Assembly: GCF_964213995.1 (NCBI RefSeq)
Contig: NC_135817.1
Span: 61,628,001-61,692,000 of the forward strand
Direction: 5' to 3'
Length of the DNA: 64,000 nucleotides
Source: Mustelus asterias
Lineage: Eukaryota
Shown here one piece after another: positions 1-64,000 of this stretch. The position numbers and the translations under genes were made by a program. The notes under the pieces are model-generated. The model was given only the letters and a program-made list of their open reading frames with translations, searched no databases and was not told the origin of the DNA. The first letter of the stretch is position 1; every line of letters begins with the position of its first letter.

Positions 1-1146
1 TCCTTAAATTGCCCAAATTCCCCCGTGCCCCATTTACTTTGCTCTGGGATCCATGGCCCTCCTTGGATCCCACAGCTTGCAGTCCCGACAGTGCCCACTG
101 GTGTACTTCTGGCACTGCCAGGCCTACCAGCCAACACGATTGAGGTGGGACTGGCTCCACATTGAGGAGCGGAAGTCCCACACTGCCTCAATTCAGCCTT
201 CCCACAGCACATTAAAGTGGGTCAGCTCCACACTGACGATGCCTCTGGAGGGACAATCCATTTGCCCCTTCGTAATTTTCTGCCCCAAGTGTCAGTAAGC
301 TATCCAATTAAGGAATATCACAAGCCTGTCCATTGTAGATATACCACACTTGCAGCAGGGGATAGAAATCTGAGACAACATTGCTCTTCTTAATTCAGGA
401 GCACGGAGCCAGGGTCAGTACACATTCCCAGCTTTCCTCATCTGTATGGCTTTAATTGATCATTGCCTCGACTACAGCACACTGATATTTTGCGGTCACT
501 ATCCAAAGGCTTTTACAACAAAGTTCCTTCAACCTCCTCTCCCTCCCACCCCATCCTCTGCTGGCTGGAGTGTTTATCCAGTGGTTGCTAAATCACCACC
601 AAGGCTGCTCCATGAATAACGGCAACTTGAACAGAAGCCCAGTGGACATTTGTGGAACTATATCCCTGATAATAGTCAAAATCTTGACAAAAAGAGGACA
701 GGGATGGGAAGAAGTTTGGGATCACATACTTCAGTTTATGTTGTTCAATCTTTGTGGTGTTGAGCACTACGGGATTGGCTGTGGATTTTTCATTAATAAA
801 TAAAAAAATCTACATAACTGAGTTGCTGTTCAGGAAGACAGCATGTACCAGACGGACAATTGGCGGCCTCCAGTGCCATAATAACTGTGACTCTAAATAG
901 CAGAATGTTTAATTTCTGGGTCCGAACACACCCTTCTTAAACATACAAACGTCACAGCAAATTAAATACCCGCAGACCACAAAAAGACAAGTAGTTTTAC
1001 CCAAGTCTCCCACCCACCCCCTCCCCATATTATTTACAGATATACCTCTGTGATTCACAGCTGATACAAAAGAACTGCAACTTCATTAAAATGGCGAGTA
1101 ACATCTCACCAGCCTTAATACAGCTTTTCTGTACAGCAGATTCTAC

Positions 1147-1315
1147 CTGTGATCACACGGCCCTTTGGGTAGTTGCCTGGGTATCCACCACTGGCCATGA
1201 CCACTGTCACAGCTGCGCGGTTTTCCAGCCAGGACGGCATGGCTCGAGAAAGCTTGCCATCCACAGTTGCTTGCACAACTTCATACAAGTCACTGTTTAG
1301 TAAGGGAAGAATGAC
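1147..1315 (-). CDS. GART: GART coding exon 9 (169 nt); gene continues beyond window start
   Basis: VILPLLNSDLYEVVQATVDGKLSRAMPSWLENRAAVTVVMASGGYPGNYPKGRVIT; AG/GT boundaries. No further exon recognised in 1-1146. Confidence 0.96.
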
Positions 1316-1461
1316 CTGAAACACAGCCAAGGGTCAAAATGAGATTTCTCAGCTTAAAAGGATAAAAGGGAAAAATAATCAATATGAAGACACATTAGGT
1401 AATGTAGACTTGTGCTTTACATCAAAGCATGTATCTCAGACAGACTACAGGGCCACAGTCA

Positions 1462-1584
<123 letters not shown>

Positions 1585-2122
1585 TCATACAGCTCTCTCT
1601 CATTTCAATGGTATTTCAGTGTCTGATCACCTCATGGACTTCTCTATTGATGGCACAAATGTGAATACTGATTGAAGGATGGAACTGTGTTGCAATATTT
1701 GTACACTACATTTGTACAATAAGGGCAAAAGTAAATATCCTGCTATTGAAGTAAGGCCACCTAAAAAATAGTAAAAGGCCTACAGATGTACAGCACACAG
1801 GTCCAGTTCCATAATCAATAGATTGCTTTTTCACCCCCCCATTACCTGGAAAAACATCCACGCTATGAAGAGCACCCAGAACTGAAGTCATTAAAATAAT
1901 TCAAAGTTTAGCAACATACACTCTCATTTTCTCAATTCTCATGAAGGTGTTAGGTTACAGTGCATGCGTCATCACCATCAGTGTCAGCCTTGATCATGAG
2001 TGCCATTTGACTACTGCTCAGTCCATTCCTGCGCCCTACTACATCAACTTTCTTGTGGGAGTCACCACAATATTAGGGCGTAGGCATTTTTTGCTGATTT
2101 TCTCCTACCTAACTTGGAGTTT

Positions 2123-2430
2123 AAAAAAAATTAATTTCATGGGATGTGGGCGTCGCTGGTTGGGCCAGCATCTTTTGCCCATCCCTGAGGGGATTTAAGA
2201 GTCAACCACATTGCCGTGGATATGGAATCACATGAGCCAGACCAGGTAAGCATGAAAGATTTCCTTCCCTCAAGGGCATTAGTGAACCAGATGGACAATC
2301 AACAATGGTTTCATGGTTTTTAATCCCTGATTTTTATTGAATTCAACTTTCACCATCTGCCATGGTGGGAATGAACCTGGGTCCACAGGACATTACTCTA
2401 GACAGCGACAATACCACTATGCAACTGCTT
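2123..2430 (-). mobile_element. Copy of the second SINE family
   Basis: Reverse complement of the 43177-43520 type. Confidence 0.8.
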
Positions 2431-2617
2431 GAATCACTGTCTCAGCTGAGATCAGCTAACTCACTCAGCCCAGATGTAAAACGAGCTTGGATCCCTCCGG
2501 TTCAACTTTACAAAGGGCTGTGCCTTTACTCACTGTTCTGGTTAGAGCACTTTGTTCACTCTGAAGGTCTGAGGCTCCAACCTACAACATTGGCCTACAA
2601 AATAAAGCAACACTCAC

Positions 2618-2705
2618 CAACATAAGGGGTTCCTTCTTGTCTCATGCCATCAACTGTTTTCTGAAGAACGTTTTCCTTGATCATTTGAAGAAGGTTTTTG
2701 GAAAC
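2618..2705 (-). CDS. GART: GART coding exon 7 (88 nt)
   Basis: VSKNLLQMIKENVLQKTVDGMRQEGTPYV; TAG acceptor, GTGAG donor. Confidence 0.94.
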
Positions 2706-3109
2706 CTAAAAAGCCACAACCAAAATATAAAAGAAAATCCAACCCAGGCCGAAAACAGCTGGCAGACCAGTCATCATCTGAGCAATGACTCGGATGCAAA
2801 TCCATGAAGTCCCATAACCAGTACCAGGAAATTAATTTCCTGGATGTTGTTTATTTGAATTATCTGAAAGAATGCATTTGCAGTGACACTGACACTTGCA
2901 AGAGTGGAATAATTTTCACCATCTGCCAGGGTGGGATTTGAAACTAGGGGATTTTCACAATAACTTCATTGCAGTGTTAACGTAAGCCTACTTGTGACTA
3001 ATAAATAAATATAAAAAATATATGAAATATAATTCGCATTCATATACTATGTATCCAAACTGGCTGTGGTGGCCAGAAATTGGTTAAGCTTTCGGCTTCC
3101 TGCCACATC

Positions 3110-3275
3110 TTCAAAGGTGTGTGGCTGAGGTCGATTGGCCATGCTAAATTGCCCCTTAGTGTCAGGGGGATTAGTACGGTAATGGTTTATGGTGATAGGG
3201 GCTGGGTGGGATTGTTGTCGGTGCAGGTTTGATGGGCTGAATGGCCTTCTTCTGCACTGTAGGGACTCTATGATT
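3110..3275 (+). mobile_element. V-SINE 3' half, tail A
   Basis: GATTGGCCATGCTAAATTGCCCCTTAGTGTC...GCACTGTAGGGACTCTATG. Confidence 0.85.
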
Positions 3276-3354
3276 AGCGACAGATTGTAATTGCTCATTA
3301 TCACCGCCTCTCCAAGGAAGATTGGTGAACAATTGGCAAATACAAGCTTGTTTG

Positions 3355-3665
3355 AAGAAGGAAATTTGCATTTATATAACGCTTTTCATAACCACCAAAC
3401 GGCTGAAAGCACTTTACAGTCAAGAAGTAATTTTGAAGTTGTAAGGCAGCTAAAGTACCCACAGCAAACACACACAAACAGCAATGTATTAATGACCAGA
3501 TCAGACTGAGAGAACGACGCCATCCGAAACTGGCTCCTCCAACAGTGTAGCACTCCCTCAGTATTATGCTGCAATGTCAGCCTAAATGTTTGTGCTCAAG
3601 TTCTTAAGAGTTGGATCTGAACCCCAGAACCGTTGAACTTGGAGGCGAGAGTGCTACCAACAGAG
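3355..3665 (-). mobile_element. DeuSINE-like (SacSINE1/AmnSINE-related) element
   Basis: GCACTCCCTCAGTATTATGCTGCAATGTCAGCCTA resembles the Deu domain; tRNA-like head at the right end. Related pieces at about 39065-39230, 39890-40070 and 42050-42410. Confidence 0.6.
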
Positions 3666-3949
3666 TTTGGGGGAGTTCTTTAAATCAACAACTCAGCTCA
3701 GGAAACAGTACCTTTTCTTTAATTGATAAGATTAAGTGAAAGAAATTAAGCCAAAGAAATTACTTAAGTGAAAGGAATTGTTTGAGTAATCATAATGATT
3801 CCAAGTCTGGATTTTAACAGACTACGTTATAGGTGAAAATGATGACAAAAAAATCCTAAAAGTGAGGTCCCAGCAAAGAATAAATTAGAATGGAAATCAT
3901 CGCAACAAGTTTTGTATACAATCTTAGAACATCTCACTCACAATCAATG

Positions 3950-4335
3950 ATTTGAGGTATTATTGTCACATTTATTGGGATACAGCGAAAAGTATTGTTT
4001 CTTGTGCACAAAGTTCATGGAGTACATGGGGGAGAAGGAAACAGAGGGTGCAGAATGTAGTGTTACAATTATAGGGTGTGGAGAAAGATTAATGTAATAT
4101 AAGGTAGGTCCATTCAAAAGTCTGATGGCAACAAGGAAGAAGCCGTTCTCGAGTCGGGTTGGTATGTGACCTCAGACTTTTGTATCTTGTTCCCGACAGA
4201 AGAAGGTGGAAGAGTACGTCCGGGGTGTGTGAGGTCCTTGATTATGCTGGCCGCTTTCCCGGGGCAGCAGGAAGTGTAGACAGATTCAGTGGATGGGAGG
4301 CTGGCTTGCGTGAAGGACTGGGCGGCATTCACAAA
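3950..4335 (-). mobile_element. Rex1/Babar-like LINE 3' end
   Basis: KAASIIKDLTHPG and NSFFP..IRLLN-type end. Other copies at about 4945-5265, 37205-37335 and 56226-56528. Confidence 0.75.
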
Positions 4336-5373
4336 GTCAGGAACCAATGAAGTCCAAGAGCTGATTTATATGGTGGGTCTGAGGCAGATGGCCACACCCA
4401 GGAGACCTGGGAGATTTTAACCACTTCACCTGCATCAGGCCCGTCCATCCACTGCACAAGTAGCTGGTAAGGTGTCAGGGTGCACGATTCTAGCTGGCAG
4501 GATATTCACTGCCAGGGACCTGGAATAATGGTCCCAGCACTCAGCTAAGTGATTTTGGGTTGCGTGGAGGAAGGAATGGCCGGGGGTGGGGACGGAGGCG
4601 GTGTATACTGAATGACACAGTGGTAAAGCGAAGAAAGCCTGAAGTGGGGCAGGCTCAAGGTATCCTAATAGGGTCCCAGAGGAACACTTGGCTGGCCAAG
4701 CAAGGAAGCCCAATATTGTTAATGCAAGCCTCCAGTTAAAAACTGCAGCACAGTCCTGATGGCATCATCAAATGCCTCTACATTTTCGGAGAAGATTCCT
4801 GCTGCCTTCCGGGAGCTTCTCTCAACTGCTCAGAGGAGCAGGTTAAAATTGCTGCCTGTGGAATGGCAACATGGTCGTTGCAGGCAAGGGACACTGGCTG
4901 TTTTAACTCATTTAAATTTGACTGACTAGTCATATTCGCAAATTCCACTGGGATACAGTGAAAAGTATTGTTTCTTGCGCATTATACAAAGCATACCATT
5001 CATAGAGTACATAGGGGAGAAGGAAACAAGAGTGCGCAGAATGTAGCGTTACAATCATAGGGCGCAGAGAAAGATCAATTTGATATAAAGTAGGTTCATT
5101 CAAAAGTCTGCTAGCAACAGGGAAGAAGCTGTTCTTGAGTCAGTTGGTACTTTTGTATCTTTTTCCCGGCGGAAGAAGGTGGAAGAGAGAATGTCCGGGG
5201 TGTGCGGGGTCCTTAATTATGCTGGCTGCTTTGCTGAGGCAACAGGAAGTGTAGACAGAGTCAACAATAGATAGCTGAAGTACTGCAGAAAACAGTAGAT
5301 TACAATTCCACTAGGTGTAACCAGACTGTCAAAATTCTTCTGCAAAATCACAAAGATTAATCTTCAAATATTA

Positions 5374-5565
<192 letters not shown>

Positions 5566-5939
5566 TCAGAACAAGATTCAAGCTATTCAGGAAAATGAAA
5601 ACTTGATTCCTGATGTCCTAGCCAATTGAAATCACATGCTGGGAAAGCACTGAAAGCAGTAAACAGGGGTGCAAAGAGATACTTGTGATCTGAATTGAGC
5701 AGAAATCAATCAATGCTGTGTAATCTAGAATATCGCACCACCACTGGACAACATGCCCTTGGCAACTGCTCTCAATGCAGGGCACCTGGAGGGGAAATTA
5801 ATGGTCTCCGCTCTGGAACTCTCTGTAATGTCATGTCTCAGTCCAGTAATTCATTGCACAGTACCCTGGCACAACCTGATTTCCCATCATTCTGTGGTGC
5901 AGCACATTGGAGCTCTGTCTAAAGTGTTGGGCTGATATA

Positions 5940-6385
5940 AAAACAGAAAATAGGAGCAGGAGGAGGCCATTTGGCCCTTCGAGCCTGCTCCACCATTCTG
6001 CCCAATCCCACCTTCTCCCCCCCCCATATCCTTTGACCCCCCCTTTCACCCCAAGTACTATATCTAACTGCTTCTTGAAAACATACAATGTTTTGGCCTC
6101 AATTATTTTCTCTGGTAACAAATTCCACAGGCTGACCACTCTCTGAGTGAAGATATTTCTCCTTATCTCTGTCTCTATTGTAAACGCAACTGCAACCTCT
6201 GGTTCTTGTCCCCTATCATCGGGGACATCCTTTGTGCATCTACCCTGTCAAATCCTGTTAGAATTTTATAGGTTTCTATGAGATTCCCCCCTCAATCCTC
6301 TGAACTGCAGTGAATACAATGCTAAATGACTCAATCTCTCTTCGTACATCAGCCCTGCCATCCCAGGAATCCGTTTGGTAAACCA
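5940..6385 (-). mobile_element. CR1 LINE 3' fragment
   Basis: VSLWNLLPEKIIEAKTLYVFKKQLD plus the CR1-type 3' end. Confidence 0.85.
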
Positions 6386-6595
6386 GATATGCAAGTTAAA
6401 ATTTGGTTAATGATTGAATGATTCCCTGGAATCTGATCTTCCAGGTCCAGGTATAACTTTTATCCGAGCTACTCAGGGTATATAACCCACATTGAGTCTA
6501 CTCTGGATGTACAATTGGATGAACTTGGCAATGAAAAACATAAACAAAAACTTCAATTTATAAATAGGCTGGCAAAAGGCACAAGCCTTACTTAC

Positions 6596-6664
6596 AGAAA
6601 CTTCCTCTCCTTCAAGAAGCTCCTCCACAATCACAGTTTCACCAGCAGTACCAAAGGCCCTTTC
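6596..6664 (-). CDS. GART: GART coding exon 5 (69 nt)
   Basis: ERAFGTAGETVIVEELLEGEEVS; AAG acceptor, GTAAG donor. Confidence 0.95.
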
Positions 6665-7974
6665 CTTTTTAAAAAGAAAATACAAATATAAGTACATATA
6701 GCTCAGCATACCAGTTGAAAAAGGCCCAAGCAGATTAATTGTTAAAACTACATTTGAATTACTAAACTGATAATGAAAAATTTAGGTTCAGACATTTGGA
6801 ACTGTACCCAAAAAAAGACATAATCTTCAAAGAGCAGAGCAAAATTAGTACAAAAAGCACCTCCAACAAAGCATTTCTTTTTTGATGATAAGGGCCAGGA
6901 TTCTGCTAAACAAATTCAAAGTTCTTGACGTACAGGAAAACGGGAGTAAATCCCGCTGGTTTTTTTAGTGTGATTTTCAGAACGAATCTCCAACACTCAG
7001 TGCATCACAGAGAGCCCTAGCGGGATTCACTTTGGAAATCTGTAGCCGGGTCCTATTCCCACCCGAGTGGCCGGCAGCATAAGCACTGAGCGGGCCACTG
7101 TGCCAATCTGTCAGCGTGGAGATCGACGCCGTGGCCCCCATTGCCAGCCTCCAGATCGCAGGCCAACCTCGCAAACCCCCATCGCTGGCCTACCGACTGA
7201 TTGCTGGCCTCCCAGTCCTCCCCTGGCCAGCCCCGGTGTCACCCCCGCCCCCCCACCCCGATCTTCTCGAAATAATGGAATTATTTTTAATCAGCGTCCG
7301 TACCAAGAGTGGCCTGACTTCAAATAACTGAAGATGACTTGCAAAAAAGCCAATGCAGAATCATAGATGTACAGCAGCCAGTTTATAAATGAAGCATCTT
7401 TTATAAAATGTTATTAAAAAATGCCAATTGGTGAACCAGCATCGACAAAGCAGAATCTTCAGAGCTTCTTTGAAGGTCCCCCAAATTGCACAATTAGTGG
7501 CGGACAATCACCATGGTTTGGAATTCGATCAGGAGCATGTTCAGCTTTGTGAATGAGGCAAGCTTCCAGTACGATGCTTTCTAAACCAGTGTCAAACATG
7601 ACAGAAACTCAATTTACATTTAACACAATGCCTGCTCGATTGCGTCTGCTGGTTTGTCCAATTTTTGACAAACAAACATAACCTTGTAGAAACTCACACC
7701 ACTATTTTTATCTCCGTGCCTGCCACGGGAATTGTAGCGGGCGGGAGGCGGACCATGCAAAGGTGCATTGATCTCAGGCAGGATTCTCCAGTTTTGAGGT
7801 GAGTGCGGCCAGAGAATCCCACCCAACATTTACTTTTGAGTGGCAGACTGCATGTTTGACAAGGTTTGTTTATGTAGTATTTCACTTATTTCAAATACAG
7901 TTATCTAATTTCTAATCTCTTCACTTGATGTCATGTTCACCTGCCCCATTTCCCTTGTAAACATGGAAAAGAAA

Positions 7975-8252
7975 TGTTTATTTATTAGTCACAAGTAAGG
8001 CTTACATTAGCACTGCAATGAAGTTACTGTGAAATTCTCCTAGTCGCCACATTCCGGCGCCTGTTCAGGTCAAATGCACCTAACCCGCACATCTTTCAGA
8101 CTGTGGGAGGAAACCGGAGCACCCGGAGGAAACCCACACAGACACGGGGAGAACGTGAAACACCACACAGACAGTGACCTAAGCCAGGAATCGAATCCGG
8201 GTTCCTGGCGCTGTGAGGCAGCAGTGCTGACCACTGTGCCACCATGCCACCC
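7975..8252 (-). mobile_element. V-SINE, tail type B
   Basis: Same head and core, but the tail reads CACAGTAACTTCATTGCAGTG..AATGTAAGCC..ACTTGTGACTAATAAATAAAC. Confidence 0.88.
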
Positions 8253-8389
8253 TGATTATTTGTTAATATTTCTGCCATTTTTCTATTGTTGCCAACATGA
8301 TTCTTTCCATTATGTTCTATCCATTAAGGATAGGTAATAAATACTGGCCAGCCAGCGACGCCCATGTCCCATAAATGAATAAAAATAAA

Positions 8390-9600
8390 TTGTGACTCCA
8401 TTGCCATCATGACTTTCTTCTTCCTATGTGCCTGCAAAATATTTACCATTTTGTTTTCTGCTCCCTAGATAATTTAATTTGATGCATCCTCTTTGCTACT
8501 GTTTTAAAATAAAACTTTATTTTCTAATTTCTTCATATTCTGCCTCGTGATTCTCTAACTTGCTGTCAATATACTTTGTGAATGTCTCTATTGTTAATCC
8601 CCAGTGTGTTCCTTATGTCTTTATTCATCCAAAGTAACTCATTACTGTTTAGCTTTTTAAAATTTTTTTTAAAAACAGAATCTATTTTCCCTGCGTTTTG
8701 TTCAACACCATTTTCAATATTTGGCATTACTGTTCTACAACATTGTTCACTGCAATTGTTTTCCATTTTACTTTCCAAAGCTCTATTCGCAACCCTCAAA
8801 ATTGGCTTTTCTCCAATCTGCTGCCCTGGTCTACATTATATACATGTCCTTCTCAATTACATTAAAAAATGTATAATATTTTGGTCACTATTGCCCAGAT
8901 GTTCCCCTGCCTGTACATTTTAAAGTGCCCTAGTTCATTCCCCATAACTGGATACAGTAATGATTCTTCCCTTGTTGTGCTTTCTGTAGACCAGGTTAGA
9001 AAGGAGTCCTGTACACACAGTGCAGGAACTCTATTCCCTAAAGCCTTTTCCTACCACCTCTAGCCAATTAATAAAGATTGTTGAAATTGCCCAAGGTTAT
9101 TATTATTTTAAACTTATTTCCTTAATTCGTTTGCATATCTCTTCCACCATGAGATAACATGTAAACTATACTTAGTGTGCTTGATCGTTAATCATCTTAA
9201 TCTCCATCTGTACGAATTTTATTTTTGTCTAGCTTTCCATCTTTTTCTACAGCCATATGTTTTCCCTATTAAGTTCACAGCCACTCCACTCCCGGTTTTC
9301 CCTTTTCACCTTTCACAAATCATTTGTACTCTGCAATTTTAATTTCCAGTGGTTTTTTCTGTTGCCACTTTCACAGTCTTCAGTAGTGTGTGTGGTTCCT
9401 CGTAATGTATTCTTGTCCCCAGTTCCTTTTTCATAACCTGAACTGTTTTCCGCATTGATATCACAGAGATTGCCCCGTGACCCACGGCGCCGCCTGCCCT
9501 TGTGAATCGACGCATGTCTGTGCACAGTAAACACATTTCTCCCTCTCACGCTCTTGTTTAGCAAGTTACTGGAAGCAATAGGATCTGAAGCAGCTGCTTA
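8390..9600 (-). mobile_element. Old CR1-like LINE, 5'/endonuclease region, heavily decayed
   Basis: LLWMNKDIR-like linker motif and ORF1-like Cys/coiled-coil remnants. Confidence 0.45.
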
Positions 9601-9680
9601 GCGTCGAGGTTACATGGAGCGAAAATACAACTGTTGTCACACGGGTCCTCAAAGAGGAGGCCTTGGAAGGAACCATAACC

Positions 9681-9945
9681 AGGTGACACAGTGGTTAGCA
9701 CTGCTGCAACACAGCACTAGGAACCCGGATTCGATTCCCGGCTTGGGTCACTGTGCGGATTCTGCACGTTCTCCCAGTGTCTACGTGGGTTTCCTCCAGA
9801 TGCTCCGATTTCCTCCCACAGTCCAAAAGACGTGCTGGTTAGGTATATTGGCCATGCTAAATTCTCCCTCAGTGTACCCGAACAGGCGCCGGTATTTTTA
9901 CAGTAATTTCATTACAGTGTTAATGTAAGCCTAATAAATAAACTT
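9681..9945 (+). mobile_element. V-SINE, tail B
   Basis: AAATTCTCCCTCAGTGTACCCGAACAGGCGCCGG then tail B. Confidence 0.88.
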
Positions 9946-10031
9946 AAAATGAAGGAGTGTTCCTTTCATTCACTGAAAACCGCATATTTTTGAAAGAATA
10001 AAACCTTACACAAAACTCTATGGTAACATAC

Positions 10032-10143
10032 CTGCATTATATCACGGACTGCTTTGCAAGCCTCTCCTTTATCAGCTGCCACGATAACACCTTTCCCAGC
10101 TGCCAAGCCACTTGCTTTTACTACCAGTGCGGGGAAATCAGCC
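10032..10143 (-). CDS. GART: GART coding exon 4 (112 nt)
   Basis: ADFPALVVKASGLAAGKGVIVAADKGEACKAVRDIMQ with the ATP-grasp GLAAGKGV motif; AG/GT boundaries. Confidence 0.96.
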
Positions 10144-10435
10144 CTGAAAGAAAAGCAACAAGAAATCCATTACAAGGTATGGGGTTTTCCTTGAAATTTT
10201 CCTTCTCTGCACCATGCATGGTATTCCCTGTTTAAGAGGTTTTCAAGAAGTAACATGTAGTGTATGCACACACGAGGAAACATTTCAGAGCAAAGTGCAA
10301 GGGCTAATGGTGTACTTCTTATATTCTGCTTCGGGTTTTAATCAAACCTATTTTAGTAACAGTAGTGGAGCCTCAAATCATTTTCTTCAATTTTGTGACT
10401 AAATAGAATTTGGATTTCCTGACTGGCAAAAACAC

Positions 10436-11490
10436 GAGGACAAGTTGTCTACATGGACTTTGGAAAGACCTTTGGCAGGGTACCGCACGGTAGGTTGTTG
10501 CACAAGGTTAAAACTCACAGGATCCAGGGTGAGGTAGCCAATTGGATACAAAATTGGCTTGATGACAGAAGACAGAGGCGGTTGTAGAACTGGAGACCTG
10601 TGTGACCAGCAATGTGCCTCAGGGATCGTTGCTGGGACCACTGTCATTTATCATTTATATAATGATTTGGATGCAAATTTAGGAGGTATGGTTAGTAAGT
10701 TTGCAGATGACAACAAGATTAGTGGCAGAGTGGACAGTGAAGGTTATCTAGGATTGCAATGGGATCTTGGTCAATTGGGCCAGTGGGCTGACAAATGGCA
10801 AATGGAGTTTAATTTAGATAAATGCGTGGTGATGCATTTTGGTAGATTGAACCAGAGCAGGATTTACTCAGTTAATTGTAGGGTGTTGGGGAGAGTTACA
10901 GAACAAACAGGTCTAGGGTACAGATTAATAGCTCCTTGAAAGTGGAGTCACAGGTGGATAGGATGGTGAAGAAGGCATTTGGCATACTTGGTTTCATTGG
11001 TCAGAACATTGAATACAGGAGTTGGGACATCTTGTTGAAGTTGTACAAGACGGCAACACTTGGAATACTTTGTACAGTTCTAGTCACCCTATGATAGAAA
11101 GGATATTATTAAACTAGAAAGAGTACAGAAAAGATTTACTAGGATGCTACCTGAACTTGATGATTTGATTTATAATGAGAGACTGGTTAGACTGGGACTT
11201 TTTTCCCTGGAGCGTAGCAAGTTTAGGGGTGATCTTATAGAGGTCTATAAAATAATGAGGGGCATAGATAAGGTAGATAGTCAACATCTTTTCCCAAAGG
11301 TAGAGGAGTCTAAAACTAGAGGGAATAGGTTTAAGGTGAGAGGGGAGATACAAAAGGGTCCAGAGGAGCAACTTTTTCCACATAGAGGGTGGTAAGTATC
11401 TGGAACAAGCTGCCAATGGTAATAGCAGAGGCGAGTACAATTTTGTATTTTAAAAAGCATTTAGACAGTTACATGTATAAGATTATATAA
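10436..11490 (+). mobile_element. CR1-type LINE 3' fragment (RT)
   Basis: SKFADDNKISG, WADKWQMEFNLDKC and LERSKFRGDLIEVYKIMRG; frameshifted. Confidence 0.9.
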
Positions 11491-12507
11491 GAGGGAGTCA
11501 AGAATAATTTGGGATTAAAAGGGTAACAGGTCAGGTTAGATCAGATCAGAGTGAATAGAGTATAGAAAAGTCATAAAGTGCCTGGAATATAGTTTACAAT
11601 GGTAATATTTGCATAGAAACACATATAACCAATATTAGAGAATTTAGACGTGTATTTTTGAAAACATTATATTCTACATAATGGCTAATAACACAAAGCT
11701 GCATGGCATTATAGGACGTAGTCAAGTAAAAAGAACCACATTCTTCAGAACAATGCAGCTACTAAGCGAAGGGAACAGCAATTTTTACCAGTGTCTCCAG
11801 ACGGCCCTAATGAATAGAGTATTCACTAGCCAAGAACAATGCCACAGGTCTCAGACAGTTTAATGAATAGGACATGCATTACACCAGATAAAGTCTGTGG
11901 GAAGCGTGTCAAGTGACTGTGAGAAAGACTTTCAAAGTCTGCGAACTCAGGTAGCCCCATGCTGTCAGAGAGTAAATGTTATTGGTCAAGGTAAAATAAT
12001 GAATACTAATAATGATTGGCTCATACCCAGCTGGGATGAGCAAATGATTTTTGAAAATTGCATAATTGTAATACCGAGAGTGATGTAATTTCATTGCGAT
12101 TTGGAACTGCCCCAAACCTCTCTCCCTCATACATTGAACCAGTTTGGAAAATAAAGAAACGTCTTTAACCAGAGTTTCTGCAAGTCTTTGTGAAAGCTGA
12201 GCCATAATTAAGCAAAAGCCAGCATAATAAATAGTCTCTGAAAAATGCTCCTACACATTGGTGTAAAGAGATATGGGCCAAACGCAGGCAATTGGGAAAA
12301 CTGAGCAGCATGGACAAGTTGGGCGGAAGGGCCTTTTTCCATGCTGTAAACCTCTGACTCTAGTAATTCAAATTTTTCCAGGCGATTAAGTTTTAGTTGC
12401 AAGACCACCATTTGAAATATTAAGCTTTGCATCTTAACATTTACACTGATGTGGTAAACACTGTGACAATACTGTGCCATTAAGAAATGTATTTTTATCA
12501 TGTTTCT

Positions 12508-13202
12508 TGTAAGGGGTATGTGTAGAATTCAGCTCTCTTTACATGGTGCTGATTTGTCTGCACCAGGCAACTCTCATGCTGAGAATGCAAACTAATAATT
12601 GATCTTAGCTAATGGTGTGTTTGTATTAATCTGATCTGATGCATTTTTGGTTTTTCCCCTGGAGTTTCAGCGTAGAGTTTTCATTAAGTTGATTGACAAG
12701 AGACAGAGTGAGGTCCTAATGGGAGAAGTTAAGCTTACAAGGAAAATAGTTAGTTTCTGCTTCTCTCTCACTCTCTGGATTCTGCTGTTTGGGACCTGCT
12801 AGGAGAAATGGGTCTCTTTCTCCAGAGGTGTTCTGTAGGTTTGAGGATTGGCAGCCCACATACCAGCACAAAAGTTTGTGTTGTTTGCTAACTGATTTTG
12901 AAGAGAGTTTAAGTCTATGAGGAATATTGCTTAAATTGGAACTAATAGAGATTGGTTAGCAGTTAAGAATTATACTTTGTCATGTTTAAGTATTTCAATT
13001 GGTAAAGATTAAACTAATTAATTTTTTATAGTTAAACTGTATTATTGAACAAAATTTGTTTTGATATAAGATTCCTAGTTTGTCAATAGAATCACACCTG
13101 GAGTGAAATACCTTATCCTCACACTAATGCCAAAATAAAAAATAGTTGTGTTTGAGTCTAACTTCATAATATGCCTTGGGGTTTCTGATCTGGTCCCTAA
13201 CA
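12508..13202 (+). mobile_element. Possible solo LTR
   Basis: TGTAAGGGG...CCCTAACA imperfect inverted termini, AATAAA near 13134; no target-site duplication seen. Confidence 0.4.
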
Positions 13203-13319
13203 ACAAGAAGTTGCAGAGGCTTAGTCACATGACAATATTAACATTAATAGGAAGGTCTTCAGCATTCTAGAAAAATCTCAATTTAATGCGCACACTACGT
13301 AGATGAACACCCTTCTTAC

Positions 13320-13494
13320 TGTTGGATGTAGTTACATGCTTCCTCGGGGTCTGTAAAGGCTTTCCATCGAGCAGTGGGGATATCATGTCGATCCAAGAAG
13401 TCTTTGGCAAAATGCTTGCTAGCTTCCAATTGTGTTGCCTTGGCTGACGGGCCAAAACATCTCACTCCAGCAGCTGTCAAGTCATCGACAATTC
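13320..13494 (-). CDS. GART: GART coding exon 3 (175 nt)
   Basis: GIVDDLTAAGVRCFGPSAKATQLEASKHFAKDFLDRHDIPTARWKAFTDPEEACNYIQ; AG/GT boundaries. Confidence 0.95.
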
Positions 13495-13969
13495 CTGAAG
13501 AACATCAACAAACAGCTTTTTAGAAGTTTATCTTCCAATTTCCTCCTTCTCGTTCCATCCTCCTCTTCCAAAGACAAGTGACTTGCGCTGGAGCACATTG
13601 AAGGTGGGTGGGAGTGGGAAATCAAGAGAATGGTTATAGCACAGGTTATTCAGCCCGTTGTGTCCATACTAGCTCTCGGAAAGAGCAATTTACCCAGTGC
13701 AATTCCCTGGCCTTCGACAGAATGGTCATAACGGCAAAAGAAAAAGAAAATCACAGTCAAACCCAATCAACATTCACACAAGTACATTGTCACTGGATGG
13801 GCATTGTTAGGAATCCTGGATTATTATCCCCGTCTCAGCCTTTGTAGACATGGAAGTCATTCACTGAGTGAAAGGTCAGAAATAGAACACTACTTTGAAA
13901 GAACATTAACACTTTTGTGATTAAGGGCAGGATTTTCGCGAAATCTTCACAAGTCCATGAACCTTCAAA

Positions 13970-13973
<4 letters not shown>

Positions 13974-14000
<27 letters not shown>
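13974..14000 (+). repeat. Poly-G tract (27 nt)
   Basis: Direct count. Confidence 0.95.
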
Positions 14001-15057
14001 AGGAGGCGTCCTGCCCCACTACCAACAGACACAATGTTTGCCAGGAGGGGAGAGAGAAGAAGTGTGTAATTCACACATGCGGGAAACCCCAACTCAGCAG
14101 GGACCATTGAACTCAGTGCTGAATACAAACTATTTTAGCATTTACAAGGGCCTTAACCCGTAGGAGGAGTCATGGGTTAATGGAGTAGATGTGGAAGGGT
14201 GGATAAAATCTGTTTAACTTTCATGATCTGAAGGGGTTTTTTTTTTAAAATCCCCTGTTCTTTGGTTTGAGAGAAAAACTGACTGCAGGTGTCAGTGGGA
14301 GTTAAATAAAACTATTGTATTGCTTTGATTGACAGGCCAGGCGGTGTAGCATCTGTTCTGAGATGGTTGGGAGTGAGTCAGGAAGTTGGGATGTGAACAT
14401 TTTAGAAATCTCAAACCCAACCTCAAAATGCCTCCAGCAGCCCGCCTTTGGGTTTATTGGAAGCAGGACTGTGGGTGGACAAGATGACTATTCCCAGGCT
14501 ATGAGTTGTCCAGGTAAACAAATCCAGTGGTTAAGGGGGAACTAAGACTGCTGCATGGAATAGTGAAGTGCCTTTCCAGCATAGCCCATGGGCCAAGAGG
14601 TGCAGGATTGTTTTCTCCCAGCATACCAAACCTTCCACCCTGCTCGCCAATGATTGGACCTCCTGGAATCAGAATACACCCCGATATTGGTGGCTAATCT
14701 TGCTCATTCCACAATAATCCCCCATCAGGGCAGTGGGATGAGTTTCAACCCCAACAAATTCCCAGCAATTTCTGGAAGGTCTGGATCCTAAACAAGCTGT
14801 TTCTCCAAAAGAAAGTGAGAACTAAAAATGAGACAAATAAACGAGCATCATTCCTGCACTCCTGCGCACCAATTCAATGCAGTGGAGATTAGGGCACACT
14901 CCGAGGCAATTTTGCTAGTGGCACGGGTTGCAGTTAATTGGGTGGGATGGTACCATGTCGGTTACCAGCTGCCTTCCCACCTCTGCCCCATTTAAGCCCA
15001 GAAAAGCAAACCCCCACGAGACTGCTTGTGGGTTTCCAGGGCAGTCTCTTGCTGTCA

Positions 15058-15248
15058 GACACGGTGGCGTAATGGATTGCACCGCTGCCTCACATCGCCA
15101 GAGACTAGGTTCAATTCCGGCCTTGGGTGACTGTCTGAGATTTGTGGGGTTATGGGGTAGGATCTGGGTAAGATGCTCTGTCAGAGAATCGAGTGCAGAT
15201 TCGATGGGTCGAATGGTCTCCTTCGGCACTGTAGGTAGGAGTCTATGA
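15058..15248 (+). mobile_element. V-SINE, internally deleted, tail A
   Basis: tRNA-like head joined directly to the tail-A segment; V-core missing. Confidence 0.7.
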
Positions 15249-15911
15249 CTCAGTGCCCAACCACGGGGCCTGCCATTGACAAGTGGAAGGGCACTGAGAG
15301 CCACCCTCCTCCCCTCGCTGCTGAGCCCCCTCCATTCTCCGTAACCCCCCTCCTGCAATCACTCACCCCAAGCAACGCGCAGCTGCTGATCTCCAATTGT
15401 CCGGCAGCTCTCAAAGAGTGGGAATTCTGTCCCTGGGGTCCTTGATCCCGGAGAAGGCCCACCTAGTGCCTAATTTGACAGGCTTTCCCAAAAGTGTGAT
15501 ACGGGGCTCTTAGCAGCCAGCGGGCAGGATCCCCATTTACCTACATTAAATTCCACCCTAGAGGGTGGGGAAGATGGAAGAGAGTTCTGCAGTTACTTGG
15601 AAAAAAAATGTTTGAGTCAAAGTTATCAGCACTAGGTTTGTGGATGAATGTATAAAAGAATTATTAACCTGAACCGTCATTTGGATTACTGTATTTACAA
15701 GGATCCAGTAGTTTTAATAGATCCAGGGCCTAAATTTATGCTGAGATACTGGTGAGCAAGACAACGCATTTTTGTTAAACAGCCCAAAAGGAGAGCAATG
15801 AATTTATTTTAAAGAGTGAATGATTCCACCTAAATACTGGAAGCACAAACTTCAAACAAACGTGTCAAGCAACTGAAAGCTATGGCACAACTTCAGGAGC
15901 CTTGTGCTTAC

Positions 15912-16007
15912 CTGCAGCGAGCGGAGCCTCTGGCCCAACCACCACCAGGCCAATGTTGTGATCTTTGCAGTATTGGGCAAGAATTGTATGATTGCTGACA
16001 GATACAG
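15912..16007 (-). CDS. GART: GART coding exon 2 (96 nt)
   Basis: AVSVSNHTILAQYCKDHNIGLVVVGPEAPLAA with the VVGPEAPL motif. CAG acceptor and GTAAG donor; frame is consistent with neighbouring exons. Confidence 0.95.
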
Positions 16008-17175
16008 CTGCAAGGAGAAAAAGAGAAACAACAGTTTTCACAATATATTAAATCATTAAATTATCTTTGCCATCTTGACCTTTTGGCTTTACAGTTTACG
16101 AGAAATAAAATCTCGCATCTTCCCATCAGCAAATATAAGCCAGGACCTCTGGTGTTCGTGAAACCTGAATTAAAAGCCGATGACAATTTAGTGCCCAATT
16201 CATCCAAGGATAGCAGTCAGAGAAGGGCAGCAGTTCGTATTTTTGCCTCTGTTTTATACCCATATTGTTCCACTCTCAAACTCAGGGTGGAATCTTCTGG
16301 CCGTCACGGTAGGGTCGGAGCTGTAAAATACTGCAAGCAAGCCGTTCAAAATTGACTTTGGCGGGACTGGAAAATCCCATCGGCTGGAGGGGCTGTAAAA
16401 TTCTGCCTGTCCTTCCAAGCATTTCCGATTTAGTGGGATTCGTCAAAAGCAACTTTGTGACTTCCTCCAGGGCAAAAGTGTGGGGCAACATTGGTTCAGT
16501 TAGTCTGACACAACCATACATTCATTCAGCATCATCCGTACCCTTAATAAGATTGTATGAAAAGTATTTCTTTGCCCCCAAATGTAACTGCTCTGCTTAT
16601 ATCAAGTGGGTCATTTACTGACCTGTATAGGTTTAAATAGTCAACATCAAAAGGGCTATCTAAAAATCACAGATAACCGAAGGTCTGAATGCAGCAACAT
16701 TGTCGAGGCCAGGTGAACAATGTCAGTGTTTTGCAATAACCCCCTTGGCCCTCAGATTAAAATTGCAAACTCTAACTAACAGGTTAAATATATTTAAGAA
16801 ATGAAAGCTGGAAATCTGAAATAAAAGATTCTCTGATGTTATGCCACACAAGGATAAACTCCCATGACTCAGCATAATTAAATTCTAAATGTGTTAAAAA
16901 CTCAGGACTAAGATTCTAAAATTCCTTAATCTGGAAAGTATTTGTCATAAACACATCCCATGTTCATGGTGATTGGACTCTGGATTGGATATCATCATAT
17001 AGTGACCAAGCATCGGCTCCCACAACCCCACCTCCCATCTTTTTCAAGACAAGGCAATGAAAAACACATTAGGAAGAAGACAGATATGAAGCAGATTCAG
17101 TGTCTAGACTTAATAAGGTAAACACAAACAGTGCCCAAACTTGTGGTCGGCTGCGAAGGGAAAACATGCCCCGCA

Positions 17176-17445
17176 CACTGCTACCTCACAGCACCAGGGA
17201 CCCGAGTTCGATTCCCGGCTTGGGTCACTGTCTGTGTGGAGTTTGCACATTCTCCCCGTGTCTGCGTGGGTTTTCTCCGGGTTCCTCCCACAGTCCAGAG
17301 ATGTGCTAGTTAGGTGCATTGGCCATGCCAAATTCTCCCTCAGTGTACCCGAACAGGCGCCGGAGTGTGGCGACTAGGGGATTTTCACAGTAACTTCATT
17401 ACAGTGTTAATGCAAGACCATTTGTGACTAATAAACAAACTTTAC
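17176..17445 (+). mobile_element. V-SINE, tail B
   Basis: Head, core and tail B present. Confidence 0.88.
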
Positions 17446-18217
17446 TTTAATCTTGAAAACTACAGCCCACAAAGATTTAAGCAGGCTCCACAGCATCAAT
17501 GTTAGCCAGCATGTGCTTCAGAATAAGGGTTCGATTCCCATTCCAGCTGAGGGAGACTTGGGACCTACATCCCGTGCCTGATAGTAGAAGGCAATGACTG
17601 ACAAAACTGCTAAGAAAACAGCTCAGGATGAAGTATCAGCAATTTGGTGGACAAATGGCCTGCCTTTTTTTGATTTGATTTATTGTTGTCATGTGTATTA
17701 GTATACAGGGAAAAGTATTGTTTCTTGTGCGCTAAAACAGACAAGGCAGAGCACACACGAATTAAGAACTTTTAAAAACTCAATTACATTTCATTCAACG
17801 GGACTTAATATTTTCAATGATTTTTACAGCTGAGGATCATGAACAAAAAGTTGAAATTCACGGCAAATCACTAATCGTGTGCTGATTGAATATGTGAAGA
17901 CAGCATCAGCGCACTGTGCAGAGGAGCAAGATACTCCTGACAGCAACTTCTGGATTTCTGTGCTAAACTACTAATGTGCAGATAGCAGGAATTGCTGTCA
18001 GTTTTTACAAAGTAATGATGGTGAACACTGACAGTTGCACTGTCATTGCAACCCCAAATTCCATGCCAATACATTTAGCACATTTAGCTGAAAATGCAAA
18101 AGAATAAAATTAATGATTGATGTTCCTTAATATATCCCCCTTTGTTGGTCAGGATTGGCTATAGCAGTCTTATTATGAATTACTTTTGCATCATCCATCT
18201 TTGGTCTCCTAGTTATA

Positions 18218-18560
18218 ATCATAGAAATCATAGAAACCCTACAGTGCAGAAGGAGGCCATTCGGCCCATCGAGTCTGCACCGACCACAATCCCACCCAGG
18301 CCCTACCCCCACATATTTACCCGCTAATCCCTCTAACCTACGCATCTCAGGACTCTAAGGGGCAATTTTTAACCTGGCCAATCAACCTAACCCGCACATC
18401 TTTGGACTGTGGGAGGAAACCGGAGCACCCGAAGGAAACCCACGCAGACACAAGGAGAATGTGCAAACTCCACACAGACAGTGACCGAAGCCGGGAATCG
18501 AACCCAGGACCCTGGAGCTGTGAAGCAGCAGTGCTAACCACTGTGCTACCGTGCCGCCTA
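18218..18560 (-). mobile_element. V-SINE (HE1-like), full length, tail type A (CR1-like)
   Basis: tRNA-like head with A/B boxes (GGTTAGCAC, GGTTCGATTCC), V-core GGTTTCCTCCCACAGTCCAAAGA, and tail GGCCGAATGGCCTCCTTCTGCACTGTAGGG with TTCTATGA repeats. Confidence 0.9.
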
Positions 18561-18630
18561 AAATGCAGACTATCTGAAATTATTAAAACATGTGTCCAGC
18601 ATGAAACAAAGAAGATATGTTATAATTTCA

Positions 18631-18876
<246 letters not shown>

Positions 18877-19715
18877 TTATGAAAAGGGCCTCTTTCTTAG
18901 TTACACCCAAGAGGCTTGCCCTTTGAAAGTGGCACATCAATTTTCAGTCCTTCATATGCAGTGGCAGAGTTACCAAGATAAATATCAGTCTTCATGTCAC
19001 ACATTTAATTTTATTGCAACAATATTAACAAATAGCACCAATATCAGGCTCACATCTGAATGGAACACATGGAGACTAGTTCGAGCCCACATCTTGAAAA
19101 ATAAAGTATGCTCAAGGCTCAACACGACAGCACATAAAATCAAGAGAGACATTTGTTCTAAATGTAAACAGCAAAGAAAGGGACTTCAGACAAGTTAATT
19201 AAAAACAGACCTCAATAACATTAGCTCTCAAATCTGACCTTCTAAAGCAACCCAAGATAAAACAAGGGACCATCAATAATGGACTGGTGCACTTAAAGAC
19301 TTTTTACCAGCTTTTACAGTTTCTATCAAACAAACCTAAAAAAAATCTGCGAATTTACAAATGATCCCAGACCATGGAGTCCAGTAGCACTCGATTAATC
19401 AACGTTAAAAGGCTAAAAAAGGATGAACACAGAAGGAAACGTTCATTGAGTTTATTTCAAAAGTCGTGCAGGCAGAAAGATCTCATGATATACTCATGAC
19501 TTCCATCACTCATGGATTAATAAACCCTTATCAACAGAATTAGCTCTGTCTGACATTCTAAGTATGGCACGAGTTAGTAAACTTGAATATATAGTCACAG
19601 GATAATTACAGTATGAAGAAGATCACTCTCCCATCTTAATTTATTAAACCCCACATATCCTATAAGGATTCCTAGAATCTGGTAATCTATGCAATAGGCG
19701 TTCAATTTCCCCCCA

Positions 19716-19973
19716 TTCCAGCCTTGGGTGATTGTCTGTGTCGCGTGTGCACATTCTCCCCGTCTCTGTGTGGGTTTCCTCCAGGTGCTCCGGTTTCCTC
19801 CCACAGTCCAAAGGTGTGCAGGTTAGGTGAATTGGCAATGCTAAATTGTCCCTTAGTGTCAGGGGGATGAGCAGGGTAAATAAGTAAGGTACAGGGATAG
19901 GACTGGGTGGGATTGTGATTGGTGCAAACACGATGGACCAAATGGCCTCCTTTTGCACTGCAGGGATTCTATG
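19716..19973 (+). mobile_element. V-SINE (HE1-like), 5'-truncated, tail A
   Basis: Same core and tail as 18218-18560, opposite strand. Confidence 0.88.
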
Positions 19974-20345
19974 TTAGAATGGAACCGGTGACAACTTTGT
20001 ATTGGATGTAATGTGACCAATGATAACAAGCTGTAAGGGTCAGCTGACCCAATAAACCATGGAACCAATTACAGAATGATGTAATAGTCAGCTGACCAAC
20101 TATAAATAAGAACCTGTTTGGAGTTGTGGGGAGCTTGGAGTGCTCCAGAGTGAGGCCCCAAGTTTGCAATAATGAAGTTTCTGTATTAAACCCTTTCTTT
20201 GATTTATAAATTGGAATAAGTTTTGTAGTATTTTTATTGTCTGCATTTGAAGAGTTCCTTCTGAGGTAGCATTCTATGTAAAGCTTTTTTTCCTCCTGTC
20301 TTTTGTCATAAATCAGGCCTTTGAAGATGATTAGTTCTGTGGCAA

Positions 20346-20445
20346 CAAAAACAGAAAATACGGGAAAATCTCAGTAGGTCTGACTGTATCTGTGGAGAGA
20401 GAATAGTGCCAACATTAAGTCTGGATGACTCTTGTCAGAGCCGAA
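20346..20445 (-). mobile_element. Degenerate copy of the short hammerhead-like element family
   Basis: AAATCTCAGTAGGTCTGACTGTATCTGTGGAGAGAGAATAG...GTCTGGATGACTCTTGTCAGAGC, homologous to the 30337 and 58585 copies. Confidence 0.6.
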
Positions 20446-20489
20446 GACAAGGAGATTAGTCCTGTGGCTCCCGCCATGTTTCCTCTAAT

Positions 20490-21195
20490 GGGTATGGATA
20501 GTTAGGTGAGTGGGCCAAATTTGGCAGATGGAATCTAATGTGGATCAGTGTGAGGTTATCACATAATTGCAGTAAATTAATTTGCAGGTGCAGCATGTAA
20601 TAAGGAAGGCAAATATTGCTCATGGAACTGAGTATAAAAATAAGAAAGTGCTGTTGCAACTGTGTAGGGCATTGGTGAGACCACATCTGGAGTGCACAGT
20701 TTTGGTCCCCTTACTTGAGGAATGATGCAAATGCATGATAGGCAGTTCAGAAGGTTCACTAGATTGATTCCAGGGATGAAGGACTTGTCTTATGTAGAGA
20801 GATTGAGAAGTTTCAGCCTTTACTTGCTAGAGTTTAGAAGAATGTGAGGAGATCTAGTTGAGTATAAAAGATGCTGAAGGCGATTGATAGGGTAAATGTA
20901 GAGCCCTTGTTGGATATTCTAGAATGAGAGGCTATAGTTTTAGGCTAAAGGGTGGAAGATTTAAAACAGAAATGAAGACAAATTACTTCACTCAAAATTT
21001 GGAATTCTCTACCCCAGAGTGTAGTGGATGCTGGAACATTAACTAAATTTGAGGAGATAGATAGGTTTTTTAATTAGTAGTGGGATGAAGGGTTATGGGG
21101 AGTGGGCAGGAAGGTGGAGATGAGGCCATGATCGTATTGAATAGCAGAGCAGGCTCGAGGGGCAGAATTGCCAACCCCTGCTCCTAGTTCTTAAA
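20490..21195 (+). mobile_element. CR1 LINE 3' fragment
   Basis: LVRPHLE-like and RRFTRLIPG-like segments and a CR1-type 3' end. Confidence 0.85.
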
Positions 21196-22599
21196 TTTCA
21201 GTGTCTATTTTTTTTGCCAATCAGAACTGGATACAACATTCAAATTGATTTCATGGTCTCTCCGAATTTGATACCATCTCTAAAATTTGATTACTCTTGC
21301 ATTAAGTTTTTGAACTTAAATCATAAAAAAAGATTAATTTTAAAATCAAAGCTATAGAATAGTTACATAAAACATCACCGCCGGAACTTGACCTCTTTAC
21401 CCACCATGGAATCGGAGCAGGCAAGGGGCCGACAATGGAAATGTCCATTGACCTCAGGTGGAAATTTCCAGCCTCGCTCATGCTAGGCCATAAAATCCTG
21501 CCCTACAAATTTGGCCAACATTCTTGCATAATGGTTCCCTTAATCAACTTTGTTCCTTGTAGAATTACATTTCTTCAAACCTGCCAAAACTTACTTGGAA
21601 AAATATAATAGCAACTGCACTGGATTGAAATGCACTACCTGAGAGTTTGGTGGACAGAGGTTTAACCAGGGCTTTCAAAAATGGAATTGCTAAGTACCTG
21701 AAGAGAAAAATGTTGCGGGCTATGGGGAAATGACAGGGGAGTGGGACTAACTGAGTTGCTTTTGCAGAGAGTTGGAATGTCTGCTGACTGTCCTCATTCT
21801 GTACTGTAACCATTCCATGATTCTGTGAACGTTATTAGAGAATGAAATTGCGAACAGAACATTGCATTTACATTGTACCTTTAACACAACAACATCCCAG
21901 GACGCTTCACAGGAGTGTCACGGACAAAATCTGACATCAAGCTGCATAAGGATCTATTGAAAAGCTTGGTCAAATGGGGTTGGCTTTAGAGTGTCACAAG
22001 AGAGGTTTAGAGAGAGAATTCTGGTGCTCAGGGCTCAGACAGTTAGAGGCAGAACCACCAATGTAGGGTGGAAACTGATACACAAGGATAAGAGATCAAA
22101 ATTCGAGACAAGATGGGTTGTATGGCTGGAGGAGTTTAAGGAAATGGGGCAAGACAATGAATGATATACAGTGCTATTGGATCACATGGAGTTTGTAGTC
22201 ACTTGATTCTGAGAGCACATTTAAAACGTGTTCTCAGGGTCTTCTGTATAATGGTCAGAAATAAATGTTATTTATCGTGCCTAATTACGAGAGAAATTAG
22301 GTCTTGTGGTGCAGTGGGTAGGGTCCCTGATCTCAGTCAGAAGCTCTGTTTCATTCCCACTTCAGGACCTGTTGACCATGGAATGTGCGTTCATAACATG
22401 GCCAACAAGGTTGGCTAACCTGAAAACCCTTCCAACATGCCCAAGGTGCGGTAAAAGTGGGAGAGACTCCTTGTCAACCACACTCGATATAGCCAATGGT
22501 TTTAGGCTAGTGGTGTGTTCCAGGAAAAACAAGCTACGAAAACAGATGTAAGCACGTGCTTCGTCTGCCTCATGCTTCTCTAGATGCAAGTAGTCTTGC

Positions 22600-23100
22600 G
22601 AGGCCATAGTCTTAGGATTAGGGCTTGCAAATTTAAAGCAGAGTTGAGGAGAAACTACTTCCCAAAGGGTTGTGAATCTGTGGAATTTGCTACCCCAAAG
22701 TGTGGTGGATGCTGGAATAGTGAGTAAATTTAAGGAGCCGTTAGACAGATTTTTAATTGATAATGGGTTGAAGGGTTATGTGGAGAAGGCAAGAAAACAG
22801 ATGAGGAGCAAATCTTGAACACATTCAATGTTTTGGCATCAACTACTTCCTGTGGTAATGAATTCCACAGGCTCACCACTCTTTGGGTGAAGAAATGTCT
22901 CCTCACCTCTGTCCTAAATGGTCTACCCTGAATCCTCAGTCTGTGACCCCTGGTTCTGGACTCCCCCCATCTTCGGGAATATCCTCCCTGCATCCACCCT
23001 GTCTAGTCCTGTTAGAATTTTATAAGTCTTTGAGATGCCCCCTCATTCATCTGAACTCCAGTGAAAACAGTCCTAACCTAGTCAATCTCTCCTCATACAT
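22600..23100. mobile_element. Two CR1 3' fragments joined tail to tail (+ about 22600-22810, - about 22812-23100)
   Basis: Both cover the RRNFFSQRVVNLWNSLP-type region in opposite orientations. Confidence 0.8.
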
Positions 23101-23644
23101 ATGAACTTATGAACTTATAAGTAACTAAGAATGAGAACAAGTAACATTCAAAACTATGTTGGCTAACTAGTGTAAATGTTAGGTACAGTTTGTCAGTATC
23201 CATGTACATAAACCATGCTGTGGACTTAGGGTAACATCAAATACAACTGATTGCCAGAAGTTTGTTTTAGGAGGGGTATCCAAATTGACTCCTAGGAAAC
23301 TGATGTTTGGAAATTGTGATCGGAGAGTTCTATTTGTGCAAGAAGTCAAAGTGGATTATATAGCCATCAGAAATTACCAGTAGGAGAGAATGAGTGATAA
23401 ATTAGAGGTTCACAGCTTGAGCAGGATATTTTTGGAAAAGGTTTGGAAATATAAATTTCTCTTTTTAACAAGTTTATGAATGCCACTTCAACAACCTGTA
23501 ACAAAACTTTCCACATCCTAACCTCTCAATGTAATTTTTAAAACTACCCCTTCAAACTCTTTTGCGATCATCTTATTATTCTTGTCACTAAGTGTAGCTT
23601 GAAGACCTTTTAAAACAAACAGGAGTAAAATCAAACAACATAAT

Positions 23645-23912
23645 CAGCACAGTGGTTAACAGGGACCCAGGTTCGGTTCCCAGCTTGGGTGACTGTGCAG
23701 AGTCTGCATGTTCTCCCCATGTCTGCATGGGTTTCCACCGGGTGCTCCAATTTCCTCCTACAGTCCAAAAATGTGTGGGTTAGTTTGACTGGCTATGCTA
23801 AATTGTTCCTTGGTGTCAGGTGGGGTTACGGGGATAAGGCCTGGGTGGGATTGTTGTCAGTGCAGGCTTGATGGGCCGAATGGTCTCTTTCTGCACTGTA
23901 GGGATTCTATGA
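23645..23912 (+). mobile_element. V-SINE, tail A
   Basis: Head, core and tail homologous to other copies. Confidence 0.85.
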
Positions 23913-24315
23913 TAATCAGGTAACCCTTAACCTTTACAGCACAAAAAAATCTAAATTATCTCTTCAACCTTGGTGACCCTGGATATTCATCCAGTGAATT
24001 TATCCTGCGACTTGTCCATTGTTTTATTATTTTTCCTATTACAATACTCTAACCAAGTAGGACATATGCATGAGCAATTCTAACAAGGGAAAAGGCACCA
24101 TAAGTACAGTATTAAGTATTCTAACACTGGATAACCAAGCCATGTAAAGTAGCAAGCATCCAGACTTAGTGTTGTTAACTGCGCCCGCCCCATGTATGCA
24201 GTCCTTTTTGTTAAAATACAGGCTACATTACTTCTTACTATTGTACTCACGCGAGTCAATGCAGGGCATTAGGAAATAAATACACTAAAATCAAAAGTGA
24301 TGTTTGCAAACTCAC

Positions 24316-24810
24316 CTACTGATCTTTGAAACAAACACGTGTTGCAACAGCAAAATGAACGCAAGTAAAAATGCACAGACAGTACTCACACAAATGGTAG
24401 CCTGAAAGAGTGGTGGAAATCCTGAACTGCAAGCTGTGGCACAGTGAAATATAATTGAAAAGGGGCGAGGTTTCGCCCCACACACGCCTCCAAGATACTT
24501 TTTAATGTTGCCGCGTCCACATTGTAACCCGAATTAACCGAGAGTGGGGAAATAAAAGTGACGTTTGCAGAACCAGTTCTGTTCCTGTTATTCTGAAAAA
24601 AAAGTTACTATTTAATTAACAAAAGTCAATTATGAACTTAAGGGATTGTGGGTTTTGTAGTTTCCAGCTTGCTCCCTGTCTGGCCACAGTGCAGAGCCGG
24701 AGACTCAGCTACAGTCATTTAACTAGCATGTTGCCGGGGCAATGTTGCTTTGTAATACCACAACGTGCTTAGCTTAGAGTGATGGAGTTTTAGCCTGGGG
24801 GGGCGGGGGT
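24316..24810 (-). promoter_or_regulatory. Probable GART promoter and non-coding first exon
   Basis: Repeat-free, locally CpG-richer. ZNF143/SBS-like ACTACAAAACCCA on minus (24649-24663), RFX X-box-like GTTGCCGGGGCAAT (24730-24743), and a strong minus-strand donor AG|GTGAGT at 24316/24315. Confidence 0.5.
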
Positions 24811-26359
24811 GAAACGTTTAATTGAGATTTTTGTTTTGGCGGATAAGTAGCTGAGATGTTTGCTTGAAAATGAGAAATGTGCAGATCTAAAGGAGGGAGA
24901 GCAGACGCAATGGACCGAATGGCCCCCTTTCAGTGCTGTATGATTCCCCGATGGGTTACCATCTTTGGTCCAGTAGAGGATGGTTTATACAATATTGCCT
25001 ATGCTAAATTCTCCCTCAGTGTACCCGAACAGGTACCGGAGCGTAGCGACTAGGGGACTTCCACAGTAACTTCATTGCAGTGTGAATGTAAGCCTTACTT
25101 GTGACTAATAAATAAACTGTTACTTTTTCTTTTGCTTTTCAGCAGGTTGGAAATGACAACCAGCCTCAATTGTCTAATCAGACCTCAGCTTCTGAATAGG
25201 AATTAGTTGTACCTGAGTGCAGTGGAAAAAATGTCAGTGTTAATGATTATTTTACCATAATTTGTATGGATTATTAATCTGGTGGTACCCCTTTTGTATT
25301 AGTTTTTCATGTACCTTCTCAAATTTGCTATGCTTCTGCTGCCAAGCCTGGCTTGATTCCTTCTTAAATATGCCTATGGTTGCTCCACTGTGTCTCTGTT
25401 GGTCTCCTCCAATGTGCCCCCCACGCTCTCATGATCGTTCAAGAAACAATATTCTTCACTGTATACCAATGCATGTGATAATAAATCAAATCAACTCTTT
25501 CCTTCCAGTACATCCACTGGGGGCTAATCTTACCAATCTCCTTCCCAAATAACACATCCTTCTTGCTGCTGGCCTTGTGCACTCTGCCAATGCATCAGTT
25601 CTCTCCACCCTTCTATCCATCTCCCTCCAAAATGTCTGTAAACAAGGCCCTTGCCAACTATCAACCTATTGTGGATATTTGCATCAATGCCATGGCCTTA
25701 ACGAAAACTTGGCTGAGGGGTGATGAAGAGGGGCTAAACTAGGCTAATAAAACACATATAATCATGGGTTTGACACAATACTGACTTAAGAGTGAATGAT
25801 CTTAGACTATAAAGAGCACTGACAAGAGACTGTCACTATAAAGGACAGCTCTAACTGAATAACAAGTATTTCTCATTTAAAACATGTATTTTGAATTTAT
25901 AGAATGGATGCAGATTGCTTTTAGAATACATTTTGTTAAATTTCAGCCAAACAGCAAGATACAACAGGGTTTGATGGGATGAGGCAGTTAGACAGAGCCT
26001 GCATTGCCTAGGACAATTGTCTTACTGAATGCGGCTACCTTATCAGCAGTTGTTGGGAACAAAATGGCCACCAATGCCAGCTTGATGAATAGAACTACAC
26101 CACTCAAAGCTGAAAACACAGGTGCAAGACAAACATAAGGATTTCTCAGGGTCGGACTAAGGGTCACATGGGTTTGAGTCTGTGGGAACATTGCCTTTAA
26201 CCTTTACTGTCCAGCCTCCTGTGTAGCTAGGCAACCAGGGAAGGTAATATCCAGATATTTTAAGCTAATGAAATCCCATGAGACCAAGGTGTGACTCGTA
26301 ATTGGCTGATATTGATGACAGGGTGAGTCATTGATTGATTTTTAAAGATTTCAGTTTAA

Positions 26360-26645
26360 GTTTATTTTTCAGTGTTGCAAGTCAGCTTACATTAACACTG
26401 CAATGAAGTCACTGTGAAGATCCCCTAGTCACCACACTCCGGCGCCTGTTTGGGTACACTGAGGGAGAATTTAGCATGGCCAATGCACCTAACCAGCATG
26501 TCTTTCAGACTGTGGGAGCAAACCAGAGCACCTAGAGGAAACCCATGCAGACACGGGGAGAATGTGCAGACTCCGCACAGACCAGTCAGGAATCGAACCC
26601 GGGTCCCTGCCGCTGTGAGGAAGCAGTGCTAACTGCTGTGCCATG
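26360..26645 (-). mobile_element. V-SINE, tail B
   Basis: Reverse-complement copy. Confidence 0.88.
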
Positions 26646-27676
26646 GTTAAGTGATTTGTACTCATGTTTACTGGATCATGCCTACCGGAGAGGTGGGAAA
26701 TATGCATAATTGTCCCAACAGAGGCACTGTATTTCAGAGTGATATTGGACTGTCTGGAGACTCCACATGGGTGCTGGGCCTTCTAATATCATTCTTCCAT
26801 TTGATCATTTGGTCAATAAAGACACTTCTTACACCAGGACATCTGCTTCATGAGTTTCTGTCTTCAGCTTAAGTTTTTAGAACCCCCCTATCAAGGGATG
26901 ACAACAACATCCTCTTAACTGAAACCTCCCTGTATCTTCCACCACTTGCTCCATCCAGCTGTGGTGGTCTGGTTCTTATAATTGGATCACACATTGGTCT
27001 GACTCCTTACTCCTCTGGCACCTTCTCCTCTCTTGATCACCTCACCTTGTTCCACCTCTCTCATCTCTCATTTAAAATCATTGTTTTCTACCACCCACTC
27101 ATGTTTCATGCTAAATTTCTCACTGAGATACCTTCACCGCTTTCCTCCCTCAGCCTCTTACTGAGCAACTTCTCATCTTTGGTAACTTCAAGCCCCATCT
27201 GAATTAACCAACTTCTCGCTCCCCACCCTGAATTGACAACTCTCATAGCCTCCCTTAATCTCTCCCTCTATATACTATATAAACTCACCAACAAATATTT
27301 AAGGCCAACCCATTTTATGATGATGGAGAAAAATCCTGGAATTATACAAGAAAAGTTTGGATTTTAAAAAGAACTGAGTTGTATTTTTTTTTTAAATGGA
27401 CCTAGACACCAAAGATGGCTTAAAATGTACAAAAGCCACTGACAGAGGGTTTCTCTAAGGAACAATGGAACCCCTCCCTGTGTTTTCAGTTAAGGTACTT
27501 GTAAAACTATCCAAAGACTGATTAATCTCTGGCAAGGCAAAGGGACATAATCTCTCATCTCCAAGACCCTAGGTATAATGGCCAAGACAAGCTAGTACAT
27601 TCCAGTCTTCGTGGAGTTAAAAGCCTGCTTGTTACCAGTCTGTGTAGCTGTCCATTTAACACTGTGTGTGTGTGTG

Positions 27677-28005
27677 TCATAGAATCATTGAATCCTACAG
27701 TGTAGAAGGAGGCCATTCTGCCCATCGAGTCTGCACTAGCCACAATCCCACCCACACCCTATCTCCATTATCCCACGCATTTACCTCAGTTAGACCCCCT
27801 GACACTAAGGGGCAAGTTAGCATAGTAAATCCACCTAACTCGCACATCTTTGGACTGTGGGAGGAAACCAGAGCACCTGGAGGAAACCCACGCAAATGCA
27901 GGAAGAATGTGCAAACTCCACACAGAGAATGACCCAAGTCGGAAATTGAACCGGGGTCCCTGGCACTGTGAGGCAGCAGTGCTAACCACTGTGCCACCGT
28001 GCTGC
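27677..28005 (-). mobile_element. V-SINE, full length, tail A
   Basis: Reverse complement of the head-core-tail A pattern. Confidence 0.9.
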
Positions 28006-28331
28006 CCTGCTATGAGCTATAAGAAAAGCAGCTGAAAGTTTGCCACGCTGAATAACCAAGAGAGTGCCCCTGCAAAGATAGCTAGTTTTTGCAAGCGCAT
28101 CTAAAACTCTCTCTTTCTGTGAAAGTTGATAAGCCAGCAGAAGAATTGCAGCTGAACAGGAACTCTCTACCAAACTACCGAATTACAGGACACCTGAAAC
28201 AAAAAATCAACTGTTCATCAGCAGAAGCCAACTACACTGAAAACAATCACAACGGCCACAAGACATCATTGTCTACGCCTTGCAACTCGAGGACTATTCT
28301 GTCTAACTTTAAAAAATATTTATTAACTATT

Positions 28332-28655
28332 TGGGCGGCACGGTGGCACAGTGGTTAGCACTGCCGCCTCACAGCGCCACGGACCTGGATTCAATTGCGG
28401 CCTTGGGTGACCAACTGTGTGGAGTTTGCACATTCTCCTTGTGTCTGTGTGGGCTTCCTCTGGGTGCTCCAGTTTCCTCTCATACTCCAGAGATGTGCAG
28501 GTTAGGTGGATTGGCCAGGCTAAATTGCCCCTTAATGTCAGGGGGATTATCAGGGTAAATACATAGGGTTACAGGGATAGGGCCTGAGTAGGATTGTTGT
28601 TGGTGCAGGCTTGATGGGCCAAATGGCCACCTTCTGCACTGTAGTGATTCTATTA
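28332..28655 (+). mobile_element. V-SINE, full length, tail A
   Basis: Starts GGGCGGCACGGTGGCACAGTGGTTAGCACTG; ends GCACTGTAGTGATTCTA. Confidence 0.9.
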
Positions 28656-29972
28656 GACTCAATTCTTATCTCTAATCTGTATGACACTGGATATATGTAT
28701 TTTATCATTTTTCATCTTACCTTTTAGCAGATAATAAGTTTACTCTATTGTAACTCAAGAAAGGCTGGTCATATTGGCTCCTTTTTTAAACATAACTATT
28801 GGGTCTGGAAAAGGTATCCAAGGAAAAGGGAATCTTGTTTGATTAAACCTTTGCTGCTACCAGCAGAGAGTGAGTTGAATAAAGACATGGAGCCAATCAT
28901 CCCTCCTCACCCGGGCTTGTGACATTTAGGGGGTATCCCAGCCGGATGGTGACAAATCGAGGAATCTTGCCCAGATCAACAACTTTTGGGGAACCCTACC
29001 TGGGACTAGTCCAATCAGCTGCTTCTACCATATCCTATCCTTCACCTAGCCCTTCGAAATTTCTTCCTGCCTTAGCTCTGAGCTGGCCTCTTTCCCTAGT
29101 TTTTCTCCTATCTCCCTCCCTTCATGCCCTATCCAAGTTTATCTTGTCCATGAGACCCATTCGACTGCTGACCACCCAATTTCCCTCCTCGTTCCTACCT
29201 TAGTTACTGTTAACACTTCTCTCTCCAGAGGTACAGTACACATCTCATTCAAATCTGCCATCATCACCCCTCTCAAAACTCAACTCTTGACTCCACAGTT
29301 CCTGCAAGCCACCATTTCATCTCTAACCTGTTTATTTTCTCCAAAGCCCCTGAACATGTTGTCATTTATCAAATCTGAGCCCATCTCTTGCAGAGCTCCA
29401 TGTTTGAATCCCTCCAATCAGGTTTCTCCCAATGCCACAGTGCCAAACAACTCATGCCAAAGATACAAATGCATCCTCTGTGTTTGTGGAAAAGGCAAAA
29501 TTTCCCTCCCAGTGCTTCTTGACCTGTATGTCAGCCTTTGAAACAGTTGACTGCACCATCTTCCTCTCATGCCTATTTACCATTTCTAGTTGCATGGGAC
29601 TGTACTCTCCCAGTCCATTCTCACTTAACAATAATAGTTAGTGCATCACCTGTAATGGTTTTTCTCCCTGCCTCTACACCATTACTTCTGGTGTCCCCTT
29701 CAAGGATCTATCCTTGGGACTCCCCTGCCTCCATTTCTCATTGATGTGCTGCCTCCTTGCAATTGCATCCAAAAACACAGCATTGGGTTTCACATGTACC
29801 AGCTCCACATTACCACTTCCTGCTTTCTCTGTCTGATATTCAATACTGGATGAGCAGAACTTTCCTCCAACTAGATATTGTGGTCTTACAACAAACTAAT
29901 TCCCTAACCACTGATTCCATCTCCCTCTGTGACAACTCCAAACCAGACTGTTCTCAACCTTGGAGTCATATT

Positions 29973-30287
29973 TCATAGAATCCCTACAGTGCAGGAGAGG
30001 CCATTCGGCCCATCGAGTTTGCACTGACTCTCTGACAGAATATCTTGCCCAGGCTCTCTCCCCTTCTCCGTAACCCCACACATTTCCCATGGCTAATCCA
30101 TCTAACCTACACAGTGTGGGACACTCAGGGGAAATTTAGCATCTTTAGATAGTGGGAGGAAACCAGAGCACCTGGAGGAAACACATGTGGAGAATGTACA
30201 AACTCCACACAGACAGTCGCTCAAGGTCAGAATTGAACCCGGGTCCCTGGCAGTATGAGGCAGCAGTGCTAATCATTGTGCCGCCTG
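29973..30287 (-). mobile_element. V-SINE, tail A variant
   Basis: Homologous head, core and tail on the minus strand. Confidence 0.82.
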
Positions 30288-30336
30288 CGATGAACTTCCA
30301 AACACTTCTCCGTGCCATTTAGTTTAATTTAGTACC

Positions 30337-30532
30337 AAAAGCGAAAATGCTGGAAAATCTCAGCAAGTCTGGCAGCATCTGTAAGGAGAGAAAAAAGCTT
30401 TGACAAAGGGTCATCTGGACTCGAAAGGTCAGCTCTTTTCTCTCCTTACAGATGCTGCCAGACCTGCTGAGATTATCCAGCATTTTCTCTTTTGGTTTCA
30501 GATTCCAACATCCGCAGTAATTTGCTTTTATC
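30337..30532 (+). mobile_element. Short palindromic non-autonomous element with a degenerate hammerhead-like core
   Basis: About 50-bp inverted arms (about 30344-30399 and 30431-30486) enclose TTGACAA A GGGTC-ATCTG-GACTC GAAA GG TC. Confidence 0.7.
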
Positions 30533-30899
30533 CAGAGTTTAATTTAGTTTATTTATTAGTGTCACAAGTAGACTTACATTAACACTGCAATGAAGGTACT
30601 GTGAAAATCCCCTAGTCGCCACACTCGGGCACCCGTTCGGGTACACTAAGGGAAAATTTAGCATAGCCAATGCACCTAACCAATTTAATTAATTTAGTTT
30701 ACTAACTTTATTTATTGTCACAAGTAGGCTTTCTTTAACACTGCAATGAAGTTTCAAACTTGGTAATATTGCCCAGCTCCACCCCTGGCTCTCAGTTCTG
30801 TTTAATGCTGCCTAACTTGCTGAATAATTTAGCAGTTCCTGTTTTTATTTCAAATTTCCGAAATCCACACTGTTTCGCTTTTGTATTCTTTGTAACCCA

Positions 30900-31200
30900 C
30901 TCTCCCCGTTCGAGACAAACCCCTAAACTTGCAATCCAACGTTTGTCAAATGGGATTTTCCTTTTTAGACGTTGCCTTTTAAACTCATGTTCTGGAACAG
31001 TTTAAATTCTAAAGCTCGCAGCTTGACTTGACTGCACCACTTGGCTGTTTCACCCAGTTGAGAGCGCTCTACTCTGGAGTTTTCCTGAGCGTTTTGAAGA
31101 ACAAACTACAGTTCCCAGGATCCACTGTACGCAGCAGACATGTCTCCTACCTGGAGGGGGAAGCATTCAAGGTGATTTCTGGGTTCGCTTTTACAGTCAC
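30900..31200 (+). promoter_or_regulatory. Probable DNAJC28 promoter
   Basis: ZNF143/SBS motif ACTACAGTTCCCAG at 31105-31118, about 330 bp upstream of the ATG, with several CpGs. Weak candidate 5'UTR intron at 31172-31373. Confidence 0.55.
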
Positions 31201-31441
31201 CGACTTTCCGGACACAATTATCTCTATCTGCTGAATATTTTTAGAGCTTTTCTGTTTAAGCAACAGTTTTCTTTTATTTAATGGGACAGACAAATTGTAT
31301 TCATTGCTGGCCCAATTCTGTTGTGTAAATCCGAAAAAGGACTTTTAATACCAAAGCTTATGTGAGTTATTAGATGCAAGGTGGCATACAGTGTAGCGGT
31401 CCCCTTGTGTAGTTATGTTTCCGATATAGAACGGCGAGAAC

Positions 31442-32518
31442 ATGCTGATAGCTAAGAGGAGCTGTGCTGACACCTGCAGTCGAAGTGCCAGGATGTTTTT
31501 GGGTTACAGAGCAATGAGCAGAAGCCTCCGAGACTGTTACCGCTTGCTCAATGTGCAGGAGGGCTGCAACGCCGAAGAGGTGAAGGAAGCCTATCTCAAA
31601 CTGGTCAAGTTGCACCATCCAGATACTGGTTCTGGGGCAGATCCTGTGAAGTTCATGCAGGTGAAAGAAGCTTACAAGGCTGTGGTCAAACACTTAGCTG
31701 AGAAAAGGGCGGCAGATTCTGAAACAGAGGACGACGAGGAAGACCAATTGAAGCACATGGCACCCCAACACAGACAGTACCTTAGCTTCGAGGGCATTGG
31801 CATTGGAACGCCAAGTCAACGTGAGAAACAGTACAGAAAATTCAGAATGAACCGTGCCACTGAGCAAGTGCTGGACTACAGAAAACAGAAACTGCAACAC
31901 GAGGAGCTGGAGAATACTATGATGGTGAAAGATGTCCAGCAGAGCAAGAAAATTAAGATAACCCAAGCAGTGGAACGGTTGGTGGAAGATCTCATCCAGG
32001 AATCAATGGCCAAAGGTGAATTTGATAACCTAAGTGGCAAAGGTAAACCACTGCAAAAGTTTTCCCAGTATCCATACATTGACCCCATGACTCACAATCT
32101 GAACAGGATACTCATAGAAAATGGGTATCAACCACAATGGATTGTCCAGCAGAAAGAAATAAAACAGACCAAAGAGAAGCTCCAAAATGATATGGTGGCC
32201 TATAGGAAGAAGCTTGGAGAGTCGCTGACCCTCCACAGCCAGAAACAGTGGAACCTCAAGTGTGAGCAGTTCAGGGATGAGATTAAGCAGCTCAATAAAA
32301 CGGTCGATCATTTCAATTTAATTGTCCCTCTGCTGAACAGGCAGATGCTGCACTACAATCCAGATAAAGAACTTGCTATCGTACTGAAGAAATATGAGGT
32401 GTGCTTGGAAGCAAGCAAGGCCACTTCAGAGGTTGTGGTAAAATCAGCCGAGGGAAGTGACACATCTATACATGCAAAAAACAGCCTGTTCTCTTGGCTC
32501 AAACTCTTCCTGAAATAA
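31442..32518 (+). CDS. DNAJC28: DnaJ homolog subfamily C member 28 (J-domain plus DUF1992-type domain), 358 aa, single coding exon
   Basis: J-domain with HPD (LHHPD). Conserved DNAJC28 blocks PQHRQYLSFEGIGIGTPSQREKQY, ERLVEDLIQESMAKGEFDNLSGKGKPL and DPMTHNLNRILIENGYQP. Lies between GART and TMEM50B, as in human. Confidence 0.96.
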   Translation: MLIAKRSCADTCSRSARMFLGYRAMSRSLRDCYRLLNVQEGCNAEEVKEAYLKLVKLHHPDTGSGADPVKFMQVKEAYKAVVKHLAEKRAADSETEDDEEDQLKHMAPQHRQYLSFEGIGIGTPSQREKQYRKFRMNRATEQVLDYRKQKLQHEELENTMMVKDVQQSKKIKITQAVERLVEDLIQESMAKGEFDNLSGKGKPLQKFSQYPYIDPMTHNLNRILIENGYQPQWIVQQKEIKQTKEKLQNDMVAYRKKLGESLTLHSQKQWNLKCEQFRDEIKQLNKTVDHFNLIVPLLNRQMLHYNPDKELAIVLKKYEVCLEASKATSEVVVKSAEGSDTSIHAKNSLFSWLKLFLK

Positions 32519-33373
32519 GGACCGAGTAACACGTGAAAGATTCGTAATCTTTTGTGCTCAGAAGGTTTATTTACATCTTTAATTATAACTGCATTGCATA
32601 CAGAGAAGTTGCAACAAGAGGAGGTGGTTCAGCTTCCCCAGCCGTCTTCCTCATTCCTGTCATTGGATCTGTCATTGGATCATGACTTAACTGTAGTCCA
32701 ACTCCATTTACTTTCACTAGCTCTGTGTCACTTGATACTTTTATCTAATAAAAGATCTATCAGTCTGAATCTTGGAAGCTCTAATTGTCCCAGCACCCAT
32801 TGCCTTTTAGGAGGGGAAAAGAGTTCAGATTTTTACCTTTGTGTGTGTGGAAAAAGTCCTTCTGAAATTCCCTCCTTAAATAGCCAGCTTCAGATTTTAT
32901 GCATGCTCGTTCTTGTTTAATCTACCAAAGTAGTTTCTCTGTAGCTACTTTATTGGACAAACAGGTTATCATCTATTCATGACTGTTAGTGATTTTCACA
33001 GCATTGTTTAATTTGCCTGTAAAATCTACTATCGCCAAAACAACTGCTGTAGGTTGTTGTTAATTATTGTTGCACCTTTTTTTTGACTGGTGGATGGAAG
33101 TTGAAGTGTTCAAGGTGCCACTAAGTGGGAACCTATTTCAGTCTGCATTGACTTTCTTTAAAAGCAATGGTTTTAATAAGCCTTAATTGGGTGGTATAAA
33201 ATACACTGTGAAACTCACAAAATGGAATACTAGGAATGTCACTGTTAACAATACGCTATCTTTGCATAAATAGTACTTTATGTAGATTCCCAGGTTCAAA
33301 TTGTTTTCAGGAAATGCATTTATTCAATCTCTTTACATTATCCCTTGTTGTCAGGTTATTTAAATTGTCATCT

Positions 33374-33379
33374 AATAAA
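33374..33379 (+). terminator. Candidate polyadenylation signal for DNAJC28
   Basis: AATAAA about 860 nt after the stop codon, followed by a T-rich tract. An alternative AATAAA is at 32747. Confidence 0.35.
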
Positions 33380-33482
33380 GTTGAATGCATCTCTAAGGCT
33401 TACTTTTTTTTACAAAAATGTATTAATGTTGCCTTCTTGGCAGGACTGTGCTATTGCTGTCCTCCAACTAATTATAAGGAAA

Positions 33483-33690
33483 GTTGGGGGTCAGTTTGTC
33501 TCAGTTGGCTGGATATCTGGTTCATGATGCTGAGCGATGCCAACAGTGCGGGTTCATTACCCGTACCGGCTGAAGTCATTCATGAAGGTCCTGCCTTCTC
33601 CACCTTGCTCTCTACCTGAGTTGTGGTGATCCTCAGGTTAAATCACCACCAGCCAATGGTCATCTGGGACTATGGCAACTTTACCTACAA
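33483..33690 (+). mobile_element. tRNA-derived SINE-like element (third family)
   Basis: A-box-like CTCAGTTGG and B-box-like GGGTTCATTACC. Related decayed pieces at about 17480-17670 and 22300-22550. Confidence 0.5.
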
Positions 33691-33974
33691 GTAAAGTAGA
33701 GAAATGCTAAGAGAGACCAGTAAAGCATTTAAGGTGCAATTAATATATGGCAACAGGACTTCTTTAAATCCCCATCCCCTGCATTTCATCTATCTCATGC
33801 CATTCCCATCACATACCTTTCATCCATCTCATATCAATTCATTCCATGTTGCATCCCACTCTTTCTATGCCATTTCATCGTCCACTCCATCTCCTGTGTA
33901 TTCGTATTCTGTGTCATCCCCATCACTCACCTCTTCATGGCATCTCTGTCACTCATCTCTCCATGCCATGTATA

Positions 33975-34197
33975 TGTGTTTCCTCCGGGTGCTCCGGTTT
34001 CCTTCCACAGTCTAAAGATGTGCAGGTTAGGTGGATTGGCCATGCTAAATTTCCCATTAGTGTGTAGATTAAGGCATTAATGGGGTAAAGTGCAGGGAAT
34101 ATGGGGATAAAGTGAGAGGTGTGCCTGGTTAAGATGTTGGTGCAGACTCAATGGGCTGAATGGCCTCCTTCTGCACTCTAGAGGTTCTATAATTCCA
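33975..34197 (+). mobile_element. V-SINE, 5'-truncated, tail A
   Basis: V-core and tail A present. Confidence 0.82.
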
Positions 34198-34529
34198 TGA
34201 TCCTTATTACTCACTCCATGCCATCCCCATCTTCCCCCTCCCATTTTGTTACACTCTCCCTACTCCCTCTGAGTGCTTTATATTTGTTGAGGCGACCTCA
34301 TAATTGTGCTATCCCTAAGACCACCTATTTCGCCCTCTGTAACATCGCCCCACTCTGCCTCTGTCTGAGCTCATCTGCTGAAACACTCATTTATACATTT
34401 GTTATTCTAGACTTGTCTATTCCATTGCACTCCTGGCAGTCACCCACATTCTATCCTCCGTAAAATTGAGGGCGTCAAAAGCTCTGCTGCCCATGACTTA
34501 ACATGCAGCAAGTCCAGTTCCCATCATCA

Positions 34530-34665
34530 ATACAAAATAAAAATACTGCGGATGCTGGAAATCAGAACTAAGAATAAAATGTTGGAAAGTAAACTCAGCA
34601 GGTTGGGCAGCATCTGTGGAGAGAAATAGAGTTAACTTTTCAAGTGGATAACCTTTCATCAGAAA
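34530..34665 (-). mobile_element. Single-arm copy of the short hammerhead-like element family
   Basis: Shares ATACTGCGGATGCTGGAA and CTCAGCAGG..GGCAGCATCTGTGGAGAGA. Minus strand 34631-34665 has CTGATGA A AGGT-TATCC-ACTT GAAA AG TT. Confidence 0.65.
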
Positions 34666-36916
34666 CTATCACACCTCGGCTTGTTGAACTGTGTTGGCTT
34701 CCATTTAAACAGCATTTTGATTGATTTGATTTACAATTCCCATCCTTGTTTTCCAGTTGACTTGCTTCTCCTATCTCTGACATCTCCTGCAGCACTACAA
34801 TCCGCCAAGATGTCTGTGCTCCTCTAATTCTGGCTTGAGGAGATAGAGATTGCCCTGGGTCAATTTATTCAGATTGTTATATTGCATCTGAGGGAAAGTT
34901 AATCTATGATTCAAATTCAAGGTGGTATTGTACAATGAGCTATTGAGACCACACTCCATTGGGGAAATGTACAAACTATAAATAAATTGTTCAACGTGGA
35001 CTAGGGTTTGTTTTCAGTGTCTTTCAGGTAAGATAACATGGGGTTTCTGCGATTATAAATTACATGCTGACAATGGCGTAATCTGAGATTTTTTTGGAAA
35101 TTCAGAATTTATAACACGCTGTGTTAATGTAGGGTGATTGTCGCAATGCCCATAGCTAATGAGGAAATATATGGGGGCAATCTTACCAAAGTTTGGCAGC
35201 ATATCAATTCTGGTATGAAAATGGAGTGGATCACATTGATAATTCCAGCAGAGGCAAGGCATGGTGCCCTCTGTCATGCCACCAGATTTTATAAACCCCA
35301 CCAATCAGACCGCTCCCAGAACTGGCGCAAATCTAGATTATTTGTCTCTTTTTTTCTCTGATTCATCAGGCAATTTTTCTTCTATTACAAAATTATTAAT
35401 TACAGTAATGCTACATATCTCTCTATATATTTTTCTGCCTTACTGCTTCCCTGGCAATGACTCTTCTGTTTTTAAATGTATCTTCTACAGGGAGACCCTG
35501 ACTGCATTGTTCTAATTCCTATTCCAAATGTCTTCTTTGGCATGAAGTTGGCCTCCTCACGACTTCTGCCTAGAACTAGCCAAGTCCCATCTACATTAAA
35601 GCCTTCAGATACATCAGGGTTAGCTAAGGTTTATGTCACAAATCTGTTTCAGGATTTGCCAAGACTTTTACTTCTAAAAACGTTCAGGCCTTTTTTTCAT
35701 ATTACTGATGTGTGATCGGTGAAATAGTAATCCGAGGGAATAAACATATTGTAATCACAAAGAATTGAAGAAATTAGGAAAAATTCCTTTGAGGTGGTTA
35801 GAGTGTGGAATTATCTGCTACAAGCAGTGGACTCTATGGAAGCAGAGTCCATAAATTTAAATGGGAGGCTGGACAGTTGTTTGAAAGTGAGGAGTGTGAA
35901 AGAATAAGGGAATGAACAGGAGAGTAAGACTAGACAGACAATCTAGCTTGTGGGGAATAAAACAGTAATACAATGTGATGTCTAAATGGTTGGCTTCTGT
36001 CTGTAATATTGTATCAATTTAACTCTGGGCTTCTGTCATGCCAACAATTGAACGTCTGTTGACTTAAAGGACTTTTAGCTTCTATTATGTCGAGTGACGT
36101 GCACCAACCCCTGCCACCCCACTGCTCCAGCTTGCAACGTGCAGTCAAAATCTACTCATATTTACTGAGCCTACTTGTTTCTTCTCATGCTTGCAGTGTT
36201 TTGTCCTCAATTATTAAATCGAGGACCTACATCAATAAAATTCCTTGGAAACTCCTTATTTTTCAGGTAGACAGATAATATTAAAATCTAATGACGCTTT
36301 TTAGAGCAATAGTCGAACTCCTTATGCTGTTTCCAACTGGATCCAGCTTATGATAAAATACTGTGTAAGGTAGTAGTCAACAGCCTCTTTAACATGGGTT
36401 CACTGTTTATCAGGATATCAATTTTTAGAGTTCTTCTGTTCAGATCCTTCTATGGCTTTGTCCCTCCGATCTATGTAACCTTGACCACTTATTTTGCTCT
36501 CCCACCAGTGACTGTGCTTTCCACCACCAAGGCCCGAGGCACTGGAATTTTGTCCCTAATTTTCTCTACTTCCTTTAGATACTCCTTAACTTCTACTTTT
36601 TGAACGATGTTTTTGATCACTTGTCCTAATTCTTTGGCATGGTGTCAACTTCTAATAATGTTCCTGTGAAGCAATTTGAGATTTTTACAACATCATAAGC
36701 GGTTACAAAACTGCATGTGGAATCCTTTCATTTATTAGCCAAGTTATAGAATACAAGAGTGGGTAAGTAATGAGACAACTTCTCAGAGGCCAGTGTCCCT
36801 TCACCAGATTGTGACTAAAGGATTTTCACAGTAACTTCATTGCAGCGTTAATATAAGCCTACTTCTGATACGAATCAATAAACTAAAACTCATTCTACTG
36901 GATTGGCCAGTTTTTT

Positions 36917-37200
36917 AAGTTTATTTATTAGTGTCACAAGTAGGCTTACATTAACGCTGCAATGAAGTTACTGTGAAAATCCCCTAGTCGCCACACTCCT
37001 GCGCCTGTTCTGGTACACGAAGGGAGATTTTAGTATGGCCAATGCATCTAACCAGCACGTCTTTCGGACTGTGGGAGCAAACTGGAGCACCTGGAGGAAA
37101 TCCATGCAGACACGGGGAGAATGTGCAGACGCCATACAGTGACCCAAGCTGGGAATTGAACCCGGTCCCTGGCACTGTGAGGCAGCAGTGCCACCGTTCT
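36917..37200 (-). mobile_element. V-SINE, tail B, with an inverted tail-B fragment at about 36810-36890
   Basis: Reverse-complement copy abutting a plus-strand tail fragment. Confidence 0.88.
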
Positions 37201-37519
37201 GCCCTCTTTGATTTGGTTGATTAATTGTCACGTATTGTGATACAGTGAAAAGTATTGTTTCTTGCGCAATACAGGCAAAACATACCATTCACAGGGGACA
37301 GGGTGCAGAATATAGTGTTGCAGATTACAGATAGGCCTTATGTAGCTATCCTTATAATTTGTTTAAAACACTGGCAGCTATTAGAGTGAGCTATTTTTAT
37401 AAGCTGCAGACAATTGTGCCAAAGAAACAAAACTGCCTTGTCCTGTGTAATGTCTTATTAATAACTTGACCCAGAAGAATCATAGAATTATAGAATCAAA
37501 GAAGAGGGCTTCAACATGG

Positions 37520-38060
37520 GAGGGGGGGTGGGGAGCAGCCAATGGCAGCTCTCGTTTCATGCGAGGCACCTCCGTCAAAGTGGGCGGATCCCTGGCGACT
37601 GTAAGACGAGATGCGATTGGCGGTAGTGGGGCCGGTGTCTCGTTTGCCATTGGGCGAATGGGTGTCAATCAGCGCTGGGGGGGCGGGGCGGGCGAGCTGG
37701 GTGTCAATCAGCCCCGGGGGGCGGGGCGGGCGAGCTGGGTGTCAATCAGCCCCGGGGGGCGGGGCGGGCGAGCTGGGTGTCAATCAGCGCCGGGGGGCGG
37801 GGCGGGCGAGCTGGGTGTCAATCAGCGCCGGGGGGCGGGGCGGGCGAGCTGGCTGTCAATCAGCGCCGGGGGGCGGGGCGGACAGGACAGGACAGCACCG
37901 GGTGGAGAAGGCGAGCCAAGCCGGGCCGGCCTGTGAAGGGGGGGGGGAAGCCGGATTGAAGAAGCCAAAATCCAGGTTGGTGCACTTTAGATGTGTTTTC
38001 TTTTTTTTATAAAGGGATAGAGATGAAAATAGCAGCGGTGTGGTTCCCATTTGGTGAGTG
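37520..38060 (+). promoter_or_regulatory. CpG-rich promoter and likely non-coding first exon of TMEM50B
   Basis: Only strongly GC/CpG-rich island in the window. CCAAT/ATTGG boxes near 37539, 37616 and 37649; many GGGCGG boxes; candidate donors CAG|GTTGGT (37976) and TTG|GTGAGT (38054). The next plus-strand coding exon is TMEM50B. Confidence 0.65.
37659..37881 (+). repeat. 38-bp GC-rich minisatellite, about 6 copies
   Basis: Unit TGGGTGTCAATCAGCGCCGGGGGGCGGGGCGGGCGAGC; GTCAATCAGC recurs at 37664, 37703, 37741, 37779, 37817 and 37855. Confidence 0.97.
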
Positions 38061-39231
38061 TGGCCCTCAGCTTTGTGGGCGGCAGTTTGTCCTCCTGAGC
38101 CTGGGAGATGGGCGGCGGAGGAGGAGGAGGCTGCTGCAACAGCAAAGCCTGAAACAACCTTGTACCTGCATCTGGAACCATCCCCTGAGTGACACATCAC
38201 TGGCTGCAGACATGGCCTTAGCTCAGGTTCTTTAAAGTCTGGACATGTTCTCTACCTGTCACCTTTTAATGGAAAATACTGATTGCTGTGGGCAGCACAT
38301 TTAAAAAAAACCATTTTAACTCTCATTCCTCATCCTAAACTGCTGCCAATATATATCTCTTCTCATCATATACTAGTAGTGTTCCTAGCGGGGGGGCAGT
38401 GATGGAGAGGGGAAGAGGTTTATTTTGGTACAACCCCCCCCAAATCAGCAAACTTTCCTTACCTGATCAGTAGCTTACTCCAATTTTGTATCAGGAAACT
38501 AAAGCAGGAAATGGTTTTATTTTTGTTCTTTTAATTCTGCGTTGGATATAAAATGTAAGGGCTGAATTCCACCAATGAGGTGAGAGTGCCATTGATGTTG
38601 AGGTGACGTTTGATTTTTTTGGCATCAAGTAACCCTGGCAAAATCAAAGTCAATGGGAATCGGGGAAAAATCTCTTGGCTGGTTGTGGTCACTCCTCACG
38701 CAAGGGAAAATGGATGGTCGCGATTGTTGGGAGCCAGTCATTTCAGCTTCAGGGTGTTGCTGCTGCTGCACTGCCTCAGGTAGTGTCCTAGGCCCAACCA
38801 TCTTCAAACTGCTTCATCAATGACCTCCTACCCACTATAAGGTCAGAAGTGGGGGTGTTTGCTGACAATTGTATAGTGCTCAGAACAATTTGCAACTCCT
38901 AAGGTACTGAAGCAATCTGTGTTTCATGGTGCTTGCATGCATCAAGACTGGGGCAACTTTCCAACTTAGACAAAATGTGACAAGTAACGGTTGTGACACA
39001 CAACTGCCAGGCAACGGCCATCTCCGACAAAAGAGAATCTAGCTATCTCCACTTGATGTTCAAAAGAAGGAAAGATTTGCATTTGTATAGCACTTTGCAC
39101 AACCCTGGATGTCTCGAGCACTTTACAGGCAGTTAAGTACTTTTTGGATTGCAGTCATTGTTGTGATGAAAAGCAACAGCCAAACTGTGCACAAGTTCTC
39201 AGAAACAATAATATGATGATGACCAAAGAAT

Positions 39232-39890
39232 TAAAAAAAACATTTCTGGGACGTGGGTGTTGCTGGCTGGACCAGCATTTATTGCCCATCCCTAGTTACC
39301 TTTCAGAAGGTGGTGGTGAGCTAGCTGCCTTGAACCGTTGCAGTCACGGAGGTGTTGGTATACCTAGAGTGCTTTTAGGGAGAGAGTTCCAAGATTTTGA
39401 CCCAGAAACAATGAAGGAACAGCAATATATTTCCAAGTCAGATTGGTGAGTGACTTGGGCTCCAAGTGATGGTATTCCCAGGTATCTGCTGCTCTTGCCT
39501 TTCTGGATGGTAGCGGTCGTGGGTTTGGAAGGTGCTGTCTGAGGAACTTTGGTGAGCTCCCACGTGCATCTTGTACATGGTATACATGGCTGCCACTGTT
39601 CATTGGTGTTGGAGGGATTAAATGTTTGTGGAAGGGGTAGCAATCAAGCAGGTTGCTTTGTCCTGGATGGTGTTGAACGTCTTGAGTGTTGTTGGAGTTG
39701 CACTCACCCAGGCAAGTGGAGAGTATGCCACTACATTCCTGACTTGTGTCTTGTAGATAGTGGACAGGCTTTGAAGGTCAGGAGGTGAGTTTCTCGCCAT
39801 GGGATTCCTAGTCTTTGACCTGCTCTGGTAGCCACAGTATTTATGTGGCTTGTCCAGTTCAGTTTCTGCTCAACGGTAACCCCCAGGATG
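39232..39890 (-). mobile_element. CR1/L2-group LINE 3' fragment
   Basis: LSTIYKTQVRNVVAYSPLAW; the same family occurs at about 38590-39060 (+) and 41300-41600 (+). Confidence 0.8.
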
Positions 39891-40142
39891 ATGGGGCAGT
39901 GTTGATCAAGGAATAAGTATTGGTCAGGTAATTGGGGATAACTCTCCCGCTCTTCTTCAAAATAATGTATGAATCCTCTGGAATGTCAGCCTTGATTTGT
40001 GTGCTCAAGCCCTCAATAACAACTTGAACCTGAAATCTGGTGACTTGGGAGGCATTAATCATTGTTGAATACCCCACTATCTACATCTACATTACCATAG
40101 ACCAGAAACTCAACTGGACCAGACATGTAAATACTGTAGCTA

Positions 40143-40308
40143 CAAGATGTGCATATGGGTTAGGTTAATTGGCCATGCTAAATTGCCCCTTAGTGGCAAT
40201 TTAACAGGGTAAATATGTGGGGTTGCTGGGTTAGGGCCTGGATGGGATTGTTGTCAATGCAGGCTCGATGGATCAAATGGCCTCCTTCTGCATGGTAGGG
40301 ATTCTATG
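40143..40308 (+). mobile_element. V-SINE 3' half, tail A
   Basis: TTGGCCATGCTAAATTGCCCCTTAG...GGGATTCTATG. Confidence 0.8.
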
Positions 40309-40329
40309 AGATCACACCTAGCATACAGT

Positions 40330-41310
40330 GAACAATATAGCTAAGGAAAGATATATTACTGGCAGTCCAGCGAAGGTTCGCTAGGTTGATCTCTGGTATG
40401 GAGGGATTTTCTTATGAGGAGAGGTTGAGTAGGTTGGGCCTTGTATTCATTTGAGTTTAGAAGAATGAGACATATAGGGTGAGATTTTACGGCCTTGCTC
40501 GTTCCAAAACCGTAAAATCCTGCTGGAGGTCAATGGACCTTTCCATTTTCCACCCCCTCGCCTGTTCCAAAAACCGTGGTGCGCGGGGTAGTAAAGTTCT
40601 GGCAATAGGATTCTTAGGGGGCTTGACAGGGTAAATTCTGAGAGGTTCTTTACTCTTGTTGAAGAGTCTAAGATTGGAAAAACAAAAAAAAACAGAGTCT
40701 AAGAGCAGAGGGCATAATCTCAGAGTTGGGGGGTTTCCGTTTAAGACAGAAATGAGGAGGAATTTCTTTTCCTATCTAGACCAATCACCTGCACCCTTCT
40801 ATTCCCCACTTGTTCATGTGTCTATCCAGATAATTCTTAAATGCACATCCCCCCCCCCCCACCCCCCCGGTTCAACTGTCTACCTTATCTATGCCCCTCA
40901 TAATTTTATAAACTTCTATCAGGTCAGCCTCTGTTGTTCGGGGAGAACAATCCCAGTTTATTCAATCTTTCCTCATAGCTAATACCCTCCATACCAGGCA
41001 ACATCGTGGTGAACCTTTTCTGTACTCCCTCCAAAGCCTCCACGTCCTTCTGGTAGTGTGGCGATCAGAATTGGACACAGTATTCCAAATCTGTGGAATT
41101 CTTTACCGCAGAGGGTTATAGAATCTGGGTCATTAAGTATGTTCAAGACTGAGACGGACAGATTTTTAATCAGTAAGGGAATGAAGGGTTATGTGTCTAA
41201 GGTGGGAAAGTGGAGTTGAGAATTATCGTATCCGATCAGTCATGATCTCATTGTATGGCAGAGCAGTCTTGACAGGCTGAATTACTTACTTCTGCTCTTA
41301 TGTCTTATGG
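40330..41310 (+). mobile_element. CR1 3' fragment with a nested MITE-like insert and a minus-strand CR1 piece (about 40790-41090)
   Basis: SRGHNLRVGGFPFKTEMRRNFFS is interrupted and resumes at AATCTGTGGAATTC near 41088. Confidence 0.8.
40477..40605. mobile_element. About 130-bp MITE-like element flanked by TA
   Basis: Splits the CR1 sequence ACATA-TA-GGATTC with TA on both sides; imperfect terminal inverted repeats. Relatives at about 7700-7825, 16283-16410 and 21370-21505. Confidence 0.6.
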
Positions 41311-41811
41311 TCTAATTCGCTAAGCCTTTACAAACTTGTAACCTCCACCACCTAGAGGAAGCACAGCATGGGAACACCACCTGTAAGTTCTTCCCCAAGC
41401 CACATGCCATCCTGAATGGAACTATATTGTTGCTTCTTTACTGTCGCTAGATTAAACTCTTGGAACCTCCTCCCTAACCTCGCTATAGAAGTACATTGGT
41501 TGCAGTGATTTAAGAAGGTGGTCCATCGCCAACTTCTCAAGGACAATTCAGATGCATAAGAAGTGCTGACCTTGCTAGAAATGCTCAGATCTAGTGGGCA
41601 AGAAAGAAATTGGATTTCAATGCTATTTTTAATGGAGGCGTGTTACCTTCCACTTTTAGGTTGCTGTGCAGAATTTGTGTGGAGGGTGGTGTTGGTTAGG
41701 TACCTTCAACTTCTCCAAAAACCTTTCCCTTGTAACAAAGTGTTGGGAAATGTGCAGAGGCAGCAAGTGTCAGCTTCACTCAATTGTTGATACTTTTCCT
41801 TGGAACAGAAC

Positions 41812-42040
41812 TAATCCACCCAAACTACATATCTTTTGACACTAAGGGGCAATTCAGCATGGCCAATCCACCTAACATGCATATCTTTGGACAGTGGGAG
41901 AGAACCGGAGCACCTGGAGGAAATCCACACAGACACGGGGAGAACGTGCAAACTCCACACAGTCACCCAAAGCTGGAATCAAACACGGGTTCCTGGCGCT
42001 GTGATGCAGCGGTACTAACCATTGTGCCACCGTGCCGCCT
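41812..42040 (-). mobile_element. V-SINE lacking the distal tail
   Basis: Head and V-core on the minus strand. Confidence 0.85.
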
Positions 42041-43176
42041 TCTAAGCAAACAACATAAACTGACACTTCAGTACAGAATCAAGGAGGAGCCAATTTGTCA
42101 AAATTAATGTCCTTTAATTGAACAGTTATACCAATACCTTATTTGCTGCTTAAAGGATCTTGTGACATTATTTAAAGGAAACCGGGGCACTCCTTCAGTG
42201 ACTTGTCCTTGAACTAACACTCCCAAAACATAGAAAATAAGAGCAGGAGTAGGCCTTTGGCCCCTCAAAAAAACCAAATATATATAATAATGAGACCTTC
42301 CCGTTTTCAGATTGACTTCTTCATTTGTCACCATTGTAACAGTATCTGCACTTCAACAAATTAATGTGAAGTGCTCTGGGATTTGAAAGGTTGTATAAAA
42401 ATGCAAGTTTGCTCTTTCATAGAAGTGTCCTGGTCTTGTTTTTTTCTTCCCCACCCAAAGTTCTGATGATCTATAGATTTCCCACATGTGGAAAGTTCAT
42501 GGTAGGATCAATTGTATATGCATTGTGAAAGGGCCAGGCTTGACGGTTTGGTGATCTTTCCTCCTAACGTGCATTATTTTCTTGCGTCATTGTCTTGTCT
42601 TGGTTCGTGGTCTCATTGGAGATAATTGCTTCTGAGTCATTATGCATATTGACTATGTCTGACCATTGCTGTTATTGTCAATATCTGTCATCAAATTTGC
42701 ACCATTAGAACTGTTTGCGAGAGGAGTAGAAGTAACACGGGTCTGTTTAACAATGTTTTCAGTGAACAAGTAGTGTTTTATTCCATTATTAAATGAAGAC
42801 TAGCTGTTAACGTTTTTCCCCAATTATGTCTAGACAAACAGTGAAGATTTGCATGGACGATAAACATTTGGGAAGGAGGAGATAGAAGCAAGCACATAAA
42901 CTCATTAAATAGACATATGTACGAGTGTCCTAGCTAGTGATAAAGTATGAACTATGTAATTTCCCTCCCATTATTAAAACTCATCATTAACATGAATCAT
43001 GTGCATTCTGAAATGGAGAACATACATATGTTGACGTTAATGTTTTGTTGAAGCTTTTCCATCAAATTTTCATTTATTTTAATTAAAGTATATGTTCACA
43101 TAGTATATCTAACATAGCAAATTAACTAACCAAATGTATGTGTTTTTTTGGGGGTTTGAGTGGGGAATGTATTCAG

Positions 43177-43520
43177 GGGAGGTGGCGGCATAGTGATGGT
43201 GTTACTGGACTAGTAATCTAAAGACCCAGAGTAATGCTCTGGGGACCTGGGTTCGAATCCCACCACAGCAGATGGTGAAATTTGAATTGAATAAAAATCT
43301 GGAATTAAAAAGTCTAAATGATGACCATGAAACCATTGTCGATAGTCATAAAAACCCATTTGGTTGTCTGAGGTCCTTAACGTTCTTGCATGTGATTCTA
43401 AATCCACAGCAAATGCCTTCTGAAATGGCCTAGCAAGCCATTCAGTTTAAGGACAATTAGGGATGGGCAATAAATGCTGACCCAGCCAGCGGTGCTCACA
43501 TCCCTTGAATGAATTAGAAA
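43177..43520 (+). mobile_element. tRNA-derived SINE, second family, with a LINE-shared tail
   Basis: Head has B box GGTTCGAATCC; tail GGATGGGCAATAAATGCTG..CCAGCCAGCG..GCTCACATCCC..GAATGAATT is shared with LINE fragments such as 39232-39890. Confidence 0.8.
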
Positions 43521-43775
43521 AGCTACATGTCATAGAGCCATAGAATAGCACAGAAGGAGGGCATTTGGCACATTGAGCCTGCATAGCAAACCAGTTAGTT
43601 CTATTATCCTGTACTTCTAAATATTTATCCAATTTCCTTGGACCCACCAAGCAGTGTACTCTGGATCCTAATCATTCATTGTTTTTATGATGTGGAGATG
43701 CTGGCGTTGGACTGGGGTGGGCACAGTAAGAAGTGTCTCAACACCAGGTTAAAGTCCAACAGGTTTATTTGGTAG

Positions 43776-43810
43776 CACGAGCTTTCGGAGCGCTGCTCCT
43801 TCATCAGGTG
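43776..43810 (-). ncRNA. Minimal type I hammerhead ribozyme motif in the Penelope terminal repeat
   Basis: Minus strand reads CAC CUGAUGA A GGAGC-AGC-GCUCC GAAA GC UC GUG: intact core, 5-bp stem II, palindromic AGCU stem III, 3-bp stem I. Confidence 0.75.
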
Positions 43811-44498
43811 AGTGGAGAGTTGGGTTCACAAACAGGCCATGTGTAGACACAGACTCAAGATTGCAAGATAATGGTTGGAATGCGAGTCTTAACAGGTAAT
43901 CAAGTCTTTACAGGTACTGACAATGCGAGTGGAGAGAGGGTTAAGCACAGGTTAAAGAGATGTGAATTGTCTCAAGCCAGGATAGTTAGTAAGATTTTGC
44001 AAGCCCAGGCCAAATGGTGGGGGTTACAGGTAGTGTGACATGACCCCAAGATCCTGGTTGAGGCCGTCCTCGTGTGCGGAACTTGGCTATCAGTTTCTGC
44101 TCGGCGATTCTGCATTATCATGTGTCTTGAAGGCCGCCTTTGAGAACACTTACCCGAAGATCGGAGGCTGAATGCCCTTGACTGCTGAAGTGTTCCCTGA
44201 CAGGAAGGGAACACTCCTGCCTGGTGATTGTCGAGCAGTGTCTATTCATCCATTGTCGTAGCGTCTGCATGGTCTCGCCCATGTACCATGCCCCGGGACA
44301 CCCTTTCCTGCAGCATATCAGGTAGACAACATTGGCCAAATCGCATGGGTATGTACTGTGTACCTGGTGGATGGTGTTCTCACGTGAGATGATGGCATCT
44401 GTGTCGATCCGGCATGTCTTGCAGATGTTGCTGTGGCAGGGTTGTGTGGTGTTGTGGTCGCTATTATCCTGAAGGCTGGGTAGTATGCTGCGAACAAT

Positions 44499-44825
44499 GG
44501 GTGGCACGGTGGCGCAGTGGTTAGCACTGCTGCCACACAGTGCCAGGGACCCGGGTTTGATTCTGGCCTCGGGCCATTGTCTGTGTGGAGTTTGCACATT
44601 CTCCCCGTGTCTGCATGGGTTTCCTTTGGGTGCTCCGGTTTCCTCCCACAGTCCAAAGATGTGCAGGTTAGGTTGATTGGCCATACCAAATTGATCCTAG
44701 TGTCAGGGGATTAGCAGGGTAAATATGTGGGGTTATGGGAATAGGGCCTGGGTGGGATTGCGGTCGGTGCAGACTTGATGGGCTGAATGGCCTCCTTCTG
44801 CACTGTAGGGATACTATGTTCTATG
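44499..44825 (+). mobile_element. V-SINE, full length, tail A, nested in the Penelope element
   Basis: Interrupts the Penelope ORF between the RT and GIY-YIG regions. Confidence 0.9.
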
Positions 44826-45953
44826 TTTGAGGTTGCACGGTTGTTTGAAGGCAAGTAGTGGGGATGTGGAGATGGCCTTGGCGAGATGTCCGTCTTCATC
44901 GATGACATGTTGAAGGCTTCGAAGAAGATGTCGTACCTTCTCCGCTCTGGGGAAGTATTGGACGACGAAGGGTACTCCGTCGGACGTGTCCCATGTTTGT
45001 CTTCTGAGGAGGTTGGTGCAGTTTTTCACTGTGGTGCATCAAAACAATCAATTGATGAGTCGAGCGCCATATCCTGTTCTTATGAGGGTGTCTTTCAGCG
45101 TCTGTAGGTGTCTGTTACGTTCCACCTCATCTGAGCAGATCCTGTGTATACAGACGGCTTGTCCGTAGGGGATGGCTTCTTTAGAGTGTTTAGGGTGGAA
45201 GCTGGAGAAGTGGAGCATCATGAGGTATCCATGGGCTTGTGGTACAGTGAAGTGCTGAGGTGACCGTCCTTGATGAAGATACGTGTGTCCAAGAATGCAA
45301 CCAATTCTGGAGAGTAGTCCATGGTGAGTCTGGTGGTGGGATGGAACTTGTTGATGTCATCATATAGTTGTTTCTGTGATTCTTCGCCGTGAGTCCAAAG
45401 GAAGAAAATGTCATTGATGTATCCAGTGTATAGCATCAGTTGAAGGCCCTGTGTGGTGAAGAGGTCTTGTTCGAACCTGTGCATGAAGATGTTGGCATAT
45501 TGAGGTGCGAATCTGGTCCTCATGGCTGTTCCGTGTGTCTGGATGAAAAACTGGTTGTTGAAAGTAAAGACATTGTGGTCCAGGATGAAACAGATGAGTT
45601 GTAGAATTGTATCTGGAGGTTTGCAGTTGTCGGTGTTGAGGACTGAGGCAGTTGCAGCAATGCCGCCGTTGTGGGGGAAGCTGGTGTAGAGTGCTGAGAC
45701 GTCCATTGCGACGAGGAGTGTTCCTGGCTCAACTGCTCCATGGGTGCTGGGTTTCTGTAAGAAGTCCGCGGTGTCGCGACAGAAGCTGGGGGTTCCTTGT
45801 ACGATGGGTTTCAGGATGCCCTCGATGTAGTCGGAGAGGTTCTCTCACAGGGTCCCATTGTTTTTAAGAAAAGGTTTCTCTTTGCCAATCACCTACAATC
45901 TGTACTCTCTGGTTATTGATCTTCCAGCTACTGGAAACAGTCTCTTTCAATTT

Positions 45954-46330
45954 ACAGTAAAGGCCCGTTGTTCACAGGGGTTACATTCCCACGAAATCTC
46001 ACAAACAATGAAATTGCAAATGATGCTTCTCAATGGGAGTCAGTCAGATAGGTTTCATTGCGAGGGCAGCATTGGTTTGCACAGTTACTGTACAACAAAT
46101 CGTGGTACCTGTACAACAGACGGGGAGCCTCTGAGCAATATGTGACACGTACTAAAAATTTTAAAAAGAGATGATCCTCATTTCAGGAAAAAAATGAATC
46201 ACCTCAAAACTGGCAGACACAATCTGTGCTCTTTCCAAAATTGAGTAGAGCAATTATTTCAGCTCTAGACTGAGATTTGGACATTTCCAAGTTAATTTCT
46301 CCATTCCAGCTGCACATCAGCAGCAACCAT
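45954..46330. mobile_element. Possible Tigger/pogo-like DNA transposon remnant
   Basis: TA-CAGTAAAGGCCCGTTGTTCACAGGGGTTACATTCC resembles a Tigger terminus; the minus strand has HTH-like SQSRAEIIALLNFGKST. Confidence 0.3.
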
Positions 46331-46561
46331 TCTAGACACCTCTCAAAAAAGTGCTCAAGAGAATTAAATGTTCTCGGCCAGGACTAGTGGAAGGCTCCCA
46401 CTCTGAGACTTCAACACCATTTCTCCATTAAACATGTTGAGGTCTCTATTCCGTCATGATTATCGTCTCATCGGGAAAAGAAGAGAGAGGGAAGAAAACG
46501 CGGAATATCAAACATTGCTGACATAATGGGTGATATAGTACAAAGTGCTACAAAGTACAAA

Positions 46562-46880
46562 GCATGGTGGCACAGTGGTTAGCACTGCTGTCTCTCTGCG
46601 CCAGGGACTTGGGTTTGATTCCTGGCTTGGGTCACTGTCTGCTTCAAGTTTGCACATTCTCCCCTTGGTTTGCATGGGTTTCCTCCGGGTGCTTTGATTT
46701 CCTCCCACACTCCAAAGATGTACGGGTTAGATGGATTGGCCATGCTAAATTGCCCTTTAGTGTCAGGGGGACAAGCTAGGGTAAATTAATTGTGGGGTTA
46801 CGAGGATAGGGCCTGGGTGGGATTGTGGTCAGTGCAGACTCGATGGGCCCAATGGCCGCCTCCTGCACTGTAGGATTCTA
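46562..46880 (+). mobile_element. V-SINE, full length, tail A
   Basis: Head, core and tail A present. Confidence 0.9.
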
Positions 46881-47801
46881 CGGTAAGTGTGGGTAAGCAA
46901 ACACACGAACAAGGAAGTCATGAAAGGCAGAACTTCACTCTATTCTTAAACCCTTCATGATTTAACAGATCTCGATTTAGCCTTCAATTTTCAGATCTCA
47001 ATTTAGCTTTCTCTGCACCATGGTGAACAACACCAAGTTCTCTGGTCTATCCACATAACTGTAAATCCCTCTACCCTCGCCAAAGCCTTCACATTCTTCC
47101 TAAACTGTGGTGTCCAGAATTGGACTTTCACCTTAGCATAACTTCCTGGCTTTTGTATTCTATACGTCTTTGTAAATTGGTCAATACAATGTGATTTTCA
47201 GGTTTCAGTTTCCTAATTATAGATCATGTAATAAAAGTATTTGCTCATGTATGTTATTTGTAAAGATTTAAAACGGTGGCTTGAGAGCAAATGTTTTTAT
47301 TTGCATTTCTTTTGTATTCGAAAAGCATTTCACCAAATATTTTCTGGCAGAATCAACTGGACTGCTTCGGACTAGGGATCAAGCCTAGACCTTTCTTGTG
47401 GGAACACCATTGTGGCCCACTGTGGAGCAGCTTTGACAGATATGTTGAGAATGAATAGTATGTCCACCTTCAGTTGTGAGTAGGGAGGAATGGGAAGGAG
47501 ATTTGTTTTAAATTACAATCTCCCATTTTTAAAATGGATGTTTTATCTGTAATTTTTAAGATAAAGGTGGAAAGAGTTTTTTTAAAGAGGGCAAGCAATT
47601 CCATTTCATTTGATAGAACAACTCCACCACCCTTCTCCCTTGATCATTGTATCATAGAATAGTTCAGCACTGGAGGAGATGAATTGGCATGTAGAGTCTA
47701 TGCTTCCTCTTTCAAAGGGCAATTCAATTAGTTCCATTTCCTATTGTTTGCTAATATCCCTGCCTCTTTTCTCTAAGAAATTCAGGCACAGCATGGTGGC
47801 A

Positions 47802-48098
47802 TGGGCGGCACGGTGGTTAGCACTGCTGCCTCATAGCGCCAGGGACCTGGGTTTGATTCCCAGCTTGGGTCACTGTGTGGAATCTGCACGTTCTTCCAGT
47901 GTCTGCAAGAGTTTCCTCCGGGTGCTCCGGTTTCCTCCCACAGTCCGAAAGATGTGCTGGTTAGGTGCATTGGCCATGCTAAATTCTCCCTCAGTGTACC
48001 CGAACAGGCGCCAGATTGTGGCGACAAGGGGATTTTCACATAACTTTATTGCAGTATGAATGAAAGCCTACTTGTGACACGAATAAATAAACTAAACT
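47802..48098 (+). mobile_element. V-SINE, tail B, nested in a decayed CR1 3' end
   Basis: Head, core and tail B; flanks 47650-47780 and 48100-48570 resemble minus-strand CR1. Confidence 0.88.
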
Positions 48099-49241
48099 TT
48101 ATCCCATTCTACTTTGAAGACAACTATCGAATTTGTATTCGCCAGACTATCAATTCGTTCCAAATCCTAACCACTTGTCATTTTCTCTTGCTGTATCTGG
48201 TTCTTTTAAAAAAATTGATTCATGTATGTATGGATTGCTTGCAATATCAACCTTTTATTACCCACCCTTTTAGCAAGCATCTTAAAGCTGGGGCCCATAG
48301 TTATCGCCCCTTCAGTCAATGCTAACTGCTTCTCTAGTGATTCTATATACACCCTTCATCATTTTTGAATACCTATCAAATCTCATGTAAATATTTTCTG
48401 CTCTTGGTGGAGGACAACTCCAGTTTCTCTGGTCTATCCAAGTAACTTTGATCCTTCATCTCTGGACCGATTCTAATAAATCTCTAATGTACCCTTTCTG
48501 ATGACCTCAAACTGTGGTGCCCAAAATTAAACACAATACTCCAGCTGGGATTGAATTAATGTTTAGTTTAGGTCTCTCAATCACTTCGCTTTGGAAACGC
48601 ATTCAATTGTTTCTTAACTTCAGGAATATTGTTCACTAACATGACCTTCCCAAGTAACTTATTTCTTAACTTTGGTATCCTGTGAATCGAATCCACCTGA
48701 TCTCTTTTCTTTCTTACTCCTAACCTAATGTCCTGATTTTTCACTAGTGCCCACTGTTACTTGAACCATGAAGAGATGATGGAAAAACTAGCATGTGCTC
48801 AAGGCATGTGTCTTTGTTTGGCTCTGTGCACCTGTGCTTCTACGTCTCGGTGAACTGCCAAAAAGTGACTTTTTCTTTACTGGTTTAAAATAGTTGAACC
48901 TCTGCTTTGAGGAGTTCAAATTGTACATTGTTCAGAAACGTTGATAGATGTGTAAGAGTAGAAGGTGATGCAAGTTCAAAGGCTACCAAATGTCAAAACC
49001 TTGAGAGAACTTTCTTTCGCACCAAGGAAAGAGCAGCCGTATCATGATTTGCACTTCCCTTTTTCAATTTGCCTATACCAGGATCATGAGGGACTCCAGG
49101 AAAGTCATTCTTGTGGGGAGTATCCATGAAGGCCTCACTTGAAGAAACAAATGAATGAAGGATATAGATTGTCTTTTTGTTTTGAAAGAATTTCTGTCTT
49201 CTGTAGGCCAAGTATTGTCTAGCTAGTTTCTTGGTAGTATT

Positions 49242-49606
49242 TTTTTAATTCATTAATGGGACATGGGCGTTGCTAGCTGGCCAGCATTCATTGCCCATCC
49301 CTAATTGCCCTTGGAGGGCAATTGGGAGTCAACCACATTGCTGTGGCTCTGGAGTCACATGTAGGCCAGACAAGATAAGGACAGCGTATTCCCTTCCCTA
49401 AAGGACATTAGTGAACCAGATGGGTTTTTCCAACAATCGACAATGGTTTCATGGTCATCAGTTGATTCTTAATTCCAAATTTAAAAAAAAATTGAATTCA
49501 AATTCCACCATCTGCCGTGGTGGGATTTGAACCCAGGTCCCCAGAACATTAGCTGAGTTTCTGGATTAATGGTCTAGCGATTACACCACGAGGCCATTGC
49601 CTCCCC
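49242..49606 (-). mobile_element. Copy of the second SINE family
   Basis: Reverse complement of the 43177-43520 type; older copies at about 59371-59725 and 59886-60077. Confidence 0.82.
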
Positions 49607-50493
49607 ATCAACTTCTTGCTTCTGTTTATTTCTTAAACAGAAATTTAAGCTGTTAGTTTTACTCTAAATGTACAGTCGGTAAAGAGGTATCCTCCAACTT
49701 TCGAGTGTAGCAGAGAGTAGCGGAGGATCCTTCACGGTCCTGAGATGTACTCTCTCACTCAAGACAGATGACAGTCTTGGTTTTCATTCGCAGGTGAATT
49801 GGGGACTTGTAGGCCTGCATTGCTGAGTCAGGAGGTGTGTGACTTTGTATGTATCAATGTTACAGGTGCTATATAAAGTTAAACTGTTGTAGTTGTTTGG
49901 TGTGTAACCTTTATGATTGTGTTTTGCATGGAAGAAGTTACAGCAGGAAAAATATTAACTTCTTTATATTTCCAAAATATAAATCCAAACAAGCATTTCC
50001 TGTTCAGGGTGTTACTTACAGTTGATTGAATGAGGCCACTAGGCGTGTCAGACGCTATTTTTACATCCATTTTAAACAGAGACTGAAATCCACGAATGGG
50101 GCCTGAAATTGATCTATAACACAGCTTCTTTATTGTTGGAAGAAGAGTTGTTAGTAATCCAATCCTCATGTAGTCTGCAGCCTGGGAAAACTTACTAAAG
50201 TTACATCACATGTCCCCTCGAGTGAATTCCAAAATAATTATTTATTGTACCAAAATAGTGTTCTTCCCATCAGAATGCTGAATAATCTTCCTGATATTCC
50301 AGTAAATGCTGTGCTTTGGAAACTAACAGTAGCAGCTTTGCAGCTTCTCTACGGACGCAGCTGTTACAATCACTGCTTTTCCAGGGGTGTGTTTGTTTCC
50401 CATTCACTTGTATCTTTTGTGTCGTGTTAAGCTGCTGTTATACTTAGTGACACTATCTGCATGAGCCTTGTACAGCTTGAGGCAAATCCAGTG

Positions 50494-50882
50494 TAGAGAC
50501 ATATAAGATAATGAAGGGGCTGGATAGGGTAGAGGTAGAGAGATTCTTTCCACTTAGAAGGGAAACCAGAACTAGAGGGCACAGCCTCAAAATAAGTGGG
50601 GGCCGGTTCAGAACAGAGTTGAGGGGGAACTTCTTCTTTCAGAGGGTAGTGAATCTCTGGAATTCTCTGCCCATTGAAGTGGTGGAGGCTACCTCGTTGA
50701 ATATGTTTAAATCACGGGTAGATAGATTTCTGATCGATAAGGGAATTAAGGGATATGGGGAGCAGGCGGGTAAGTGGAATTGATTCGCTTCAGATCAGCC
50801 ATGATCTTGTTGAATGGCGGGGCAGGCTCGAGGGGCTAGATGGCCCACTCCTGCTCCTATTTCTTATGTTCTTATGTTCTTA
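50494..50882 (+). mobile_element. Young CR1 3' end
   Basis: Open frame MKGLDRVEVERFFPL...GYGEQAGKWN; ends in TTCTTATG repeats. Confidence 0.92.
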
Positions 50883-53800
50883 AATTTATGGGATTTTTGA
50901 AGGCTGCTTTCTTTTTTTCATTTTTATAGAAGATGTTTTCCTTGGTGTCAACCTCAGCCTATCCTGCAAATTTACTGTCTAAAGAGGGTATCATCAGGAC
51001 TCAGCACAGCAGCTGCATAGATACTGGTCATACTAGCATGGTACTTAATCAAACAAAACAGCAGCTTTAGCAAGTCCTTCAATCCTTCCCAGCAAGCACT
51101 CTAAGAGTTTACAACTCAAATAATGCTTGTTTGCCTGCCAGGCTGTGGCTTATCAAACTATTGATGTTGATTAGAAAATTACATTCAAGGTTTAACATTT
51201 TCATAGAAGTTGTGTTTTTTGTCAATGATATGTTTGTGTTTAATGTTGGGAGGGGATGAGTTAAAGCTTTCTTTATCATATTGATTTATTAATGCCTTCT
51301 CACCCCAAGTAAATGTACCCCAATTAAGAATGCAGGGAACTTGCCCTCTGCTCTGCTAGTATTCCGAAACATGTCACTAAGATGTGGGTAAGAGTGCGCT
51401 AATGATTACTTTCCTATTCACTGTTTTTCTTCCCCCCCCCCCCCCCCCAACACCATCTCCACTACAGTGCGTCATATCCTGGTTGTCTACTACATTAATG
51501 GGCAGTGTAACTGATAATGAACTCTCCTGCACTCGATCAGCAAGCCTAATTAATGTTAAACTCAGGGCTGTAAAGTGGCACAATCACCTTATTCCATGTA
51601 GAAACTCTCCAGAACTGGGATGAAATTGCCAAGTCAATTTCCATGCTGATATATATTGCTTCATAAATTATAAATCAATCACCAAGATGGTAATTCTCTC
51701 AACAATCTCTGTACACCCCCTCCCCCTCCCTCCCCTCTCTCTCACTTTCTCTACCCGCTCTCCTCCCCCCCCCCTTTAGATTCTTGTACACACTGCCACC
51801 AATGTTTGTATTTGAATAATGCCTTTACAATAGCAAAAAGACTCATGGTTTCGTAGGTTGATGACAGATGTTTTGGGGGGAGGTGGACGGAAGGGAAGTG
51901 ACCAAAGGTCAGATTGAAGAGAAGACAGTTTTGAAAGATGGTGAGAATGTCTTCAAGATGGCAGATTTAGTATGAGCTGAAGATTGTGTGTGTGTGTTGC
52001 ATGGACGACGTGTAACCCAACTCTTCAACGTAACTTGTTATTAAATGCTGTTGCAGTGTTGTAATTTAAAAACTAGAAAAACATTCACAAAGTTTGTCTT
52101 GTATAATGGACAATACTGTAATAATTTGTTACCTTAATAAAAACAACAATTTTGATTTTTGTTTATGACACACAAGTATGTTCTCTAACCTATTAAAATA
52201 TTTTGAAAAGTGTCAAAACCATTTAATAGTTTAAAGATCTATAGTTCGTGGGTGCAACCTGCAGGAACAAATTTCTGGGCACACCTTCATGCCTCATGCT
52301 TTTTTTGTTGCTACTTGCTGTGATGTGATGACTAATAGGTTGAGGCATCTTCCAGAACTGGCTTGCTAGACTGCGTCACTGACAGTCAAGGGTGTCCAAC
52401 TATTTATGCTGCAAGATGAAATAGTGTTTAAAAGTAAGAAGTGACTGGAATTGTTACTATGTAAACGCAAATATTTATGTTTAGCATCTTTCAGTGTAGA
52501 AGCTTTCCAGCACTGGGATGAAATGGCCACATCAATTTTCATGCTGATGCATATTGGTTCATAACTTAGAAAATTACCTCTAGTGAATTATTCATTAGCT
52601 TTTAAAGAAATTTAATAAACTTTTTTGGTATTTAGTTATTTGTTTCCCTTATTATCATTATTCAATGAAGAAAGTTGTCAGTTAGTACAGTAAATAGTTG
52701 CTGGTACCGTCTTTTGCTGACTGGCAATTAAAATTGGAACTTTGATTTTTTTAAAAAGGAGATATATATTTAAAATGCTCAAAGCAGACAATCAGGGCTA
52801 AGGCAGGCGGGAAGACGAACACTGGAACTTGCTCACCTGTGAGGGAGTCGAGAAAAGAGCAGGGTCAGGATTTTGGGAAGGTGCTGGCATCGAAGAAATC
52901 TTTACCGATGTAAATTTCGGCTTAATGTGATCTGCAGAGTCCAGCAACAGTAATGTCATCATGGAGAGTAATCCAGGAAGTCAAATGCAACAATTATACT
53001 TCATTTTTAATCATTTTACACATTGTGAAATAAAGATGGGAACATGCATGTTGGATTAAGATACAAGCTGAAATATAAAATTTAGAAGATGTTTATTTTG
53101 ATTTTTTAAAATTAATTATTTTTAAAAATAATAATGGAGAAATTTGACATTCCACAATTAATTTTTCAGGGACAGAATGCTACCCATTTCCCCTCAGAAC
53201 TTTGAGTCAGGGAGACAGCAATCCTATGGCTTATTACCAAGCGCACATCACCAGCTGTGTGTGTGTGCGACTGCTGGTTAGTCAAAAAATGATGACAAGT
53301 GTATTGTGTCCATTGGAAGCTGAGCGTGTTCACTATCCAAGTTGCTAGCAAAGAAATAGATTCATATTGTTCAAGCTGATAAATCCAGTATTTATTTTGT
53401 GAAGTAAACCTAGTCAGTTCGAAGCGCTGCATGGCACTCTGAACTCCCTCCATTTTTGGTCATCTCTGGATAAAGCCCAAAGTGGAATTTTTTTTTTTTT
53501 GTTTAAATTATACATTTCAGTTGACTCAACTTTCCTTAATTCTTGTATCCGGCACTCCTTGTGCAGAATTTCCCTTTCCCTCACACCAGGGGAATTTTTA
53601 TTTGTTGGCGCCTTTTCACATAGAGATTAATGCATCCTCAAATTATTTTGCTGTAAGAGACATTCATATAATACAGGCAACAATTTCATTTGGATAGGCA
53701 TTTTCCAAGTGCCTGGAGCCTTTCGGCAAGTTGCTTGCTCATTGAATGAAGGTTTTATTATTGGGAGGGCGTAACAATGTTAAGCACTCAGTTTATGCTG

Positions 53801-54089
53801 GCTGTTGTGCAGTTTGTTTAAATACTGGAGCTTACTTCATTTCCAAGAAACAATGAAGAACAGGAAAAATAACTTCTGTACTCTGAGAGGGTTAGTAATA
53901 TCCTTCCGATGGGAACTATGCATAGAAATCCCAATGGGATCTGTTCTACCTTCAGCAACATATAACTTCATTGTGTTTTGTCAATAAAACATGAGATTTA
54001 CTCGTCTCCAATCTGCAATTTTGGCATGAGGCAACAGTTGCCTGGATTGTTAGTATGTAATCCAGCTAATAACGCACTTTATATATTTT

Positions 54090-55200
54090 TTATTATTCAT
54101 GGGATGTGTGGTATCGTCAAGGCCAACATTTGTTGCCCATTCCTAATGCCCCTTAAGGTAATGGTAATCTGCCGCCTTGAAGCTGCAATCTATGTAGCGT
54201 TAGGTACACGCACAGTCCTGTCAGGAAAGAAGTTACGTTTGTTTTTGATCCAGTGGCATTGAAGGAATAGTGATATAGTTCAGAGGTCAGGATGATGTGT
54301 GGCTTGTAGGTGGTGGTGTTCCCGTGCATCTGTCCTTATCTTTCTACATGATAGAGGTTGTGGATTTGAAAGGTGGTGTCCGAAGAGTCTTGATAAGTTG
54401 CTGCAGCACATCTTGTATGTGGTCCCTATTGCTGCCACGGTACTGGTGGAGTAAGTGGATGGTGTGATGATCAAGTGGCCTGCTCTGTCCTGGATGGTGT
54501 CAAGCTTTTTGAGCTATACTCATTCAGGCAAGTGCAGAGTATTCCATCACACTGCAGACCTGTGCCCTATAGATGGTGGAATAGCTTTGGTGTTTCAAAA
54601 GGCAATCCAGCCTCTGACCGCTTGCTGGCACTTTCTGGTCAATGGAGATTCCAGGATGTTGATGGTGGGGATTCAGCATGGTCATCTCATTGAAAGCCAA
54701 TGGGAGGTTAGAGATGGTCAAATGTGTGGTCCAAATGTAACTTGTTAGCCCAAGTTTGATTATGATATATGTCTTGCTGCATGTGTACACTGATCACTCA
54801 GTATTTTAGGATTTGTGAACAGAAAACTGCAATCATCCCCACTGAAAACTGTTCTCATCCCCGAGAGAACATATCCACCGCATTTTGGAGGGAAGTCATA
54901 AACGCAGCAGTTGAACATCGTTGGACACTGACCCGAGAAACACCCAAGGCGATGGCACTGAGATGATTGGCCTCCAAAAACCACCACCATTTTCCTTTTG
55001 CGTTCGGTTTGATTTTAGTCTGTGGTGATTTCCCCTCCACTTTGTTTCCAGTTGACTTCAGTTTTACTCAGGGCTGCTTTGATGCCATATTCAGTCTGAT
55101 GCTGCTTTGATGTCAATCTCGCCTTGCCTCCAGAATGTCAAATCTTCCAAGCATTTGGACCAAGGCTATAATGATCTCCAGGGTCAAATGGTCCTAGTGG
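54090..55200 (-). mobile_element. CR1/L2-group LINE fragment, decayed
   Basis: TIYRAQVCSVMEYSALA and a VPQGS-like region; same family as 39232-39890. Confidence 0.78.
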
Positions 55201-55232
55201 ATCTCAAACTGCATCTCTGAGTTAATAGCATT

Positions 55233-55375
55233 GACGTGCTGGTTAGGTGCATTGGCCATGCTAAATTCTCCCTCAGTGTACCCAAACAGGCGCCGGAGTG
55301 TGGTGAACAGGTGATTTTCACAGTAACTTCATTGCAGTGTTAATGTGAGTCTACGACACTAATAAATAAACTTTA
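55233..55375 (+). mobile_element. V-SINE tail-B 3' fragment
   Basis: GACGTGCTGGTTAGGTGCATTGGCCATG...CACTAATAAATAAAC. Similar tail-only fragments at about 2943-3010, 24995-25120, 30545-30752 and 57613-57725. Confidence 0.85.
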
Positions 55376-55720
55376 AATTTTTAGCCTATATATTAGTGTT
55401 AATTGCAGTATTTTGTAAAGGGAATTAAAATATTGTAGGCATTTATTCCCAGTTATTTTGAAGATTTAATAAAAATTGTCTGATTAAGAACTTAATTTTT
55501 ACTTTTTCCACCCTCAGAAAGTTGTGTTTTTAATTTCAGGGAAAAAGTCAAATCAGAAGGGCGAGTAATTTAAACAAGTGAGACCAGCTGAATCCTAGAG
55601 AATGAAGTAATGCAGTTGAACAATGAAGGGTGGCAGGAAGTGCTGGTTAGAAAAATAATCAACGTGTATCTTTCTTTCAGTGAAAAGCAAACGGAATCTG
55701 AAGGTCAAAGATTACATTGA

Positions 55721-55888
<168 letters not shown>

Positions 55889-56527
55889 TGACTTTTCAAC
55901 GTCTCACTTGGTAGACAATCAAAATGGCTATTTACTCTCGAGAAATTCTATGCTAGTGACTCACGACACACAAAAAAGAAAAAGGAATGACTCTTGACAC
56001 TGTACGACCAGATAACAATCCGTTCAACACAGCTAGTCCGTGCTAATGTTTACATTCCACATGAACAAATACTCCGAAGCATTTTATTTGTCCTGTTGCT
56101 GGATACATACTTATACAATTCGACCTTATGGTGAGGTGCTATTTGAGAACCAGTTAAATTCATTTTTTCTTGAAATGAACCTGAAAATGAGGTTCCTGTC
56201 AACAGACCATTATTAAAGCACAACTTTGATTTTATTATTGTCACATGTATTGGTATACCGTGAAAAATATTGTTTCTTGCGCACTATACAGACAAAGCAT
56301 ACCATTCATAGAGAAGGAAAGGAGAGGGTGCAGAATGTAGTGTTACAGTCATAGCTAGGGTGTAGAGAAAGGTCAACTTAATATGAGGTAGATCCATTCA
56401 AAAGCCTGATGGCAGCAGGGAAGAAGCTGTTCTTGAGTCGGTTGGTGCATGACCTCAGACTTTTGTATCTTTTTCTGATGGAAGAAGGTGGAAGAGAGAA
56501 TGTCCGGGGTGCATATGGTCCTTGATT

Positions 56528-56820
56528 AAAGTTTATTTATTAGTCACAGGTAGGCTTACATTAACACTGCAATGAAGTTACTGTGAAAATCCGCTAGTCG
56601 CCACACACCGGCACCTGTTCTGTTACACTGAGGGACAATTTAGCACGGCCAATTCAGCTAACCTGCACATCTTTGTACTGTGGGAGGAAAGCGGAGCACC
56701 CGGAGGAAGCCCTCGCAGACACGGAGAACATGCAGACTCTGCACAGACAGTGACCCAAGCTGGGAATCAAACCCGGGTTCCTGGCGCTGTGAGGCAGCAG
56801 TGCTAGCCACCATGCCGCCC
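56528..56820 (-). mobile_element. V-SINE, tail B
   Basis: Reverse-complement full copy. Confidence 0.88.
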
Positions 56821-56829
56821 CATTTATGC

Positions 56830-57600
56830 ATTCATACAATAATGTAGTAAAACACCCCTAGTCACTTCATCGGAGCACTATCAAGTAAAACTTAACACCT
56901 AACCACATCAGGTGATATTTGGATAGATTACAGAATTTGGCCATAGAGGTGGGTATTAAAGAGCACCTTAAAGGAGCAGAGCAAGGTAGGGAGGTGGCGA
57001 GAATTCCAGAGTTTGATGCCAATGCAGCTGACGGCATGGCCACCAATGGTGGAACAATGTAAACTGGAGACCCGAATTGGAGGAGCATAGAGATTTCGTG
57101 GAGCTGTTGGTCTGGAGGAGGTTACAGAAATGGTAAGGGGTGAGGTTGCTTTCCCACTCGCCTGTCTGAAGAAGAAAACAATAAGATGTGGGGTGCAAGA
57201 GGAGAACTTTTGCCTTTTGAGGCTATGGGGTGACTTGAAAATAAGGATGAGAATTTTAAAATTGAGACATTATTGGACTGGGAACCAATGTAGGCAGGTG
57301 AGCACAAGTTGCCGCAAGTTAGAATCCAGGCAGTTTTGGATGAGCTCAAGTTTACAGAGGATGCCAGGAGAACATCGGAGGCAAAAAAGGCACAAAGGAG
57401 GCTCCTAAGCTGACAAGCTGAAGCAGCAGCAGAGACTGAATGTTGTGGAGGTGGATATTGGTGGCCATATGTTAAGATGATATAAAATCAAAAGTTCAAC
57501 TCCGGTCAAATAGGCCACTATGGTTTCCAGTGCTCTGGCTCGGCCTCACAGGGTGACCAGGGAGAAAGCAAGACTGAAATCAATTACATTTTGGCACTAA
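56830..57600 (-). mobile_element. Old L2-like LINE 3' fragment
   Basis: Decayed LHW.P..Q...FKIL-type segment; similar pieces at about 21860-22140, 34280-34830 and 36380-36715. Confidence 0.55.
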
Positions 57601-57725
57601 GGAAATTGAAGTAAGTTTATTTATTAGTGTCATCAGTAGGCTTACATTAACACTGCAATGAAGCTACTGTGAAAATCCTGTAGTTGCCACACTCTGGCGG
57701 CTGTTTGGGTACACTGAGGGAGAAC

Positions 57726-58205
57726 TGTTCTGATGGAAGAAGGTGGAAGAGAGTGAATGGGGTCCTTGATTATGCTGGCTGCTCTTCTGAGGCAGCAGGA
57801 AATGTAGACAGAGTCAATGGATGGGAGGCTGGTTTGCGCGATGAACTGGATACATTCACAACCCTTTGTAGTTTCCTGTGGTCTTGATCAGAGCAGAAGC
57901 CATGCTTTCTCTGGTGCATCTGTAAAAGTTGTTGAGAATCGTAGTGGACATGCCAAATTTCCTTAGCCTTCTGAGGAAGTAGAGGTGTTCCTGGGCTTTC
58001 TTAACTATAGCTTCGGCATTGAGGGACCAGGACAGGTGGTTGGTGATCTGGACACCTAGAAATTTGAAGCTCTCGACAATTTCCACTTCAACCCTGTTGA
58101 TGTAGACAGGTGCATGTCCTTCACTACACTTCCTGAAGTCAATGAATATCTCCATTGTTTTACTGGCATTGAGGGAGAGATTATTTCGTCACACCAGCTC
58201 ACCAA
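57726..58205 (-). mobile_element. Rex1/Babar-like LINE RT C-terminal fragment
   Basis: VESFKFLGVQITNHLSWS..IVKKAQEHLYFLRRLRKFGMS..L.NFYRCT.ES. Confidence 0.85.
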
Positions 58206-58584
58206 ATTCTGTATCTATTTCCTTCTTTTCCTTTTTAGTGCTGTAGCAGGATGGAATCCTGATTAGTGGGGTTCAAATATGAATGCATTGTAAAAACTGA
58301 CAACTTTTACATCGAAGTTAAAATTAATAGATTAATTTGCAAGCAAAATATTACAAGAGTATAGGGGCACCTAAACAGGATATAGATACTGGATTTGGAA
58401 CACAAGTATTTTAAATATCTTTCTAAAACAGATTGTGCAACATACATTTTGCAGTATAGCTTTGGATTTAGGTTTTTTTTGTTGGTTTTCAATGCTGTCT
58501 ATAGATGATGTGATTTCTGTGTTTTACTAGGGAATCTGCATTAGTTCCAGAAACTGAAATGGTTACTAAGAATAACCTGCCGTA

Positions 58585-58774
58585 TATAAAGTCAAAATAC
58601 TGCGGACGCTGGAATCTGAAACAAAAAGAGAATGCTGTTAAAAACTCAGCAGGTCTGACAGCATCTGTGGAGAGAGAATAGAGCCAACATTTCCTGACTC
58701 GAAACAATGGCTCTATTCTCTCTCCACAGATGCTGTAAGACCTGCTGAGTTTTTACAGCATTTTCTGTTTCTGT
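58585..58774. mobile_element. Palindromic copy of the same short element family
   Basis: Inverted arms 58631-58686 and 58708-58762 (CTCAGCAGGTCTGACAGCATCTGTGGAGAGAGAATAGAGCCA and its reverse complement). The centre retains GACTCGAAAC. Confidence 0.75.
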
Positions 58775-59135
58775 CTGCCATGTATAACTTAGCTTCTCGT
58801 GAGGGGTGGGGTGAAGCAGGCTGATGGTGGAAATCTAATTGCTCGTCAATTAAATCAAACCCAGTGAGCTATCCCGTACATAAAAATCACCGAGGATATA
58901 GATGCCATATCGATAAGCATAAAATTACTTAGAGCACCACTTTTAAATAGTCAGATCAAGAATCTAAGAATTGCACTAAAGCAAGTTCTTTTGATTACCT
59001 GCAATTTTTTGGAGAACTGGAAATGAGGATAATTAATTAACAGGGAAAAGCACTAGTTTAAAATTCAACAAAGTCTTTACTTTCTCCCTTTTGTATCACA
59101 CCATAGGGATTATCACAGGCTACTTCATTCTCTGA

Positions 59136-59158
59136 CCCCCCCCCCCCCCCCCCCCCCC
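59136..59158 (+). repeat. Poly-C tract (23 nt)
   Basis: Direct count. Confidence 0.95.
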
Positions 59159-60335
59159 AACCCCTGCCCAAACTGAAAATAAATACGTTTCAGCTTTTTA
59201 AAAATAGGGCTCCACTGTGCAGTCTTCCTTTAATAATGGTCTGTTGCTCCCAGCAGCTCAATTTATAACAGAAATACAGCTAGTTGTCCTGTAGGTATTT
59301 TTTTTTAGTCCAAAACCCCTTCCCCACCCATCAACCGCATTACAATGTTTTATCAATCGTGACAATGTTTTCCTCATTCTTTTTGATGGGATGTGGGAAT
59401 CACTGTTAAGGTCAGCATCTATTGCCCATTGCCCTTTAACTGAGTGACCTATTAGTCAAGCACATGGCTGTGGATCTGGAATGACACAAAGACAGATTTC
59501 CTTCCCTCATGGACGTTTGTGAAACAGATGGTGGGTTTTTTTTTAACGAAAATCAATGGTAGTTTCTTGACCAACATTACTGAGAGTGGCTTACAATCTC
59601 AGATTTTTATTTATTAAATTTAAATTCCACCAGCTTCTGTTGTAGGATTTGAACCTGGGGATTTTGTCACTGGAGCATTAGCGTGGGCCTCTGGTTTACT
59701 ATTTTAGTGGCGTTACCATTACACTATCATCTTTCACTACAAAAGTACAAGTGCAAACATCTTACAATTTTAAACACTGTAATTGATATAAGCCTGTTGT
59801 TTCGATTGTCTTTGGTTGTCTTTTTCAAGGGACTTTCTATCATGTTAGCTGAAGGATTAATTACATTCTATTAGAAAGTTTGCATTTTTTTATTATTCAG
59901 TCAGGGGAGATGAGCATTGTTGGCTGGGTCAGCATTTATTGCCTTTGAACTGAGTGGTTTGCCAGGCCATTTCAGAAGGCATTTAAGACTCAACCACATT
60001 GTTGTGCATCTGGAGTCACGTGTAGGCAGACCAGGTAAGGATGGCAGATTTACTTCCCTAAAGGACATTCGTGAACCATTCCCTCCATTATATCCCTATG
60101 GCTTGCAGAGGTTTTCTAATCACTTTAGTGAAAATTAAAGATGTTTAATTACATTTGGAAATGTATGGAAAGCACCTGGGAGTGAAAAAGGAGATAACTG
60201 ATGGGCAGTCAGCATTGCAATCTTAGTGCAAGGGACCCCCGTTCAGATTTATTGTGAGAAGATCCTAAATAGCTGTGCAGAAAGAATGTAACTACATAGT
60301 GGCATATTTAAATAGGATTTAAGCTATTTTGAATT

Positions 60336-61755
60336 CTCAGAGGCTGACAATTCTGCGGCGAGTAACTCATCTCCTGACTGCCCAAAGCCAGTCCACCACC
60401 TACAAGGCGCAAGTCAGGAGTGTGATGGAATATTCTCCACTTGCCTGGATGAGTGCAGCTCCCACACTCAAAGTTTAGCACCATCCAGGGCAAAGCAGTC
60501 TGCTTGATTAACTCTCCATTTATCACCTTAAACATTCATTCACTCCACCACCGATACACAGTGATGGTAGTGCTTGCAATATATGATAGACACTGCATCA
60601 ACTCTGCAAAGCTCCTTCAACAACACCTCCCAAACCCTCAACCTCTCCTGCCTAGCAGGTCAAGAGCAACAGATACATGGGAATCCATCATTAAAGAAGA
60701 AATAGCAGGTCATCTGGATAAGAATGGTTCGATTAAGCAGACGCAGCATGGATTCATGAGGGGAAAGTCGTGCTTGACGAACTTGTTGAATTTTTATGAA
60801 GATGTGACAAGTGCGGTTGACGGAGGGGAACTGGTGGATGCGGTGTTTTTGGATTTCCAAAAGGCGTTTGACAAGGTGCGTCACAAAGGTTGCTGAAGAA
60901 GATTGGGTCACACGGAGTTGGGGGTAGGGTGTTAGCGTGGATTGGAGATTGGCTATCCGACAGGAAGCAGAGAGTCGGAATAAATGGGTGCTTTTCTGGT
61001 TGGCAGATGATAACTAGTGGCGTGCCGCAGGGATCAGTACTAGGGCCTCAACTATTTACCATTGGCCTTGGAGGGAATGCAGAGAAGGTTCACCAGGTTG
61101 ATACCAGAGATGAGGGGTGTTGATTATGAGGAGAGACTGAGCAGATTGGGTTTGTACTCGTTGGAATTTAGAAGGCTGAGGAGGGATCTTATAGAGACAT
61201 ATAAGATAATGAAGGGGCTGGATAGGGTAGAGGTGGAGAGATTCTTTCCACTTAGAAAGGAAGCTAGAACTAGAGGGCACAGCCTCAAAATAAAGGGGGG
61301 TCAGTTTAGGACAGAGTTGAGGAGGAACTTCTTCTCCCAGAGGGTGGTGAATCTCTGGAATTCTCTGCCCACTGAAGTGGTGGAGGCTACCTCATTGAAT
61401 ATGTTTAAATCATGGATCGATGGATTCCTGATCGGTAAGGGAATTAGGGGTTATGGGGATCAGGCGGGTAAGTGGAACTGATCCACTTCAGATCAGCCAT
61501 GATCTTATTGAATGGCGGGGCAGGCTCGAGGGGCTAGATGGCCTACTCCTGCTCCTATTTCTTATGTTCTTATATTCTTAATACCATCACTGTTGCTTCA
61601 CTGTCGCTGGGCCGAACTTCCTAAAGCATTGTGGGTGCAGCTATGTGGACTGCTACAGTTTGAGAAGGTACCTCACCACCACCTTTTCAAGGTCGGTTAG
61701 AGATGAGCAACAGATGCTGTCCTTGCCAGCGACATGCACGTCCCATGAAAGAACA
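60336..61755 (+). mobile_element. Older CR1/L2-group LINE 3' fragment split by the young CR1
   Basis: CACCTACAAGGCGCAAGTCAGGAGTGTGATGGAATA..; resumes at about 61580 and ends CCAGCGACATGCACGTCCCATGAA. Confidence 0.8.
60680..61572 (+). mobile_element. Young CR1 fragment with an internal deletion, nested in an older LINE
   Basis: QHGFMRGKSCLTNL, FLDFQKAFDKV and SGVPQGSVLGPQLF, then a jump to ALEGMQRRFTRLIP; TTCTTATG tail. Confidence 0.92.
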
Positions 61756-62025
61756 CTTTCAAACATTACAAAAATAACATCAAAACAATTCCTTTTTTCT
61801 ATGTTCATATGTTACGGAAATATGTAATTGAGAATCAATTCTAGTTGGAAGAAAAAAAGCCCGTGTTAAATATTGACATGTGAACTGTGGTACCAAAATA
61901 TGCACGTGTACATGATGATGCATACTATTTGTAAGATAGACTTACCTTGAGATATAAGGCCTTAATTTACAGTAATGGCTTTGAAAGGTTTGATTTGATT
62001 GAAGTTTTAAAGGTATTAAGGGGAA

Positions 62026-62790
62026 TAGAGTCAGAGGTTTACAGCATGGAAACAGGCCCTTTGGCCCAACTTGTCCATGTCACCCTTTTTTTATTAAACC
62101 CCTAAACTAATCCCAATTGCCCGCATTTGGCCCATATCCCTCTATACCCATCGTACCCATGTAACTATCTAATTGCTTTTTAAAAGACAAAATTGTACTC
62201 GCCTCTACTGCTACCTCTGGCAGCCTGTTCCAGACACACCACCCTCTGTGTGAAAAAATTGCCCCTTTGGACACTTTTGTATCTCTCCCCTCTCACCTTA
62301 AACCTATGCCCTCTAGTTTTAGACTCCCCTTCCTTTGGGAAAAGATATTGACTATCTAGCTGATCTGTGTCCCTCATTATTTTGTAGACCTCTATAAGAT
62401 CACCCCTCAGCCTCCTACGCTCCAGAGAAAAAAGTCTGTCTATCCAACCTCTCATAACTCAATCCATCAAGTCCCAGTAGCATCCTAGTAAATCTTTTCT
62501 GCACTCTTTCTAGTTTAATAATATCCTTTCTATAATAGGGTGACCAGAACTGCACACGGTATTCCAAGTGTGGCATTACCAATCCCATCTCCTGTATTCA
62601 ATGTTCTGACCGATGAAACCAAGCATCTCGAATGCCTTCTTCACCACTCTGTCCACCTGTGACTCCACTTTCAAGGGACTATGAACATGTACCCCTCGAT
62701 CTCTTTGTTCTGTAACTCTCCCCAACGCCCTACCATTAACTGAGTAAGTCCTGCCCTGGTTCGCACTACCAAAATGCATCACCTTGCATT
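62026..62790 (-). mobile_element. CR1 LINE 3' fragment (same subfamily as 10436-11490)
   Basis: LERRRLRGDLIEVYKIMR and MHFGSANQGRTYSVNGRALG; followed by a plus-strand CR1 piece at about 62795-63100. Confidence 0.9.
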
Positions 62791-63669
62791 TGAATAGATA
62801 GAGAGAGAAACTATTTTTGCTTGTTCAAGCAAGTCTAGGACTAGGGGGCACAGTTAAAAATTAAAGACAGACTTTTCCGGAGTGAAAACACTTTGACAAA
62901 AAGTGGTAGACGTTTGGAACTCACTTTTGCAAATGCTAGATAACTGGTGAATTTTAACATTGAGGTAGAAAGATTTTTGTTCACCAAAGATATTAAGAGA
63001 TATGGGACAAAGAACCCATGTGGAGTTAGGTCACAAATCAACTGTGATCTCCTTGAATGAAGGAACAGGCTTTGAGGAGCTACATGACACCTGTTGTAAC
63101 ACATGTTTGTACCTCTGGATGGCAGACTAGCAAAACTACGTTCAATAGAGAGAGAAAACTGCCTGAGTTTACAGGGAGATAACTTGCTTGGAAGGAGGTA
63201 GAAGTTTTAAAAAAAATCATGTCAAATTAGTTGAACAATAAAAGTAATTAAATTTAAAGAAAATTATTAAAGAAAATACTTGAAGATGCTGTGAATGCTG
63301 GAAATGAAAACAGCACATTCCTCGCAGAAACATTCAGCAGCCTCGTGTTTCCTGATGTCGGTGGGCCTGCAGATAACCATGAGAAAATTGCTTATGATTC
63401 TGTGACGCTAATGTTTGCCGTAAGTTGTAATATCACAAAATTACAGAACTGTCGCAGTCACTTGCTCACCCTAGCAAATTATCATGGGATCTTAAGTCAC
63501 CATACAAACTACTCCAGCTACAGAACCTTCTGATGTCCCAAAAATGCTGATGGAACCCCTGAGAAACATTCTTATTATGTTGGAGTTAAACCACAAAAAT
63601 TGATTGTTTTTAACGTAAATTATACCAACATAAAAGTCTTTTCTGTTTCTTATATACATTTATCAGTAG

Positions 63670-63935
63670 TAGAGTGGTTAGCACTGCTGGCTCACAGCTC
63701 CAGGGACCTGGGTTCGATTCCCGGCTTGGGTCACTGTGTGGAGTTTGTACGTTCTCCCCGTGTCTGCGTGGGTTTCCTCCCACAGTCCAAAGATGTGCTG
63801 GTTAGGTGCTTTGGCCATGCTAAATTCTTCCTCAGTGTACCGGAACTGGCGCCAGAGTGTGGCGACTAGGGGATTTTCACAGTAACTTCATTGCAGTTAA
63901 TGTAAGCCTACTTGTGACTCTAATAAATAAACTTT
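63670..63935 (+). mobile_element. V-SINE, tail B
   Basis: Head, core and tail B present. Confidence 0.88.
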
Positions 63936-64000
63936 AACTTTTTAAAAGATCTCTTATTCCACAAAGTACTTTTGTCATTTTTAATAGGAGGAGTGTGCTG

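Follow-up and report, generated by a model that had tools for sequence, protein, structure and literature searches.

The 64,000-nucleotide stretch of the Mustelus asterias genome analysed here (the window) carries at 30337-30532 a long non-coding hairpin with a hammerhead-like core in its loop, and the question it raises is whether such a structure is the unit of an independent family processed by its own ribozyme or the remnant of another mobile element. The hairpin itself is genuine, with a fold of -111 kcal/mol (z = -15) that none of 200 shuffled sequences equalled. The inserted DNA extends slightly further, as a 202-bp segment at 30334-30535 flanked by a 13-bp target-site duplication AGTTTAATTTAGT, whose left and right copies lie at 30321-30333 and 30536-30548 on the forward strand; the preliminary description had the hairpin right but missed the duplication and with it the true ends. 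With element positions numbered from the first base, A, of the AGCT with which hammerhead stem I starts (+1, window 30396), the predicted cut falls after +35. The long arm, 30396-30535 on the forward strand, covers +1 to +140 and ends in a one-sided "tail" of about 36-40 nt (30496-30535), as delimited by the bimodal outer ends of the family and by comparison with PMC11167929. The inverted short arm, 30334-30399 on the reverse strand, covers +36 to +101 and lacks a tail; on its inner side it ends at the predicted cut site, and the AGCT there is common to both arms. The arms measure about 62-66 bp, longer than the earlier estimate of about 50 bp. The site of insertion is the AT-rich end of a different interspersed repeat (30536-30770), and three polypyrimidine-YAG acceptor-like sites as well as a 22-codon upstream frame lie in the arm at 30440-30535.

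The loop contains a minimal type I hammerhead motif (30396-30434, forward strand), identified from its sequence, fold and family covariation. Stem I is formed by AGCU/AGCU (30396-30399 and 30431-30434), followed by the core UUGACAA (30400-30406), an extra A, stem II GGGUC/GACUC, GAAA, GG and UC, with the predicted cut after C30430. This is the loop as first described, and its proposed topology is borne out both by the layout of published minimal type I hammerheads and by covariation of stems I and II. Across 23 distinct rows from three subfamilies, 90.9% of the positions in the two stems are paired, against 20-43% in slid controls, and two-sided changes occur at four pairs, although the rows were chosen by hand and represent few independent, subfamily-level events. 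The subfamilies differ by a C-G to U-A change in stem I and a G-C to A-U change in stem II. In the window copy the predicted pair probabilities are 0.46-1.0 for stem I and 0.99 for stem II, and exposing the core costs 2.3 kcal/mol. An Rfam scan of the window detected no hammerhead family at E<=10 and returned only hairpin-driven microRNA matches. Elsewhere in the window, a second, unrelated hairpin formed by opposed repeat-family ends (36826-36978) likewise has weak microRNA-model matches only, a weak U6 snRNA match (11087-11194; 22 bits, E 0.35) lies inside an inverted repeat pair with 62277-62574, and a GC-rich tandem repeat at 37640-37919 has about six copies of a 38-bp unit with 97-99% identity.

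The core departs from CUGANGA at two positions, which are both partners of the 3:8 pair (U3:A8). One of these changes had been taken as consistent with CpG decay, a reading that gives way to a compensatory pair common to the family, as TTGACAA occurs in 287 exact 40-mers genome-wide. By hand count, the first 100 of 6,760 core-pattern matches comprise 72 U3A8, 21 C3G8, 6 C3A8 and one U3G8. The switch to U3:A8 is one subfamily-level event and not a set of independent changes, and it plausibly arose by decay followed by compensation, as G8 sits in a CpG in the sister subfamily. The window copy has in addition a private change, GAAACGTC to GAAAGGTC. The family, in the same 287 exact 40-mers, has a palindromic ACGU that could form stem III of a dimer (15.1-16.1), which the C-to-G substitution at 30427 destroys in the window copy (AGGU). 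Since the palindrome is lost and there is no monomeric stem III, the hammerhead of the window copy is likely inactive. The motif is nevertheless inherited from a parent element in which it is conserved.

The family is abundant, as had been presumed: a 35-mer of the arm has at least 8,648 exact matches in the genome, the degenerate core pattern has 6,760, and initial candidates from a DNA search number 3,195. The insertions discussed below were sampled from the first 100 listed of the 8,648 matches, which fall in the first 14.7 Mb of one contig and yielded 88 insertions; because the 35-mer used for sampling is located downstream of the cut site, the choice of insertions does not depend on their junction type. 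Two near-identical pairs of loci, L289/L290 and L318/L319 (130 kb and 385 kb apart), agree in their flanks as well and are either segmental duplications or assembly haplotypes. When 20 copies outside the window were combined into a profile, it recovered all five relatives that had been named within the window and gave no match in the reversed window; of the five, only the one at 58587 is palindromic. This insertion (58587-58775; E 3e-28) pairs a long and a short arm of a sister subfamily, lacks the 5′ half of the hammerhead and is flanked by a 13-bp duplication (58577-58589 and 58775-58787, two mismatches). On the reverse strand, 20343-20441 (E 2e-21) is a single arm of sister subfamily B without a tail, whose relatives have a C3:G8 core, with a 15-bp duplication at 20329-20343 and 20454-20468 (one mismatch). 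Also reversed is 34535-34663 (E 5e-26), a single arm with a tail from the older subfamily C, in which the core reads CUGAUGA, stem I AGUU/AACU and stem II AGGUC/GACCU. The remaining two are old arm fragments without a hammerhead, at 30805-30882 on the forward strand (E 4e-8) and, as a weak match, at 63283-63340 on the reverse strand (E 0.028).

The search for an autonomous Penelope-like element (PLE) with the same terminal repeat, suggested at the outset, led to a coding element. In longer copies the upstream sequence passes TATAAAT and a pyrimidine-rich repeat before reaching the C-terminus of a GIY-YIG endonuclease, and in 29 of 30 loci the arm lies 400-500 nt downstream of the endonuclease end, two of these loci being source copies. 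Locus L284 encodes a 732-aa frame with RVT_1 (E 6e-7), GIY-YIG (E 0.006) and the linker CNRRRCNTC (CxxxxCxxC), while the GIY-YIG domain scores (E 0.003-0.006) are weaker than the Pfam cut-off; a PDB sequence search with the frame returned nothing meaningful. A single reading frame carrying a reverse transcriptase (RT) plus a GIY-YIG at the C-terminus is thereby linked to the terminal repeat, as expected of an endonuclease-bearing (EN+) PLE, and the other hallmarks of this class, a partial tandem copy (pLTR), an inverted copy, a one-sided tail of 30-40 bp and a target duplication, are present as well. A CX2-5CxxC linker between RT and EN defines Neptune/Nematis (PMC8557442), and by this linker and the domain layout the parent probably classifies as a Neptune-type PLE, the long arm of the window insert being its terminal-repeat end. 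Since terminal repeat, tail and ORF stand in tandem at L274, and L287 begins exactly at +1 and continues into the ORF, the arm is both the 3′ terminus of the element and the first 140 nt of its transcription unit. The Penelope origin proposed in the preliminary description therefore stands, although its independent non-autonomous family does not: the arm belongs to a coding element as its terminal repeat, the junctions vary, and the tail may be on either arm.

How the two arms came together can be judged from the ends of the sampled copies. The inner ends of 133 arms from the 88 insertions fall mostly at +1 to +4 (64), with nine at -5 to 0, 25 further upstream, 27 at +5 to +34, a single one at +35 to +37 and seven beyond +37. 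The peak at +1 is not due to palindrome microhomology, because it is also seen in single-arm copies, 15 of 43 of which end at -5 to +4 and none at the cut. The distance from TATAAAT to +1 is 30 nt in 48 of 51 copies of subfamily A and in all three of subfamily B despite a differing spacer, whereas in subfamily C the TATA is not clear. Judged from these sequences, +1 is likely the transcription start of the element RNA. Four contig sets presumed to derive from RNA cover the arm, as contigs that cannot show where transcripts start or end, and a cap-derived G precedes +1 in five of 16 cases, which is no excess. The peak is weak among 30 copies running from tail to ORF, in which three start at +1 to +4, six at +5 to +17, eight upstream, 11 beyond +37 and two at the cut.

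The outer ends are bimodal, at about +100 and about +136, and pair in a regular manner. Among the 37 two-armed insertions of the sample that could be classified, 35 combine a long and a short arm, two have two short arms and none has two long ones (eight were unclassifiable), and the same long-short pairing is found in all 31 classifiable insertions among the 42 genomic copies that have the junction of the window insert. Target duplications of 8-17 nt flank 39 of 71 testable insertions, compared with 0.3 in mismatched flanks, 17 long copies having been dropped. Non-CpG variants common to both arms of one insertion number 14 against 6.1 expected (p = 0.001), which is consistent with one source or one RNA for both arms, and conversion could have the same effect. 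Finally, the 43 of 88 insertions without an adjacent inverted arm, the varied junctions and the presence of the tail on one or the other arm agree with an assembly anew at every landing.

Taken together, the insert consists of two opposed PLE terminal-repeat copies, quite probably built at the landing site by two target-primed reverse transcriptions of uncleaved RNA, and the window hairpin is likely a dead two-armed stub of an abundant Penelope-type element. The element protein would nick both target strands about 10-15 bp apart, and each nicked 3′ end would prime at one of two internal start sites, both close to the transcript's 5′ end, the tail presumably being the segment between these two sites. 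Each cDNA would run off the 5′ end of the RNA after only 100-140 nt, and repair would then join the two cDNA ends, often through the self-complementary AGCT. In the window copy, annealing would have been between the AGCT at +1 of the long arm and the second one, at +36, of the short arm, with the hammerhead left in the loop. The scheme is in line with in vitro experiments in which a PLE protein, starting at two internal sites, extended both strands and used unprocessed RNA (PMC11167929).

A more specific version has somewhat less than an even chance. The thousands of copies could be frozen intermediates of Penelope insertion, in which one protein dimer copied one uncleaved RNA twice, once per start site, each cDNA running off at the capped start, which is the first base of stem I, in the manner of strong-stop DNA, before the ends were joined through AGCT. 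If true, this would explain the inverted repeat and the one-sided tail of PLEs, and would imply that the ribozyme removes the cap region rather than makes the template.

Among the alternatives, the one that fares best retains the parent and the twin priming but derives the short arm of the window copy from hammerhead-cut RNA, so that its class of junctions would record cleavage in vivo; this appears unlikely, although some observations speak for it. The short arm ends exactly at the cut, the covariation shows that the motif is maintained, AA precedes 36 of 63 arm starts at the cut site, as it does in the window junction, and two of the 30 tail-to-ORF copies begin at +36. Loci L377 and L370, both of which begin precisely at the predicted cut and extend into the ORF (the former without an inverted arm), are a possible trace of cleaved full-length RNA. 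On the other hand, AGCT is found at both +1 and +36 and can anneal, so microhomology alone predicts the +1/cut junction without any cleavage. Arm starts at the cut (63 genome-wide) are not in excess of those at +38 (73) or +34 (126, many due to CpG decay) and are dwarfed by 9,114 that read through, and subfamily B is equally low with 39 starts against 6,034 read-through copies; its +2 control (286 matches) was excluded as contaminated by other subfamilies. Only one of the 133 sampled arms starts at the cut, and the first 30 cut-site matches listed include no single-arm insertion. The exact junctions genome-wide comprise 185 of the +1/+1 type, 42 of the +1/cut type, to which the window insert with its rare open-loop geometry belongs, and none of the cut/cut type. 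A small fraction of cleaved RNA may equally give the 42 +1/cut junctions, with about two cut/cut junctions then expected, so that the absence of any carries little weight. That the arm ending at the cut site is invariably the short one was a separate idea, which the counts reject (14 vs 17, p 0.72).

Assembly from uncleaved RNA must also be weighed against an independent non-autonomous retrozyme-like family, whose hairpin RNA would be processed by the hammerhead and mobilised in trans, as originally envisaged. In its favour are the high copy number, the open hammerhead fold of the window copy, the 42 exact copies of its junction and the description of PLE-derived retrozymes in vertebrates, including one chondrichthyan (bioRxiv 10.64898/2026.07.22.740005). 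Three loci within 7.7-11.0 Mb of one contig (L103, L106 and L127) also have one 18-nt junction insert in common; their flanks differ and their tail polarity is opposite, which hints at occasional local conversion or re-copying of a palindrome. This insert has two exact matches genome-wide, both among these three loci, and is absent from 174 other loci, and the idea that it is a spliced 5′ exon was rejected on these counts. Against an independent family, the junctions are heterogeneous, that of the window makes up about 1% of insertions, and its 42 copies have the tail on either arm (14 vs 17), differ in loop II and retain an intact core in only nine cases by motif test. Perfect palindromes would bury the ribozyme by about 38 kcal/mol in both of the two tested. 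Retrozymes form head-to-tail tandem units, each with a hammerhead, yet no such short-unit array was found in the 88 sampled insertions, and neither in the 133 sampled arms nor in the genome-wide counts, 63 at the cut against 9,114 reading through, are the unit ends set by ribozyme cleavage. Fewer than 1% of arms start at the cut, no more than at control positions, so that the processing by the ribozyme assumed in the first interpretation is not supported, and such a family is a rather remote prospect.

It is about as improbable that the fixed inner end reflects not a transcription start but splicing, or self-priming by fold-back on an antisense template (PMC3846280). All three subfamilies have around +1 a sequence resembling a 3′ splice acceptor (polypyrimidine-YAG, with YAG at +1/+2), the intron of D. 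virilis ends in helix I (PMC4209133), and blunt joining at +3 would explain the perfect palindromes equally well. At non-palindromic junctions, however, G+2 is retained in 27 of 34 cases, 16 of which retain A+1 as well; the AG is therefore part of the template, which argues against an acceptor at +2/+3 as the boundary, and no sample has a common upstream exon. Fold-back in turn leaves unexplained a second arm that ends at the other start site beside the target duplication. A MITE or another DNA transposon with terminal inverted repeats, for which the short, palindromic, non-coding and abundant copies might speak, can practically be dismissed, as the 88 insertions show neither symmetric inverted ends nor a fixed-length duplication, 43 have no inverted arm beside them and the arm forms one continuous sequence with an RT gene; the variable duplications (8-17 nt) and asymmetric ends agree with the retro-type insertion assumed from the beginning.

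The element itself is nothing unusual: both the retrotransposon class of which it is a stub and its ribozyme variant are known, and the suggestion that it may be poorly described is not borne out, since inverted copy plus one-sided tail as a layout, and likewise the U3-A8 variant, have been published (PMC8557442, PMC3846280, PMC4209133), with further literature on class, layout and ribozyme variant in PMC2377424, PMC6155905 and PMC7151607. A literature search found no paper on this shark family or on run-off at the transcription start; supplements, Repbase and Dfam were outside its scope, and a prior entry there is possible. The value of the family lies rather in a natural data set on a mechanism that the accounts in PMC11167929 and PMC8557442 leave open, and from the rule of arm pairing and the fixed inner end precise predictions follow for the existing in vitro PLE assay. 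The fixed U3:A8 pair further shows that a replicating vertebrate lineage has retained the catalytic core, although the RNA that is copied is almost never cut RNA.

The hammerhead closely resembles the minimal hammerheads (min-HHRs) described for metazoan PLEs by Cervera and De la Pena in 2014 (PMC4209133), an account of min-HHRs in which cartilaginous fish do not appear to be named. The common features are the type I topology, the 4-bp helix I, the extra nucleotide between 9 and 10.1, G10.1-C11.1, the palindromic 15.2-16.2, the lack of helix III and the dispersed and truncated state of most copies, and a U3-A8 covariation is reported there for Cercyon of Schistosoma mansoni. In contrast to that account, helix II is 5 bp rather than 7-8 bp, the U3-A8 form is the dominant subfamily of a vertebrate genome, and the fixed 5′ end of the copies is also where helix I starts. 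Animal non-LTR retrozymes, as presented in bioRxiv 10.64898/2026.07.22.740005, are likewise non-coding, derive from PLE terminal repeats and carry type I hammerheads, but are head-to-tail tandems with two or more ribozymes, whereas the present inserts lie head-to-head or singly and continue past the cut.

In overall layout, EN+ PLEs are known to insert with an inverted 5′-truncated copy and a one-sided 30-40-bp tail (PMC8557442, PMC3846280), and the Neptune-clade elements treated in these accounts have in common with the present family the head-to-head inverted repeat, the tail at one end, the target duplication, the palindrome at the junction, a TATA in the terminal repeat (A. vaga Pen2a) and the Cys linker between RT and EN. 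The same accounts attribute the inversion to self-priming or endonuclease resolution; here, in difference to them, the minimal two-arm, non-coding form dominates, with a sharp inner end and a near-strict rule of one long and one short arm. The closest mechanistic parallel is Poseidon of Anolis in vitro (Frangieh et al. 2024, PMC11167929), in which two internal start sites bracket the tail, both strands are extended, unprocessed RNA is the main template and a dimer is predicted. That account found no strand difference in the start site and does not address paired products, and the Poseidon hammerhead overlaps the start codon, whereas the long frame of the shark element seems to start about 30-80 nt past the tail.
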